A DNA stretch of 64,000 nucleotides from Alphaproteobacteria bacterium SS10 (GTDB lineage: Bacteria > Pseudomonadota > Alphaproteobacteria > TMED2): assembly GCA_019192455.1 (NCBI GenBank), contig JAHCML010000003.1, positions 1,388,160 to 1,452,159 on the forward strand, in the 5' to 3' direction. The translations under genes were made by a program, and so were the position numbers. The notes under the pieces are model-generated. The model was given only the letters and a program-made list of their open reading frames with translations. It was not told the DNA's origin and made no database searches. Shown piece by piece: positions 1 to 64,000 of the stretch. Each line of letters starts with the position of its first letter. Position 1 is the stretch's first letter.

Positions 1-774
1 ACCGGGCATTGAGTAGGTCTTGCTCATCGAGGTGAACTCAACGGCCAGATCACGGGCACCCGGTACCTCTAAGATTGAGGGGGGTGGGTTATCGTCGAAA
101 TAGATCTCAGCGTAAGCGAGATCGGAGAGGATGTAGATCTCCTCCTTCCGGCAGAAATCGACGACGGCCTTATAGAAATCCAAATCCACAACTTCGGCAG
201 TCGGGTTGGATGGGAAATTGATGATCAGCGCCGTTGGCTTCGGCACGGAGTGGCGCACGGCCGTGTCCAGGCTGCGCAGAAAATCCTCAGCGCTCTGATT
301 AGCTGAGGTGCGCGGGATATGACGAAGCGCAGCGCCGGCAATAATGAAGCCGAAGGGGTGGATTGGATAGCTGGGGTTTGGCACCAGCATGATGTCACCC
401 GGTGAGCTGATCGCCTGGGCTAAGTTCGCCAGGCCCTCTTTCGACCCCAGGGTGACGATCACCTCTTTCTCAGGGTCCAGGCTGACATTAAATCGGCGCT
501 CGTAATACGCTGCCTGGGCCCGGCGGAGGCCAGGAATACCGCGCGACATGGAATAGCGGTGAGCCTTTGGGTCCTGGGCCACCTCGGCCAGCTTATCGAT
601 AATGTGCTGTGGCGTTGGTTGATCCGGATTGCCCATGCCGAGATCGATGATGTCCTCACCCGCCGCGCGCGCCTTTGCCTTCATCGCATTTACTTCCGCG
701 AAGACATAAGGCGGCAGCCGCCGCTCGCGGTGAAATTCCCTGCGTTGAGGGGTTGGGTAGTCGGTCAGGTCCAT
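1..774 (-). CDS. alaC: Aminotransferase class I/II, AlaC (YfdZ)-like alanine transaminase. The N-terminal ~258 aa are in the window and the C-terminus lies beyond the window start.
   Basis: Manual minus-strand translation from ATG at 774 gives MDLTDYPTPQRREFHRERRLPPYVFAEVNAMKAKARAAGEDIIDLGMGNPD...VPNPSYPIH...INFPSNPTA...SMSKTYSMPG. It aligns residue for residue with E. coli AlaC as I remember it (RLPPYVF, GEDIIDxxMGNPD, VPNPSYPIH, GFPSNPT). The ORF track does not list it because it is truncated by the window edge. Confidence 0.8.
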   Translation of the reverse strand, partial: MDLTDYPTPQRREFHRERRLPPYVFAEVNAMKAKARAAGEDIIDLGMGNPDQPTPQHIIDKLAEVAQDPKAHRYSMSRGIPGLRRAQAAYYERRFNVSLDPEKEVIVTLGSKEGLANLAQAISSPGDIMLVPNPSYPIHPFGFIIAGAALRHIPRTSANQSAEDFLRSLDTAVRHSVPKPTALIINFPSNPTAEVVDLDFYKAVVDFCRKEEIYILSDLAYAEIYFDDNPPPSILEVPGARDLAVEFTSMSKTYSMPG

Positions 775-850
775 CGTCTTCGTGCTCTAGGTCGGGAGAA
801 TTATTGTGCAGTGTGTCAAACTGCGAGCCATATGGCTATCGGCGTAAAGC

Positions 851-1969
851 CTAGGGAGCTGCGAAAATCGCAACCTGCCCCGCTGCCGCCGGGTCAGGCG
901 CCGTCACTGGCGGTGCCAAAATCAGGCGCTCACGGGCAATGCCCTGCTGTTGCAGCGCCTGACTAACCGTCCGGGCGCGGCCCAATGCATCATCGGCGGC
1001 GACATCAGCACCGCTAAAGGGCACCAACCGAAGCCGGTTCGGCAATTGCGCGGTGTCCCCTGCCCACGCCTCAAGCGAGGCCTGCGCATCGCTTCCCAGC
1101 ACTTCGGTGCCATCCAGGGATAAGACTAGTAACGGTTCGGCCCGCTCACTTATCGACGGGATTGGTGCAACCGGCGTGCGGGAGGCGGTGGCAAGGTCAG
1201 CATCGGCCCCACGGGACAGATCCACGCCACCGGTGCTTGGCAGCTCCAGGCTTGGCGGCTCAGCAATGTCCAGCGGTGGTGGTGCCGCTATCGCAACTGG
1301 CGCGGCGGGTGGCGGCGCAATTGGGGCTGGCTCAATATCCTCAACACCGAATTCTGGCGGATGAACCGGGACGGGCTCTGGGGTTGGAAGTTCCGCCAAG
1401 TCAGGTTCTGGTGGTGCCTCAATCAGTGGTGGCGGTTCCGGTACTGCGCCGGTTCTTGGCGGCAACCCGGTGTCGGGGTCAATTGACGTTGGCTTCGGCT
1501 CTGGCCGGGTCAACTGAACCGCCGGTGCTGAGAGGTCAATTGCTGGCGCGTCCACCAAATCCGGCGCCGCGGGTGCCGGATCAACCTGGAACCCTTCCAA
1601 CCCATCAATCTCACTTGGTGGTGGTAGGTCTGGGCGATCACCGCTTTCGCGCAGCTCGTCTGCCCGCGTTAGGTCGGCGGAGAGTTCGGCATCCAGGGCC
1701 GCAATGCGTTCAGCCGCCGATACATTCGGGCGGGCCGGCACACTGGCCAGGTTTGGCGCTGGCTGCGCAGATAGGTCAAACTCCCGCGCGGCTCGTAACA
1801 CGCTGTCACTACTGGGCTGCGGTGCGGACCAATATGGCAGTACCTGATCAATGCCCTCGGCATCCGTTGACGCGGCAGAACAGCCGGTCACCAGCAGGAC
1901 GGTAACCAGAGATGCCAGAATTCTGGGACGCAGGTCGTATGACAACGAATAGCTCAAGGGTGGACGCAT
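851..1969 (-). CDS. Proline-rich lipoprotein with a weak OmpA-like C-terminal tail.
   Basis: The internal Met MRPPLSYSLSYDLRPRILASLVTVLLVTGCSA gives a signal peptide plus lipobox (VTGC). A roughly 200-aa Pro/Ala/Glu-rich low-complexity linker follows. The C-terminal GRARTVSQALQQQGIARERL resembles the end of an OmpA/MotB peptidoglycan-binding domain. The start is chosen at 1969 instead of the track's 2128 because of the lipoprotein signal. Confidence 0.55.
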   Translation of the reverse strand: MRPPLSYSLSYDLRPRILASLVTVLLVTGCSAASTDAEGIDQVLPYWSAPQPSSDSVLRAAREFDLSAQPAPNLASVPARPNVSAAERIAALDAELSADLTRADELRESGDRPDLPPPSEIDGLEGFQVDPAPAAPDLVDAPAIDLSAPAVQLTRPEPKPTSIDPDTGLPPRTGAVPEPPPLIEAPPEPDLAELPTPEPVPVHPPEFGVEDIEPAPIAPPPAAPVAIAAPPPLDIAEPPSLELPSTGGVDLSRGADADLATASRTPVAPIPSISERAEPLLVLSLDGTEVLGSDAQASLEAWAGDTAQLPNRLRLVPFSGADVAADDALGRARTVSQALQQQGIARERLILAPPVTAPDPAAAGQVAIFAAP

Positions 1970-2156
1970 CCTATTGGCTATGCGATCACCGGCGCGATTC
2001 GTGCGCCGTGTACATTCCGCATGCCCCAGGCTTATTATTCCCAGGGGGTTAGGGCTTAAATCTACTTGAGTGGTAGCACCGGCGCGCCAAGTAACACAAT
2101 AAGCCGACCGCACACTGTTAGCAGCCACGCGCTTTCAGCATCAAAAAGGGTACAGC

Positions 2157-4337
2157 ATGACCGAGGCGACGCAAAAACGAACCCGGGCCACGGCCGCCAA
2201 AACTGGCGCGAAGACGACTGCTAAGGCTGGCGCTAAGGCAGCGCCCAAGACCACGGCGAAGCCTGCAGCAAAAGCGGCTGCAAAACCGGCGGCGAAGACC
2301 ACCCGTAAACCGGCTGCTAAAACGGCTGCTAAGCCAGCTGCGAAAAAGCCAGCCGCCGTGAAAAAGCCTACCACCGCGAACGCAACAACTCGCAAGCCCG
2401 CAGCAAAGAAGCCTGCCCAGACAAAGGCAGCCGCCGCCAAGAAGGCAACTGCCAAAACGACCACCACTAAGGCATCACAGCCGAGCGCCGCGAAGGCTAA
2501 AGCCCAGGCAGGTGCGAAGAGCAGCTCAACGAAATCAACAAAGACCGAGCCACCGCAGGTCAAAATCCCCGATCCGGTAGAGCTGTCCAAATCTGTCGCT
2601 AACATCGCCGAGCGCAGCCAAAAGCTGATCCTCGACTTTATGGAAAAGCGTGGCCAACAACCGGATGAGAATGGTGCGCTAGATCCGCTCAATATCGGTA
2701 GCGCATTCCTTGAGCTGACCCAGCGCATGATGGCCGACCCCGCCTATCTTATGAAGGCGCAGATGTCGCTGATGCAAAGCTATGTCGACCTCTGGCAGTA
2801 CACCACCCAACGCATGCTGGGCGGTCAGGCGAAGCCAGTTGTTGAGCCAAGCAAGGGCGACAAGCGCTTCAAGGATCAGGAATGGGAAGACAACGCGGTC
2901 TTTGATTACATCAAGCAGTCCTATCTGCTGACTGCGCGCTGGCTGCAGGATACTGTTCACAAGGTCGATGGCATCGATGCCAAGCAGCGTAAGAAGCTCG
3001 ACTTCTATACCCGTCAGTTCGTTGACGCGCTTGCCCCATCAAACTTCGCGACCACCAACCCGGCGGTTATTCGCGCGACATTAGAGAGTGGCGGCGAAAA
3101 CCTGATCGACGGCCTGGAAAACCTGCTCCGGGATATGGAGCGTGGTGAGGGTGATCTGATCGTCACCATGACCGATAAAGAAGCGTTCAAGGTCGGTGAG
3201 AATATCGCCGTGACGCCGGGCAAAGTGATCTATGAGAACCCCCTAGCCCAGCTGATCCAGTATGAGCCTACCACCAAAGAGGTCTTCAAGAAGCCCCTGC
3301 TGGTCCTGCCACCATGGATCAACAAGTTCTACATCCTCGACCTGAAGCCTGAGAATTCGTTCATCAAATGGGCGGTCGATCAGGGTCACACGGTCTTTGT
3401 TGTGTCCTGGGTGAACCCGGATGAGAGCCTGGCCGATAAGTCCTTTGAGGATTACATGCGCCTCGGCGTGTTCGACATGCTCGACCAGATTGAGAAACAG
3501 ACCGGTGAGCGCCAGGTGAATGCGGCAGGCTATTGCCTGGGCGGTACCTTGCTGGCCTCAACCCTTGCGGTGATGGCGCGGCGTGGAACCGATGATCGGA
3601 TTGCATCGGCCACCTTCTTCACCACCCTCACCGACTTTGAGGAAAGTGGTGAGGTCGCCGTCTTCGTTGACGAGACCCAGCTTGAACATCTGGAAGATCG
3701 GATGGCCGATACTGGCTATTTCGATGCCATCGACATGCACCGCATCTTCAATATGCTGCGGGCCAATGACCTGATCTGGTCATTTGTCGTGAACAACTAC
3801 CTGCTGGGTAAAGAGCCAATCCCATTTGATCTGCTGTACTGGAATTCAGACAGCACGCGCCTGCCAGCAGCGATGCACCTGTTCTACCTGCGCAATATGT
3901 ATCAGAAGAATTTGCTGATCGAACCCGATGCGCTGACCCTGGATGGCACACCGGTTGACCTGAACCAGGTGAAGACACCGACCTATCTACTCTCCACCCG
4001 GGATGATCACATCGCACCTTGGAACTCAACCTATCGGGCGACTGAGTTCTATAAGGGCGACACCACCTTTGTTCTGGCTGCCTCCGGCCATATCGCCGGC
4101 GTGGTGAACCCACCAGCGAAGAACAAATACTGCTACTGGACCAATGATAAGCTCAGCAAATCTGCGGAAGACTGGCTGGAAGCAGCCGAGCAGCACGACG
4201 GATCATGGTGGCCGCACTGGCAGCAATGGGCCAATCAGCATATTGGTGAGAAAGTGCCGGCACGCGACCCATCCAAGGGCAAGCTGAAGCCGATTGAGAA
4301 TGCCCCCGGTCGCTACGTGACCGTCCAAGCGTTCTAA
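2157..4337 (+). CDS. phaC: Class I poly(3-hydroxyalkanoate) synthase PhaC with a ~130-aa N-terminal histone-H1-like Ala/Lys/Pro-repeat extension.
   Basis: The core from about residue 150 matches PhaC. It has the lipase-box GYCLGG, FILDLKPENSFIKWAVDQGHTVFVVSWVNPD, and the PhaC N- and C-terminal domains. The N-terminus is repeats of AAKP/AKTT/KKPA (AKTGAKTTAKAGAKAAPKTTAKPAAKAAAKPAAKTTRKPAAK...). Confidence 0.9.
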   Translation: MTEATQKRTRATAAKTGAKTTAKAGAKAAPKTTAKPAAKAAAKPAAKTTRKPAAKTAAKPAAKKPAAVKKPTTANATTRKPAAKKPAQTKAAAAKKATAKTTTTKASQPSAAKAKAQAGAKSSSTKSTKTEPPQVKIPDPVELSKSVANIAERSQKLILDFMEKRGQQPDENGALDPLNIGSAFLELTQRMMADPAYLMKAQMSLMQSYVDLWQYTTQRMLGGQAKPVVEPSKGDKRFKDQEWEDNAVFDYIKQSYLLTARWLQDTVHKVDGIDAKQRKKLDFYTRQFVDALAPSNFATTNPAVIRATLESGGENLIDGLENLLRDMERGEGDLIVTMTDKEAFKVGENIAVTPGKVIYENPLAQLIQYEPTTKEVFKKPLLVLPPWINKFYILDLKPENSFIKWAVDQGHTVFVVSWVNPDESLADKSFEDYMRLGVFDMLDQIEKQTGERQVNAAGYCLGGTLLASTLAVMARRGTDDRIASATFFTTLTDFEESGEVAVFVDETQLEHLEDRMADTGYFDAIDMHRIFNMLRANDLIWSFVVNNYLLGKEPIPFDLLYWNSDSTRLPAAMHLFYLRNMYQKNLLIEPDALTLDGTPVDLNQVKTPTYLLSTRDDHIAPWNSTYRATEFYKGDTTFVLAASGHIAGVVNPPAKNKYCYWTNDKLSKSAEDWLEAAEQHDGSWWPHWQQWANQHIGEKVPARDPSKGKLKPIENAPGRYVTVQAF
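2163..2560 (+). repeat. Imperfect tandem low-complexity coding repeat (GCn-AAG-CCn units) encoding the AKP tail of PhaC.
   Basis: Visible periodic gctaag/gcgaag/ccggct units. The reverse strand yields the spurious hydrophobic ORF 2141-2728. Confidence 0.8.
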
Positions 4338-4352
4338 GCCACGCCTCTAGCT

Positions 4353-4982
4353 TTAGATCGCGGCCGTACTTGGCAGCACATTCGGATCAAAGGCACGCCG
4401 CCGGTCTTGTGAAAAGACTGGCGGTTTTGCGGCGCGTTGATCCATCAAATCTTCCAGCCGCTCAATCAGCGTAAGCCGGTTACCGGATAGCCAGCGATAG
4501 CAACCCTGTGTCAGCCAGCCAGCGGCAACCATGGCGGCAATGAATGGCATCGGGTTGGCCATCGGGCTCCATGCCGCGCTGCTGATGCCCAGAATGGAAA
4601 CAGCGACCAGTAGTAAGAGGCAGGCAGCCACAAACCCGCCGATAAAGCCGAGCATCCCGGCCATCACACTGGTGGTGCCAGCCACTGCCGGGCTGATGAA
4701 ACGATAGGCCCGCATGATGTTGTCATGACAGATCAGACGACGATGGGATTGCTGATTAAACAGGGCCAGCAGCAGCCCAGATTGCCGATCACGAACCACC
4801 GTCAGTGATTGACCAACCCGAACCGGAAAAGTGCTGTGCACCGCCAGGACCAATGGTGCCAGCCCACGTCCGCGCGAGACCTCTACCCGCTGAATGGGGG
4901 TGATGGGAAAGAGCTTCCGCCCTTGATCCACTGTCCGAACGGCAAGAACTGAGCCGTCATCTATCCGTAATGCGTCAACCAT
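4353..4982 (-). CDS. Hypothetical membrane protein: a bacterial-PH-like N-terminal domain followed by two transmembrane helices.
   Basis: The N-terminal ~90 aa (DGSVLAVRTVDQGRKLFPITPIQRVEVSRGRGLAPLVLAV) look like a bPH/YdbT-like fold. Two hydrophobic helices follow (GMLGFIGGFVAACLLLLVAVSILGI and MPFIAAMVAAGWL). I recognise no specific family. Confidence 0.45.
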   Translation of the reverse strand: MVDALRIDDGSVLAVRTVDQGRKLFPITPIQRVEVSRGRGLAPLVLAVHSTFPVRVGQSLTVVRDRQSGLLLALFNQQSHRRLICHDNIMRAYRFISPAVAGTTSVMAGMLGFIGGFVAACLLLLVAVSILGISSAAWSPMANPMPFIAAMVAAGWLTQGCYRWLSGNRLTLIERLEDLMDQRAAKPPVFSQDRRRAFDPNVLPSTAAI

Positions 4983-5097
4983 AAGTGGTCCCCGGTTAAA
5001 CCCTTAAGCGGCCTGCACTCCGCCATTCGGGCACTTGGAAAACCCAACCTTAAAAAAGTTTCAGCAAAAACGATGCCAACCCTATAACTTCAATAGG

Positions 5098-6123
5098 TTA
5101 CGGGCGGCGACGGGATTGAACATCTGGTCCATCTGGTGCTTGGCCCGGTTCTTTGCCGGGCTGGTATCCCGGCGGGCCAGGTAACAGCTCTGTAAGCCGT
5201 CCAGCATGCGGTAACTCAGCATCCGGAGTAATGCCGCCCTTATCCTCTGACACCGCACCGCCGGAACCAGGCGGGCGCTCACCGCCAGCAAAGATCAGAT
5301 CCATAAATCGCTGTTTTAGTGCATCCTCATTCGGGCGATCAAACTGGGTCACCAGAATGGTGCGGGCACCGAGAGACTGCATTGGCGCCAGATCGCGATC
5401 AACACGATTGCCGATCATCACCGAGCGGTTTGGGTCAACGCCCCAATCTTTAAGGGTTTCGGCGATAACCTCTGGTTTAGCTTTGAACCCAGCCGGTAGG
5501 TTTTTGACCCGCGGCCAAATCGTGCTCGGGTATTCAGCTTCAAGATCATCGATACCTGTCGGCGTGGTCTCAGACACGACCGCCAGCTCATCCATATCGT
5601 CCGCCAGGCCGATGGCATTGAGCTTCACCGCCGTTGCAGAGCCTGGCCCCTCGGTCATCATAATGAGACGGTAGCCCTGCTCTCGCCACTGCTTGATGGC
5701 CTGAACAAAGTCTGGATCAGGTTCCAGCACCGCAATCATCGCCTGCTCGGCTTGCTCACGAATAACACCAAACTCAGCATTCAAATCGCGATGCGGGAAC
5801 TTCTCTTTCAGTGGGCCGTGATCGTTAAACGCGCTGGCGAAGGCGTAGATCTCCTCCGCTCGGATATCTTTGAAGCCCTCGGCCACGTCAGAGAGCGGCA
5901 ATCGGCTCATTCGCGCTAAGCCCCGATAGATCGTATCAACATAGGCAAGCAATGCTGGGGTGCCAGCGACGATGGTGTCATCCAGATCTAGGATGATCGT
6001 ATCGACATCTTTGAAATCACCTGGGTTGCCGAGATTGGGATTCCGGCTCTCACCGCCAGGCGAATGATCAGAATTGCGGGCCATTGGTCTGTGGGGGTAT
6101 CGATCAGGGGCATCGACACTCAA
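5098..6123 (-). CDS. HAD-superfamily hydrolase with N- and C-terminal low-complexity extensions.
   Basis: HAD motif I LDLDDTIV near the N-terminus. The C-terminal ~60 aa are Pro/Gly-rich. It lies downstream of the argC cluster on the same strand. Confidence 0.6.
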   Translation of the reverse strand: MSVDAPDRYPHRPMARNSDHSPGGESRNPNLGNPGDFKDVDTIILDLDDTIVAGTPALLAYVDTIYRGLARMSRLPLSDVAEGFKDIRAEEIYAFASAFNDHGPLKEKFPHRDLNAEFGVIREQAEQAMIAVLEPDPDFVQAIKQWREQGYRLIMMTEGPGSATAVKLNAIGLADDMDELAVVSETTPTGIDDLEAEYPSTIWPRVKNLPAGFKAKPEVIAETLKDWGVDPNRSVMIGNRVDRDLAPMQSLGARTILVTQFDRPNEDALKQRFMDLIFAGGERPPGSGGAVSEDKGGITPDAELPHAGRLTELLPGPPGYQPGKEPGQAPDGPDVQSRRRP

Positions 6124-6166
6124 CCATACCTGGCGGAAAGCCCGCAGCGCCTCCTCTTAGGCCACC

Positions 6167-6688
6167 CTACTCCCGGTCGAGATAGGTAACCGCCAGCCGG
6201 GCATAATGGGCCGGGCTCTCAACCAAGTAATCCCGCTCATCCTTGGTGAGATCGCGTGCCTTCTTAGCTGGTGAGCCAAGCCATAGCTCGCCACTTGGTA
6301 CCTGCTTACCAGGCGTCACCAGGGCACCAGCACCAATCATGGCGCCGCTTGAGACCTTGGCGTCATCCATGACGCAGGCCTTCATCCCGATAAAGCAGCC
6401 ATCCTCTAGCGTGCAGGCATGGATGAGCGCCATATGCCCAATGGTGATGTTGTCACCAATATAAGTGCCCTGGGTCGTGCTTGAGACATGGACCACGGTG
6501 CCGTCCTGGATGTTGGTATTCTCCCCCACCCGGATGACATTCACATCACCGCGCAGCACGCAGCCATACCAAATGCTTGAGCCCGGGCCGATTTCAACAT
6601 CACCGATGATGGTCGCCGTACTGGCAATAAAGGCGTCCTTGCTGATCTTAGGCCAGACACCCTGATAGGGCAGAATTGTCGCCGGCAT
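6167..6688 (-). CDS. Gamma-carbonic-anhydrase-family / hexapeptide-repeat protein (YrdA/CaiE/PaaY-like).
   Basis: Left-handed beta-helix hexapeptide repeats (IGDVEIGPGSSIWYGCVLRGDVNVIRVGENTNIQDGTVVH). Size 173 aa is typical. Confidence 0.8.
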   Translation of the reverse strand: MPATILPYQGVWPKISKDAFIASTATIIGDVEIGPGSSIWYGCVLRGDVNVIRVGENTNIQDGTVVHVSSTTQGTYIGDNITIGHMALIHACTLEDGCFIGMKACVMDDAKVSSGAMIGAGALVTPGKQVPSGELWLGSPAKKARDLTKDERDYLVESPAHYARLAVTYLDRE

Positions 6689-6694
6689 AACCGA

Positions 6695-7396
6695 TCAGAA
6701 CTCCAGCCCGGTTGGCACGGCGACACTGGCGGCAATACGCTCTAACTGCCGGTCACGGAATGGCACTGGCAAGGGTGGTGCCGCCGCCTGGTCGCGCAGT
6801 TTGATGCCGAGGCCAGACTGATCAATCGTCTGGCTGCCCGCGAAGTTCACAACCTCAGCCGCCCCCTTGTTCACATAGACTGTGTAGCTGCCATCCAAGC
6901 GGCCAACCCATAGATCAGAAGCACGGCCGTTAATGGTACCGAGCGGCGTCTCAAGGCTAAGTCGGAACGGCTCAAACCCGGGTGGAAGCTTTGGCGTTGG
7001 GTCAGGCAGGTAACGGACACCGCCTGCAGCCTCAACCTTTAGATGGACCGTCTTGGGGAAGCGGATATCGCCAACGAATTTATCAATGAGGACAGTTGTG
7101 TTCGGCCCGATACGAACGACACCACCGGCAACAAGCTCAAGCTCGCAATACCCACCCTTGCCCGTGCTGATCCGGTCTCGAAGGTAGATCGACGCATCTT
7201 TCTGTAAGCGCCTGTCGAGGGCTGGATGCTCGGCCTTAATTGGTGAGCGGCGAGTAACGACCCGTGCGACAGGTGCGCCAAGCCGTGGGCCCAAAGCGCT
7301 CGCATAGGCTGGGCCGGCTAAGCCAAGGCCGGAAAATCCAAGGCTGGCGAGCCCGGCAGCGAAATGACGACGGGTAAGGCCAAGGCGCTCAGTCAT
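6695..7396 (-). CDS. Hypothetical exported protein with a twin-arginine-like signal.
   Basis: N-terminus MTERLGLTRRHFAAGLASLGFSGLGLAGPAYASA has an RRxF motif, a hydrophobic core and AxA. No recognisable catalytic motif. It is tightly packed between argC and the gamma-CA-like gene (7 to 10 nt gaps). Confidence 0.5.
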   Translation of the reverse strand: MTERLGLTRRHFAAGLASLGFSGLGLAGPAYASALGPRLGAPVARVVTRRSPIKAEHPALDRRLQKDASIYLRDRISTGKGGYCELELVAGGVVRIGPNTTVLIDKFVGDIRFPKTVHLKVEAAGGVRYLPDPTPKLPPGFEPFRLSLETPLGTINGRASDLWVGRLDGSYTVYVNKGAAEVVNFAGSQTIDQSGLGIKLRDQAAAPPLPVPFRDRQLERIAASVAVPTGLEF

Positions 7397-7406
7397 CGCA
7401 AAATCA

Positions 7407-8474
7407 TCAAGGGAACAGTGCGGCCATATCGAGACCGGTAGTCTCGTCCAATCCCTGCATCACGTTAAAGTTCTGCACCGCCTGTCCGCTTGCTCCCTTC
7501 ATCAGGTTATCAATCACGGCCGTAATGATGGCACAGCCGGGACGGCGGTCGGGGGTAATACTGATCAGACAGTGATTGGTGCCGCGCACATGTCGCGTGG
7601 CTGGCACAGCCCCCTCAGGCAGAAGGTGAACAAATGCCTCAGTATCGTAGGCGTCGAGGTAACTTTGCCGGGCACTGGCGTAATCCTCACCATCGGCAAA
7701 GCGGACATAGATCGTCGCCAGCATGCCCCGATTCATCGGTACCAAATGCGGGGTGAACGAGATTGTCACCGGCGCACCGGCGGCCCCACTTAGCTCCTGC
7801 TCAATCTCGGGCATGTGGCGATGATGACCAACACCATAAGGGTGCATGCCCTCCGCGACCTCTGAGAATAGGTTGGCAAGCTTCTCCCCTCGCCCAGCGC
7901 CGGTCACGCCAGATTTGGCATCGATGATGATGTCATCGATCTCAATGATCCGGTTCTGCACCAGTGGTAGTAGGGCCAGCAGAGACACGGTTGGATAGCA
8001 ACCAGGCACAGCGATTAGGCGGCTCATCCCAATCGCCGGGCGATGCCATTCGGTCAGACCATAGGCAGCCTGACCTTGAAGTTCCGGCGCCCCATGGGGC
8101 TTGCCATACCATTTCTCATAGACCGTCGGATTGGTGATCCGAAAATCGGCAGAAAGGTCGATCACTTTCAACTGCTCAGGCAGGTCCTTAATGACTTCCT
8201 GCGTGGTGGCATGCGGCAGAGCGCAGAAGACAAGATCGAGTTCGGAGAAATCGAGTTCCCCGATCTTCACCAGGTCTGGCAGGCCCTCGGTCGCCAGATG
8301 CGGGTAGATGTCGGCCATCGCCTTACCGGCCTGACGATCCGCGGTGAGTGCCTTCACATCAATCGCTGGATGGTTCTTAGCCAGGCGCAGAAGTTCAGCA
8401 CCGGTATAACCGCTGGCACCCAAAATGGCTGTGCGAAGCGTATCCACGTCTGATGGCTTAGAGATGATGTTCAT
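7407..8474 (-). CDS. argC: N-acetyl-gamma-glutamyl-phosphate reductase.
   Basis: N-terminal Rossmann GASGYTGAELLRL, a catalytic Cys region (AVPGCYPT), and length ~355 aa. Confidence 0.9.
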   Translation of the reverse strand: MNIISKPSDVDTLRTAILGASGYTGAELLRLAKNHPAIDVKALTADRQAGKAMADIYPHLATEGLPDLVKIGELDFSELDLVFCALPHATTQEVIKDLPEQLKVIDLSADFRITNPTVYEKWYGKPHGAPELQGQAAYGLTEWHRPAIGMSRLIAVPGCYPTVSLLALLPLVQNRIIEIDDIIIDAKSGVTGAGRGEKLANLFSEVAEGMHPYGVGHHRHMPEIEQELSGAAGAPVTISFTPHLVPMNRGMLATIYVRFADGEDYASARQSYLDAYDTEAFVHLLPEGAVPATRHVRGTNHCLISITPDRRPGCAIITAVIDNLMKGASGQAVQNFNVMQGLDETTGLDMAALFP

Positions 8475-8532
8475 ATTCCAACGTCACGATCATCGATAAG
8501 TAGATGCGCAAAATTGCGCGTTCTTGGCCCGA

Positions 8533-9423
8533 TTACCCTGGGACTTCCATGTTCTCCCAGAAGCTAGGCAGCGTAAGGGTTACATCACCAATCGTAATAG
8601 ACAATGGTGTTCCGTCCCTCATCGCCTCACCAAAGCGCAGTAGCTTGTCAGTGCCAAAGCGACGATCAATTCGATACATCAAGGAACAAGCGAAGTCGTA
8701 GCAGCCGTACCAAAGCAGGCTGAGGACAACCAACCGCTCCAGCTGCTGCTGGTCCAGCTCGTCAATCTTATCGTGATCGGCGACGTAAATCGCATCACTC
8801 CAGGCGGTCTGCCCAAGCCGTGGGTTGTTGCCGTCGGCAAAGGTCTTTGGCTCAAAGTAGATGGGCTTAGGCGGCTGCAGCTTCAGCAGCATATAGCCCT
8901 GTGAACGCATAAACTGATCAACCTCAGCAAACAGCGCCTGATCCTTATAAAGGGGCTGAAACTCAACCTCACATTCGATGAGTGGATAGCTGGCGAGGAC
9001 CTTTGGCGCGTGCTCCAAAAGCGGCAGGGTCATGCCCTGTACATCGACCTTCAGCAGGTCCAGCTTTCGGTCGCCAAGCGCGTCATCGAGCGTCTTGGTC
9101 TCGCATGGCGACCGGCTCTTTGTCGTCATTAGGTCGGGCAACGCCTGATACCGCTTCACAAAATCGCGGTTCGTCGGCAGCAGCGAGCTCGTCTCGGCAA
9201 AATGATTAAGGTGAAACGTGCCGGGCTTACCGTCCGCGATCACATAGGGCAGGATCTCATAACCGTCACCCAGCTTCTGCAGCTCCGCAAACGCCTTCTC
9301 CTCCGGTTCAAAGCCAATAACCGTGGCACAGCCGCTTTCGACCATATGGTGCCAAGTGGCCTTTTCACCGTGCAACGCAGCGCCGATGTCGCAAATCAAG
9401 AGCGGAGATGTAAGTTCTAGCAT
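8533..9423 (-). CDS. FkbM-family SAM-dependent methyltransferase.
   Basis: N-terminus LLICDIGAALHGEKATWHHMVESGCATVIGFEPEEKAFAELQK is typical of the FkbM family (MT_FkbM). It is inserted between argC and rpsI. Confidence 0.7.
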   Translation of the reverse strand: MLELTSPLLICDIGAALHGEKATWHHMVESGCATVIGFEPEEKAFAELQKLGDGYEILPYVIADGKPGTFHLNHFAETSSLLPTNRDFVKRYQALPDLMTTKSRSPCETKTLDDALGDRKLDLLKVDVQGMTLPLLEHAPKVLASYPLIECEVEFQPLYKDQALFAEVDQFMRSQGYMLLKLQPPKPIYFEPKTFADGNNPRLGQTAWSDAIYVADHDKIDELDQQQLERLVVLSLLWYGCYDFACSLMYRIDRRFGTDKLLRFGEAMRDGTPLSITIGDVTLTLPSFWENMEVPG

Positions 9424-9458
9424 GTGTTTAGAGCTTTGAGTGACGGTGGCCTTGGCCC

Positions 9459-9497
9459 AAACAAAAACCAGGGCCGCGAAAGCGACCCTGGTTTGTT
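9459..9497 (-). terminator. Rho-independent terminator downstream of rpsI.
   Basis: On the minus strand CCAGGGTCGC-TTTC-GCGGCCCTGG forms a 10-bp stem with one G-U pair. It is followed by TTTTTGTTTG immediately after the rpsI stop. Confidence 0.75.
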
Positions 9498-9552
9498 AGC
9501 TGATGATTTGGTGATCGTCCATGTCGGACACCACCAATCGATCTTTGGCTGA

Positions 9553-10068
9553 TTAACGCTTCGAGAACTGGAAGCTACGACGGGCTTTCGCGCGACCGTA
9601 TTTCTTACGCTCAACCTTACGAGCGTCACGGGTAAGGAAGCCCGCTTGCTTAAGGTTTGGACGAAGTGCTGGCTCGAACTTGGTCAGGGCACGGGAAATA
9701 CCGTGGCGCACTGCACCAGCCTGACCAGACAGGCCACCACCCTTAACGGTGATGTAGCAGTCGAACTGGCCCTTACGCTCAGTCACGTCGAAAGGTTGGT
9801 TGATGATCAGACGCAGGGTCGGACGCGCGAAGTAAACGGTGTCCTCGCGGCCATTCACCACGATCTTACCGCTACCTGGCTTAATCCAAACGCGGGCGAT
9901 CGCATCTTTGCGACGACCGGTTGCGTAAGCGCGGCCAAGCTCATCAAGCTCTGGCTCTGGTAGGGGCTGATCGGCCTCAACGGTACCGCCCAGCGCTTCC
10001 AGGCTGTTTAGGGTTTCACCGGTTTCAGCAGCGGCTTCTTCGGTGGGGTTTGCAACATCGCTAGCCAT
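9553..10068 (-). CDS. rpsI: 30S ribosomal protein S9.
   Basis: C-terminus [17 protein letters not shown]...[19 protein letters not shown]...[17 protein letters not shown]. It carries an N-terminal acidic extension, as in many alphaproteobacteria. Confidence 0.95.
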
Positions 10069-10074
10069 GGTTGA

Positions 10075-10536
10075 TTAAGCTCGCTTGTTCTTTGGGTTCA
10101 TATTGGCGACATCCAGAACTTCTGGCTGTTGCGCTTCATGTGGGTGCTCGGTGCCGGCATAGACGCGCAGCTTCTTGATCTGCTGCTTGCCCAGATTGCC
10201 TTTTGGCAGCATGCGCTCAACGGCTTTCTCAACCACGCGGTGTGGGTGCTTGCCCTCAAGGATTTCGCCTTTGGACTTGCCTTTGATGCCGCCCGGATAA
10301 CCGGTGTGCCAGTAGAAGATGCTGTCCTTGGCTTTGTTGCCGGTCAGCACGACCTTCTCAGCGTTGATGACAACGATGTGGTCGCCGCAATCGATATTGG
10401 GCGTGAACATCGGCTTATGCTTGCCGCGCAGGCGGGTGGCAATGATGCTAGCCAGACGGCCAAGCACGACGCCTTCCGCGTCGATCACATACCACTTGCG
10501 CTCAACCTCTGACGGTTTTGCGGAATAGGTGCTCAT
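10075..10536 (-). CDS. rplM: 50S ribosomal protein L13.
   Basis: [30 protein letters not shown] is the canonical L13 N-terminus. The start is taken at the internal Met (10536), not the track's upstream 10563. Confidence 0.95.
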
Positions 10537-10680
10537 TGGGGTAACCCCGTATCTCAGAATCACGACAGGCGCCCACCTCGGGCGCCCGACTGCGCGGTGA
10601 TTTACGGTTTTGGGATGCGAGCGTCAAGCGAAAAGCCGCAGAAATATTCGGATTCTTCGCTTGTGGTAATTAATTACCGC

Positions 10681-11136
10681 CTATCTGTTTGGCGGGATTG
10701 AATAGGTTCCCGTGGCATGGGCCACTGGCTCCTCATCACCATCTGAGAAGATGAATGACTCACCATAGGCCAGACGCTTACCAAGTTTGATCAACCGCGT
10801 CTCACCAATCAGGTCTTTACCAAGGTCGGGCTTGCGCAAAAAGTTGAGGTTGAGATTGGTGGTAACCGCCAATTGCACAGGGCCAATCGCGGACAGAACA
10901 GCCCCCCATAAGCTGGCATCGGCCAGCGCAAACATGGTTGGACCAGAAACCGTGCCGCCGGGACGCACAAACCGCTCATTCGACGGAAACCGCATCTTAC
11001 AATAACCATAGCCAAGCGCGTCGATGCTGGCGCTGATCTCTTCCATCTGGGGCAAGCCTTTGCGGGCCAGCATCAAAAACTCATCGGCCGACATCGCGGC
11101 TGGTTGCCGGGTTCCGTCATCTGGACCGAATTGCAT
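10681..11136 (-). CDS. PaaI/YbgC-type hotdog-fold thioesterase.
   Basis: About 150 aa with GGTVSGPTMFALADASLWGAVLS...LNLNFLRKP, the typical PaaI thioesterase core. Confidence 0.75.
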   Translation of the reverse strand: MQFGPDDGTRQPAAMSADEFLMLARKGLPQMEEISASIDALGYGYCKMRFPSNERFVRPGGTVSGPTMFALADASLWGAVLSAIGPVQLAVTTNLNLNFLRKPDLGKDLIGETRLIKLGKRLAYGESFIFSDGDEEPVAHATGTYSIPPNR

Positions 11137-11234
11137 GGCTGCTACCTCCCCTGCTCAAAACTTGCGTCGATACTCGCCTCACCTACCGCCTTGCCATAAA
11201 GTGCGATGAGTATCGAAACAAGCGGAACAAACCG

Positions 11235-12071
11235 ATGGCTGAAACGGCAACCGCCCCCTCTGAGAGTACCGGCACCGATAACGCGCTAATCTTGCGTGAA
11301 GATATCGGTCCTGTCGCGCGCCTCACCCTAAACCGGCCATCGGCGCGCAACGCCCTCTCAACCACCATGATGGCGGCGCTGCAGGATGCCCTAACGAAGG
11401 TTAGTGAGGACCGCAATATCTCGGTGGTGATCATTGCCGCAAACGGTCCGGCCTTTTGCGCTGGCCATGACCTCAAAGAACTCCGCGCCGCCCGGACAGC
11501 AGATAACCGTCCAGACCAGGCATTCTTCTCGAGCCTGTTTGAACAGTGCAGTGAGCTGATGCTGACCATCATGCGGATGCGCCAACCGGTCATCGCTCAA
11601 GTTGAGGGCATGGCGACGGCGGCGGGCTGCCAACTGGTGGCCACATGCGATCTAGCGGTTGCCGCCAGCACTGCCCATTTTGCGACCCCTGGCGTAAATA
11701 TCGGCCTCTTCTGCTCAACCCCGATGGTGGCGGTCAGCCGCAACATGCCGCGTAAGCAGGTGATGGATATGCTGCTGACCGGTGAGCCTATCGATGCCGA
11801 AGCTGCCCAAAGCTACGGCCTGATTAATCGCATCACCGAACCCGAAAAGGTGGCCGATGACACGCTGGCGCTGGCCAAACAAATTGCTGCCAAATCCCCT
11901 TACGTGCTGGAGATTGGTAAGCGTGCCTTTTATGAGCAGTTGGAGATGGGGGTCAGCGAAGCCTATGCCCATACGGCTGAGGTGATGACCCGCAACATGA
12001 TGGCCCGCGATGCTGAGGAAGGCATCGGCGCCTTCCTCGATAAACGCACACCAAACTGGTCCGGCGAATGA
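11235..12071 (+). CDS. Enoyl-CoA hydratase/isomerase (crotonase) family protein.
   Basis: Crotonase-fold motifs (VVIIAANGPAFCAGHDLKEL; oxyanion-hole region ATAAGCQLVATCDL). Confidence 0.85.
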   Translation: MAETATAPSESTGTDNALILREDIGPVARLTLNRPSARNALSTTMMAALQDALTKVSEDRNISVVIIAANGPAFCAGHDLKELRAARTADNRPDQAFFSSLFEQCSELMLTIMRMRQPVIAQVEGMATAAGCQLVATCDLAVAASTAHFATPGVNIGLFCSTPMVAVSRNMPRKQVMDMLLTGEPIDAEAAQSYGLINRITEPEKVADDTLALAKQIAAKSPYVLEIGKRAFYEQLEMGVSEAYAHTAEVMTRNMMARDAEEGIGAFLDKRTPNWSGE

Positions 12072-12625
12072 CAACCACTGAACCAATCCCCCTGCCCGCT
12101 GGTCACGAGACCTATAGCGATGAGCATCTGACCAAGATCCTGAAACGGGTGAAGACCATCGCCATGGTCGGCGCCAGTGCCCATTGGAACCGGCCCAGCT
12201 ACTTCGTCATGAAGTATCTCCAGAATAAGGGCTTTAGGGTCATCCCGATTAATCCGGGCCAGGCGGGCAACCAGATCCTTGGCGAGACGTGTTACGGCAC
12301 CCTTGCCGCAGCAACAGAAGGCATCGCACCGCTCAAGATCGATATGGTTGATGTTTTCCGGCATGCGAAGGAAGCGCCCGAACTGGCCCGTCAGGCGGTC
12401 GAGATTGGCGCCGATGTATTCTGGATGCAGATCACCGTGATCAGTGATGAGGCACGCGCCATTGCCGAGGATGCGGGGCTGACGGTGATCATGAACCGCT
12501 GCCCGAAAATTGAGAACCAGCGGCTGTTTGGAGAGATTGGTCAGGCGGGTGTTAACTCCCAGATCATAAGCTCCAAACGCGGCGCCACCACGGGCCGCGT
12601 AAAAGCGTTTAAAAAGCTAATGTGA
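12068..12625 (+). CDS. CoA-binding domain protein (YccU-like).
   Basis: IAMVGASAHWNRPSYFVMKYLQNKGFRVIPINP is the CoA_binding_2 signature. Its start overlaps the stop of the preceding gene (ATGA). Confidence 0.8.
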   Translation: MTTTEPIPLPAGHETYSDEHLTKILKRVKTIAMVGASAHWNRPSYFVMKYLQNKGFRVIPINPGQAGNQILGETCYGTLAAATEGIAPLKIDMVDVFRHAKEAPELARQAVEIGADVFWMQITVISDEARAIAEDAGLTVIMNRCPKIENQRLFGEIGQAGVNSQIISSKRGATTGRVKAFKKLM

Positions 12626-12724
12626 AGCCCTATGGTGCCGCATATCGCGATGGCCGCTTAGAGCCACCCGATGAAACACGGGCGATAACATCGCCACCTG
12701 CAACGAGAGATCCGAGGATCAACC

Positions 12725-14041
12725 ATGACCGATCAACCAAGCTTTGGTTTTGAAACCCGCGCCATCCATGCTGGCTCTGCCCCAGACCCAGCCACCGGCG
12801 CCCGGGTGACCCCGATTGTGCAATCCACCGCCTTCGTCTTTGAAGACAGCGAAGATGCGGCCTCACTGTTCAGCCTACAAAAGGTTGGCTTCATCTACTC
12901 CCGCCTGACCAACCCAACGGTCGCGGTTTTGGAAGAGCGGATCGCCAGCCTTGAGAATGGTGTTGGCGCCACCTGTACCGCCTCCGGTCACGCGGCACAG
13001 ATGATGACCCTAGCCGCCCTGATGCGTCCGGGCGATCGCTTCGTTGCCTCCAACAAGCTGTATGGCGGCTCCCTCAACCAGTTCAAAAATCTGTTCCCAC
13101 GTAGCTTTGGTTGGGAATGTGATTTCGTCGATTTCGATGACCTCGACGCTGTGCGCGCCACGGTGACGCCAGAGCATAAGGCCATCTTCTGTGAGAGCTT
13201 GGCCAACCCAGGCGGTGTGATCACCGACATCGCGGCCATCGCGGAAATCGCTGATGCGAACAACCTGCCACTGGTTGTCGATAACACCATGGCGAGCCCC
13301 TATCTCTGCCGCCCGATTGACCATGGTGCGACCCTGGTCATCCACTCCACCACCAAGTTCCTGTCCGGCCATGGCAACGCCATGGGCGGTGTCGTTGTTG
13401 ATAGCGGCAAATTCGATTGGAACACCGGCGGCAAGTATCCAAACCTCACCGAGCCAGAGCCTGGTTATCACGGCCTGAAGTTCTATGAGACCTTTGGCAA
13501 CCTCGCCTTCACGATCTGGGGCCATGCGGTTGGCCTGCGCGATCTCGGCCCGAACCAACAGGCTATGAACGCATTCCTGACGATCAGCGGCATCGAGACG
13601 CTGCCACTGCGTATGGAGCGTCATTGTGAGAATGCGATGAAGGTTGCGGAGTTCCTCGAAGGGCACGAGACCGTGTCTTGGGTGAACTATGCCGGCCTGC
13701 CATCCAGCAAGTACAACGGCCTCGCCAAGAAGTACCTGCCGAAGGGTGCGGGTGCCGTATTCACCTTCGGCCTGAAAGGTGGTTATGAGGCTGGTGTGAA
13801 GCTTTGCGAAACGCTCGAGCTGTTCAGCCATTTGGCGAATATCGGCGATACCCGTTCGCTGGTCATCCACCCCGCCTCCACGACCCACAGCCAGCTCTCA
13901 GAAGAAGGCCTGGTCGCCGCTGGTGCTGGCCCGGATGTGGTTCGCCTCTCAATCGGTATTGAGACGGCCGATGACATCATCGCCGACCTTGATCGCGCCC
14001 TGCATATTGCAGCCCAAGCGGCGCCGGTTGCCGCTGAGTAA
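12725..14041 (+). CDS. metY: O-acetylhomoserine aminocarboxypropyltransferase (O-acetylhomoserine sulfhydrylase).
   Basis: PLP-dependent Cys/Met-metabolism family. N-terminus FETRAIHAG...PIVQSTAFVF. Length 438 aa is typical of MetY. Confidence 0.85.
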   Translation: MTDQPSFGFETRAIHAGSAPDPATGARVTPIVQSTAFVFEDSEDAASLFSLQKVGFIYSRLTNPTVAVLEERIASLENGVGATCTASGHAAQMMTLAALMRPGDRFVASNKLYGGSLNQFKNLFPRSFGWECDFVDFDDLDAVRATVTPEHKAIFCESLANPGGVITDIAAIAEIADANNLPLVVDNTMASPYLCRPIDHGATLVIHSTTKFLSGHGNAMGGVVVDSGKFDWNTGGKYPNLTEPEPGYHGLKFYETFGNLAFTIWGHAVGLRDLGPNQQAMNAFLTISGIETLPLRMERHCENAMKVAEFLEGHETVSWVNYAGLPSSKYNGLAKKYLPKGAGAVFTFGLKGGYEAGVKLCETLELFSHLANIGDTRSLVIHPASTTHSQLSEEGLVAAGAGPDVVRLSIGIETADDIIADLDRALHIAAQAAPVAAE

Positions 14042-14067
14042 GCGACTACTGAAACCAATAACGAAGA

Positions 14068-14100
14068 TGGCGTGCCCTACCCGGCGCGCCATTTTTGTTA
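14068..14100 (+). terminator. Rho-independent terminator after metY; convergent with the lrp stop.
   Basis: ATGGCGTGCC-CTACCC-GGCGCGCCAT hairpin followed by TTTTTGTT. Confidence 0.65.
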
Positions 14101-14116
14101 GTCCTGCAGGTCGACC

Positions 14117-14578
14117 TTAGACTGGCAGTACATTCGTCTCTTTAACGTCTTCCATGACGAAGCTGGCGGACACGTCTGCGATCTCCACCTTCTCGATCAG
14201 CCGTTGATAGAAGCTGTCATAGGCAGCGACATCGGCCACCCGTACCCGCAGCACGTAATCGAGATCACCGGTCATACGATGGGCGCCTAATATCTCGGGC
14301 ATGCTCTGAACCGCGCGTCGGAACTTCTCAAGCCAGCGGGCGCTATGATCATTGGTGCGCAGAAGCACGAAGACCTGAAGCCCCAGCCCAACGGCGGCAG
14401 GGTCAATCATCGCCACCCGTTTTTGCACCACCCCATCGGCCTCAAGTCGCTTAACCCGACGCCAACAAGCATTACGCGAGAGCTTCACCCGCTCGGCCAA
14501 ATCATCAACGCTGAGCGAGGCATCCTTTTGTAAAAGGCCAAGCAAAGCGCGATCAATATCATCGATTCCCTGAGTCAT
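14117..14578 (-). CDS. lrp: Lrp/AsnC-family transcriptional regulator.
   Basis: IDDIDRALLGLLQKDASLSVDDLAERVKLSRNACWRRVKRLEADGVV (HTH_AsnC) plus a C-terminal RAM domain. The start is taken at the internal Met MTQGID. Confidence 0.85.
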   Translation of the reverse strand: MTQGIDDIDRALLGLLQKDASLSVDDLAERVKLSRNACWRRVKRLEADGVVQKRVAMIDPAAVGLGLQVFVLLRTNDHSARWLEKFRRAVQSMPEILGAHRMTGDLDYVLRVRVADVAAYDSFYQRLIEKVEIADVSASFVMEDVKETNVLPV

Positions 14579-14684
14579 GATTGGGATAATATCCCAAAAT
14601 AAAGACCAAATGATACACAGTTTGGGACACATTTTGATGCGACACGGCCTATACTAACCACTCAATCACGATTTTGGAGGCCCC

Positions 14685-14897
14685 ATGAGCAGCGCACTGC
14701 ACCGTATCTTCTTTGAGCATCCCGGCTCAGTCGACGAGACGTATTTTGAGCATATGCGCTTTGCAGGCTGGTTTGCCTCCCGCCTCTTCCTTGCCGGCGG
14801 TGCCGCGTTGATCCACGCAATCATCCCCTGCCTATTTGAGAAGACAGCCAGCCAACTGATCTGTCAGATGCATGACCGGATCACCAACCGACACTAA
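14685..14897 (+). CDS. Small hypothetical protein (70 aa, one predicted transmembrane helix), divergent from lrp.
   Basis: MSSALHRIFFEHPGSVDETYFEHMRFAGWFASRLFLAGGAALIHAIIPCLF... It has a reasonable length and sits in a clean intergenic position. Family unknown to me. Confidence 0.45.
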   Translation: MSSALHRIFFEHPGSVDETYFEHMRFAGWFASRLFLAGGAALIHAIIPCLFEKTASQLICQMHDRITNRH

Positions 14898-14919
14898 GCA
14901 TACTGACCAAGCTTAAGCG

Positions 14920-15255
14920 TTACGCCGAAGTCTCTTCGGCAACCCAGTTCATGAAGTCGGGTAGCCCCTGATCAACCGATAGCGCAATAGCACATGGTGT
15001 GTCGTAATCATGCGCGCCATTGATCGCGTCGAGCAGTGCATCCACCCGCTCTGCCGTCGTCTTCAACAACAGCACCACCTCATCGCTATGCTCGATCTTT
15101 CCCTGCCAACGGTAGACGGAGATCATACCCGGCAGGATGTTTGCACAGGCGGCCAGACGTTGCTCGACCATTGCCCCGCCAATAGCCTTCGCCGCCTCAA
15201 CAGATCCTGCCGTGACATAAACCAGTCGCATGTTGGCAGTCGTCGCCATCGCCAT
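14920..15255 (-). CDS. cutA: Divalent-cation tolerance protein CutA.
   Basis: About 110 aa with LVYVTAGSVEAAKAIGGAMVEQRLAACANILPGMISVYRWQGKIE, the CutA1 signature. Confidence 0.85.
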   Translation of the reverse strand: MAMATTANMRLVYVTAGSVEAAKAIGGAMVEQRLAACANILPGMISVYRWQGKIEHSDEVVLLLKTTAERVDALLDAINGAHDYDTPCAIALSVDQGLPDFMNWVAEETSA

Positions 15256-15593
15256 TTCCTTTTCAAACAGTCACCAATTTGGGTGCAGCATTTTTAGGTG
15301 CAAAGCGGTGCAGAATTGCTGCGCTGCAGCACAGTCGAACCCTTGACTCAATTGCCCCCTTATAGCGTAATCACGGCACCTGAGTTTAGGGACAGGTTTG
15401 GTATCCGGCACCATTAATTGCGGGCCGGAAAATGCCAATTTCATAAAGCATGTTTTAACGTGCGATCGCGAAACAAACGCGTTCAAACAGCCTTCACAGA
15501 TCGATAGATCAGTGGGGCTGTTTTTAATTGTGTAAACCGGATCGCGGCGGCGACCGGCGCAACCAATCAGACATCAAGATGATTTTGGAAAAA

Positions 15594-15670
15594 TGGTCGG
15601 AGCGGCGGGATTCGAACCCACGACCTCTCGCCCCCCAGGCGAGCGCGCTACCAGGCTACGCTACGCTCCG
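15594..15670 (-). tRNA. tRNA-Pro (anticodon GGG).
   Basis: The reverse complement folds as a cloverleaf: acceptor CGGAGCG/CGCTCCG, D-arm GCGUAGCCUGGUAGCGC, anticodon stem CUCGC/GCGAG with loop CUGGGGG (anticodon GGG), and T-arm GUGGGTTCGAATCCCGC. A CCA end is encoded. Confidence 0.9.
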
Positions 15671-15784
15671 ACACAACGCAGATACGGACATAAATGGCCT
15701 GAAACCCGTATTGCGATTTGGTTGGTAAATCATTGCCGCGATGGGGGCAAGCCCAGGGCAATGAAGATCAGCTTAGAACCAATA

Positions 15785-16447
15785 TCAGGACAGCTTGGTC
15801 AGCAGCTTATCAATATCACCGCGCAAGGCCTTCAACTCATCAAGGGCTTGCTTGGCCGCCGCCTCAAACGCCGCTGCTTTTTCATCGGCCTTCTCTGCCA
15901 GGGCTGCTGAACCATTTGTGGCTGGCGCTGGTGATGCGGCAGGTGCAGGCGGTGGCGTTACAGCCTTGGGGCGGATCGGCACAACTGGCGTCTCCGCCTT
16001 AGCAGCGTCTTCCGCTGGCGCTTCAGTGGCTGGCTTAACCTCTGCTGCTGCCTCTTCTGGCGCGCCATCGGTCAGGGCCTCGGTCACGTCGTCAGCCGCT
16101 TGCTGAACGCCGACCTCGCGGGCCTTCTCGATACCGCTGGCAACACCACGGGCTGATTTCAGAACCTTCTGAACGCCCTTAATCGTGTAACCCTCATCGT
16201 GAAGCAGGCGCTGGATCTCACGCAGCAGCTCCAGATCCTGTGGCCGGTAGTAGCGACGACCACCGGCTCGCTTAAGCGGTTTCACAAGGGTGAATTTGGT
16301 TTCCCAGAAGCGCAGGACATGTTGTGGCACGTCCAATTCCTCCGACACCTCAGAAATGGTGCGGAAGGCATCTTTGGTTTTGTTCTTAGCGTTCTTCTTG
16401 GCCGCAGACTTTTTGGGCTTCTCTGCGGCCGCTTCCGACTCACTCAT
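15785..16447 (-). CDS. MerR-family transcriptional regulator with an Ala/Pro/Glu-rich C-terminal tail.
   Basis: Mer[29 protein letters not shown]...GGRRYY. It is the conserved neighbour of ihfA in alphaproteobacteria. Confidence 0.8.
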
Positions 16448-16754
16448 CGTCAGCGTCGATCCCGTTGATGCGGTCCTTCAACACGTGGCTGGCGCGAAAC
16501 ACCAAAACCTTGCGTGGGCTGATCGGCACTTCTTCACCAGTCTTTGGATTACGGCCGATACGCTCGCCCTTCTCACGAACCGAGAAGGTGCCAAAGGATG
16601 AAATCTTCACGGTTTCGCCGCGAACCAGCGCATCGCTGATTTCATCCAACACACTCTCAACGAGCGAGGAGGATTCATTTCGGGAGAGACCGACCTGGTG
16701 ATAGACGCTCTCGCTCAAGCTAGCGCGGGTAACGGTTGTTGAAGAATCGGCCAT
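16440..16754 (-). CDS. ihfA: Integration host factor subunit alpha.
   Basis: About 100 aa with [44 protein letters not shown], the canonical IHF/HU fold signature. Confidence 0.9.
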
Positions 16755-16935
16755 TCGAAATCCCTTATCTCAAATGGGACCACCCAATATGGTCCTGGCG
16801 GGGCCTTTTAGCGGCCCTCTAGAATCGAGTCCAGCAAAGGTAGCGACTCGGCAGTATGCAAGTCAATCTAGTGCTTTAGCGCAAAACCTTAATTCTGCAA
16901 CCATGACCGGTCGGTCAGCCCTGTTTGTGGATAAG

Positions 16936-17928
16936 CTACCAGCGAACTAAAGCGGCACCCCAGGTGAAGCCACCGCCCATTGCCTCAAGCAGCAAAAGGT
17001 CACCCGGCTTGATCCGCCCATCGCGTACCGCCTCACAGAGCGCCAGCGGTACTGACGCCGATGCTGTGTTGGCGTGACGGTCCACGGTCAGGACCACACG
17101 ATCATTGGCGAGGCCTAACTTACGCCCCGTCCCTTCGATGATCCGTCGGTTGGCCTGGTGCGGCACCAGCCAATCGATATCGCTCTTGGTCAGACCATTG
17201 GCATCTAACGCCTCATCGACCACTTCCGCCAAACGCTGAACCGCATGGCGGAACACCTCACGCCCATTCATCCGGAGATGACCAGAGGTCTGAGTGGTGG
17301 AGACACCACCGTCGACATAGAGCAGTTTCCAATGTTCGCCCTGGGAATGCAGGTGGGTGGACAGGATACCGGGTGCGGTCACGGCCTCGGCTGGATCCAG
17401 GGGCTCAGCTGACAAGACAACTGCCCCTGCCCCGTCACCAAATAGAACCGCTGTCGTGCGATCTTCCCAATCCAGAATGCGGGAATAGGTCTCCGCACCA
17501 ATCACCAAAAGCTTTTTAGCCTGGCCGGAGCGGATGAAGTTGTCGGCAACGGACAAACCGTAGATGAAGCCACTGCAAACAGCCTGAAGGTCAAAGGCAA
17601 AGCCGCCAGTCATGCCGAGGCTGGCCTGCACCTTAACCGCTGTCGCTGGGAAGGTCTGATCGGTCGTGCTGGTAGCTAGAAGGATACCGTCGAGCTCATC
17701 AGCCTCAATACCAGCATCTTTAAGCGCATCGCGCGCTGCGGCGATCGCGAGGTCTGAGGTCAGCTCACCATCTGCCGCAACGTGGCGGGCCTTAATGCCC
17801 GTGCGCTGTTGGATCCATTCATCCGACGTATCCAGGCGCTTAGCTAGATCGTCATTGGTCAGAATTTGTTCTGGCAGGTACGAGCCGCAGCCAATGATGC
17901 GGGAGCGCCAGTTTGGGGGCGAAGACAT
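16936..17928 (-). CDS. fabH: 3-oxoacyl-ACP synthase III.
   Basis: N-terminus [40 protein letters not shown], active-site Cys region [15 protein letters not shown], and C-terminal [13 protein letters not shown]. Confidence 0.95.
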
Positions 17929-17943
17929 AGGAGCGATGCGAAC

Positions 17944-19074
17944 CTATTGATCTGCGATGGGCGCCGGTTCGGTCGGGGCCGATGCTGCAACCTTGTCAGT
18001 TGCGGTCGAGCTCGACTGATCGTCGCTATTACTTGGTGCATTGCCCTTTAGCAAATCCGCTGGCAGGGCGCCAATCCCCGCTTCGATTTTTGCGATGCAT
18101 TGCTCTTTAAGCAGGTCATGGGCGACACCCATGGCATTGCTGAAGCCGACCGCATCGGTGCCCCCATGGCTTTTCACGCAGATCGCACGCAGACCAAGTA
18201 GGACGCCGCCATTATAGCGACGGGGGTCGGTGCGGGCCTTGAGCTTGAGGAACGCAGGGCGCGCCATCAGATAGCCAAGCCGCGCCATCAAAGACGCCGA
18301 GAAGGTGTTACGCAGGAATGAGGAGTAGAGCTGCGCCGTACCCTCTGCGGTTTTAAGCGCCACATTGCCGGTGAAGCCGTCGGTCACCACAACATCGGTG
18401 GTGCCGGTGGCAATATCATTGCCTTCAATAAACCCGTGGAAGCTGCCGGGTAGGGACATCTCGCGAAGCGTGGCGGCGGCCTCTTTAATGGTGTCATTAC
18501 CCTTCTGCTCTTCCGCCCCAACATTCAGCAGGCCGATATTCGGTGTCATGCGGCCAAGCACAGTGTTGGCAAAGACAGCGCCCATAACAGCGAACTGAAC
18601 CAGGTTGGTGACCGAGCATTCTAGATTGGCGCCAAGGTCCAGCATCACACTCTCCCCACGCTGGGTCGGGAAGAAGGAGGCAATAGCCGGCCGCGCAATA
18701 CCGGGCTGGGTCTTCAGGACAAACTTAGCCAGCGCCATAAGCGCGCCCGTGTTCCCGGCGGAGATAATGCCGTCGGCCTCACCCTTTGATACCAGATCGA
18801 TGGCGAGCCGCATGCTTGACCCGCGGGCACCACGAATAGCCTGGGACGGCTTCATATCCGCCGACACAGCTTCTTCAGTGTGAACGATACTGACGAGCGC
18901 ATCGTTCAACCGGCTGGTGGTCTCCAACAGCGGCTTGATGCGGCTCTCATCGCCGACGAGAATGATTTTGAGGTCTGGGTAGCGCTCAAGCGCCAGGTCG
19001 GTGCCAGCCACGATCGCATCGGGGGCGTTATCACCGCCCATCGCATCGACTGCGATCGTAAAACCGTCTGCCAT
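17944..19074 (-). CDS. plsX: Phosphate acyltransferase PlsX.
   Basis: TIAVDAMGGDNAP near the N-terminus. Start taken at MADGFT. A C-terminal Ser/Ala/Pro-rich tail is present. Confidence 0.9.
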   Translation of the reverse strand: MADGFTIAVDAMGGDNAPDAIVAGTDLALERYPDLKIILVGDESRIKPLLETTSRLNDALVSIVHTEEAVSADMKPSQAIRGARGSSMRLAIDLVSKGEADGIISAGNTGALMALAKFVLKTQPGIARPAIASFFPTQRGESVMLDLGANLECSVTNLVQFAVMGAVFANTVLGRMTPNIGLLNVGAEEQKGNDTIKEAAATLREMSLPGSFHGFIEGNDIATGTTDVVVTDGFTGNVALKTAEGTAQLYSSFLRNTFSASLMARLGYLMARPAFLKLKARTDPRRYNGGVLLGLRAICVKSHGGTDAVGFSNAMGVAHDLLKEQCIAKIEAGIGALPADLLKGNAPSNSDDQSSSTATDKVAASAPTEPAPIADQ

Positions 19075-19272
19075 TACAAACTCACCTGACCCACTTGCCG
19101 GCCCATTTGGCACCAACACCACCAGTATACAGCAACCACGGTTGTGGTTTCACGCATCTGTCTGATGGTGTCACTCATCGTCCAACCGACGGGGTATCCA
19201 ATCGGTGAGGCCAATCGATGCCAGCACAAGTTTGGCCAGCGGCAAACCGACTAATCAGCAGCAAATCGCTGA

Positions 19273-19458
19273 TTAGAAGTCGTTTTTACCTTCGATCACC
19301 TGACGACCGCGATACATACCGGTCTTCAGATCGATGTGGTGTGGACGGTGTGGTTCGCCCGTGTCGGGGTTTTCGACATAGGTCGGTGATTTCAATGCAT
19401 CGTGCGCGCGGCGCATGTTGCGACGGGAGCGCGAGACTTTACCCTTAGGAACAGCCAT
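19273..19458 (-). CDS. rpmF: 50S ribosomal protein L32.
   Basis: [22 protein letters not shown] is the canonical L32 N-terminus. Confidence 0.95.
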
Positions 19459-19728
19459 CGGTTTTCTCTCTCAAATCAAGGCGTTCGATCACTTTATTGG
19501 CGCCCGTCCGACATTTCTGCCGGGTGCACTACGCAAGCCGCCGACCATACCGGGCCGATCAACTAAACGAGGCCAACAATCTCAATAACTTGGCCGATCA
19601 CTGCGCAAACAACCATTAAGCCAATAGCGGCGCAGACCGATCAGGACGCGCGGTTGTAACCAAAAACCGCCACGGCATCAAGTCGCTGGTTGAAAGAGCG
19701 GCTATGCAAGCCCTTCGACCGGCTCGGC

Positions 19729-20313
19729 TTAGTCTTTCCGGTGGTCCTTTAAGACCGCCAATTTCTCAAACGGACGATGGGTGCCAGGTGGCGGCTCATC
19801 GGCAGCCTCCGCCCCTTCCTTGGCCACGCCATCGGGCAACTCCGCGTCCGGTTTGCGAGGATGATCTGGCAGACCAAGGCTGATCGCCTCAACCGCGATC
19901 TCGCCTAGATTGATCTTCCCGTCGTCCAAATACTCAGGAAACGCCTCTTCCGCCTCTTCCAGGGACAGCTCCTCATGCGGGATTGCCTCCCGGTCATTCT
20001 TCAACCGGCCTGGAACGGCTAGGCGCAACTCAATTGCCTCTTCAAAACTCTGCTCGAACGGCTCTAGCGTGACAACACAAGTCAGCGTCAAATCAGCCTT
20101 CGCTGTACCAATCATGGAAACATAGCGGCCTTTGTTCAAAAGCTTCACCTGGGCGTCGACCGATAGAGCCTGAACCGCAGGGATATCGAACCGCGCAGCA
20201 ATTGCCGCACACTCATCGGCACTGGCCGTCTCAGCGATGGCCATATCCTCGTCATCCAGCCGATCAAGCGGGATGGAACGATCAAATTCATAGTTTTGGC
20301 TAGGCTTAACCAT
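19729..20313 (-). CDS. yceD: YceD/DUF177-family protein (large ribosomal subunit accumulation protein).
   Basis: Conserved position upstream of rpmF-plsX-fabH. It has the CxxC-like pattern (LTLTCVVTLEPFEQSF) typical of DUF177. Confidence 0.75.
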   Translation of the reverse strand: MVKPSQNYEFDRSIPLDRLDDEDMAIAETASADECAAIAARFDIPAVQALSVDAQVKLLNKGRYVSMIGTAKADLTLTCVVTLEPFEQSFEEAIELRLAVPGRLKNDREAIPHEELSLEEAEEAFPEYLDDGKINLGEIAVEAISLGLPDHPRKPDAELPDGVAKEGAEAADEPPPGTHRPFEKLAVLKDHRKD

Positions 20314-20350
20314 AAGATACCGTTACCTGTTCCAACGGCCTTCAGCGCCG

Positions 20351-20947
20351 TTATTCGGCGGCTGGTAGCACATCATCAGCGGCATTGGCCACCGCATCCT
20401 CTGTCGGCGCCAACGCGGTCGCGTCTGGCCAACCAATGTCACCGGCCTTAATGCGCTTGGCATCAACCGCCTCAAGCGCCTTATTCGCAGCCACGGTATA
20501 GGCGGCTAGCGCTGTCGCAGCGGGTGATACCCCTTCACCTTGTTGGCCCTGAATATTCTTTGCCAAAGCGAGCGCTAAGGTCTGATCATCCCCGGCCTGG
20601 AGTGCTGATTGATAGGCAGTGACACGACCGTGGTAATTCTCGGCCATCTTTTTGACCTTGCGGCCGACAGCTAGGTCACTGACGCCCATTTCACGCAGGT
20701 TGCGATCTAGGTCCGTCTTGAACATGTGATGAAAAAACGTGTCGATGAAGCGCTTGCTCTCGCCATCGGACTCGGGCAGCGCATTGATCGCCAGGAACGC
20801 GTGAAGGTAAAGCAGATCGAGCCGACCCCAGACCGTATCTGGCACCCCAAAATCGGTGTAGAAGATCGGCTGACGTGATTGTTCGACCAGGGCGGCATAG
20901 AGCGGCCGTGGATTCACACCGAGATTTAGAAGCTTTCTCAATATCAT
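20351..20947 (-). CDS. Ubiquinol-cytochrome c chaperone family protein (Cbp3-like).
   Basis: MILRKLLNLGVNPRPLYAALVEQSRQPIFYTDFGVPDTVWGRLDLLYLHAFL matches the Ubiq_cyt_C_chap family as I recall it. Start taken at the internal Met 20947. Confidence 0.65.
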   Translation of the reverse strand: MILRKLLNLGVNPRPLYAALVEQSRQPIFYTDFGVPDTVWGRLDLLYLHAFLAINALPESDGESKRFIDTFFHHMFKTDLDRNLREMGVSDLAVGRKVKKMAENYHGRVTAYQSALQAGDDQTLALALAKNIQGQQGEGVSPAATALAAYTVAANKALEAVDAKRIKAGDIGWPDATALAPTEDAVANAADDVLPAAE

Positions 20948-21119
20948 AGCGCTGCAATCTTGAACTTTGGCGGGCGCGTCCAAACATGCCCATCTGACCA
21001 AGCAAATGGTCTTTAATGCGGGCGCTGGCAAGCGCCTTTGCGCCACAGCTTATTACGGGTTATCACGAGACCCGCATGAAACCTATCACCCTGGCCCAAA
21101 GCTTAGGATCATTCACGGC

Positions 21120-21554
21120 ATGTTGCGAAACACCCTGCTAGCCACAGCCCTCATCAGCCTGACCGTTGCCGGTTGCTCCCCCGTGGTTGCTACCCGTGGC
21201 AACCTGATTGAGGACAAGACCCTGGCCCAGCTTGAGGTCGATGAGATGAACCGCATCGACGTGCTAAACCTGTTTGGCACGCCGACCTCACGCGCCACCT
21301 TTGACCAAGACACTTGGTACTATATCGGCCAGACGACGGAACAAACCGCCTTCTTCGAGCCAGAGGTGACGGATCGTCGGATCTTGAAGCTGCAGTTTGA
21401 CCGTGAGGGGGTGCTGCGCGATGTGCAGGAACTCTCCCTTGAAGATGCGCAAGAGATCGACACCGTCAGCCGCGAGACCCCAACCCGTGGCCGCCAGCTT
21501 GGTGTGCTGGAGCAGTTGCTGGGTAACCTAGGCCGGTTCAACCCGGAACAGTAA
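21120..21554 (+). CDS. bamE: Outer-membrane protein assembly factor BamE (SmpA/OmlA).
   Basis: Lipoprotein signal MLRNTLLATALISLTVAGCSP followed by NRIDVLNLFGTPTSRATFDQDTWYY, the SmpA_OmlA core. Start taken at the internal Met. Confidence 0.8.
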   Translation: MLRNTLLATALISLTVAGCSPVVATRGNLIEDKTLAQLEVDEMNRIDVLNLFGTPTSRATFDQDTWYYIGQTTEQTAFFEPEVTDRRILKLQFDREGVLRDVQELSLEDAQEIDTVSRETPTRGRQLGVLEQLLGNLGRFNPEQ

Positions 21555-21589
21555 GCCCAGCTACTTAGTCTGGCGCCCTACCCCAGATA

Positions 21590-21630
21590 GGAAAAAGCCC
21601 CGGCCAAATGACCGGGGCTTTTCGTTTGTC
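21590..21630. terminator. Bidirectional rho-independent terminator between bamE and hppA.
   Basis: AAAAAGCCCCGG-CCAAATGA-CCGGGGCTTTTCGTTTG has an A-tract upstream and a T-tract downstream. It lies between two convergent genes. Confidence 0.75.
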
Positions 21631-21644
21631 TCGATGGCTATGGA

Positions 21645-23726
21645 TTAGCCACCAAATTGGGCCAGGATCGCCAACATCAGGATCGCCACGATGTTGGTGA
21701 TCTTGATCATTGGGTTAACCGCTGGTCCAGCAGTGTCTTTGTAGGGGTCGCCGACGGTGTCGCCGGTGATCGCAGCCAGGTGGGCCTCAGAGCCCTTACC
21801 GCCGTGATTACCCTCTTCGATGTACTTCTTGGCGTTATCCCAAGCACCACCACCAGAGGTCATGGAGATTGCGACGAACAGGCCAGTCACAATCACACCA
21901 AGCAGCATAGCACCGACTGCGGCAAACGCCTCAACCTGGCCAGCGATCAGTGAGATCACGACATACAGAACCACAGGGGCCAGAACCGGCAGCAGGGATG
22001 GCACAACCATCTCTTTGATCGCTGCTTTGGTCAGCAGGTCGACAGCCTTGCCATATTCTGGCTTGGCGGTGCCTTCCATAATGCCTGGGATCTCTTTGAA
22101 CTGGCGGCGAACCTCAACCACAACCGCACCAGCAGCACGGCCAACGGCCGTCATGCCCATGGCACCGAAGAGGTAAGGAAGCATGCCACCAAAGAACAGG
22201 CCGACCACCACATATGGATTTTGCAGTGAGAAGATGCCGTCCACATTCACGTTCGGGAAGTAGTAGGCGAGATCTTCGAGGTAAGCCGCAAACAGCACCA
22301 GGGCAGCAAGACCGGCAGAACCGATCGCATAACCTTTGGTGACCGCCTTGGTGGTGTTACCGACAGCGTCGAGAGCGTCAGTGGTCTCACGCACATCTTC
22401 TGGCAGTTCTGACATCTCAGCGATACCGCCAGCATTGTCAGTCACTGGGCCATAAGCATCGAGTGCCACGATCATACCGGCAAGCGCCAGCATGGTGGTC
22501 GCGGCAATCGCGATGCCATAGATGCCAGCCGCGGTGAAGGCGACGATAATGCCAATGCAGATCACGATCACTGGAACAGCGGTCGACTCTAGCGAGACGG
22601 CGATACCCTGAATGATGTTGGTAGCGTGGCCAGTCTCGGAGGACTCAGCAACCGCACGAACTGGGCGATACTCGGTCGAGGTGTAGTACTCGGTGATCAC
22701 AACCAGAAGGCCGGTCACAACGAGACCAACAATCGCACAAACGATCAGGCTACGGCCGGTGACGCCATCACCCAGATCCGTGCTGAAGCCAAACATCAGG
22801 GCAACAGCCAGCAGGATCAGAACGAATGACACGACACCGCTCATGATCAGGCCCTTATAGAGCGCGCCCATGATGTTCTTGGAAGCGCCAAGCTTCACGA
22901 AGAAGGTACCGATGATCGAACCGATGATGCAGACCGCACCAATGACCAGTGGGAAGACCATCAGCATGCCTTGATTGGCACCGGTGAAGGCAATCGCACC
23001 AAGCAGCATGGTCGCCACAACGGTCACGGCATAGGTCTCGAAAAGGTCAGCGGCCATACCGGCGCAATCGCCGACATTGTCACCAACGTTATCGGCGATC
23101 ACAGCCGGGTTGCGTGGATCATCCTCTGGGATACCAGCTTCGATCTTACCGACGAGGTCAGCACCAACATCCGCACCTTTGGTGAAGATGCCGCCGCCGA
23201 GACGGGCAAAGATCGAGATCAGAGAAGCACCAAAGCTGAGTGCGACAAGCGCCTCAAGCATGTGGCGCTGGTCAACGCCGATCATCAGCAGCAGCGCGTA
23301 GTAGAGCGCAACGCCAAGAAGGCCAAGACCAACAACGAGGAAGCCGGTGATCGCACCAGACTTGAACGCGATGTCCAGCGCTGGGGCAAGACCAGTACGG
23401 GCAGCCTCAGCGGTACGCACATTGGCGCGGACCGAGACGTTCATGCCGATATAGCCAGCAACGCCCGAGAGCACAGCACCGAAGACAAAGCCGAAGGCAA
23501 CGGCAAAACCAAGGAACAGCAGCGGCACGGTGAACACGGCACCGGCGATAGCAATCGCACGATATTGGCGGTTCAAGTAAGCCTGCGCGCCCTCTTGGAC
23601 GGCGCCAGCAATCTCTTGCATGCGCTCGTTACCGGCGCTGGCCGCCAAGACCTGCCGTCCGGCAAAGACGCCATAGCCGAGCGCAAGCGCGCCACAAGCG
23701 ATGACGAAGATGAGTGTCAGTACCAT
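21645..23726 (-). CDS. hppA: Membrane-bound proton-translocating pyrophosphatase (H+-PPase).
   Basis: 693 aa, highly hydrophobic. [18 protein letters not shown] and DNVGDNVGD motifs are diagnostic for V-type H+-PPases. Confidence 0.95.
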
Positions 23727-24159
23727 GGTCTCACGGGTCCTTCTCTACTGTTGTCCGCGTTTTCAAAACTCAATCGCGAATGCCGGGCCCCGTCTTTAAC
23801 TGCGGGGTCACGGCTTATCATGCCGGGCTGGCTTTCACCCCACGGGGTGCGGGGCAATCGTCGGTCGGCGTGGGAAGCATGGCCAGGTCGGCAAGAATAT
23901 TTGCCAGGCCATTGAAATGATTGAATTTACGCCGCTTCACCGATTGAAGGCCTGGGCCCAAGCCCAATAACCCCGCAACAGGTGACCCCGCGCAAAAGCG
24001 GCAGGAACATGCCCGACCAGACAGCAGAAAGCAACCAGGGATCAGGATTTCGGGCAGTTCTGCTGGGTTTTTCCGGATCGCCGGGCCCGAAACTAGGCAC
24101 AAAAAATCCGGCTAGGTCATCCCAGCCGGATTAATCGTCGAGCAAGGCTCAATCCGTAA

Positions 24160-24630
24160 TCAGATTCGGCGGTGCCGGATATTCTGGATTAGCACGTCCT
24201 TCACCGTCTCACGGCCCATCACTGACGCGACAGCTGAAGCGACTTTGCGCTTCAGGCGCAGGGTTTGAACGGCGGCACCATCGGCACCAACGGTACGATC
24301 GAACTGGCCATAAAGGCTCTGAATAACCTCATGCTGGAGGTACTTCATATTCTCTTCGTACTCAGCCGCGACGGAGGTATCCTCAACTTCGATCATCATA
24401 TCGATCTCAAGAAACTGAACCGTCCGCTGGCGATGTACCACTGGCACCCGCATTAGAGGCAGTTGCACAAAGGCAGGACCAGTCGGGCCGAGAAGCCCCT
24501 CACCTACAGCCTCGGCCTCCGTTGCTTTCGCATCGTCGGAAGAAGCCGCGATAACAGGCGAGACGTAGAACGCCACACCACCACCGGCCAACATTACAGC
24601 CAAAACCACCGCTAAAATCGCAGCGCGCAT
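24160..24630 (-). CDS. FliL-family (flagellar basal-body-associated) protein, orphan.
   Basis: N-terminal transmembrane helix. The core PAFVQLPLMRVPVV...RTVQFLEIDMMIEVEDTS...YLQHEVIQSL...VKDVLIQNI follows the FliL pattern (P-F-v-v-N-L ... ryL-v-i-LEv ... irD-i-l-L ... V-dVyF). No other flagellar genes are adjacent. Confidence 0.6.
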   Translation of the reverse strand: MRAAILAVVLAVMLAGGGVAFYVSPVIAASSDDAKATEAEAVGEGLLGPTGPAFVQLPLMRVPVVHRQRTVQFLEIDMMIEVEDTSVAAEYEENMKYLQHEVIQSLYGQFDRTVGADGAAVQTLRLKRKVASAVASVMGRETVKDVLIQNIRHRRI

Positions 24631-24744
24631 CGGAACATCCCCACTTGTTTAAGGAAGTAGCCAGCCGGATGGCACAGCTACCCTTCGCGTGAACCCATCA
24701 CCCCCCACGCACACCGGAGGATGCAGGGTATTGTGCACCTGCAC

Positions 24745-24855
24745 AAGTAAAGAAATTCCCAAAATGCGAAAAAAATCGTCTTGACGAACGTTAATAAGCT
24801 ATTGATTTGCCGAAACAATTTTAAATTTATGTCAAATTTTAGACGAATGGTTCGC
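24745..24855 (-). promoter_or_regulatory. AT-rich island (about 35-40% GC in a ~60% GC background) between the thiL stop and the FliL-like gene; putative promoter / UP-element region.
   Basis: The minus strand reads ...TTGACATAAATTTAAAATTGTTTCGGCAAATCAATAGCTTATTAACGTTCGTCAAGACG..., containing TTGACA and several TAnnnT-like hexamers. Its composition is conspicuous. Confidence 0.4.
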
Positions 24856-25865
24856 TATTCTTGGCCGTGTTGCCAGCCTGTCGCGTCCATTGATATCGGC
24901 GCACCATCCTCGCCTACCAAAGAAGCCTTACCGCCCTGTCCTTCGACCTCGACAATTCTGCCAATGATCGAGATTTTGCCAAGCGTTGGGTCTTGTCCAA
25001 CTTCAGCGATAAGCGCCTCTGCGGCCCCTTCTGGCGCCGTGAACACCAGCTCATAATCATCGCCGCCGGCGGCCAGGGCCTTCGCCTCAATATACCCACC
25101 ATCAATCGCTGCCCGGGCGGGAACAGAGAATGGCAGTCGCGCCAGATCAACCTTGGCGAAGACACCAGAGGCGGCACAGATATGGCCAAGATCGGCAAGC
25201 AAGCCATCAGACACATCTGCCGCTGCCCGTACGCCGTGCTGCCAAAGCTGCTGGCCCAGGCGCACCCGGGGATTGGGTAGATTATAACGCTTGATCAGGG
25301 CATCACGTTCGGCTGGCTGAAGCATCCCGAGCCCGCCCATCGCAGCCATCAGGCCCAGGAGGCCATCACCCACGGTCCCACTGACCAGTACGGCGTCCCC
25401 CACCTTAGCCCCATCACGGCGAATGGCTTGCCCTGCGGGGACCTGGCCAAACATGGTGATGGTCATAACCAGCTGCTGGCTGTCCGTACTGGTGGTGTCG
25501 CCACCGGCTAGATGAAGGCCAAAGGTGCTCTGGTCGCGGTAGAGCCCATCGCTGAAGGCCTGCAACCACGCCTCATCAACGTAGGATGGCAAGGTGAGGT
25601 TCAGCAGGTAGGCCTCAGGCTTAGCACCCATGGCTCCAAGATCAGACAGGTTCACCCGCAGCAGCTTCTGCGCCAGCAGGTGTGGATCGGTACCGTTTAA
25701 GAAATGGGTACCCTCCACCATCGTATCGGTGGTGATGACACGCTCACCTTCCCCAGATGGGAGGATGGCACCGTCATTGGTTAGGGATAAGCTGCCGTCA
25801 TACCCCTCGGCCAGGGGGCGGAAGTAGCGGTCGATGCGGTCAAACTCACTAAGCCGCCAAGGCAT
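24855..25865 (-). CDS. thiL: Thiamine-monophosphate kinase.
   Basis: FDRIDRYFRPLA...TTDTMVEGTHF is the AIRS/ThiL N-terminus. Conserved position after nusB. Confidence 0.9.
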   Translation of the reverse strand: MPWRLSEFDRIDRYFRPLAEGYDGSLSLTNDGAILPSGEGERVITTDTMVEGTHFLNGTDPHLLAQKLLRVNLSDLGAMGAKPEAYLLNLTLPSYVDEAWLQAFSDGLYRDQSTFGLHLAGGDTTSTDSQQLVMTITMFGQVPAGQAIRRDGAKVGDAVLVSGTVGDGLLGLMAAMGGLGMLQPAERDALIKRYNLPNPRVRLGQQLWQHGVRAAADVSDGLLADLGHICAASGVFAKVDLARLPFSVPARAAIDGGYIEAKALAAGGDDYELVFTAPEGAAEALIAEVGQDPTLGKISIIGRIVEVEGQGGKASLVGEDGAPISMDATGWQHGQE

Positions 25866-25868
25866 CGC

Positions 25869-26387
25869 CTAGCCTCGCAGCTGCTTGGCCAGGCGGTCCA
25901 TCACCGCATTCACCAGCTTTGGCTCCTTCTCACTGAAGAAGCCATCGGTGACGGTCATATACTCCTTGATCAGGAGCGAGCTATCGAACTGGCTATGGTT
26001 CAGCAGCTCATAGGCACCTGCCCGTAAAAGGCAGCGCAGCAGTGGCTCAATCCGTTCAGCGTTCCAGGGGCCGGTCACCTGACCATCGATCATGGAATCC
26101 AGGTCTTCAGAACCGGCGTGAACACCGCGCACAATCTTCGACAGAAGTTCGGTCGCTGGCGGTACCAGGGTGGCATCCTGCTCTGCATCCGGGTCAACTG
26201 GTGGTGGCTGCTCCAAGAAATCCCGGACGGCGGCTTCAACCTGCCGGTCAGGGTTCATCATCAATTGATAGAGGACCTGCACGGCGCCGAGGCGCGCGGT
26301 TGTGCGCGCGCGGAAGGTCAGGCCGCGATCTTTCTTCGCCTTGCCTTTGCTGGCGGTCTGGCCACCGGATTGATTGTCGTCAGCCAT
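25869..26387 (-). CDS. nusB: Transcription antitermination factor NusB.
   Basis: ARTTARLGAVQVLYQLMMN is the NusB core. Conserved ribH-nusB-thiL order. Confidence 0.9.
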   Translation of the reverse strand: MADDNQSGGQTASKGKAKKDRGLTFRARTTARLGAVQVLYQLMMNPDRQVEAAVRDFLEQPPPVDPDAEQDATLVPPATELLSKIVRGVHAGSEDLDSMIDGQVTGPWNAERIEPLLRCLLRAGAYELLNHSQFDSSLLIKEYMTVTDGFFSEKEPKLVNAVMDRLAKQLRG

Positions 26388-26388
26388 A

Positions 26389-26853
26389 TCAGCGCGGGTA
26401 GAGACGGAATTGATGCTTAAGCTTGATCAGGTCGATACAGGCATTAGCCGCCTCACCGCCCTTGTTCTTGCGCGCTGGATCAGCGCGCTCAATCGCTTGC
26501 TCTTCATTCTCAACGGTCAAGATGCCGTTGCCGATTGCCAGGGTGTATTGCATCGCCAGCTGATAAAGGCCGCGCGCGCTCTCATTACAAACCACATCGT
26601 AATGGCTCGTCTCACCCCGGATGACACACCCCAGCGCCACATAACCATCAAAGCGACGACGGGCGGTGAAGTAATCCATGGAGCGAACGGCATAACGAAT
26701 GCCTGATGGGATCTCTAAGGCGCCTGGAACCGTGTACACCTCATAGCTGGCACCGAACCGTTCAATGGCCTCAGTGGCGCCGGCAAGCAGCTTATCGGAC
26801 ACGTCTTCATAGTAACGCGCCTCGATGATCATGAGATGCGGGGCTTCAATCAC
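26389..26853 (-). CDS. ribH: 6,7-dimethyl-8-ribityllumazine synthase.
   Basis: LMIIEARYYEDVSDKLLAGATEAIERFG...VPGALEIP is the lumazine synthase signature. Confidence 0.95.
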   Translation of the reverse strand: MIEAPHLMIIEARYYEDVSDKLLAGATEAIERFGASYEVYTVPGALEIPSGIRYAVRSMDYFTARRRFDGYVALGCVIRGETSHYDVVCNESARGLYQLAMQYTLAIGNGILTVENEEQAIERADPARKNKGGEAANACIDLIKLKHQFRLYPR

Positions 26854-26905
26854 GGCTCTGTCCTATCGGCATTTTTATCGTTGGGGCAGCGCCAAGATCT
26901 CGGCA

Positions 26906-28036
26906 CTAAACAGGGATCGGACGATAATCGGTGATCTCAAGTTCATACCCCTCGAGACCGACCACGTTCCGGCGGCTGTTAGATAGCAGGATCATTTGCC
27001 GAATGCCAAGGTCGTGGAGGATTTGTGCCCCCACGCCGTAGTCACGCAATTCTGGCGCACCGGCGGCACCCTTATCAATCCGCGCGCGGAAGCGTTGGGA
27101 TAGCGTGTCTGCCTGCGGTTCGCGAAGCAGGACAATCGCACCCCTGCCCGCCTCGGCAACGGCCTTCATAGCAGCCTGTAGCTCGGCACCGCGCTGGCTG
27201 CCGCCATAACCAAGCAAGTCATCAAACACATCGAGCGCATGCATACGCACCAGTGCCGGCTCACCATCGCTGACATCGCCTAGGACGAGGGCCACATGCT
27301 CCGCATACTCAATCTCGTTGGCGTAGACGATCATGCGGAAGTCAGCGTCGAAGTTATTGGGAAACGGCGCTTCCAGTTCGCGGCGGATAATCAACTCGGT
27401 CCGGCGGCGATAGGCGATCAGATCGGCGATGGTGCCAATCTTGAGGCCATGACGTTTAGCGAATTGGACTAAATCCGGCAGCCGGGCCATGGTGCCATCA
27501 TCATTCATGATCTCGCAGATGACACCGGAGGCCTTACGGTCGGCCAGGCGCGCCAAATCAACGGCGGCCTCGGTATGACCAGCGCGCACCAGCACACCGC
27601 CATCGCGGGCCCGCAAGGGGAAGACATGACCCGGGGTCGCGATATCCGATGGGGTCGTCGACTGATTGATCGCAACAGCAATTGTGTGGGCGCGATCCGC
27701 GGCTGAGATACCCGTGGTAACCCCTTCCCGCGCCTCAATCGAAATGGTGAAGGCCGTCTCATGCCGGGAGGAGTTATGGGCAGCCATCAGCTCCAGACCC
27801 AATTCGTCGGCCCGGTCACTGGTCAATGCTAAACAGATCAAGCCACGGCCATACTTAGCCATGAAATTAATGGCATCGGCGTCGGCGCATTCGGATGGGA
27901 TGACGAGGTCACCCTCGTTCTCCCGATCCTCATCATCGACCAGGACAACCATACGGCCCTGGCGCGCTTCCTCGATAAGCTCTTCAGCGGTGGCGATCTC
28001 GCCTTTCAAATCATCACTCATATTCATGTGCGGCAC
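26906..28036 (-). CDS. ribBA: Bifunctional 3,4-dihydroxy-2-butanone-4-phosphate synthase / GTP cyclohydrolase II.
   Basis: N-terminal DHBP synthase motifs ([19 protein letters not shown]...[11 protein letters not shown]). The C-terminal GTP cyclohydrolase II domain is present. Confidence 0.9.
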
Positions 28037-28614
28037 TCCAGTTGCCGCGCGACATAGCGGGCCAGCATATCAATCTCAATGTTCAAGCGCTGGCCAATCT
28101 CAGCATGCTGCAAGGTAGTTGCGGTCCAAGTGTGGGGGATGATGTTTACGCCGAAGCTATCATCGCTCACCTCATTTACTGTCAGTGAGATGCCATCGAT
28201 TGAGATGGACCCCTTCGAGGCAACATAGGGCATTAGATCGGCTGGTGGCTGGATCTTTAGGCGCCAACTCTCCCCCTCTTGCCGAACATCCTTAAGGGTC
28301 GCAAGGCCATCGACATGGCCAAACACAAAATGGCCGCCAAGCTCTTGGCCAAGGGTTAGCGAACGCTCCAAATTGATGCGGCGACCAACCTGCCAATCAC
28401 CCAGATTAGTGCGGTCCAGCGTCTCTTTAGAGGCCGTCACGCGGAACCAGTCATCGCCGCGCTCAACCACGGTTAGGCAAACGCCAGAACAGGCAATGGA
28501 GGCGCCATCCTCAACGCTCGCCATGTCATAGCCAGTTTGGATGGTGACATGGGTATCGCCGGGATTGGTAACCTCGGTCACGGTGCCGAGATCGGTGATA
28601 AGGCCAGTAAACAT
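28024..28614 (-). CDS. ribE: Riboflavin synthase (alpha subunit).
   Basis: [15 protein letters not shown] is the canonical N-terminus. Two lumazine-binding repeats. It overlaps the ribBA start by 13 nt. Confidence 0.9.
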
Positions 28615-28643
28615 GGGTACTCAAATTCGGTTATCGGGGCCGG

Positions 28644-29753
28644 TTAGGCCTCGTCTCGACTACGCAGATAGCGCTCCCAGCAATCCCTGCCAAGGGTGTG
28701 GACGCTGTGTCGCTTGTAGCGCGGGGCTGCAGCTAGCTCTTCAAGGTCGATAGAGCCGAGGCCCGCGCGCCCATCACCGCCGATCAACTTCGCCGCGCGA
28801 AACCACTCAATATGGTCGATCAGATCAGCGGCTAGGAAGCTTGCGGCAACCTCACCGCCCCCTTCTATCAACACACGGGTTAGGCCCTTGGCCGCCAATT
28901 CTGCAGCGATCACGGCCGGGGTTAGGTCATCCGCGGCGATTAGTTCCGCCCCGGTTTCTTGCCAGCCGCCAACATCAGCGCCAGAGCGATGGAAAATCCA
29001 CAGCGGCTGTTCCTTGGCAGTTTGGCCCAGCTTGCTATCCGCCGGCGTGGTCAACTGACTATCCAGCAGGATGCGAACAGGTGAACGGGTGCTCAAGCCC
29101 GGCAGCCTCGTATCCAGCTTCGGGTTATCCGCCATGGCTGTACCGCGGCCGATCAGAATGGCGTCATGACTAGCGCGGAGAGCATGGCCAGCGGCACGGG
29201 CCGCTGGCTCCGTTATCCATTTGCTGGTGCCGTCGGCCAGGGCAATACGCCCATCCAGGCTCGTTGCCGTTTTCCAGGTAAACAGTGGGCGATTAGCGGT
29301 GACGCGGTTTAGGAACCCAGCCAGATCAATCCCGGCCTGCTCAGCACCAACGCCAACAACAACCTCTACACCCGCTTCTCGAAGGGTGGCGATGCCACGG
29401 CCATTGACGCGCGGGTCTGGATCCTCAATGGCGACCACAACCCGTTTCACGCCAGCGGCGATCAACGCGTCACAGCAAGGCGGCGTCTTCCCGTAATGGG
29501 CGCACGGCTCCAGGGTGACATAAGCAGTCGCCCCCTGAGCCTCGTCGCCAGCTTGCGTCAAAGCCACCACCTCGGCATGGGGCCGGCCGCTCGGTTGCGT
29601 CCAGCCGCGGCCCACCGTGACGCTATCTCTGACGATCACGCAGCCAACCGCCGGGTTGGGCCAGCACTGCCCCAAACCACGACGGCCAAGCGCGATGGCC
29701 GCCGCCATGTGGTGGGCGTCAGCGGCCTGGTTCGCAAGCTGATGGGAGGTCAC
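28644..29753 (-). CDS. ribD: Bifunctional diaminohydroxyphosphoribosylaminopyrimidine deaminase / 5-amino-6-(5-phosphoribosylamino)uracil reductase.
   Basis: CMP/dCMP-type deaminase motifs ([20 protein letters not shown]) plus a C-terminal reductase domain. Confidence 0.9.
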
Positions 29754-30247
29754 TTTTTCTTCTTACCGGCTTTTGAGCCACCGGTCAGGCTATCGACGTC
29801 AGCGCCAATCGATTCCAAAAGCTCTTCGAAATCAGCAACTTCACGGAAGTCTTTGTAAACAGATGCATAGCGAACGAAGGCGATCTGATCGAGATTGGCG
29901 AGCTTATCCATCACCGCCTCACCGATCTGGTTGGCGTTCACTTCGCTATCGCCTGAGGACTCCAGCTCACGGACCAGGGAGTTCACCACGCGGTCGATAT
30001 GCTCAAGGTCAACGGGGCGTTTACGCAAAGCCACCTGCATCGAGCGCATGATCTTGTCACGATCGAAGGGCTCACGCTTACCGTCAGATTTAACAACGGT
30101 CAGCTCACGCAACTGCACCCGCTCAAAGGTGGTGAAGCGGGCGCCACACTCAGGGCAGAACCGGCGGCGGCGGATCGCGGAATGATCCTCCGTCGGGCGG
30201 GAGTCTTTAACCTGGGTGTCTTGGTTACTGCAGAACGGGCAGCGCAT
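29750..30247 (-). CDS. nrdR: Transcriptional repressor NrdR.
   Basis: [18 protein letters not shown]...[16 protein letters not shown] is the zinc ribbon plus ATP-cone. Its stop overlaps the ribD start by 4 nt. Confidence 0.9.
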
Positions 30248-30351
30248 CAGCCACAACCTTTAGGGGTTATCAACAGGGATAACACACCAGATATATAGCC
30301 GATCCCCGTTCTGCAATACCAGATTTATGAATTACAGCGGGTATTTAGCGC

Positions 30352-31659
30352 TTATTGGTAGATCGGGAAGCGGGCGCAAAGCTCCGCCACTTCCTTCGCA
30401 ACCTTCTGCTCAACCGCCGTGTTACCCTCAGCGCCATTGGCCTTGAGGCCATCGAGCACTTCGATGATCAGCTCACCAACGCGCTTGAACTCGGCAGTAC
30501 CAAAGCCACGGGTTGTACCGGCTGGGGTGCCCAGGCGAACACCAGAGGTCACAAACGGCTTCTCCGGGTCGAATGGGACGGCGTTCTTATTACAGGTCAG
30601 CCCTGCCCGCTCCATCGATGCCTCGGCAATATTACCGGTAAGGCCCTTCGGGCGAAGGTCGACGAGCACCATGTGGCTGTCTGTCCCATTGGAGACGATG
30701 TTCACACCGCCAGCTTCCAATGTGCCGGCCAGCATGCGCGCATTCTCCAAAACCTGCTTGGCGTAGGTCTTGTACTCAGGCTCAAGCGCCTCACCGAAGG
30801 CAACGGCTTTAGCAGCAATGACATGCATAAGCGGACCACCCTGGAGGCCAGGGAAAACCGCTGAATTGATCTTCTTACCCAGTGCGGCGTCATCACAGAG
30901 GATCATGCCGCCGCGTGGACCGCGCAGGGTCTTGTGAGTGGTGGTGGTGACCACATGGGCGTGCTTGATCGGGGATGGGTAAACACCCGCGGCGATAAGG
31001 CCGGAATAGTGCGCCATGTCGACCAGCAGGTAAGCGCCGACGCTGTCAGCGATCTTACGCATCCGCTCCCAATCGATAACCCGTGGGTAAGCAGACGCAC
31101 CGGCAATCACCATCTTTGGCTTATGCTCATTCGCCAGCTCCTGGATCTCGTCGTAATCCAAGAGACCGTCTTCCTTGCGAACGCCGTACTGGACAGCATT
31201 GAACCACTTACCAGATTGGTTTGGAGCGGCACCGTGGGTCAGGTGACCACCGGAAGCGAGTGACATACCGAGGATGGTATCACCGGGCTGCAGCAGGGCC
31301 ATCATCACGGCCTGGTTAGCCTGGGCACCGGAATGCGGCTGCACATTGGCAAACTCACAACCGTAGAGCTTACAAGCGCGCTCAATCGCCAAATCTTCGG
31401 CGACGTCCACGAACTCACAACCAGCGTAATAGCGCTTGGACGGGTAGCCCTCGGCGTATTTGTTGGTCATGACCGAGCCTTGGGCCTCCATCACCGCCTT
31501 AGAGACGATGTTTTCAGAGGCGATCAGCTCAATCTCAGTTTGTTGACGGGTAAGCTCATCCTTGATGGCTTTGGCGATTGTTGGCTCACGAGAGGCCAGA
31601 CTTTCGGTGAAAAAGCCGTCATGTTGGACGGTGTTTTGGGTGACCGGTGCTTCAGACAT
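30352..31659 (-). CDS. glyA: Serine hydroxymethyltransferase.
   Basis: [38 protein letters not shown] and the PLP site [14 protein letters not shown]. Start taken at the internal Met (MSEAPV) instead of the track's 31752. Confidence 0.95.
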
Positions 31660-31780
31660 TTGTTTGCTCCTCAACAGCAGGTGTTGCCCTTCCGGGCATG
31701 CTTGTTCGGCGTTTTCGGGCCGCCGTTCACCCCTGATCTCGTTTGGCTGCATTCATGCAGCTGGCTCGCTAAGTAAAGCG

Positions 31781-32206
31781 CTAGCCTAGTTTCTCAACCC
31801 GGCGGTCATGACGCCCGCCTTCATATTCGGTGTTCAAGAACTGATCGATGCAGTCTTTGGCTGTCTCAATCCCGATCAGTCTCGCGCCTAACGCTAACAC
31901 ATTGGCGTTGTTGTGCAGGCGGGTAAGCTTGGCCATCAGCCCATCGGTGCACAGGGCGGCCCGGGCGCCCGGAATGCGGTTTACGGCGATCGAGATACCA
32001 ATACCGGTGCCGCAAACGGCCAAACCACGCTCAACACTGCCATCGGCAATTGCCTCACCTAGCGCCTTACCAAAGTCAGGATAATCAACCGAATCTGGTC
32101 CGTTGGTGCCCAGGTCCACAACCTCATGCCCCAACTCTGCCAAATACTCGGCGAGCGACTGCTTCATCTCAAAACCCGCATGGTCGGAAGCAACGGCAAT
32201 ACGCAT
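31781..32206 (-). CDS. rpiB: Ribose-5-phosphate isomerase B.
   Basis: MRIAVASDHAGFEMKQSLAEYLAELGHEVVDLG...AVCGTGIGISIAVNR is the canonical RpiB/LacAB signature. Confidence 0.9.
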   Translation of the reverse strand: MRIAVASDHAGFEMKQSLAEYLAELGHEVVDLGTNGPDSVDYPDFGKALGEAIADGSVERGLAVCGTGIGISIAVNRIPGARAALCTDGLMAKLTRLHNNANVLALGARLIGIETAKDCIDQFLNTEYEGGRHDRRVEKLG

Positions 32207-32327
32207 GGACGAACTCTCGGCTGGGGATCATCAAAACTGTGATGCCAGGGGGTACCGAAAGTGGCAGGAAAGCGCAACCGCAGCATGGTCGCATCGCCCC
32301 TGAATGCGGGGCGGCCATGCAATGGGC

Positions 32328-32735
32328 TCAACGCTCTTCCAGCTGCTTTTTCATTACAAACCGGAGTTTAGAGAGCGCTAATTGTTCAAGCTCCCTCGAG
32401 GTTGCTTGGGCCGGCCCCATCACCGCCACCTCGGTCAGGGTCGGGCCGTGCATGGCATAGACCTGCACAAACTCACCGCGCTTACTGAACTCAAAGATGA
32501 TTTCATCATTGGGGCCAATGATGTCGCCCTCAGGCCTGTGATGTCGGCTTTTGCGACCTCGGCTTGGGCGGCTTCCGGCGCTGGATGTCTGGTTCTGGGC
32601 GGGATTGCCGCCCTTAACCACGGGCGCAAAACCGGTTAACCGCGATGCCTCTTGATAGGCCGCGGACGCCTTTGGTGCTGGTTGTTTGCCAGTAAGTGCC
32701 GGGGTGGGCCTGCGGGGCCGGTCGTTATCAGCCAT
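32328..32735 (-). CDS. Conserved hypothetical protein with an Arg/Ser/Pro-rich disordered N-terminal half.
   Basis: The C-terminal ~60 aa (IIGPNDEIIFEFSKRGEFVQVYAMHGPTLTEVAVMGPAQATSRELEQLALSKLRFVMKK) look globular. Family not recognised. Confidence 0.4.
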   Translation of the reverse strand: MADNDRPRRPTPALTGKQPAPKASAAYQEASRLTGFAPVVKGGNPAQNQTSSAGSRPSRGRKSRHHRPEGDIIGPNDEIIFEFSKRGEFVQVYAMHGPTLTEVAVMGPAQATSRELEQLALSKLRFVMKKQLEER

Positions 32736-32766
32736 GGCCGATGCCCGGCGCCCCTACCAAGCCGGA

Positions 32767-33237
32767 TTAAGCCGGGATTGGGTTCAGGGGTGAATAGCCG
32801 ACCTGACCGGTAAGGAAACGCTCAAGGTTTTTCAGCGCGTCATTAACGGTCTTCAGCTGCTCAAGATCGAGGCCGGAATTCTCCACATTGCCGATGTGGC
32901 GTTCAAACACCTCATTCATCAGCGTGCGAATTTCATGGCCTTTGTCGGACAGTTTCACCCGAATCGAGCGACGGTCATGAACTGAACGCTCCTGGATCAG
33001 ATAGCCATTCTCGACCATCTTCTTCAGGTTATAGGAGACATTTGAGCCGAGATAATAACCGCGGGCGGTCAACTCCCCCACCGTCAGCTCATCCTCACCA
33101 ATGTTGTAGAGGATCAGGGATTGGACGTTGTTGATGTCCTGGATGCCTGCGCGCTCCAGCTCAATCTTCAACACATCAAGAAATTGCCGGTGCAGCCGTT
33201 CAACCAATGTGATGGCCTCAAAGTATGGGTGCTGCAA
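32767..33237 (-). CDS. MarR-family transcriptional regulator.
   Basis: Winged-helix core LTVGELTARGYYLGSNVSYNLKKMVENGYLIQERSVHDRRSIRVKLSDKG. Confidence 0.8.
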   Translation of the reverse strand: MQHPYFEAITLVERLHRQFLDVLKIELERAGIQDINNVQSLILYNIGEDELTVGELTARGYYLGSNVSYNLKKMVENGYLIQERSVHDRRSIRVKLSDKGHEIRTLMNEVFERHIGNVENSGLDLEQLKTVNDALKNLERFLTGQVGYSPLNPIPA

Positions 33238-33458
33238 AGTATCCTCCTAAAGCAGGCTGGCTGGGCCAACCTATCCAATCTAGCGCGTCCCAATCAGGGT
33301 ATCGCGGCCAGGTCTGTCGCTTAATCTGGCTATCGTGCCTCAATTATTGCCCAAAAGCCAAGGCCCAGCAGTTTAAATGCTGTCGCCTTACCGGGGGCCT
33401 TAATAGCGACCGAAATTCTCAAATGTCCGCCCTACATCACCGGTTTTGCCCGGTTTGG

Positions 33459-34346
33459 TCAAGCACCGCGCAACATCTTCAATATCGATGAGAAATCCAG
33501 TGCGCCGTTACCACCGTTCACATGCATGGCGTAAAGCGCCGTGGTCTCCGCCCCCAGCGGGGTTGCCGCACCGGAACCGGCCGCAGCCTGTTGGGCCAGG
33601 CGCAAATCCTTAAGCATCATGTCAGAGGTGAAACCAGGCGCGTATTCACGGCTGGATGGTGTGTTCTCAAGCAGGCCAGGAAACGGGCAATAGGTGGTCA
33701 GTGACCAGCATTGCCCCGACGAGGTTGAAGCCACATCGAATAGTTTTTGCGGGTCGAGTCCAAGCTTATCGGCAAGGGCAAAGGCCTCGCACACCGAGAG
33801 CATCTGAATACCCAGCATCATGTTGTTGCAGATTTTCGCGGCCTGACCATTACCAGGACCGCCAGTGTGGACGGTTTTCCCGCCCATTACATCGAGCAGT
33901 GGCTGGGCCTTGGCGACCGCCTCATCACTGCCACCCACCATAAAGGTCAGGGTGCCAGCCTCGGCCCCACCAACGCCGCCGGAAACCGGGGCATCAATCA
34001 TAGCCAAACCGGCGGTTTCCGCAGCACCGGCAATGGCACGGGCGGTTGCAACATCGATGGTTGAGCAGTCAATCAAGAGAGTGCCCGGCTGACAGGCCTT
34101 CATCGCCTTGCCGTCGCCTAAAAACACCTCGGTCACATGATCACCGGCAGGCAGCATGGTGATCACCACCTCCGCGGCACCGGCTGCCGTTGCGGCGTCG
34201 CTTGCCGTCTGTCCACCTGCCTGCTCAAGCGCGGCAAGATTGTCAGCGGACAAGTCAAAACCGATCAGTTCATGCCCGGCGGCAAGCAGGTTCTTGGCCA
34301 TAGGAAGGCCCATATTGCCGAGGCCGATAAAGGCGATCTTGGTCAT
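33459..34346 (-). CDS. mmsB: 3-hydroxyisobutyrate dehydrogenase.
   Basis: KIAFIGLGNMGLPMAKNL Rossmann N-terminus. GGVGGAEAGTLTFMVGG and the NAD_binding_2/11 domains. Adjacent to HIBCH and ACAD. Confidence 0.85.
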   Translation of the reverse strand: MTKIAFIGLGNMGLPMAKNLLAAGHELIGFDLSADNLAALEQAGGQTASDAATAAGAAEVVITMLPAGDHVTEVFLGDGKAMKACQPGTLLIDCSTIDVATARAIAGAAETAGLAMIDAPVSGGVGGAEAGTLTFMVGGSDEAVAKAQPLLDVMGGKTVHTGGPGNGQAAKICNNMMLGIQMLSVCEAFALADKLGLDPQKLFDVASTSSGQCWSLTTYCPFPGLLENTPSSREYAPGFTSDMMLKDLRLAQQAAAGSGAATPLGAETTALYAMHVNGGNGALDFSSILKMLRGA

Positions 34347-34399
34347 GCGTTTCCTCGATTGGTGACTTAGCGTCTTAAACCCGCAGCGGGTGAGATGGG

Positions 34400-35524
34400 T
34401 TAGCCCGTGAAGCTCAGATCGTTCTCGCCCAGCGCCTCAAAATGCTTCTCAACGATGGCGTCGGTAACATCGGTCAACTGCGCAGGCTCCCATTTGGGAT
34501 CGTGGTCCTTATCGACCAGCACTGCGCGAATGCCCTCGTAGAAGTCATGCCCGGCCATACAGCCCTGGGTTAGGCGGTATTCCATGACGAGGCAGCTCTC
34601 AAGATCCAGCGCTGTGCCGCGATCCAACTGCTCACGCGCAATCTTCATACTGGTTGGTGAGCGCTTACCCATCGTCTCGACGGTTTCTTTCGCCCACTCA
34701 CCATCGGCACCGGCACCGCCGATCATTGAGGTCAGCTCGGCGATGATCTCTTCCACCGTGTCGCTACCAAAGGCCTGATCAATGGCATCCTGAAGGGCGG
34801 CTAGCTTGGCCTCACCTGCGTCAGTGACAAAGGGCTCAATAATGCCATCGGCAAACAGGCGCTCTTTACCCGTTTCGGCCTGTCCCCAATCAGCGGAGGC
34901 CAAGGCATCCACGAGGGCATCCAGCTTGTCCGATGGCACGTGGTGGGTCGCAATCTTGGCATAGAGCGCATCGGCAGCACTGAGGCGATCACCAGTAAGG
35001 GCCAGATAGGCGCCCGCCTCACCCGGCGCCCGCGCCAGGACATAGGTCGCACCAACATCTGGGAACAAACCAATCGCGGTCTCTGGCATCGCCACCATGG
35101 TGGTCTCTGTCGCGATCCGGTGTGAGCCATGAACCGATAAGCCAACACCACCACCCATGGTAATACCGTCGATCAGTGCGATGTATGGTTTGGGGAATCG
35201 ATAGATCGCGCGGTTCAGCTGATACTCTTCCCGGAAGAAGTCGCGGGTCAGGGCACCATCCCCCTCACCCGATTTCGCCGCGAGGCCATCCTGATAGACG
35301 GATTTCACATCACCGCCAGCGCAGAAGGCTTTTTCACCAGCACCGGTGATAACCACGGCGGCGACGCTGTCATCCTTGGCCCAGGCATCTAGCTGCGGTG
35401 CCATTTCCCGGATCATCGGCAGGTTAAGCGCGTTAAGCGCCCGTGGCCGGTTCAGGGTGATCAGGCCGAGCGGCCCCTTACGATCGAAAAGGATTTCTGG
35501 CTCAACGGCATCTGATGGGGACAT
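34400..35524 (-). CDS. 3-hydroxyisobutyryl-CoA hydrolase (crotonase family).
   Basis: ITLNRPRALNALN...AFCAGGDV, with the long C-terminal domain typical of HIBCH (374 aa). Confidence 0.8.
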   Translation of the reverse strand: MSPSDAVEPEILFDRKGPLGLITLNRPRALNALNLPMIREMAPQLDAWAKDDSVAAVVITGAGEKAFCAGGDVKSVYQDGLAAKSGEGDGALTRDFFREEYQLNRAIYRFPKPYIALIDGITMGGGVGLSVHGSHRIATETTMVAMPETAIGLFPDVGATYVLARAPGEAGAYLALTGDRLSAADALYAKIATHHVPSDKLDALVDALASADWGQAETGKERLFADGIIEPFVTDAGEAKLAALQDAIDQAFGSDTVEEIIAELTSMIGGAGADGEWAKETVETMGKRSPTSMKIAREQLDRGTALDLESCLVMEYRLTQGCMAGHDFYEGIRAVLVDKDHDPKWEPAQLTDVTDAIVEKHFEALGENDLSFTG

Positions 35525-35615
35525 GGACTAGCACCAACGGGCAACGGCAAAAGCAAAGCGTGATCGCTGAAAGGAAGTGCCACGCCATCGATCCGCGATC
35601 AAGGCGACAAGCCCA

Positions 35616-36770
35616 CTAACTTGAGGATGCTTCCAGAATTTTTCGGGCAACGATCAGGCGCATGATCTCATTGGTCCCCTCAAGGATTTGGTGCACACGC
35701 AGATCACGCAGATATCGCTCAACACCGTATTCCTTGATGTAGCCATAGCCGCCATGGATTTGCAGCGCCTCATTGACCACCCGGAAGGCGATATCAGTGC
35801 CGAACCGCTTGGCCATCGCGCAATACTTCGTCGCATCAGCATGCTTCTGGTCGAGCAGCCGGGCCGCCTTATGCAGCAGAAGCCGCGCTGCCTCTAACTC
35901 CGTCGCCATATCGGCGAGCTTGAATTGTAGCGATTGGAACTCCGCAATCTTCTTGCCGAATTGCGTTCGTTCCTGGGCGTAGTTGATGGCGAGGTCCAGG
36001 CAATGCTGGGCCCCACCAAGCGAGCAGGCGGCGATGTTCAACCGGCCACCATCAAGTCCCTTCATGGCGATTGCGAAGCCATCCCCCTCTTCACCCAACC
36101 GGTTGGCGACGGGTACCCGGCAATCCTCAAAGATCACGGCGGCGGTCGGCTGGGAGTTCCAGCCAAGCTTCTTCTCTTTCTGACCAAAGCTGAGACCGGG
36201 CGTATCCTTCTCAACGATGAGGCAAGAGATACCCTTCGGCCCGTCATCGCCGGTGCGTACCATCACCACATAAACATCGGAGGTAGAGCCACCGGAGATG
36301 AAGGCCTTCGACCCATTTAAGACATAGAAATCGCCATCACGTTCCGCCTTGGTTTTAAGCGACGCGGCATCAGAACCTGCGCCTGGCTCGGTAAGGCAGT
36401 AGCTGGCGAAATGCTCCATGGTCATCAGTTTCGGCAGGTAGCGACTGCGTTGCTGGCCATTGCCGAAGTTATCGATCATCCAGGACGCCATATTGTGGAT
36501 CGAGATATAGGCCGCCGTGGACGGGCAGCCGGTCGATAGCTCCTCAAAGATAACCGCAGCGTCATGGCGGGTGAGACCCGTGCCACCGAACTCTTCCTGG
36601 CAATAGATACCGGCCAGGCCCAGCTCAGCGGCGGCGCGCAACGTGTCGACAGGGAAATGCTCTTGCTCATCCCATTCAGCGGCATGGGGCGCCATGGCGT
36701 CATTGGCAAAAGCCCGCGCCATATCTTGGAATTGTCGCTGATCTTCCGTGAGGTCGAGTGCGGCCGACAT
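35616..36770 (-). CDS. Acyl-CoA dehydrogenase (probably isobutyryl-CoA dehydrogenase).
   Basis: ACAD N-terminal, middle ([11 protein letters not shown]) and C-terminal domains (QIHGGYGY...[15 protein letters not shown]). Context with HIBCH/mmsB suggests valine catabolism. Confidence 0.85.
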
Positions 36771-36874
36771 CTGTTTCCACCCATCATGGTTTTGATTTGT
36801 TGGCAGGCAGATTAACCGCTAGCCGCCATGGGTCAATTGATGCGGGTCGATTAGTTCAGGTCGCTGGCCTAGCT

Positions 36875-37588
36875 TTACTGGCGACTTGGAAAGCCAACGG
36901 TGCCGCAACCGATTAGGCTGACACCATCGCGATCCTCACGCTCCAAAACCAAGGTACGGCCATAGAGTTGATTGACCGAGATCATGGGCGCAAAGCCGAT
37001 CTGGGTCGCCTGGCCAAAGCCATCCACCATCAGCGGCGGGAAATGGCCAAGCGCAAGCTGGGTTTCAGGCATGTCCTCATAGGCGATGCCGGATAGATCG
37101 GTTGGTGGATAGAGCGTTTCACCAGCGGGCTGCTGTTGCTGGCGGTAAAGTGCATGGGCAGCGGCCAAACGGTGGCGCGTTTCACGGCTGATCGCCTGCA
37201 TCCGCCCCTCGATGTCCCGCGCGTCATAAACACCGCGCGTCACTGGGTTGAAGTGACCAGCAACGGTGCCCTGGGCTGCCATTGCGGTGACATGATCACA
37301 ATGCCGCGCCGCGTTTACAGTCACCGTAATCTCGCCCGGCGGAAGACCATTCAGTACAGGATCAAGGGTTACGCCCCCACTGCCGGTGCCACCATCGGCA
37401 TCCATAACTGTTATCCGGCCAAGTGGACGCAGAACCGAGGGCCCCTCACTATGGGCCATGGCTTGAATCTGAACGGTGATGCGATCGAAGGCAGCGGCCG
37501 GGGTAGCGGTCATCAAGCAGGCAGCCGCGATAAGAGCGCCGAAAATGCGCCGATCTCTTTTGGTTTGCCGCCCCATATGCTCGATCAT
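36875..37588 (-). CDS. Cu/Zn-superoxide-dismutase-like exported protein, divergent.
   Basis: Signal peptide. AGHFNP resembles the SodC GGHFNP motif. GRTLVLEREDRDG and C-terminal LIGCGTVG resemble SodC. An insertion of about 60 aa is present, and no HxH copper-binding dyad is visible in the expected place. Confidence 0.5.
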   Translation of the reverse strand: MIEHMGRQTKRDRRIFGALIAAACLMTATPAAAFDRITVQIQAMAHSEGPSVLRPLGRITVMDADGGTGSGGVTLDPVLNGLPPGEITVTVNAARHCDHVTAMAAQGTVAGHFNPVTRGVYDARDIEGRMQAISRETRHRLAAAHALYRQQQQPAGETLYPPTDLSGIAYEDMPETQLALGHFPPLMVDGFGQATQIGFAPMISVNQLYGRTLVLEREDRDGVSLIGCGTVGFPSRQ

Positions 37589-37693
37589 GGCCCCAACCCA
37601 TGAATTGCAGAGCCTCTAGCCTACAGCAAATGCGGGATTGCTGGAATGGCGTCGCTTGTCATAGGTTGCGGCAACGATAACTGCCGCCGGTAG

Positions 37694-39785
<2,092 letters not shown>

Positions 39786-39801
<16 letters not shown>

Positions 39802-40646
39802 TCGATGATCGCGCTAATTTGCGCGGGATCCATCAAAGCTGGGGCATGGCCAACACCAGGAACTTCGAACAGTTTTGCCCTTGGCCCCCGAACAGTCATT
39901 TGCTCGGCCACATCGCTGGTCAGTAGGTCGCTAACACCACCACGGATCACCATGGTTGGTGATTGGATCGCATCCCATATCGGCCAAAGCGCCATATCAT
40001 CCTCGATCTTCACCTCGAAGGCCTTGGCAATCGCTGGGTCATAGGCAAGGCGGTATCGATCGCCATCGATGCGAGCGCTGTACTTGGCCAGATGGGCCCA
40101 TTCCTCATCACTCAAATCGCCAAATGGCGCGTGGATTACGCGGAGGTGCTGCTCCAACGCCCCGACGCTTTCAAATGATAGGTCCCGGCCCACATAATCA
40201 CCAATTCGGTTCAGCGATGTGGCGGTCACCACCGGCCCCACATCATTGATAATCAAGCGCTTGATCGGTACGGGGCCGAGTGAGGCAATGCCCATCCCGA
40301 TCAGCCCGCCCATAGAGGTCCCGATCCAATCCACTTGCCCCAGCCCCAGATGGGCCAATAGCCCCATCAGATGCTGGCCATAGATTGGGTTGTTGTACTC
40401 ATCATGGTTGGTGAGCCAATCACTCTCCCCCCGTCCGGCAACATCGGGGCAGATGACCCGTCGCCCACGATCTGCGAGCGCCTTGGCCAACGGGTCGAAG
40501 TCACGGCCGTTCCGGGTCAGACCGTGGACACAGAAAATCGGATCCCCCTGAACGGCGCCATCATCCGGCAACCATTCATGAAAAACGAGGGTGAAAGCTT
40601 CTGAAGGGCTCAGCAGTTCAGCAGAGCCGCGCTGGTATGTTGCCAT
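39786..40646 (-). CDS. Alpha/beta hydrolase fold protein.
   Basis: PIFCVHGLTRNGRDFDPLA and GTSMGGLIGMGIA (GxSxG nucleophile elbow). It overlaps the start of the upstream hydrolase gene by 16 nt. Confidence 0.75.
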
Positions 40647-40782
40647 GGTTGATCGCTCGGTCAGGGCAGTTCAAAGCAATGCAGCAATAGACACAGAACT
40701 ATACGCTGGCCAGCCGCGTTTAGACGCCCTATCCAGTTCAAGTTGCATTTCGCCAACCCGCCACACACCGGCCAGAACCGCT

Positions 40783-43248
40783 ATGCGCATTATCACCGGC
40801 ATCCTCGCTGCCTTTATCGGGCTTATCCTGGCCATCGTGGTGATTGGCCTGCCAGCCGCCTATATCTGGTTCAGTACCGCGCAACCGGACTATGACGGCG
40901 ATGTACTCGCAGGCCCGTTAGTCAGCGAACCGGTCACCGTGGTCCGCGACGGCTATGCCATCCCGCATATCTTTGCCGCCAATATGGATGATGCCTATGT
41001 GGCGCTTGGTTATCTGCACGCCCAGGATCGGTTGGTGCAGATGGAGATCCAGCGCCGCGCCGGTCAGGGCCGCCTCTCAGAACTGGCCGGGCGTCTTGCC
41101 CTTCCGGCAGATCGGATCATGCGCAGCCTGGGTTTCTATGATCTTGCCACCCAGGATTTTGAGAATGGTGACCCAGCGGCCAAGAACGCGGTTGAGCGTT
41201 ATGCCGATGGCGTGAACCTGTTTCTCGCCCAAAACCCGGACCCAACACCGCCAGAGCTTCATCTGATCGGCCTCTGGAACACCAGCATCGCGCCGCATCA
41301 GCCAGAACCCTGGAAACCGGCGGATAGTGTGGTTTGGGGCAAGCTTATAGGGCTGCAGCTATCGGGCAATATGTTTGGTGAAATCCGCCGCGCCATGCTG
41401 GCCGACACCCTGACACCAGAGCAAATCGCCGAACTCACGATCTTTGAAGAGCAGGATGCCGAGATCACGCTCGGAAGTTTGCGGGGGCTTGATGATAACG
41501 GTGTCGATTGGGCCCGGCTCGAACAAGCCATTCCCAAACTGGGACCAGAGCGTGCTTCAAACGTCTGGGCCCTAAGCGGTAACCGAACGGCAACCGGCAG
41601 GCCGATCCTGGCCAATGACCCGCATCTGGGCCTTTCTGCGCCAATCCTCTGGTACCTCGTGCGTATTGTGACGCCGGAACTGACCATCACCGGTGCCACG
41701 GTTCCCGGTGTCCCGTTCCACCTGATGGGCCAAAATGGTGAGGCCGCCTGGGGCCTGACCACAACTGGTGGCGATGTTCAGGACCTGTATATCGAGCGGC
41801 TGCACCCGGACGATCCCAACCAGTACCTAACCAGCGACGGTTTCGCCGAGTTTGAAACCAAGACAATTGAGATTGGTGTCGCCGGTGATGAGGCCGAGCA
41901 GCTAACCGTGCGCACAACCAACCATGGGCTGGTGATCAGCGACCTTGACGACCGACTAGGGCCGATCACTGGTGATGATAAGGTGGTGACCCTACGCACC
42001 ACGCTCATGACACCCGGCGATAGCAGTTGGGAGTCGATCTTCTTCTTAAACCGGGCGAAGAGTTGGGACCAGTTCACCGACGCCATGGCACGCTTCAAAA
42101 GCGGCCAGCAAAATTCTGTTTTTGCTGACAAAGAAGGCGATATTGGCCTTTATTCCCCGGCTCTAATACCAGTCCGTGCCTTAGGCAATGGCACCGTGCC
42201 CATGGCTGGTGAAGAGATTTCAGATAATTGGCCTGGCACGGTGCCGGTTGATCGATTACCCAAGATCCTAAACCCACGCTCCGGCCAAATCATAAACGCC
42301 AATAACCGATTGGTTGGAAACGATTATCCTTACTTCATTACCCATGAGTGGGAGCCAGATTACCGGGCCCAGCGTATTGCCGAAGAACTAGGTGGGCGCA
42401 ATGGACTAACGGTTGCCGACAACATGGCCCTGATGGTCGATCCGGTTTCCAAAGCCGCGCATGAACTACTGCCCTATCTCACGGCACTTGAGGGTGAAAC
42501 ACCGCTGCAACGCGATGTGATCGCTGCCCTTACTGATTGGGATGGTCGCATGGATCGGGATTTGGCAACGCCCCTGATCTTCTCAACCTGGCTACGGGTT
42601 ATGCCCGCCATCCTGCTGGAGGATGAGTTGGGCGAGAGCCAGCAATGGGTTGGCGGCGGACCACGGTTGGTCAACCGCATTCTAGGCGGCGATCTCGGAT
42701 GGTGCGATGACACCCAGACCGATCACACAGCCGAGGATTGCCAGGCGGCGGCACAGGCTGGACTTAGCCGCGCCCTCTCCCTCCTCATCGATGCGTATGG
42801 CCATGATTGGCGGCAATGGCGTTGGGGTGATGCCCATCAGGCGCCCTTGGGTCATCAGATCCTTGGCCGATTGCCCTTACTCGGTGGGTTGTTCCGCCAG
42901 GATGCCGCATTGGATGGCAGTAACTACACCGTGCTGCGTGCCGGCGGCCGTGGCGATGACCCGACCCGCTTCCCGGTCAGCCACGGTGCCGGGTATCGCG
43001 CGGTTTATGATCTGGCTGATCTGGATAATAGCCGCTACATGATCGCGACCGGCCAATCTGGTCGCCCGCTGTCTCGCCATTTCGACACTTTTGTTGATGC
43101 CTGGCAGGCCGGCGACTTCATAACAATTGAGAGCTTTAGACGCGGCAATCCGCCGAGCGATGCCTTAGGCGAAATCACCTTCCGACCAATTGCACAGCCA
43201 ACAACCCAACCAGCTGCGGATACAGCCGCAGGAGCCAATGATGGATGA
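40783..43248 (+). CDS. Penicillin-acylase-family (peptidase S45, Ntn-hydrolase) protein, membrane-anchored; possibly an acyl-homoserine-lactone or other N-acyl amidase.
   Basis: WALSGNRTATGRPILANDPHLGLSAPILWYLV contains the S45 nucleophile Ser and the DPHL motif. About 820 aa. The N-terminus MRIITGILAAFIGLILAIVVIGL is a single transmembrane anchor. Start taken at 40783 to avoid overlap with the convergent hydrolase. Confidence 0.75.
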   Translation: MRIITGILAAFIGLILAIVVIGLPAAYIWFSTAQPDYDGDVLAGPLVSEPVTVVRDGYAIPHIFAANMDDAYVALGYLHAQDRLVQMEIQRRAGQGRLSELAGRLALPADRIMRSLGFYDLATQDFENGDPAAKNAVERYADGVNLFLAQNPDPTPPELHLIGLWNTSIAPHQPEPWKPADSVVWGKLIGLQLSGNMFGEIRRAMLADTLTPEQIAELTIFEEQDAEITLGSLRGLDDNGVDWARLEQAIPKLGPERASNVWALSGNRTATGRPILANDPHLGLSAPILWYLVRIVTPELTITGATVPGVPFHLMGQNGEAAWGLTTTGGDVQDLYIERLHPDDPNQYLTSDGFAEFETKTIEIGVAGDEAEQLTVRTTNHGLVISDLDDRLGPITGDDKVVTLRTTLMTPGDSSWESIFFLNRAKSWDQFTDAMARFKSGQQNSVFADKEGDIGLYSPALIPVRALGNGTVPMAGEEISDNWPGTVPVDRLPKILNPRSGQIINANNRLVGNDYPYFITHEWEPDYRAQRIAEELGGRNGLTVADNMALMVDPVSKAAHELLPYLTALEGETPLQRDVIAALTDWDGRMDRDLATPLIFSTWLRVMPAILLEDELGESQQWVGGGPRLVNRILGGDLGWCDDTQTDHTAEDCQAAAQAGLSRALSLLIDAYGHDWRQWRWGDAHQAPLGHQILGRLPLLGGLFRQDAALDGSNYTVLRAGGRGDDPTRFPVSHGAGYRAVYDLADLDNSRYMIATGQSGRPLSRHFDTFVDAWQAGDFITIESFRRGNPPSDALGEITFRPIAQPTTQPAADTAAGANDG

Positions 43249-44512
43249 CAATCTAGTGCCATTTACCCCGGCCATTCAGAACGCCCCGACGGTTCATGAC
43301 ATCGAGGCTGCGGCAAGCCGCATTCAAGGCCAGATCGAACGGACACCGACCGTTGACCTGCACCGGCTGGGTGAGGCCCTCGGCTGCACCATCATGGCGA
43401 AGCTTGAGAACCTGCAGCACACGGCCTCGTTCAAGGAGCGTGGCGCGCTCAACTGCCTATCCCTGCTAACGCCGGATCAGCAACGGGCGGGCGTCGTGGC
43501 GATGTCGGCCGGCAACCACGCACAAGGCGTGGCCTATCACGCCGGACGCCTGGGTGTGAACGCCACCATCGTCATGCCCAAGCACACGCCCTTCACCAAG
43601 GTCGAGCGCACGCAATCCCTCGGCGCCAAGGTGGAGTTGCATGGCGAGACCCTGCAAGAGGCCCGTGAGTTCGCGGAGAACCTGGCGGCCCAGCAAGGCC
43701 TTATCTTCGTGCACCCCTATGATGATCCCTCGGTGATCGCCGGACAGGGCACCGTGGCGCTTGAGATGCTGGCCGCGCTGGATGAGCCGCTAGACACCCT
43801 AATCGTGCCAATCGGCGGTGGCGGCCTGATGTCCGGTATTGCGACCGCCATGCGGGCCCGCAGCCCGGAGACAGAGTTGATCGGCGTGCAGAGCGAGGCC
43901 TACCCCGCCATGCGCCAAAGCCTGAGGGGCGAAGAGATCAAAACCGCCGATGGCACCCTGGCAGAGGGTATTGCCGTTAAAGAGCCAGGGCAGCTAACCC
44001 GACAAATCATCGGTCAGATGGTCGATGACATTGTACTGGTCTCCGATGAGCGGATTGAACAGGCGATTTACGACCTCTCCGGCTACTCAAAAATCGTTGC
44101 TGAGGGGGCTGGTGCCGCTGGCATCGCCGCGATCATGGATGATCCTGAACGCTTCGCTGGCATGCGGGTCGGTGTGGTGATTTGCGGTGGCAATATCGAC
44201 GACCGGTTGTTTGCCAACCTCTTGCTCCGTGGGATGGTGAGTGAGCAGAAGATCATTCAACTGCGGATTACCCTTCCCGATAGGCCCGGCGCCCTGGCCG
44301 CCATTGCCACGGTTATTGCGGATGCAGGCGGCAATATCGTTGAGGTTCAGCACCAGCGAATGTTCAACGTTGCCTCTATCAAATCGACCACTATCGATAT
44401 TGTGATGGAGACCCGGGACAAGGATCACGCCAACAGTATCGTTGCCGCGCTGCAAGGGGCTGGTTTCCCGGTGGAACAGCAATATTCCAAGGCGATGAAG
44501 ACCGCCGAGTAG
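43238..44512 (+). CDS. ilvA: Threonine ammonia-lyase (threonine dehydratase) with one C-terminal regulatory ACT-like domain.
   Basis: PLP-fold HTASFKERGALN...SAGNHAQGVA and GGGGL. The C-terminal ~90 aa are ACT-like. The start overlaps the acylase stop. Confidence 0.85.
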   Translation: MMDDNLVPFTPAIQNAPTVHDIEAAASRIQGQIERTPTVDLHRLGEALGCTIMAKLENLQHTASFKERGALNCLSLLTPDQQRAGVVAMSAGNHAQGVAYHAGRLGVNATIVMPKHTPFTKVERTQSLGAKVELHGETLQEAREFAENLAAQQGLIFVHPYDDPSVIAGQGTVALEMLAALDEPLDTLIVPIGGGGLMSGIATAMRARSPETELIGVQSEAYPAMRQSLRGEEIKTADGTLAEGIAVKEPGQLTRQIIGQMVDDIVLVSDERIEQAIYDLSGYSKIVAEGAGAAGIAAIMDDPERFAGMRVGVVICGGNIDDRLFANLLLRGMVSEQKIIQLRITLPDRPGALAAIATVIADAGGNIVEVQHQRMFNVASIKSTTIDIVMETRDKDHANSIVAALQGAGFPVEQQYSKAMKTAE

Positions 44513-44808
44513 CGCCCCCAAGCCGACACCGTCATCACGACGCGTGGCGCGTTTGTAACGAAACAATCACGGCAATTGCCCTCGGGACAGGCTGTCGCTT
44601 AACCGGGTGATAGTCCTTGTGGTATATCTTTCACCCAAGGCGTGATGAATGATGCGTGGCGGGCAGGCCACCGGCGGAGAACTGCCGAACACAGCACGCT
44701 TGGAGGTATCGGGCCGAGAGCTAATTGGGGTACCGCACCACCGCCCCTAGATGGGTGGCATCGTCGCGCGGCAGCGACGGTGAGCAGCTAAGAGTGAGAA
44801 CACGGGCT

Positions 44809-45672
44809 ATGCTGGTTATCATTGGATGGATTGTGGTGACGGTTTGCACCCTCGGCGGCTATGCGGCGCTGGGCGGTAAACTCGCCGTTTTGTGGCAGCC
44901 CTTTGAGGTTGTCATCATCGTCGGTTCCGGCATTGGCGCGTACATCGTCGCCAACAACAAGACGATCCTCAAGGCGACCATTCACGAGATTAAGGTCAAC
45001 TTCAAAGGCAACAAATACGACAAGGATGCCTATCTGGAGTTGCTGTCCATGCTTTACGCGGTGTTCCGCACGGCCAAGACCAAGGGCTGGCTAGCGCTAG
45101 AGCAGCATATTGAAAACCCGCATGAGAGTGAGCTGTTCCAACAGTTCCCAACCTTCTACGCGGATCACCATGCCGTCACCTTCCTCTGTGACTACCTCCG
45201 CATCATCTCGATGGGCTCAGACAACGCCTTTGAGATTGAGGCGTTGATGGATGAGGAGTTGGAAGTTCACCACGCAGAGCAGCATCAGGTGTCGAGCGCC
45301 GTTCAAACCATGGCAGATGGCCTCCCGGCCCTCGGTATCGTCGCGGCGGTCCTTGGCGTGATTAAGACCATGGGCTCGATCACTGAACCACCTGAGGTTC
45401 TCGGTAAGCTCATCGGTGGTGCGCTGGTTGGTACCTTCCTTGGGGTTTGGGTGGCCTATGGTTTTGTTGGCCCGCTCGCTAGCTCCCTGAAGGTTCGTCA
45501 TGAGGGTGAGTCCAAGTACTACACCGCCATGAAGATTGCCCTGCTCGCCAACCTGCAAGGTTACGCGCCTGCCCTCTCCGTTGAGTTTGCCCGCAAGACG
45601 CTGTTCAGCGATGTGCGTCCATCCTTCGCTGAGGTTGAGGAAGCAACCGCAGCTGTTGCCGCCCCGGCATAA
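44809..45672 (+). CDS. motA: Flagellar motor stator protein MotA.
   Basis: MLVIIGWIVV...LGGYAALGGKL...VIIVGSGIGAYIV N-terminal helices. Four transmembrane segments with a plug region. The size is typical. Confidence 0.85.
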   Translation: MLVIIGWIVVTVCTLGGYAALGGKLAVLWQPFEVVIIVGSGIGAYIVANNKTILKATIHEIKVNFKGNKYDKDAYLELLSMLYAVFRTAKTKGWLALEQHIENPHESELFQQFPTFYADHHAVTFLCDYLRIISMGSDNAFEIEALMDEELEVHHAEQHQVSSAVQTMADGLPALGIVAAVLGVIKTMGSITEPPEVLGKLIGGALVGTFLGVWVAYGFVGPLASSLKVRHEGESKYYTAMKIALLANLQGYAPALSVEFARKTLFSDVRPSFAEVEEATAAVAAPA

Positions 45673-45738
45673 GTTCTGCATGGCAATTTGAAGACCCTGA
45701 TCAACAATCCAGCTAGCTAGAAACAGACAGGACCCAGT

Positions 45739-46815
45739 GTGAGCGACGATCTCGCCCCCATTATCGTCAAGAAGGTCAAGAAAGGCGGTCATGATCACCA
45801 TGGCGGCGCCTGGAAGGTGGCTTACGCTGACTTCGTGACCGCTATGATGGCGTTCTTCCTGCTGCTTTGGCTGCTCAATGTGACCACCTCAGATCAGAAG
45901 CAGGCCATCGCCTTTTATTTTGATCCGTTCAGCGTCTCCAACTCCAATAGCGGTAGTGGTGGTGTCTTGGGTGGCCAGTCGATGGTCGCACCGGGTGCTG
46001 CGCTATCTGACACCACCGCACCGGGGCTTGAGACTGCCCTCCCCGTCGCCAACAACAAAGGTGACAACCAGGGCAATGACGCCTCAATCGACCGTGACAT
46101 CAATCGCGATGGCGGCTTCTCCGACCTCGATGGTGGCGAGATGCTGAGTGTTGAGGAAGTACGTCAGAACAATGAGGTCGCTCAGCAGTTCTTCGCCAAT
46201 CTGGCGGCCCGCGACCTACTTGATCAGGTGGCCGACAACCTGATCATCGAACAGACTACCGAAGGCCTCCGCATCCAGATCGTCGATACCGAACGTCGAC
46301 CAATGTTTGCACCAGGTGACATCGAGCCCCTGCCCTTCGTTCAAGAGATCCTCTCCAGCATTGTTGAGGCGATTGCCGATATCCCGAACAAGGTTGATAT
46401 CAGCGGCCATACCGATGCGTCCCTGATCACCACCCGCGAGGGTGAGCCCTATGATAACTGGGATTTATCCGCTGATCGGGCCAATGCAAGCCGTCGGGTA
46501 ATGACCAGCGTTGGCCTTGAGAATGTGCGCTTATCGCGTGTCGTGGGTAAAGCCGATACCGATCCATTGCTGCCTGACCAACCGCTCTCACCGTCGAATC
46601 GTCGGATAAGCCTGGTCCTACTTCGTGAGGATCAGCCAGAGCTGACCAGCGATGATGGCCCAGGCGGACTTCGCGCCAATGACCCGAACTATCGTCGGAT
46701 CGTACCGGTGCCAGAGGCTATTGTGCCCCTGCCCAGCAGCCGCGGTGTTTCGCCGGTTAACGCGACCCCGCTTGAGGATCGTATCGCAGAGCCAACGCTC
46801 AATACCTCTGGCTAA
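45739..46815 (+). CDS. motB: Flagellar motor protein MotB (OmpA-like C-terminal domain), GTG start.
   Basis: HGGAWKVAYADFVTAMMAFFLLLW is the MotB transmembrane/plug region. The C-terminal OmpA-like part is DISGHTDAS...DNWDLSADRANASRRVM. A Gly/Ser/Asp-rich linker is present. Confidence 0.85.
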   Translation: MSDDLAPIIVKKVKKGGHDHHGGAWKVAYADFVTAMMAFFLLLWLLNVTTSDQKQAIAFYFDPFSVSNSNSGSGGVLGGQSMVAPGAALSDTTAPGLETALPVANNKGDNQGNDASIDRDINRDGGFSDLDGGEMLSVEEVRQNNEVAQQFFANLAARDLLDQVADNLIIEQTTEGLRIQIVDTERRPMFAPGDIEPLPFVQEILSSIVEAIADIPNKVDISGHTDASLITTREGEPYDNWDLSADRANASRRVMTSVGLENVRLSRVVGKADTDPLLPDQPLSPSNRRISLVLLREDQPELTSDDGPGGLRANDPNYRRIVPVPEAIVPLPSSRGVSPVNATPLEDRIAEPTLNTSG

Positions 46816-46968
46816 ACCTCGGCACTAACCCACAATTGATGCTCATAGAGCGCCCAATCCAGTAGCCCAGCGCTCGACAAGTTGGACGCCCTCGCATACC
46901 CTTTTTGATAGTGTGGTAACGATGTGGAGGCGCCGAAAACGGCGTCATAGAGGAGAACCCGGAACCAA

Positions 46969-47778
46969 ATGTCGGTTATTGACCGTCCGAGACAGCCACT
47001 CCTGCAGTTCTTCAGGTCCGGCGCCCTGCCCTGCCCCTATCTGGAAGGTCGGGTTGAGCGCAAGCTGTTCGCCCGCCTGAATGTGGGCAATGCAACGGCG
47101 ATCAATGCTGTCCTGACCGAGGCTGGGTTCCGCCGCTCCCATGACATCATCTACCGGCCCGTCTGCCCCTCATGCAGTGCCTGCGTGCCGGTGCGTATTC
47201 CCACAGCCGATTTCCAACCTGGCAAATCTATGCGGCGCATCCTCCGCAAGAATGAGGATTTGAGCTGGGGCCTTGTTCCCGCCACCGCGACGGTTGAACA
47301 GTTTGAGCTGTTCACCGCCTATCAGGACGCCCGCCATGGCGAGAGTGATATGGCGCGAATGGGTCTGACAGACTATGTGGCGATGATCGATGAGGGCCGC
47401 GCCAATACTGAGCTATTGGAAGTGCGTACCGCGGACGGCCAATTAATCGGTGTGATGCTGTTGGATCGGCTGCCCGATGGCTTCTCTGCTGTTTACAGCT
47501 TCTTCGACCCCGATCATGAGCCGCGCAGCCTAGGTAACTTCCTAATACTCTGCCTTATCGAATTAGCGCAGCAGGATGGCCTTGGTTACATCTATCTCGG
47601 CTATTGGATCGAGAACTCCGCAAAGATGGCGTACAAGGCGCGTTTCAAGCCGCTTGAGGTCCTCGGCCCAAATGGTTGGTACCAGATGAAGGGCCCGCCA
47701 ACCCCGCCCGATTATGGCGCCAAGCCCGACACCGAGGGTGATGCGGTTTCGGTCACGGATGAGGACGCCGCCAAATAG
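46969..47778 (+). CDS. bpt: Aspartate/glutamate leucyltransferase Bpt (arginyl-tRNA-protein-transferase-like).
   Basis: LPCPYLEGRVERKLF...RRSHDIIYRPVCPSCSACVPVRI has the ATE_N Cys cluster. The C-terminal ATE_C domain is GYIYLGYW. Confidence 0.85.
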   Translation: MSVIDRPRQPLLQFFRSGALPCPYLEGRVERKLFARLNVGNATAINAVLTEAGFRRSHDIIYRPVCPSCSACVPVRIPTADFQPGKSMRRILRKNEDLSWGLVPATATVEQFELFTAYQDARHGESDMARMGLTDYVAMIDEGRANTELLEVRTADGQLIGVMLLDRLPDGFSAVYSFFDPDHEPRSLGNFLILCLIELAQQDGLGYIYLGYWIENSAKMAYKARFKPLEVLGPNGWYQMKGPPTPPDYGAKPDTEGDAVSVTDEDAAK

Positions 47779-47828
47779 CAATCACTAATGCTGCGGCGCA
47801 CAATCTGTTTTTTGCTTAAACACTTGAT

Positions 47829-47875
47829 CTGAAACCACATTTCGCCCTGGTTTCAGCTTGGTTTTGATTGATCAA
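47829..47875. promoter_or_regulatory. Two palindromic elements upstream of the TRAP binding-protein gene; candidate operator(s).
   Basis: Perfect 9-bp inverted repeat CTGAAACCA-N10-TGGTTTCAG (47829-47856), followed by the palindrome TTGATCAA within TTGATTGATCAA (47864-47875). Confidence 0.35.
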
Positions 47876-48051
47876 AGCCCCCATCCGGATATAATCCCTC
47901 CCGTCTAAACGAACGATCTCGGGCCAGAACCTGCGGCGATCACCGCTGCATATCAGCCCAAGTCAATGCGGGTCACCACGACCCGACAACCGCCCGGCAA
48001 TGCCGTCCTTGGCATCCTTCTTCAAACCGGGCCATTAGGGAGAAGTCATCC

Positions 48052-49161
48052 ATGGAACGGCGTAAGTTTCTTACCGGCGCAGGCGTCGCCGGTGTCGCGG
48101 CAGGTGCCGCAGCAGCCTCCAGCTTCCCTGCCCCAGCGATCAGCCAGGGCCGGAAAGAGTGGAGCATGGTCACCACCTGGCCAAAGAATTTCCCAGGCCT
48201 TGGCACCGGTGCTGAGCTGGTTGCCGACTACATCACCCGCATGTCCGATGGTCGCCTGACCGTTAAGGTCTATGGCGCTGGTGAAATCGTCCCAGCGTTT
48301 GAGAGCATCGACGCTGTTGCTTCCGGCACGGTCGAGATGGGCCACGGCGCCCCTTACTACTGGAAGGGTAAGGTTCCAGCGGCTCAATACCTCGCTGCCA
48401 TGCCATTCGGTATGACGGCACAAGAGCAAAACGCCTGGTACCAATATGGCGGCGGCCAGGAGCTGGGTGATGAGATCTATGCTGAGATGGGTTGTAAGTT
48501 CTTCCCATCAGGCAACACCGGCGTTCAGATGGGCGGCTGGTTCAACAAAGAGATCAACAGCGCTGAAGACTTCAAAGGTCTGAAGATGCGGATGCCTGGC
48601 CTCGGCGGTGAGGTCATCAAGGCCGCTGGTGCCACCGTTGTGAACCTGCCTGGTGGTGAGCTACTGGCCGCGATGCAGACCGGTGCCATCGATGCCATGG
48701 AATGGGTCGGTCCATATAATGACCTCGCCTTCGGCATCTATAAGGTCGCCAAGTTCTACTACTACCCAGGTTGGCACGAGCCAGCGACCACCCTCGACTG
48801 CTTCGTCAACCTTGAGGCTTACAACGCCCTCGATGATGACCTGAAGGCAATCGTGACGGCCGCTAACACCGTTGCGAACCAGATGGTGTTGAGCGAGTAC
48901 ATGGCGCGTAACAACGACAGCCTGCAGAAGCTGGTGAACGAGCACAATGTGGATGTTCGCCCATATCCGAACGGCCTACTGGAAGAGCTGGGTCGCATCT
49001 CGGGTGAGCTGATGACCGAATTCATGAACCAGGACCCACTGTCCCGGAAAGTCGGCGAGAGCATCGTCAACTTCCGCCGTGGTGCGCTCGCTTGGACCAA
49101 GCTGTCTGAGCAGACCTTCACCGCTGCACGGGCCCTGCCGTTCAAATACGTCTCGCTCTAA
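48052..49161 (+). CDS. TRAP transporter substrate-binding protein (DctP family, COG4663-like) with a twin-arginine-type signal.
   Basis: MERRKFLTGAGVAGVAAGAAAAS is an RRxFL signal. The mature part matches DctP-type TRAP solute receptors (SMVTTWPKNFPGLGTGAE...). Confidence 0.8.
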   Translation: MERRKFLTGAGVAGVAAGAAAASSFPAPAISQGRKEWSMVTTWPKNFPGLGTGAELVADYITRMSDGRLTVKVYGAGEIVPAFESIDAVASGTVEMGHGAPYYWKGKVPAAQYLAAMPFGMTAQEQNAWYQYGGGQELGDEIYAEMGCKFFPSGNTGVQMGGWFNKEINSAEDFKGLKMRMPGLGGEVIKAAGATVVNLPGGELLAAMQTGAIDAMEWVGPYNDLAFGIYKVAKFYYYPGWHEPATTLDCFVNLEAYNALDDDLKAIVTAANTVANQMVLSEYMARNNDSLQKLVNEHNVDVRPYPNGLLEELGRISGELMTEFMNQDPLSRKVGESIVNFRRGALAWTKLSEQTFTAARALPFKYVSL

Positions 49162-49182
49162 GCTGAGATTGATAGTTATAGG

Positions 49183-49216
49183 AAAGGGCGGCCCCGTGGC
49201 CGCCCTTTTCTTTTGG
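49183..49216. terminator. Rho-independent terminator between the TRAP binding-protein gene and the convergent GNAT gene.
   Basis: AAGGGCGGCC-CCGT-GGCCGCCCTT followed by TTCTTTTGG. It sits between convergent stops. Confidence 0.7.
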
Positions 49217-49217
49217 G

Positions 49218-49739
49218 CTAAACTGACCGCTCAAAATACGCTGAGACACGCTCACCACCGCTGGCGAGCGGCCGGGTAATCTCGCCCGCCGATACAAAAC
49301 CTAGGCGTTCCAGAAGCTTGATTGACGCGGCGTTCTCGGGCGCTGTGGTGGCCGTCAGCTTCTTCAAGCTGGGCACCAACATGTCAGCATCGGCAATCAG
49401 TCGGGTTGCCGCCTCGCTGGCATAGCCCTTGCCCCAAAATTCAGCACCCAGCCAATAGCCAAAATCCGCCGCATCACCGTCCGGCCATTTGGGATGCAGG
49501 CCGATATTGCCAATCAGCAGGTCGGTATCCGGCTGATAGATACCCAGCCGATAATCCTCACCCGCTGCGGCATCTGGCACCGCACCGCCAACCCAGGCGG
49601 CCAATTCATCATCAGTTGGGGGTTGGGAGAAGATGGCTAGCTGCGCGGTCACATCCGGGTCAGACAGCAACACCTTCATCCGCCCAGCATCAGCCGGGCG
49701 AAGCGCACGCATCACCAAACGGTCAGTTCGTATCAGCAT
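49218..49739 (-). CDS. GNAT-family N-acetyltransferase (RimJ/RimL-like).
   Basis: Acetyl-CoA binding region IGNIGLHPKWPDGDAADFGYWLGAEFWGKGYASEA. Length 173 aa. Confidence 0.75.
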   Translation of the reverse strand: MLIRTDRLVMRALRPADAGRMKVLLSDPDVTAQLAIFSQPPTDDELAAWVGGAVPDAAAGEDYRLGIYQPDTDLLIGNIGLHPKWPDGDAADFGYWLGAEFWGKGYASEAATRLIADADMLVPSLKKLTATTAPENAASIKLLERLGFVSAGEITRPLASGGERVSAYFERSV

Positions 49740-49743
49740 GGGG

Positions 49744-51174
49744 TTAGAGCAATACGCTCGGCAACCATGTCGCCAGTTCTGGGAAGATCGCCAGCAACAC
49801 CAGCATAAACAACTGGATCAGCACGAACGGGATCACGCCCTTATAGATATCTAGTGTCGCGATACTGGGCGGCGCCACCCCACGTAGGTAGAACAGCGCA
49901 AATCCAAAGGGCGGCGTCAGGAACGACGTCTGCAAATTGATTGCGATCATGATGCCTAGCCAAACCGGGTCGAACCCTGGCATCTGCAAGAGCACCGGAC
50001 CAACAATCGGCACAACGACGAAGACGATCTCAATAAAGTCGAGGAAGAAGCCCATCACAAACATGATGGCCATCACGACGAGCATCGCGCCCAGCGCGCC
50101 ACCAGGCATGCTCTTCAGCGCCTCGGCGACCAGCTCCTCGCCGTGCAAGCCACGGAACACCAGGCTGAACAGCGATGCGCCCAGCAGGATGATGAACACC
50201 ATGGTTGAGATCTGCAAGGTCTGCCGCATCACATGCTGCAGGGTCTTCAAATCCAACTGCTTGTAGAGATAAGCGAGGATCATGGAGCCAACAGCGCCAA
50301 CGCCAGCAGCCTCTGTCGGCGTGGCGGCACCGGCCAGGATTGACCCCAAAACGGCGGTGATCAGCAGTGCCGGCGGCAGCAAAACCTTAAACACACGACC
50401 GCCCAGCGCCTTCTTCTCTTCCGGTGAGATGACGAGGGCTGGTGTCGCTTTTGGGTTCACCACGGCTTGGAAGATTATCCAGCACATATAAAGCCCGACC
50501 AACATCATGCCGGGGATGAAGGCCCCAACGAACAGGTCGACGACGCTGATCGGCTCAGGCGCGAAGTTACCCTGCGCCAGCTGCGCCTGGGTCCAGGCGC
50601 CCTGCAGGATATCGCCCAGGAGTACGAGGACAATTGACGGCGGAATGATCTGCCCCAGCGTACCGGAGGCGCAGATTGTGCCCGTGGCAATCTTTGGGTC
50701 ATAGCCAGCCTTCAGCATGGCAGGCAGGCTCAACAGGCCCATGGTGACCACGGTGGCGCCCACAATACCGGTGGAGGCCGCCAGCAGCATGCCGACAAAG
50801 ATAACCGAGAGGCCCAGGCCGCCCCGTATCTCACCAAACAACTGCCCCATCACCTGAAGCAGGTTTTCAGCAATCTTCGAGCGTTCCAGCATCACGCCCA
50901 TAAAGACGAACAGCGGTACGGCGACCAGCACCTCATTCACCATCACGCCGTAATAGCGGGAGGGCAAACCACCGAAGATACTGAGGCGGAATACGGTGCC
51001 CGTCACCTCAACACCAAACACACCGAGGATGTCCGGCATGAAATGGCCCAGGAAGGCAAAGGCAAGCGCGGTACCGGCCAGAGAGAACGCAACCGGGAAG
51101 CCAGCCATCAACACACCGCAAGCGGTGAGGAACATAACAACGGCTAGGATTTCACCAATCAGAATATGATCCAT
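49744..51174 (-). CDS. dctM: TRAP transporter large permease subunit (DctM).
   Basis: 476 aa with about 12 transmembrane segments and the typical DctM composition. Immediately downstream of dctQ. Confidence 0.85.
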   Translation of the reverse strand: MDHILIGEILAVVMFLTACGVLMAGFPVAFSLAGTALAFAFLGHFMPDILGVFGVEVTGTVFRLSIFGGLPSRYYGVMVNEVLVAVPLFVFMGVMLERSKIAENLLQVMGQLFGEIRGGLGLSVIFVGMLLAASTGIVGATVVTMGLLSLPAMLKAGYDPKIATGTICASGTLGQIIPPSIVLVLLGDILQGAWTQAQLAQGNFAPEPISVVDLFVGAFIPGMMLVGLYMCWIIFQAVVNPKATPALVISPEEKKALGGRVFKVLLPPALLITAVLGSILAGAATPTEAAGVGAVGSMILAYLYKQLDLKTLQHVMRQTLQISTMVFIILLGASLFSLVFRGLHGEELVAEALKSMPGGALGAMLVVMAIMFVMGFFLDFIEIVFVVVPIVGPVLLQMPGFDPVWLGIMIAINLQTSFLTPPFGFALFYLRGVAPPSIATLDIYKGVIPFVLIQLFMLVLLAIFPELATWLPSVLL

Positions 51175-51179
51175 GGCGC

Positions 51180-51800
51180 CTAAATCCCCTCATGCTCTTC
51201 AGCGGGCGGGGCGAATTCCGGGTGGTTGGTGAGCACCAGAATTGAACGCGCCATCATGGATATCGCCTGCATCATTGTGAGGGCGACAAACACCAGCAAC
51301 ATGGATTTCAACAGGAAGAGACCTGGCAGGCCGCCAGCCTCACGGGATTCCTCAAGCTTCTCCCAGCTATCAGCCACGTAAGGGTAGGAGTAGTAGCCGA
51401 TGACGCAGAGCACGGGGATCAGGAGGAACAGGCAACCAAACAGGTTCACCTTGGCCTGATACTTTGGAGAGGCGCCGCGATAGAAGATATCGACCCGCAC
51501 ATGGCCATCATGAAGCAGCGTATACCCCGCCCCCACCATGAAGGTAATGCCATGCATCCAAACATAGCTTTCCTGCAGCTTCACGTAGTTCTCACGCAGC
51601 CAAATCAGCGGCCCACCGAAGAGGAAGGCGAACCACTCCGCCTCCAACCACGGGTCCATATTGGCTAGGATTGCGTAGCGGAGGACGACGACGAAGCAGG
51701 TCATTAAGACCATGCCCAGCATCAGCCAGGACACACCACGACCAATACGGTCGTTCATGCCATCGATGAATTTGACGAGTAAGGCGAGGAACCCGGTCAT
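51180..51800 (-). CDS. dctQ: TRAP transporter small permease subunit (DctQ).
   Basis: About 200 aa with four transmembrane helices, immediately upstream of dctM on the same strand. Confidence 0.75.
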   Translation of the reverse strand: MTGFLALLVKFIDGMNDRIGRGVSWLMLGMVLMTCFVVVLRYAILANMDPWLEAEWFAFLFGGPLIWLRENYVKLQESYVWMHGITFMVGAGYTLLHDGHVRVDIFYRGASPKYQAKVNLFGCLFLLIPVLCVIGYYSYPYVADSWEKLEESREAGGLPGLFLLKSMLLVFVALTMMQAISMMARSILVLTNHPEFAPPAEEHEGI

Positions 51801-51817
51801 GCCGCGCGTTCCGCCAA

Positions 51818-52471
51818 TTAGCTGGCGCTAGGCGGGCTGGTTGGACGGTCTGAGGTTAGCTGCCAAACACCATAGATGGTGGCAATTGCTAGCAGAGTCT
51901 TAAGCACGGTACCGAGCCAGAAGCTGCTCACATTGTAGGCCAACGCGGCAGAGATACCGCCATCCATGAACCCTGCACCGCCGAGCCAAAGGATGCCTGG
52001 GATAAAGACCAGGAGATGGGCAACGGTCATGCCGACCACGACGGACACAAGGCGCATACCGCCGCGAACCTGGCTGGCAGCACCAGCAACAGCAGCGGCC
52101 ATCAGGAAGCCAAGCAGATAACCACCGGTTGGGCCCATCATATAGGCGAGGCCGATACCCTTCTCAGGCGTGCCAGCGAAGACCGGCATGCCAACGGCAC
52201 CCTGTGCCAGGTAAAGGGCAACCATAGACAACCCAACACGCCAACCGGCCAGGCCAGCCAGTGCGAGGATTGCATAGGTCTGCATCGTCATTGGAACCGG
52301 CCACATCGGCACCTGCACCTTAGCGGAGATCCACAGCAGCTGGGCGCCAACGATGGTCAGCAGCACAGCGCGGATGGTCTGGCCCTTCACATCATCACCA
52401 ACCGGGATCAGACGATCCATCAGGGTGGTGGTTGCGGGTGCGATGGCCAGCGTGCTCATGGGGGTGCTCAT
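51818..52471 (-). CDS. bioY: Biotin transporter BioY (ECF S-component-like).
   Basis: About 190-aa hydrophobic protein. TIRAVLLTIVGAQL...QTYAILALAGLAGWRVGLSMVALYL...GPTGGYLLGF matches the BioY family. Confidence 0.7.
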   Translation of the reverse strand: MSTPMSTLAIAPATTTLMDRLIPVGDDVKGQTIRAVLLTIVGAQLLWISAKVQVPMWPVPMTMQTYAILALAGLAGWRVGLSMVALYLAQGAVGMPVFAGTPEKGIGLAYMMGPTGGYLLGFLMAAAVAGAASQVRGGMRLVSVVVGMTVAHLLVFIPGILWLGGAGFMDGGISAALAYNVSSFWLGTVLKTLLAIATIYGVWQLTSDRPTSPPSAS

Positions 52472-52586
52472 GGGCCTAATTCCTCAATCTCATTTCTATC
52501 GGCGTTAAACGCCAGTTGTTCGTTGGCCCATTGGAGTAACCGCAGGGCCGATCATGTGCAACAGGCTTTGCAGCCCAGAAGCAGGT

Positions 52587-54842
52587 TTAAGAAAACTTGT
52601 TAGAACGCGGGAAGCCCGTCGGCACCATGCGCCCGGCCTGTGCCCGCTTACCAATCCAGGTGCGGAAGTCAGGTTCGGTGCGGATACCATCGCCCCGCTT
52701 CCATTGCAGGCCCTCTTCAGCCTTCATTGTCGCGATGTCCGATAGCTGGCCATCCTTGTACCGCTGGAGGATTACCCCCCTGCCCTTGGCAAGCTCTGGC
52801 AGCTCATCCAATGCGAAGATCAGTAACTTCCGGTTGGTGCCAACCACGGCGACGTGATCCGCGCCCTCATCAATCGGCAGACAGATGGCAGCCTCGGTTG
52901 CGCCCGAAACATTCATGACCTGCTTACCGGTCTTGGTTTGGGCCAGCACATCCTTCTCAGCAACCCGGAAGCCACGACCGTCTGAAGCGGCCAGAATCAA
53001 ATGACGCTCAGGATCATGGGGACGCATGGCGACGATATCGGCATCATTCGGCAGATCGACAATCAGCCTGATCGGCTCACCATAGCCGCGGCCGGGTGGC
53101 AGCTTATCGACGCCAACCGTGTAGAACCGGCCATTGGTGCCAAAGATGACAAGCCGGTCCGTCGTCTCCGCATGAATTGCGAAGCGCGCACGGTCCCCCT
53201 CCTTAAAGCGGAGGTCATTGGCATTTGCGATATGCCCCTTCACCGCGCGGATCCAGCCCTTGTTGGAACAGACCACCGTCACCGGCTCCCGCTCCACCAT
53301 GGCTTCAACAGGTACCTCATCAAATACTGGGGCAGAACCAATCACCGTCCGGCGCGCACCCAGCTCGGTATCCGTGCCAAACTCCTTCTGCAACGCTTTG
53401 ATTTGTTTAGAGATAACGGTCCAGCGGCGATTCGGCTTTTCTAAGAGATCGGATAGGTCCGCCTGCTCTTCACTCAGCGCATCATGCTCTTTCCGGATCT
53501 CCATTTCCTCAAGCTTACGCAACGCACGAAGGCGCATATTGAGGATGGCCTCAGCCTGCACATCAGTCAGATCGAAGGTTGCGATCAACGACGCTTTGGC
53601 ATCGTCCTCTTCCCGGATGATGCGGATCACCTCATCGAGGTTGAGATAGGCAATCAGGTAACCGCCCAATACCTCTAGGCGATGGGCGATCTTATCCAAC
53701 CGGTGCCGGGTCCGGCGGATCAAAACCTCATGACGGTGATCGAGGTAGTTGAGCAGCACTTCACGCAGGCTCATCACCCGCGGTACACGCCCATCCTCAA
53801 GCACATTCATGTTGAGCGAGTACCGGTTCTCTAGGTCGGTGTGCCGGTACAAGCTCTCCATCAACATCTCAGCTTCGACATTGCGAGAGCGTGGGACGAT
53901 GACGATGCGCACATCTTCCGCCGACTCATCACGGATATCGTCGAGCAGCGGCAGCTTCCGCTCATTTAACAAATCGGCGATCCGCTCAATCAGCTTGGCC
54001 TTCTGAACCTGATACGGGATCTCAGTGATGACGATCTGGTACTGACCCTGGCCGAGGGCCTCTTTCTCCCATTTCGCGCGGAGCCGGAAACCACCCCGGC
54101 CCGTCTCATAGGCGTGAAGAATATTCTCTGGATCCTCAACCAGCGTGCCGCCGGTCGGGAAATCAGGGCCAGGGATCAGCTGTTGCAGGGTCGCTGTATC
54201 AGTGTTGCGGCTCTTAATCAGGGCCAGCAGGCCGTCACACAGCTCAGCAACATTGAAGGGCGGGATGTTCGTTGCCATCCCCACCGCGATACCCGAGGCG
54301 CCATTGGCCAACAGGTTCGGGAAGGCGGCAGGCAGGACAATCGGCTCTTTGCCCTCACCGTCATAGGTCTCACGGAAATCGACGGCATCTTCATCAATGC
54401 CTTCGAGCATCAACTCAGCAACGCGGGTTAGGCGCGCTTCGGTGTACCGCATGGCGGCTGCGTTATCGCCGTCGATATTGCCGAAGTTGCCCTGACCATC
54501 GACCAGCGGGTAACGCTGGGCAAAGTCCTGGGCCAGGCGAACCATGGCCTCATAAACGGCGCTATCACCATGGGGGTGATACTTACCGATCACGTCACCA
54601 ACGACGCGGGCAGATTTCTTGGGTGAGGTCTTCGGCCCAAGCTGCAGCTGGCTCATCGCGAAAAGCAGGCGCCGATGCACCGGCTTCATGCCATCGCGCA
54701 CATCCGGCAGCGATCGCGAGGTGATGGTGGAGAGCGCATAGGCGAGATACTTCTCACTCAATAGATCGCCAAAGGCACGCTCGATCACATTATCCATGGG
54801 CGGGCAGTCACTTAACTTCGGAACAGGACGCCCAGACGGCAC
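52587..54842 (-). CDS. parC: DNA topoisomerase IV subunit A.
   Basis: [32 protein letters not shown] is the GyrA/ParC N-terminus. Length about 750 aa with a short C-terminal domain fits ParC, not GyrA. The true start may be the internal Met at about 54797 (MDNVIERAF). Confidence 0.85.
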
Positions 54843-54844
54843 AT

Positions 54845-55600
54845 TTAGTCGTCAGGCGCGTCGACCGTACCAGATGTGCCAGCAAATCTGGAATAGCTAT
54901 CTTGGAAGCGAATGCGTGCTACGGGCAATGGCCTGTTAGTAACATCGAACACATGCTTCTGAAGGAAGTGTGCGGTCAGGCGTAACCCCTCAACCACCCG
55001 CTCTGGTGAGGCATCACCTTGGCCGATCAGGAAGCCGGGCAGCGGCAGCAGTCGCTCTTTATATGGCCCCGCACCCTCCGCTGAGACGGCACGGCCGGAT
55101 TTTGGGCTTACAAAACAGAGGTTTTCGGTTGAGCCCGTCGCCGCGCATTTCGTTAGATCAAGGCCGAAGCCGAGGCTCTCAAGCAGCTTGGTTTCCCATT
55201 TGATCAGGACGGGCGCCCAGAACTCGCCATCGAAGGTGTTCAGCAACGCCTCGGTCGCGAAGAACACATCCTCATGCGGTTCACGTTCCGGCAGCGCTTC
55301 CTGGGCGAGTGAACAAACCGCCTGCAACCCGGCAAGGCGAAGTGGTTCATCAAGCAATTCAGCTGCAAATTGCCGTGTCGATTCGAGTTGCCAATTGCCC
55401 AAATGGTCGGCCAAACGCGCCTGCCAATGGGCCTGAACCATGGTGCCGGGCTCGCTTAACCCCCGGCGACGACTGGACTGGGCGCCATGCAACATCCCGG
55501 CAAAGCGTCCCTGTTCCTGGCATAGAACATGGATAACGGCCCCACTCTCCCCATGGGGGCGTGCCGCTAGGACAATGCCGCGATCGCTCCACTCAATCAT
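54845..55600 (-). CDS. recO: DNA repair protein RecO.
   Basis: [39 protein letters not shown] is the RecO N-terminal OB-fold. Conserved position upstream of era-rnc. Confidence 0.85.
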
Positions 55601-55624
55601 TGGGGCACCCAAGCACGACGTTCA

Positions 55625-56815
55625 TTACCCGCTACTCTCCGCCAACTCCGCCGCCACCGGTTGTTTGCCAAAAGGGGCGAGCGACAGAAGGAAACAAGCG
55701 CCAAAGAGGATCGCGATCAAATAGAACATTGAGGGGGCAGAGATGAACTGCACCACCGCACCGGCGCTCCACGGCCCAACAAGTCCACCGGCGGTATAGG
55801 CAATCACCATTAGGGAATGGGCCGCTGGCAAATGCCGCCGCGCAATCCCATGGCCAATCAGCGTAATGGTCAGGGTGTAGATGCTCATCGCCATCCCGCC
55901 GAACAGGAAGCACAGTAAAAGGGCGAGCACCAAGTTACTGCCCACCATCGGCAGCAGCGCTGCCATCCCACCGCCAACGAGCAGAAGGATGGCCATGACA
56001 GGCCGCGGCGAGAAACGGTCAGACGCCCAGCCAACCGCGTATTGGAGAACAATGCCACCAAAGGCGAAGGCCGTGATCATATTGGCGGCAAAGGCAGCAC
56101 CGAAGCCCATCTCAAGGCTATAGACCGGGGTCATCGCGTAGATGATGTTTTCAGCCAACCCACCGGCGAGTGAGTAGATCACGACGACCGGCATCAGCTT
56201 AATCATCGCAAAGGCACCGACGGCCTTCTTTGGTGCGTCACTCTTCTGCTCTTCATTCAAATCGGGGGCGCCGCGCCGGAAGATGAAGATAAAGATCGCG
56301 GCAAGACCATAAGCCATGCCCGCCACCCAAAACGGTCCATCCCCTTCAGGGCCCAACAGCACCATAAGCTGCGGACCTAGCGCCATACCCAGCCCCCAGA
56401 TACCGGCATAGATCGCCATAAAGCGCCCACGGTGCCCTGCCTTAACAACGGCATTCAACCACGCCTCCCCCATGATCCAGGGCACGGTGTTCACGGCACC
56501 CACGGCAAAGATGAGGACGAACCAGGCAATAAGCCCCTCAGCCTGGGTCATGGAGAGGTAGATCAGTGATGAGGCGATAAGGGCGCCAATAAAGACAGGC
56601 AGCAAACCAAAGCGTTGTTGAAACGCTGGTACCTTGTCGGCAACGAGTAAGATGGCGACAGAGGCCATGGCCGCCACGGCACCAATCATGATTGGTGCCT
56701 CGCCAGCGATCTCAAGCCGGATCGCAATGGCGGGAAATGCCAGGCCAAATGACAGCCCCATGATGAACATGGTGGTGAAAAGGCCGGTCAGGCTGCGCAG
56801 CTCTGTGTGGCTCAT
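55625..56815 (-). CDS. MFS transporter.
   Basis: 396 aa with about 12 transmembrane segments. MFS-like loop motifs (GHRGRFMAIYAG, SDRFSPRP). Confidence 0.75.
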   Translation of the reverse strand: MSHTELRSLTGLFTTMFIMGLSFGLAFPAIAIRLEIAGEAPIMIGAVAAMASVAILLVADKVPAFQQRFGLLPVFIGALIASSLIYLSMTQAEGLIAWFVLIFAVGAVNTVPWIMGEAWLNAVVKAGHRGRFMAIYAGIWGLGMALGPQLMVLLGPEGDGPFWVAGMAYGLAAIFIFIFRRGAPDLNEEQKSDAPKKAVGAFAMIKLMPVVVIYSLAGGLAENIIYAMTPVYSLEMGFGAAFAANMITAFAFGGIVLQYAVGWASDRFSPRPVMAILLLVGGGMAALLPMVGSNLVLALLLCFLFGGMAMSIYTLTITLIGHGIARRHLPAAHSLMVIAYTAGGLVGPWSAGAVVQFISAPSMFYLIAILFGACFLLSLAPFGKQPVAAELAESSG

Positions 56816-56838
56816 GGCAAGGTCTGGCGAACCGAGTT

Positions 56839-57744
56839 CTAGACGTTAAATGGCAGGCCAATTGCGCGGTAATGGTCCGGGTCATCGGCCCAATTCTCCT
56901 GCACCTTGGCATGGAGAAATAGGTGCACTTCCTGATCCAGCAACTCTGAAATTTGCTGTCGGGCGGCCTCACCGACGGATTTGATCATCTGGCCACCCTT
57001 ACCGATCACCATGGCCTTATGATTGGCCCGCTGAACATAGATCACCTGGCCAATACGAACTGAGCCATCCTCTTTCTCTTCCCAACTCTCCGTCTCGACC
57101 GCCAAGCCATAGGGCAGCTCCTGATGGAGTTTTAGGAACAGCGCCTCACGGGTCAGTTCAGCCGCCAGAATGCGCGCGGCCTGATCGGTCAACGTATCCT
57201 TTGGGAAGTGCCACGGCCCCAGCGGCACCGATGCCTCCAGATATTGGCGAAGCCGTTCCATCCCCTCATTGCGTGGGGCTGAGATCATGAAGGTCTCATT
57301 GATTGGCGCCAGCTCATTGATCTGGGCGGAGAGCGGCAACAGCTGTTCCGGCTTAATCAAATCAGTCTTGGTCAGGACCAAATCGACCCGGCGATTATCG
57401 CGAGCCAGGGACTCTGCAATACTCTTCGCACTGTCATCTAACCCACGCTTTGCATCGACCAACCACAGAGTGACATCCGCATCCGCCGCCCCCTGCCAGG
57501 CCGTCGCAACCATTGCCCGGTCAAGGCGGCGCTTTGGCTGGAAGATGCCCGGCGTGTCGATATAGATCAGCTGGCTAGCCCCCTCACTCGCCACACCTAG
57601 AAGGCGGGTGCGCGTGGTTTGCACCTTGGGCGTCACAATGGCCAGCTTGGTGCCGACCAACGCATTCAGCAGCGTAGACTTACCGGCATTGGGCGCCCCG
57701 ATAAGGGCCACGAAGCCGCAACGTGTTTCAGCTTGTTCCGTCAT
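56839..57744 (-). CDS. era: GTPase Era.
   Basis: GFVALIGAPNAGKSTLLNALVG is the G1 motif, with DTPG and a C-terminal KH domain. Conserved rnc-era pair. Confidence 0.95.
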   Translation of the reverse strand: MTEQAETRCGFVALIGAPNAGKSTLLNALVGTKLAIVTPKVQTTRTRLLGVASEGASQLIYIDTPGIFQPKRRLDRAMVATAWQGAADADVTLWLVDAKRGLDDSAKSIAESLARDNRRVDLVLTKTDLIKPEQLLPLSAQINELAPINETFMISAPRNEGMERLRQYLEASVPLGPWHFPKDTLTDQAARILAAELTREALFLKLHQELPYGLAVETESWEEKEDGSVRIGQVIYVQRANHKAMVIGKGGQMIKSVGEAARQQISELLDQEVHLFLHAKVQENWADDPDHYRAIGLPFNV

Positions 57745-58445
57745 GACGACTGTTCAATTTCTTTCAGCATGGCGCCAGCGGCGGCTTGCTCAGCTTTCTG
57801 CTTTGATGGGCCGGTGGCCGATACTGGCGCCTGGCCTTTCACCGTTACCTCAATGGTAAAGACCGGGGCGTGATCAGGCCCCTGCCGGTCAGCCAATCGG
57901 TACTGCGGCAATGGTTGCCCCTTGCTCTGCATCAGCTCTTGCAGCTCAGTCTTTGCATCTTGTGGGGGTTGTTCTGCGGCCAGCACCTGATCCCGCCAGT
58001 AACGCGTGATGAACTGACGTGCGGCCTCTAATCCGCCATCTAGATATAGGGCAGCAATCACGGCCTCACAGGCATCGGACAGGATCGCCTGGTTGACCAC
58101 GACCCCATCATTCACTTCACCCGGGGTGGCCTGAATGTGGTGGCCAAGATCGATACCTGCGGCCACCTCGGCCAGGGTTTCCCGGCGCACCAGCATTGAA
58201 TGCCGCTTGGCGATATCACCTTCCCGCTCCGTTGGGAACGCCTCAAGCAATAGCTCTGCGACTACCAGGCCGAGGACGCGGTCGCCCAGAAACTCAAGCC
58301 GTTCATAGGCCTGCTCAGCGGTCACCGCACCCGTCCCGATAATGCTCGGATGGGTCAGGGCCTGGGTTAGGATTGTTGGGTCATTGAATGTGTGGCCAAG
58401 GACGTTTGTCAGATCCGTATCGGCCTGCGGGGTGGCGCCGGTCAT
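57741..58445 (-). CDS. rnc: Ribonuclease III.
   Basis: ERLEFLGDRVLGLVVAELL is the RNase III signature, plus a C-terminal dsRBD. Overlaps the era start by 4 nt. Confidence 0.95.
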   Translation of the reverse strand: MTGATPQADTDLTNVLGHTFNDPTILTQALTHPSIIGTGAVTAEQAYERLEFLGDRVLGLVVAELLLEAFPTEREGDIAKRHSMLVRRETLAEVAAGIDLGHHIQATPGEVNDGVVVNQAILSDACEAVIAALYLDGGLEAARQFITRYWRDQVLAAEQPPQDAKTELQELMQSKGQPLPQYRLADRQGPDHAPVFTIEVTVKGQAPVSATGPSKQKAEQAAAGAMLKEIEQSS

Positions 58446-59251
58446 TCCGGCTCACGATACAGGCTGGCGAAGGTTCGGCTGCCACGCATAACTTGGCCCC
58501 AGCGCCAGACTTGCCACCATGGTTCACCCGGTTTCACCGAGTAGAAGACCCGATCAGCGCGGCCGACAATGTTCTCAACTGGTACGTAGCCAACATCGTT
58601 GAACGCCCGGCTATCCTGCGACCCGTCACGGTTATCACCCATCATGAAATAGTGCCCTGCCGGCACGGTATAGGGCACCGTGTTGTCGAGCGGGGCGTTG
58701 TCGCTATTCTCAAAAATCTGGAACTTATGCCCGTCAGGGAGCTCCTGATTATAGAGCTTACGGGTGTAGCGGATGCCGCTGATGAAATTGACCACCTCAC
58801 CCTTAAAGTCACGTTCGACAAGCTCGTCATTCACGTAGAGCATGCCGCCGCTCATATCGACCACATCACCGGGAAGGCCGACGATCCGTTTGATGTAATC
58901 CGTGGAATCATCACGGGGCAGCTTGAAGACGACGATGTCCCCCCGCTGTGGGTCTGAGCCAAAGATGCGCCCCTCAAAGGGCATCTTCACGAACGGGATT
59001 GAGTACGGGCCGTAGCCATAGGCGAATTTGGAGACAAACAGCGTGTCGCCAACCAACAGCGTTGGCTCCATTGAGCTGGATGGAATACTGAATGGCTCAT
59101 AGACAAAGCTGCGGATCAGGAACGCGATGAAGAACGCGCTCAAAAAGATTTTGAGCACCTCGCCAAAGCCGCCTTCAGTCTTTGGTTTTGACTGCGGCGC
59201 GGCACCGCCACCTGGTTTTAGAAAATGATCGGTCAACGCAACGCGTCCCAT
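58442..59251 (-). CDS. lepB: Signal peptidase I.
   Basis: SSSMEPTLLVGD (catalytic Ser box), GDNRDGSQDSR, and an N-terminal transmembrane anchor. Confidence 0.9.
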   Translation of the reverse strand: MGRVALTDHFLKPGGGAAPQSKPKTEGGFGEVLKIFLSAFFIAFLIRSFVYEPFSIPSSSMEPTLLVGDTLFVSKFAYGYGPYSIPFVKMPFEGRIFGSDPQRGDIVVFKLPRDDSTDYIKRIVGLPGDVVDMSGGMLYVNDELVERDFKGEVVNFISGIRYTRKLYNQELPDGHKFQIFENSDNAPLDNTVPYTVPAGHYFMMGDNRDGSQDSRAFNDVGYVPVENIVGRADRVFYSVKPGEPWWQVWRWGQVMRGSRTFASLYREPE

Positions 59252-59396
59252 ACCCCATTACGGCCCGCGCAACGCCTACCAATGGCGTAATCACCAGTCC
59301 GAAAAACTGCCAAAGGGTTAGGCTCTCGCATCGCAAAAGTCCAGGGCTGAGGCGGCTTTAAGCTTCTTCGCCGCATCATCATTGCGCGAGTATGGG

Positions 59397-59816
59397 TTAT
59401 TGCGCGAGGCCGGGTGAACCAATCGGCAATGCCTCAATGATCACCAGCGCCTGGGCATAGGGTGGCTCATCCGTGATCGTGAGGTGAATAACCGCCTCAT
59501 GCCCCTCCGGTGTGATCTTCTCAAGCCGGACACCAGCGCCGTTGGTAAGTGCCATGGTTGGCTTACCGGACGGTAGGTTGATCACGCCTAGATCCTTCAT
59601 GAAAACGCCGGCCCGAAAACCGGTACCAAGCGCCTTCGAGCAGGCCTCCTTGGCCGCGAACCGTTTGGCATAGGTTGGCACGGTCAAGCGTCTGCGTTCC
59701 GCCTTGGCAATCTCCAACGGCGTGAAGACACGGTTGATGAACCGCTGACCAAACCGATCAATGGTCTTCTCAATCCGCCGGATATCGATGATGTCGCTGC
59801 CGATTCCGATGATCAT
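59397..59816 (-). CDS. acpS: Holo-[acyl-carrier-protein] synthase.
   Basis: [17 protein letters not shown]...[10 protein letters not shown]...[14 protein letters not shown] is the canonical AcpS. Confidence 0.9.
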
Positions 59817-60571
59817 GTGGCGACCTGCAGAACCTCACGCCGCGCCGCATCCATGAGTGAGCGCATGCGTTGGATCGCTGGCTGAAGGCCGGTGAACACC
59901 GCCTCCCCCACCAGGAAATGGCCGATATTAAGCTCAACCACCTCTGGGATTTTGGCGACTAGGCCAACATTCTCAAATGTGAGGCCATGACCTGCATGGC
60001 ATTCCATACCAGTACCCTTGGTGCTTGCCGCCGCTTTGATCAGCCGTGCCAGCTCAAGGTTCCGCTGTGCTTCATCATGAAATGCCCCCGCATAGGCGCC
60101 GGTATGCAGCTCAATAGCGCCAGCGCCGACCCGTGCGGATGCCTCAACCTGCGCTGGCTCTGGATCGATAAACAATGAAACCCGGATACCAGCCATGGAT
60201 AGCGGCACGATGAATTCCTTCAGGCGCTGCTCGTCTGCCAGGACGTTTAAGCCCCCCTCGGTTGTCACCTCTTCCCGCCGCTCCGGTACGATGCAGACAG
60301 CCCGTGGGAGGTTATCGGCGGCGATGGCCCGCATCTCATCTGTGGCCGCGATCTCTAGATTCACCGGCACATCAACCTCTTGGATGATGGCTGGCACATC
60401 GGCATCGCGGATATGGCGCCGGTCCTCACGCAGGTGGATGGTGATGCCATCAGCGCCAGCGGCTACAGCGGCGGATGCCGCACGAACCGGCTCTGGGTGA
60501 TTGCCACCACGGGCATTTCGAATGGTCGCCACGTGGTCAATATTGACGCCAAGACGCAATGGTTCAGTCAT
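59813..60571 (-). CDS. pdxJ: Pyridoxine 5'-phosphate synthase.
   Basis: [22 protein letters not shown] and the [10 protein letters not shown] motifs of PdxJ. Overlaps the acpS start by 4 nt. Confidence 0.9.
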
Positions 60572-60640
60572 CGGTTCATTCCAGCGTTAAATGATTAGCC
60601 TTAAGGGGAGATAGCGCGAGGATCAGGCGAATGCCAGGGG

Positions 60641-61288
60641 CTATTCGGCGGCACCAGGTGCTTGAATGGCATCCGATGCCTTTGCCGCCGCGGCTTCATG
60701 CTTTGCCTCTTCCCGTGCTGCGCGACGGGCGAGGAAGCGCGCCTTCAATTCAGCCGGGCGACGCTCACGATATTGGGCGACGGCAAAGCGGACGATCACA
60801 AAGGCAATCATCGCAAAGATAGGTCCGACCACCATGCTGCCAAGCAGCCAAGGCAGGGTGATATCCCCCAAATTGGTCATCAGGGTTTCCGCACTCATAT
60901 TGGTGAGCGCATCACCAAACCCGCTGGTGGCATCACCGGCGAACAACCCACCACGGCCAAGCATGAACAGGCCCATATGGTAGGAACATCCCCACATCAG
61001 CGGGAAGGTCAGCGGGTTGCCAACCAGCGTGCCAAGCGCGGCGGCAATCACACTGCCCCTAAGCGGGAACGCAATAATCGCGGCAATAACGAAGTGAAGA
61101 CCGATAAGCGGCGTAAAGGACATGGCCACGCCGCAAGCAAATCCGGTGGCCACGGCGTAAGGGGATGCAGCCAAGCGCAGGACGCGATAGCGCAGATACT
61201 TAACCACACGCCGCCATCCAGCCTCAGGCCAGAATAACTCTCTTGTTTGTGACAGCCATCCCCGTGGCTTTCGTCGCTGAAACATCAA
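60641..61288 (-). CDS. DUF2062-domain membrane protein.
   Basis: SPYAVATGFACGVAMSFTPLIGLHFVIAAIIAFPLRGSVIAAALGTLVGNPLTFPL matches the DUF2062 family as I recall it. Conserved between pdxJ and spoT in alphaproteobacteria. Confidence 0.6.
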   Translation of the reverse strand: MMFQRRKPRGWLSQTRELFWPEAGWRRVVKYLRYRVLRLAASPYAVATGFACGVAMSFTPLIGLHFVIAAIIAFPLRGSVIAAALGTLVGNPLTFPLMWGCSYHMGLFMLGRGGLFAGDATSGFGDALTNMSAETLMTNLGDITLPWLLGSMVVGPIFAMIAFVIVRFAVAQYRERRPAELKARFLARRAAREEAKHEAAAAKASDAIQAPGAAE

Positions 61289-61543
61289 CCCGATTTAACA
61301 ACTTGCCGCATCAAGCCCAACCAACCGGATGTCAGTCAGGCTCACAAAAAAACGGACCCAATCCCAAGAGTACCAAAGCCCAGTTAACCAGGCCTTTGTG
61401 TTCAATATAGGGCTGATCCGCGTCCCCAATAGCCCCTTTACCCTTACGTTATAGCAAATGAACGCAAGATTGGGCGGAAGGTTTTGTTGCAGTTGCAGAT
61501 TGGTCTTATGCGAAAAGCGGCAAGAAACGGCGCGCAGATTGGT

Positions 61544-63712
61544 CTAACGGCCCTGCGCGCGGTCCACCGCATTGATTACAGGCGTCGCCCGAAGGGCCGC
61601 GATAATGTTGGTCAAATGGCGCAAATCTTTGACCTGCACATCGATCAACATCTCCCAGAAATCTAGGGACCGGTTGGTCACCTTGAGGTTGAGGATGTTG
61701 CCCTCATTCTTACCGATCACGGTTGAGAGCGTGCCAAGGCTACCTGGCTCATTCGCCAGGGTAATGCTGAGGCGGCCCGTATGCTCTTCCGGTGCTTCTG
61801 GCCCAACATCCCAGGCAACATCGATCCAACGCTCTGGCGTCTCGGCGAAACTCTCTAGCGTGTCGCAATCGATGGTGTGGATCGTCACGCCCTTACCCGA
61901 GGTAACAATGCCGACAATTCGGTCACCCGGCAGCGGGTGGCAACAACGGGCAAAGTGCAAGGCCAAGCCTGGGATCAAGCCACGAATTGGCACCGGGTGA
62001 TCGCTCTTCCGGCGCCGCTGTTGGCGCGCCTTGGCGATTGGCACCACATTCTCTTCTGGCTTTGGCTTGTCTTCCTGCTGGGCACTGCGATGGCCCGGGA
62101 AGATCGTTGAGAACACCTCACGGCTGGTCAGGTTGCCCATACCAACGGCAGCATAGAGATCATCATTCTCATCAAAGCGCATTTGCTTGAGAACGTTGGT
62201 CACCGCCTTCTCAGTGAACTCATACCCCTCTTGGCGGAACACCTTCTGCACCATCGCCTTGCCGAGTGATGCGTACTCTTCCCGCTGTTGAGAGCGGACG
62301 AAGCGACGGATACGGGCCCGGGCCTTACCGGTGACGACGAAGCGTTCCCAAGTCGGTGATGGCGTTTGCTTTTTCGAGGTCTGGATCTCAACCTGATCGC
62401 CATTGTTCAACGTGGTGTCGAGTGGGACCAGACGGCCATTTACCTTGGCCCCGACACAGGTGTCACCGATGTCAGAGTGGACCGCATAGGCGAAGTCGAC
62501 GGTGGTCGAACCGCTAGGCAGCGCGATCACATCACCGCGCGGCGAGAAACAGAAGACCTGATCCTGGTAGAGGTCGAGCTTGGTATGCTCGAGGAACTCT
62601 TCCGGCCGTTGGGCGTTATCAAGGATGTCGAGGAAGTCGCGCAGCCATTTCAGCTTTGGCGCGTCCTCACCTGGTGCGCCCTGCTTGTACGCCCAGTGGG
62701 CGGCAACGCCGAGTTCGGCGCTCTCATGCATATCCTTGGTGCGGATTTGAATTTCAATCCGCTGCCGCTCTGGGCCGATAACCGTGGTGTGCAGGCTGCG
62801 ATAACCGTTCGGTTTTGGCGTTGAGATGTAATCTTTGAACCTACCGGGGACGAGCGGATAGGCACCGTGGATGATGCCCAAAACCTGATAACAGGTACCG
62901 ATATCGGGCGCCAAAATCCGAAACGCCATGATGTCAGAGAGCTGTTCAAAAGCCACATTCTGGCGCTGCATCTTCCGCCAGATCGAATATGGCGTTTTCT
63001 CACGGCCATAGATTTCGACGTCGATCTCGTCCGCGTTAATTGTGTCTTTGAGCTCTGTGACGATGCGATCGACGAGGCTACTACCTTCCTTACGAAGGTA
63101 TTCAAGCCGGGTCAGGATACTGTCGCGCGCCTCTGGAACCAGTTGGGAGAAGGATAGGTCTTCCAACTCCTCCTTCATTTTGGCAACGCCAATACGCTCC
63201 GCTAGCGGTGCGTAGATTTCCAGGGTCTCACGGGCGATCCGGCGGCGCTTCTCCTCCTTCGGGATGAAGTGGATGGTGCGCATGTTGTGCAGGCGGTCGG
63301 CCAGTTTGACCAATAACACCCGGATATCCTCGGACATGGCGAGGACAAGCTTGCGGAAATTCTCAGCCTGTTTGGATTGGTCAGAGTTCAGCTTTATCTG
63401 GCTAAGCTTGGTAACCCCCTCAACCAGGTTGGCCACCTCCTGACCGAAGAGGGTGACGATCTCCTCTTCCGTCGCATCGGTGTCTTCCACCGTGTCATGC
63501 AACAGCGCGGTGATGATTGAGGCACCATCCAAGCGCAGGCTGGTTAGGATGCCCGCCACTTCCAGCGGGTGGGTGAAGTATGGGTCACCCGAGGCGCGGG
63601 TTTGCGACCCGTGCGCCTTCATCGAGAAGACATAAGCGCGGTTTAGCGCGTCTTCATCCACATGGGGGTCGTAGGCTTTTACGCGCTCGACAAGCTCATA
63701 CTGGCGGATCAT
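61544..63712 (-). CDS. spoT: Bifunctional (p)ppGpp synthetase/hydrolase (RelA/SpoT homologue, Rsh).
   Basis: HD hydrolase domain (HPLEVAGIL...LHDTVEDT), synthetase domain (SIWRKMQRQ, RFKDYISTPKPNGYRSLHT), and TGS and ACT C-terminal domains. 722 aa. Confidence 0.95.
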   Translation of the reverse strand: MIRQYELVERVKAYDPHVDEDALNRAYVFSMKAHGSQTRASGDPYFTHPLEVAGILTSLRLDGASIITALLHDTVEDTDATEEEIVTLFGQEVANLVEGVTKLSQIKLNSDQSKQAENFRKLVLAMSEDIRVLLVKLADRLHNMRTIHFIPKEEKRRRIARETLEIYAPLAERIGVAKMKEELEDLSFSQLVPEARDSILTRLEYLRKEGSSLVDRIVTELKDTINADEIDVEIYGREKTPYSIWRKMQRQNVAFEQLSDIMAFRILAPDIGTCYQVLGIIHGAYPLVPGRFKDYISTPKPNGYRSLHTTVIGPERQRIEIQIRTKDMHESAELGVAAHWAYKQGAPGEDAPKLKWLRDFLDILDNAQRPEEFLEHTKLDLYQDQVFCFSPRGDVIALPSGSTTVDFAYAVHSDIGDTCVGAKVNGRLVPLDTTLNNGDQVEIQTSKKQTPSPTWERFVVTGKARARIRRFVRSQQREEYASLGKAMVQKVFRQEGYEFTEKAVTNVLKQMRFDENDDLYAAVGMGNLTSREVFSTIFPGHRSAQQEDKPKPEENVVPIAKARQQRRRKSDHPVPIRGLIPGLALHFARCCHPLPGDRIVGIVTSGKGVTIHTIDCDTLESFAETPERWIDVAWDVGPEAPEEHTGRLSITLANEPGSLGTLSTVIGKNEGNILNLKVTNRSLDFWEMLIDVQVKDLRHLTNIIAALRATPVINAVDRAQGR

Positions 63713-63766
63713 CCGCGCCCCCGGTCAGTTCCGGTAGGCCACAGGCTTTGCATTTGCAGCTGTGTC

Positions 63767-64000
63767 TTACTTGTCTTCAATCGCATCCTGGTCGTCTTCG
63801 AACCGATAGGCGCCCATGGCCGGTTGAATGGCAGCAGTTGAGATACCGGTAGGCTCTTGGCCTTCCTCAACACCTTCTTCTGGTTGCGCTGCCTCAAGCA
63901 GAACCTCGGCGGCTGGTGCCATTGGCTCTGGCTCGGCGGTGACACGCTGATGGCTGGTGATCAGGGCTTCACGAAGCGCCTCATGCTCCAACTTGTCTTC
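63767..64000 (-). CDS. rpoZ: DNA-directed RNA polymerase subunit omega; C-terminal part with an acidic tail. The N-terminus is beyond the window end.
   Basis: The frame is open to the window edge. ...EDKLEHEALREALITSHQRVTAEPEP... resembles the distal part of alphaproteobacterial RpoZ (..LKEHLISTLQRVDEHTEAEEE..) followed by a Glu/Pro-rich tail. Conserved position upstream of spoT. Confidence 0.65.
   Translation of the reverse strand, partial: EDKLEHEALREALITSHQRVTAEPEPMAPAAEVLLEAAQPEEGVEEGQEPTGISTAAIQPAMGAYRFEDDQDAIEDK

Follow-up and report, generated by a model that had tools for sequence, protein, structure and literature searches.

The phaC locus

The gene at 2157..4337 on the forward strand of the 64-kb window (the whole stretch of DNA that was analysed) is phaC, encoding a class I poly(R)-hydroxyalkanoate (PHA) synthase of 726 residues with a fused N-terminal basic tail, as assigned from the list of open reading frames, TIGR01838 and Pfam. 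NCBI holds an identical protein, labelled as the class I synthase of an Alphaproteobacteria metagenome-assembled genome (MAG). A Shine-Dalgarno-like AAGGG (2146..2150, forward strand), read directly from the sequence, lies 6 nt 5' of the ATG at 2157, and the frame is closed upstream by an in-frame TAA at 2100-2102. Scans for promoters and terminators returned counts no higher than those obtained with shuffles. The neighbours of phaC within ~10 kb encode a HAD hydrolase, a hexapeptide protein, a FecR-like protein, ArgC, a methyltransferase, S9 and a thioesterase; no PHA genes, including any for a PhaE/PhaR-type second subunit or a phasin, are found among them. An antisense 'shadow' ORF of 195 aa, rich in Ala/Phe/Gly/Leu (2141..2728, reverse strand), also appears in the ORF list. 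We rejected it as a gene because it is contained entirely in the conserved reading frame of phaC, and the -1 frame stays open over the repeat only; it is a by-product of the GCN/AAG-rich codons of the tail.

The synthase core and its reading frame

The initial annotation described phaC as opening with ~135 residues of Lys/Ala/Pro repeats ahead of a canonical class I core. Both parts of this description were borne out, the quoted peptide matching the ORF 2157..4337. In alignments the low-complexity tail gives way, around residue 130-135, to a conserved core of 591 residues that begins at PPQVKIPDPVELSK, around codon 131-136. Its first part is a conserved helical N-terminal region (residues 136-234, from IPDPVELSK; 2562..2858, forward strand), defined from alignments and from modelled helices at residues 140-167, 180-192 and 195-220. 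The PhaC_N and alpha/beta-hydrolase catalytic domain follows (residues 235-651; 2859..4109, forward strand), delimited by Pfam (PhaC_N, PF07167, 235-406; Abhydrolase_1, PF00561, 408-651), by invariant columns and by alignment to the solved PHA synthases 9knj, 5hz2 and 5t6o. The lipase box GYCLGG contains Cys460 (nt 3534-3536), and this residue, Asp617 (nt 4005-4007) and His645 (nt 4089-4091) occupy invariant columns among 59 sequences. The class I model TIGR01838 scores 790.4 bits, above its cut-off of 622.65, whereas the class II (436.9 bits, cut-off 855) and class III (108 bits, cut-off 365) models both fall below theirs. Pfam detects no domains in the product besides those of PhaC, and hence no PhaM N-terminal domain. 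The core alignment runs to residue 724-726, leaving no C-terminal extension. Judged from these features of its sequence, the gene product is a class I PHA synthase of the active type with an intact catalytic core.

It could be argued that the tail is a separate small histone-like gene that an error of assembly or sequencing has fused to phaC, or that the start was mis-called and the true protein begins at about residue 136. The 2,181 nt of phaC contain no stop or change of frame, and a start-codon map places only two in-frame starts, codon 1 and GTG-68, 5' of the conserved core; the next, Met-162, lies within the core. Since no start occurs between GTG-68 and Met-162, residues 68-135, at a minimum, must be translated.

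Composition, periodicity and disorder of the tail

The N-terminal tail (residues 1-135; 2157..2561, forward strand) is rich in A (33%), K (22%), T (19%) and P (9%). It carries 34 K+R against 2 D+E, giving a net charge of +32, and has a pI of 11.8 compared with 5.0 for the core. It is predicted to be disordered by AlphaFold2, which models the catalytic domain confidently but gives residues 11-138 a pLDDT of ~30 and assigns them no secondary structure; this agrees with the disorder that the initial annotation had expected. In the model the tail is set apart from the first conserved helix, with no predicted contacts.

The most regular part of the tail is an array of 13 x-x-x-K tetrapeptides (residues 12-63; 2190..2345, forward strand), delimited by a shuffle test, TRF and orthologue alignment. 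The tetrads run TAAK TGAK TTAK AGAK AAPK TTAK PAAK AAAK PAAK TTRK PAAK TAAK PAAK, so that a lysine recurs every four residues exactly, 13 consecutive times (residues 15-63). None of 100,000 shuffles of the same composition reached a run of 13, their longest runs averaging 2.9 and never exceeding 10. With a lysine at every fourth position, the array has the linear charge density of (AAKP)n, and across the tail KPAA occurs six times, PAAK five times and AAKP twice, many units having Thr or Gly in place of Pro. The remainder (residues 64-135; 2346..2561, forward strand), defined by alignment of the six orthologues, is less regular and K/A/T/S/P-rich, passing from KKPAA and KPAAKKPA into a K/S/T-rich stretch. 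Towards its C-terminal end it can be loosely aligned with the orthologue tails, which are shorter.

The array had also been described as an imperfect tandem repeat in the DNA, which is true only weakly. TRF finds a single array with a 12-nt period (2268-2345, 6.5 copies, 69% matches, score 49), and the 13 DNA units agree at ~7.4 of 12 bases (~62%), with synonymous codons scrambled and Ala codons evenly spread. As the DNA units are only weakly alike and the register of the protein is exact, the periodicity is far stronger in the protein than in the DNA. Nor is the tail a genome-wide compositional habit, given that phaC is the sole ORF in the 64-kb window with such a K-rich segment.

Searched alone, the tail returned nothing. 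Residues 1-138 (2157-2570) found no match at E<=1e-3 among 5.8 billion proteins, composition correction making this a harsh test, and zero families at E<=1 in Pfam and NCBIfam, including H1, Hc1 and HC2. The tail therefore cannot be assigned by homology. It shares with the C-terminal domain of linker histone H1 and with Hc1/Hc2 a K/A/P/T-rich, intrinsically disordered and polycationic character, although none of the corresponding Pfam families is recognised in it, and lysine in the H1 C-terminal domain is higher than the 22% found here. The initial annotation had grouped the tail with histone-like proteins, AlgP, PhaF and PhaM; its likeness to AlgP and PhaF in composition and tetrad periodicity holds, whereas we detected neither homology to H1, HC2 or PhaM nor the PAKKA motif. 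Accordingly, the resemblance to the KPAA/AAKP type of AlgP and PhaF, as read from the sequence, is one of composition and periodicity only, with no sequence homology detected.

Orthologues and wider relatives

Five orthologues (P0002-P0006, 73-80% identity), drawn from NCBI, JGI, ENA and Logan assemblies, all have fused basic tails. In the two loci examined (P0005 and P0006) the gene order PhaC-HAD-hexapeptide-FecR-like-ArgC-FkbM methyltransferase is common, and in the longer locus, L082, synteny reaches S9-L13. The tails of the five are 51-84 aa long, with net charges of +9 to +17 and pI values of 10.3-11.7, and can barely be aligned; in the alignment none has a counterpart of the 13-tetrad array, which is thus a lineage-specific expansion. 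Basic character is, from these comparisons, kept across all orthologues and sequence is not, and conserved charge on unconserved sequence is what marks a disordered region as functional. Since the orthologue tails are only 51-84 aa long, the long array would not be needed for the basal function, whatever that is. Relatives at ~65% identity are tail-less, with a net charge near 0 in this region (P0008, +4), and have no stand-alone K-rich gene 5' of phaC.

These relatives bear directly on whether the fusion is an artefact. The organism is an uncultured MAG whose long tetrad array has been seen in one assembly, and a tailed relative, P0094, lies on a visibly frameshift-ridden contig, both of which would suit an assembly error. 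Against this stand the identical fused architecture of five orthologues from independent assemblies and sources, the lack of a free-standing K-rich gene in tail-less relatives, and the uninterrupted frame with a core that starts at about codon 131, inside the gap between the starts at codons 68 and 162. The missed stop or separate gene that the initial annotation had named as a danger is excluded by the start-codon map together with the orthologues, and an artefactual origin in general, already largely refuted, is extremely improbable.

A survey of the best 150 of ~11,000 PhaC representatives found unrelated basic N-terminal tails in ~11 of these 150 nearest 50%-identity clusters. The tailed clusters that were checked are all uncultured, one being a Pelagibacteraceae MAG. 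Basic N-terminal tails on PhaC have thus, to judge from the sequences, arisen independently and repeatedly. Other PhaCs carry C-terminal fusions: a basic tail in P0132 (Cobetia), a K-rich linker with a weak helix-hairpin-helix (HhH) match in P0127, and the PhaR DNA-binding domain in P0125 (PHB_acc_N, 84 bits).

Several candidates were set aside. Halomonas/Billgrantia and several MAG loci had seemed tailed through misleadingly low tblastn query starts, and on re-analysis have normal N-termini. In the Vreelandella PhaCs (L056, L072) the C-terminus does carry a repeat, KPSTEKQGTE, which is zwitterionic rather than basic. The contig of P0094 (777 aa) contains many split genes; the Arg-rich middle of its apparent 'tail' of 193-223 aa is probably a frameshifted reading, and the tail length was therefore left out. 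A metagenome scan with the N-terminal 248 aa gave no relatives, and one with the orthologue alignment gave 80 generic PhaC loci, with zero close orthologues and no strain-level variation in repeat number; weakly basic N-extensions occur in just two of the 80 (L112 and L145).

The tail might also be a low-complexity expansion that is tolerated and in essence neutral, produced by 12-nt replication slippage at a permissive, variable N-terminus and with no specific function. The tetrad array is found in this genome only, a weak 12-nt periodicity is present in the DNA, and the N-termini of PhaC proteins are variable (PMC10867992) and accept fusions (PMC5288705). Yet a basic tail is retained in six of six orthologues over ~20-27% core divergence, despite turnover of its sequence, and like tails arose independently in the clusters surveyed above. 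The tail is, moreover, rich in lysine (AAA/AAG codons) within a window of 58% G+C. DNA units as diverged as these combined with a perfect lysine register indicate constraint at the level of the protein, not recent slippage. We therefore regard neutral expansion as decidedly unlikely.

Comparison with known granule-DNA systems

No PhaC with a Lys-rich tail at its N-terminus turned up in literature searches, the sole precedent being the C-terminal extension of Cobetia PhaC2, for which Christensen et al. (2021) put forward in silico, as speculation, a role as a nucleoid anchor replacing PhaM (PMC8686332). As in our protein, the enzyme there is a class I PhaC with a long disordered extension whose pI is high (~10.3 in Cobetia, 11.8 here) and which contains some AAKP motifs. 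The Cobetia extension is, however, C-terminal, longer than 300 aa and Ser/Thr/Ala-rich with scattered Lys, and occurs in cultured Gammaproteobacteria (Halomonadaceae), whereas the present tail is N-terminal, 135 aa long, with strict one-in-four lysines, and comes from an uncultured marine alphaproteobacterial lineage. The relative P0132 is the PhaC of Cobetia sp. cqz5-12 (940 aa), the core of which is ~47% identical to the core here. The two extensions are of independent origin. With basic PhaC tails recurring and a kindred idea already published, the proposal of an anchor is less new than the initial annotation assumed.

PhaF of Pseudomonas putida and the related AlgP likewise have tails of Lys/Ala/Pro tetrapeptide repeats (AAKP/KPAA). 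The tail of PhaF is natively unfolded, binds DNA non-specifically, and joins PHA granules to the nucleoid with a part in their segregation (PMC3574117, PMC9049629). It lies C-terminal to the granule-binding phasin helix of a separate 26-kDa protein of a class II (mcl-PHA) system, unlike the present tail, which is N-terminal on the synthase itself and has less Pro and more Thr; for this comparison we rely on the published descriptions. PhaM of Cupriavidus necator (Ralstonia eutropha) is, like our tail, physically coupled to a class I synthase, PhaC1, and the lysines of its C-terminal histone-like PAKKA motifs hold both granules and the initiation complex of PhaC with PhaM on the nucleoid (PMC9049629, PMC3556143). 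Being a protein in its own right, which binds PhaP5 and activates PhaC1 as well, PhaM couples to the synthase by protein-protein contact, whereas here the coupling is covalent and PAKKA is absent. The alphaproteobacterial way to tether polyhydroxybutyrate (PHB) granules to DNA is that of PhaH in Caulobacter crescentus, a phasin with a helix-hairpin-helix domain (PMC13052382). This is a folded DNA-binding domain on a phasin in place of a disordered lysine tail on the synthase; among the relatives, the PhaC P0127 is fused to a K-rich linker and an HhH-like motif.

A putative polyanion anchor on the granule surface

By analogy with these systems we propose that the tail may be a built-in polyanion (DNA) anchor on the granule surface, standing in for an adaptor such as PhaM, PhaF or PhaH, a reading to which we give roughly even chances. 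A disordered polycationic tail like those of AlgP and PhaF (KPAA/AAKP, histone-H1-like) would have been added to the N-terminus of PhaC. The synthase remains covalently bound, on the surface of the granule, to the polyester as it grows, and its N-terminal fusions are functional and displayed there (PMC5288705); the tail would therefore project from nascent and growing granules. There it would bind polyanions non-specifically, most probably chromosomal DNA, tethering granule-initiation complexes and granules to the nucleoid with consequences for their spacing and for partitioning at division. Acting in cis, the tail would thus take over the work that elsewhere falls to adaptor proteins encoded apart from the synthase: PhaM in C. 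necator, PhaF in Pseudomonas and PhaH in Caulobacter.

We infer the binding of DNA, surface display in this organism and a role in anchoring and segregation from what is known of these proteins. PhaM, PhaF and PhaH each join granules to DNA non-specifically (PMC9049629, PMC13052382), the PAKKA lysines of PhaM fixing PHB granules to the nucleoid (PMC9049629). AAKP motifs, present in PhaF (PMC8686332), are the defining element of the tails with which AlgP and PhaF bind DNA; the DNA interaction of AAKP-type sequences has been studied with synthetic peptides, according to the citation of Medvedkin (1995) as reference 35 of PMC3574117. [quoted passage not shown] A point against the anchor is the composition of the tail, with Pro at 9% compared with 25% in an ideal AAKP repeat and Thr high at 19%.

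Polycationic disordered tails bind any polyanion, and AlgP is a protein of polyphosphate granules (PMC13052382), so the partner could be polyphosphate or RNA. The tail might then be a general polyanion-binding or surface-active brush that binds polyphosphate or RNA, or coats the granule by charge and steric bulk, preventing coalescence and keeping an acidic synthase soluble in a phasin-like role within PhaC. AlgP, with its KPAA-type tail, is associated with granules of polyphosphate and keeps them spaced (PMC13052382), the core is acidic beside a tail of +32, and there is neither a phasin gene within ~10 kb nor another K-rich ORF in the window. Tail lengths from 51 to 137 aa among the orthologues are also what would be expected if the exact sequence were immaterial. 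On the other hand, the characterised Lys/Ala/Pro tails of PHA-granule proteins (PhaF, PhaM) work through DNA, and lysines placed strictly at every fourth position for 52 residues suggest a ligand that is itself periodic, for instance a phosphate backbone, although polyphosphate is periodic too. We consider a brush a minor though real possibility; the roles of brush and anchor are mutually compatible.

The tail might instead regulate the enzyme in cis, acting on dimerisation, on the lag phase or priming, or on turnover, through the acidic core or through lysine acylation, and so mimicking activation by PhaM rather than anchoring. Tail and core are indeed of opposite charge, PhaM both activates and anchors PhaC1 (PMC9049629), and the N-terminal region of PhaC affects dimerisation, activity, granule morphology and polymer molecular weight (PMC10867992). 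However, published work characterises the first ~100 residues of PhaC proteins as flexible and very variable (PMC10867992), the model predicts a tail that stands apart from the first conserved helix without contacts, and no specific regulatory motif is found in the sequence. Cis-regulation of this kind is unlikely.

A bolder extension of the anchor proposal is that the direct covalent linkage of PhaC to a module that binds DNA may be a widespread solution in place of adaptors, evolved repeatedly in uncultured and streamlined marine bacteria, including Pelagibacteraceae, and that the 13-tetrad array, by concentrating synthase monomers on the chromosome, would also promote dimerisation and granule initiation. 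We put this forward tentatively, as an unlikely reading. The modules concerned are the histone-like Lys tail (at the N- or C-terminus), the HhH motif and the PhaR domain.

Significance

PHA/PHB granules are placed on the nucleoid by adaptors that differ among model organisms (PhaM, PhaF and PhaH), and a natural synthase with its anchor in cis would be the simplest possible tethering system. Engineered PhaC fusions already serve for bead display and for control of granule size and number, where a natural DNA-tethering tag could be useful. The advance is incremental, because the anchor is proposed at the level of sequence and the concept was already put forward for Cobetia PhaC2. Should the widespread coupling of synthase and DNA-binding module prove true, the nucleoid would in this lineage be an activator and scaffold of PHB synthesis, with PhaM and PhaC combined in a one-protein system. 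The recurrent, independent appearance of tailed synthases, together with other DNA-binding fusions of PhaC, suggests that coupling of granule and nucleoid may be under selection in many uncultured lineages.

A class I PHA synthase with a basic N-terminal tail

The phaC ORF at 2157..4337 (+; 2,181 nt) encodes a 726-residue protein, the translation of which starts exactly with the peptide quoted in the initial annotation, and an identical protein is present in NCBI, annotated from a 1.56-Mb contig of the MAG 'Alphaproteobacteria bacterium'. The NCBIfam model for class I PHA synthases covers residues 192-722 and scores 790 bits (cut-off 623); those for class II and class III stay far under their cut-offs. 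In Pfam, residues 235-406 match PhaC_N and residues 408-651 an alpha/beta-hydrolase domain. Across a 59-sequence alignment the GYCLGG lipase-type box (Cys460), Asp617 and His645 do not vary. Residues 190-724 align with 9knj, a full-length PHA synthase of known structure (E = 3e-154), and the catalytic domain aligns with the C. necator PhaC1 structures 5hz2 and 5t6o. Given the class I score, domains, invariant residues and alignment to solved synthases, the enzyme part is an ordinary class I PhaC, apparently intact, in agreement with the canonical core first proposed. No PHA-related genes were found near phaC in the window.

An in-frame TAA at 2100 closes the phaC frame upstream, and the first start codon is ATG-2157, with AAGGG six bases upstream. 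The conserved region starts at about residue 131 (PPQVKIPDPVELSK); GTG at codon 68 is the sole other in-frame start ahead of it, and the next ATG, codon 162, falls within it. Since only codon 1 and GTG-68 precede the core, at least half of the tail is translated whatever the true start. The concern that the tail might be a separate histone-like gene with a missed stop is ruled out by this start-codon map and by the same fusion in five relatives; tail and core thus read as one gene, and an artefactual tail is essentially excluded. An antisense ORF (2141..2728) was rejected as a gene, being a shadow of the tail's GCN/AAG codons.

The divergent gene upstream of phaC (851-2128, -) encodes 425 residues and has no Pfam match; the middle of its product is a long, acidic, low-complexity stretch rich in Pro/Ala/Glu/Asp. 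L083, a more distant locus, shares this upstream context, and there the gene at the matching position carries an OmpA domain. Elsewhere, the gene of a MerR-family regulator whose N-terminus carries a short Lys-rich stretch (15785-16447, -) overlaps the end of an upstream 104-aa ORF (16440-16754, -) that looks like IHF-alpha, and the window's only tRNA lies at 15597-15670 (-).

Composition and periodicity of the tail

Ala makes up 33% of residues 1-135 (nt 2157-2561, +), Lys 22%, Thr 19% and Pro 9%, so that translation and composition bear out the proposed AKP-type tail of about 135 residues; 34 K+R stand against 2 D+E, and the pI is 11.8 (core, 5.0). Its most striking feature is a run of 13 successive lysines at every fourth residue (residues 15-63), in the tetrads TAAK TGAK TTAK AGAK AAPK TTAK PAAK AAAK PAAK TTRK PAAK TAAK PAAK; when the tail was shuffled 100,000 times, the longest run of this kind had a mean of 2.9 and was never above 10. 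KPAA occurs six times, PAAK five times and AAKP twice, with no occurrence of PAKKA. The AlphaFold check suggested for the N-terminus predicts disorder, with pLDDT near 30 and no secondary structure over residues 11-138 and a confident catalytic domain (AlphaFold2, 59-sequence alignment). No Pfam or NCBIfam family matches the tail at E<=1, a tail-only protein search found no homologues, and no other ORF in the 64-kb window has such a K-rich segment. The likeness to known tails is one of composition and periodicity, without detectable homology.

The imperfect tandem repeat also reported in the DNA is present as a single 12-nt TRF array (2268-2345, 69% matches, score 49), but DNA periodicity is much weaker than that of the protein, the 13 tetrad-coding units agreeing at only about 7.4 of 12 bases. 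That the protein register was kept while the DNA diverged points to constraint acting on the peptide and not to recent slippage; with a residual array on one side and the kept register on the other, neutral expansion seems very improbable. Alanine codons are flat in the tail (2157-2561: GCA 11, GCC 12, GCG 11, GCT 10) and GCC/GCG-biased in the core (2562-4337: GCA 7, GCC 19, GCG 20, GCT 2); such synonymous scrambling may stabilise the repeat against slippage.

Evolution and distribution of basic tails

In each of the five nearest relatives (P0002-P0006, 73-80% identity), which come from assemblies of NCBI, JGI, ENA/TARA and Logan, 51-84 aa are fused to the N-terminus; the net charge of these extensions lies between +9 and +17 and their pI between 10.3 and 11.7. 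Downstream synteny at the two orthologue loci examined comprises a HAD hydrolase, hexapeptide protein, FecR-like protein, ArgC and FkbM-type methyltransferase, followed in the longer locus by S9 and L13. The orthologue tails are hardly alignable save close to the core and lack a counterpart of the 13-tetrad array, which is therefore an expansion specific to this lineage, built on a basic tail that was older and shorter. At about 65-68% identity, relatives (Stellaceae, Azospirillum, Kiloniellaceae and others) begin 11-38 residues ahead of the PDP motif, near the start of the core, mostly with net charge near 0 (P0008, +4). Judged from these comparisons, basic character was conserved while sequence turned over.

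K-rich N-tails occur in only 2 of 80 GTDB species-representative loci (L001, of the nearest relative, and L079, a Beijerinckiaceae MAG), and weakly basic extensions in only 2 of 80 JGI metagenome loci. HMMER, run exhaustively against 1.84 billion cluster representatives, returned 11,360 PhaC-like proteins (2,106 at E<=1e-30). Among the best 150 of the 11,360, 21 have an N-extension of at least 40 aa, and about 11 of these are basic low-complexity tails, mutually unrelated in sequence (P0122, P0124, P0126, P0144, P0147, P0164, P0171, P0178, P0209, P0228 and P0248), a figure somewhat inflated because the tail adds score to the ranking. All ten basic-tailed representatives whose source was looked up are uncultured, and one member of the 72-member cluster of P0228 (662 aa) is annotated as a Pelagibacteraceae MAG. 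Basic tails on PhaC thus recur independently.

The 72-aa N-tail of P0228, from an AT-rich marine lineage, is extremely Lys/Asn-rich (20 K, 0 R); a basic-tailed PHA synthase in SAR11-related genomes is unexpected given their streamlining. The 'tail' of P0094 was discounted, its Arg-rich middle probably being frameshifted K/A/P codons: its contig, L083, is full of split genes (among them glpX, homoserine dehydrogenase, isocitrate lyase and OTCase), typical of uncorrected long-read assembly.

Other representatives offer a supporting pattern of candidate C-terminal fusions to DNA-binding modules of granule-protein kinds. P0125 (759 aa, JGI, 4 contigs) joins a class I PhaC to a PhaR-type domain (PHB_acc_N, 84 bits at 612-670, plus a weak PHB_acc match); synthase and regulator could be genuinely fused here, or adjacent phaC and phaR could have been joined artefactually through stop loss or gene calling. 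P0127 (725 aa, Logan, 2 contigs), also a class I PhaC, is extended C-terminally by 130 aa, in which a K-rich linker precedes a weak helix-hairpin-helix-like motif (HHH_5, 20 bits, under cut-off) that recalls the HhH phasin PhaH of Caulobacter. The roughly 750-aa PhaCs of two cultured Halomonadaceae, Vreelandella zhuhanensis (L056, 5968-8223) and V. rituensis (L072, 5944-8196), end in tandem KPSTEKQGTE-type decapeptide repeats that are zwitterionic, not basic. P0121 (871 aa) has two PhaC_N matches, its first ~284 residues duplicating the N-terminal half of a PhaC, through either internal duplication or assembly chimerism. In Halomonas sp. A29, the 152-aa ORF directly before phaC (L066, 4670-5128, +) closes with a basic tail rich in K/S/P/A (KEAPTKAASKPKTSSKPKTASARSRSRR) and may encode a granule-associated protein that has a basic tail of its own; a 137-aa ORF near a metagenomic phaC (L121, 6867-7280, +) contains a long perfect (PK)n dipeptide repeat.

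Relation to known granule anchors and proposed mechanism

Literature searches for a PhaC with an N-terminal Lys-rich tail found no description. Synthetic peptides were reportedly used by Medvedkin in 1995 to study the DNA interaction of AlgP/PhaF-type tails (cited in PMC3574117). PHA granules are tethered to the nucleoid by three adaptor proteins: PhaM of C. necator, which needs the PAKKA lysines of its histone-like C-terminus, PhaF of Pseudomonas, whose Lys/Ala/Pro repeat domain resembles AlgP and stays unfolded unless DNA is present, and PhaH of Caulobacter, which carries a helix-hairpin-helix domain (PMC9049629, PMC3574117, PMC3556143, PMC13052382). AAKP motifs define the AlgP and PhaF tails (PMC8686332). 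The class I synthase PhaC2 of Cobetia has a disordered C-terminal extension of >300 aa, with pI about 10.3 and some AAKP motifs, which its authors speculate to be a nucleoid anchor in place of PhaM (PMC8686332); P0132 (940 aa), among our representative matches, is a Cobetia PhaC with such an extension. A PhaC-borne nucleoid anchor is therefore not new as an idea, Cobetia PhaC2 being a close conceptual precedent, although the basic extension is C-terminal there and N-terminal in SS10. The SS10 tail is best classed with the Lys/Ala/Pro histone-like anchors of PHA granule proteins and the basic PhaC extensions of Cobetia, set apart by being N-terminal, strictly periodic and alphaproteobacterial.

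The fusion is real and its core intact. PhaC keeps a lasting covalent link to the granule surface, where N-terminal fusions are tolerated and displayed (PMC5288705). Most likely, the tail would serve in SS10 as a disordered, polycationic arm that the synthase exposes on granules as they arise and grow, and that binds polyanion non-specifically, most probably chromosomal DNA. AlgP is a spacer of polyphosphate granules (PMC13052382), and the same charge and disorder would suit a brush that binds polyanions in general, its partner being polyP or RNA, or that prevents coalescence, a reading that we consider unlikely. PhaCs vary over their first ~100 residues (PMC10867992); that the tail regulates dimerisation or activity in cis is a decidedly doubtful proposition. 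Were the displayed arm to bind DNA, the nucleoid would be linked to the initiation, spacing and partitioning of granules, giving the tail a role in segregation with no separate adaptor, other adaptors presumably being absent. The observation behind the initial annotation is confirmed and its anchor interpretation plausible, and the tailed PhaC permits a clean one-gene test of granule-nucleoid tethering.
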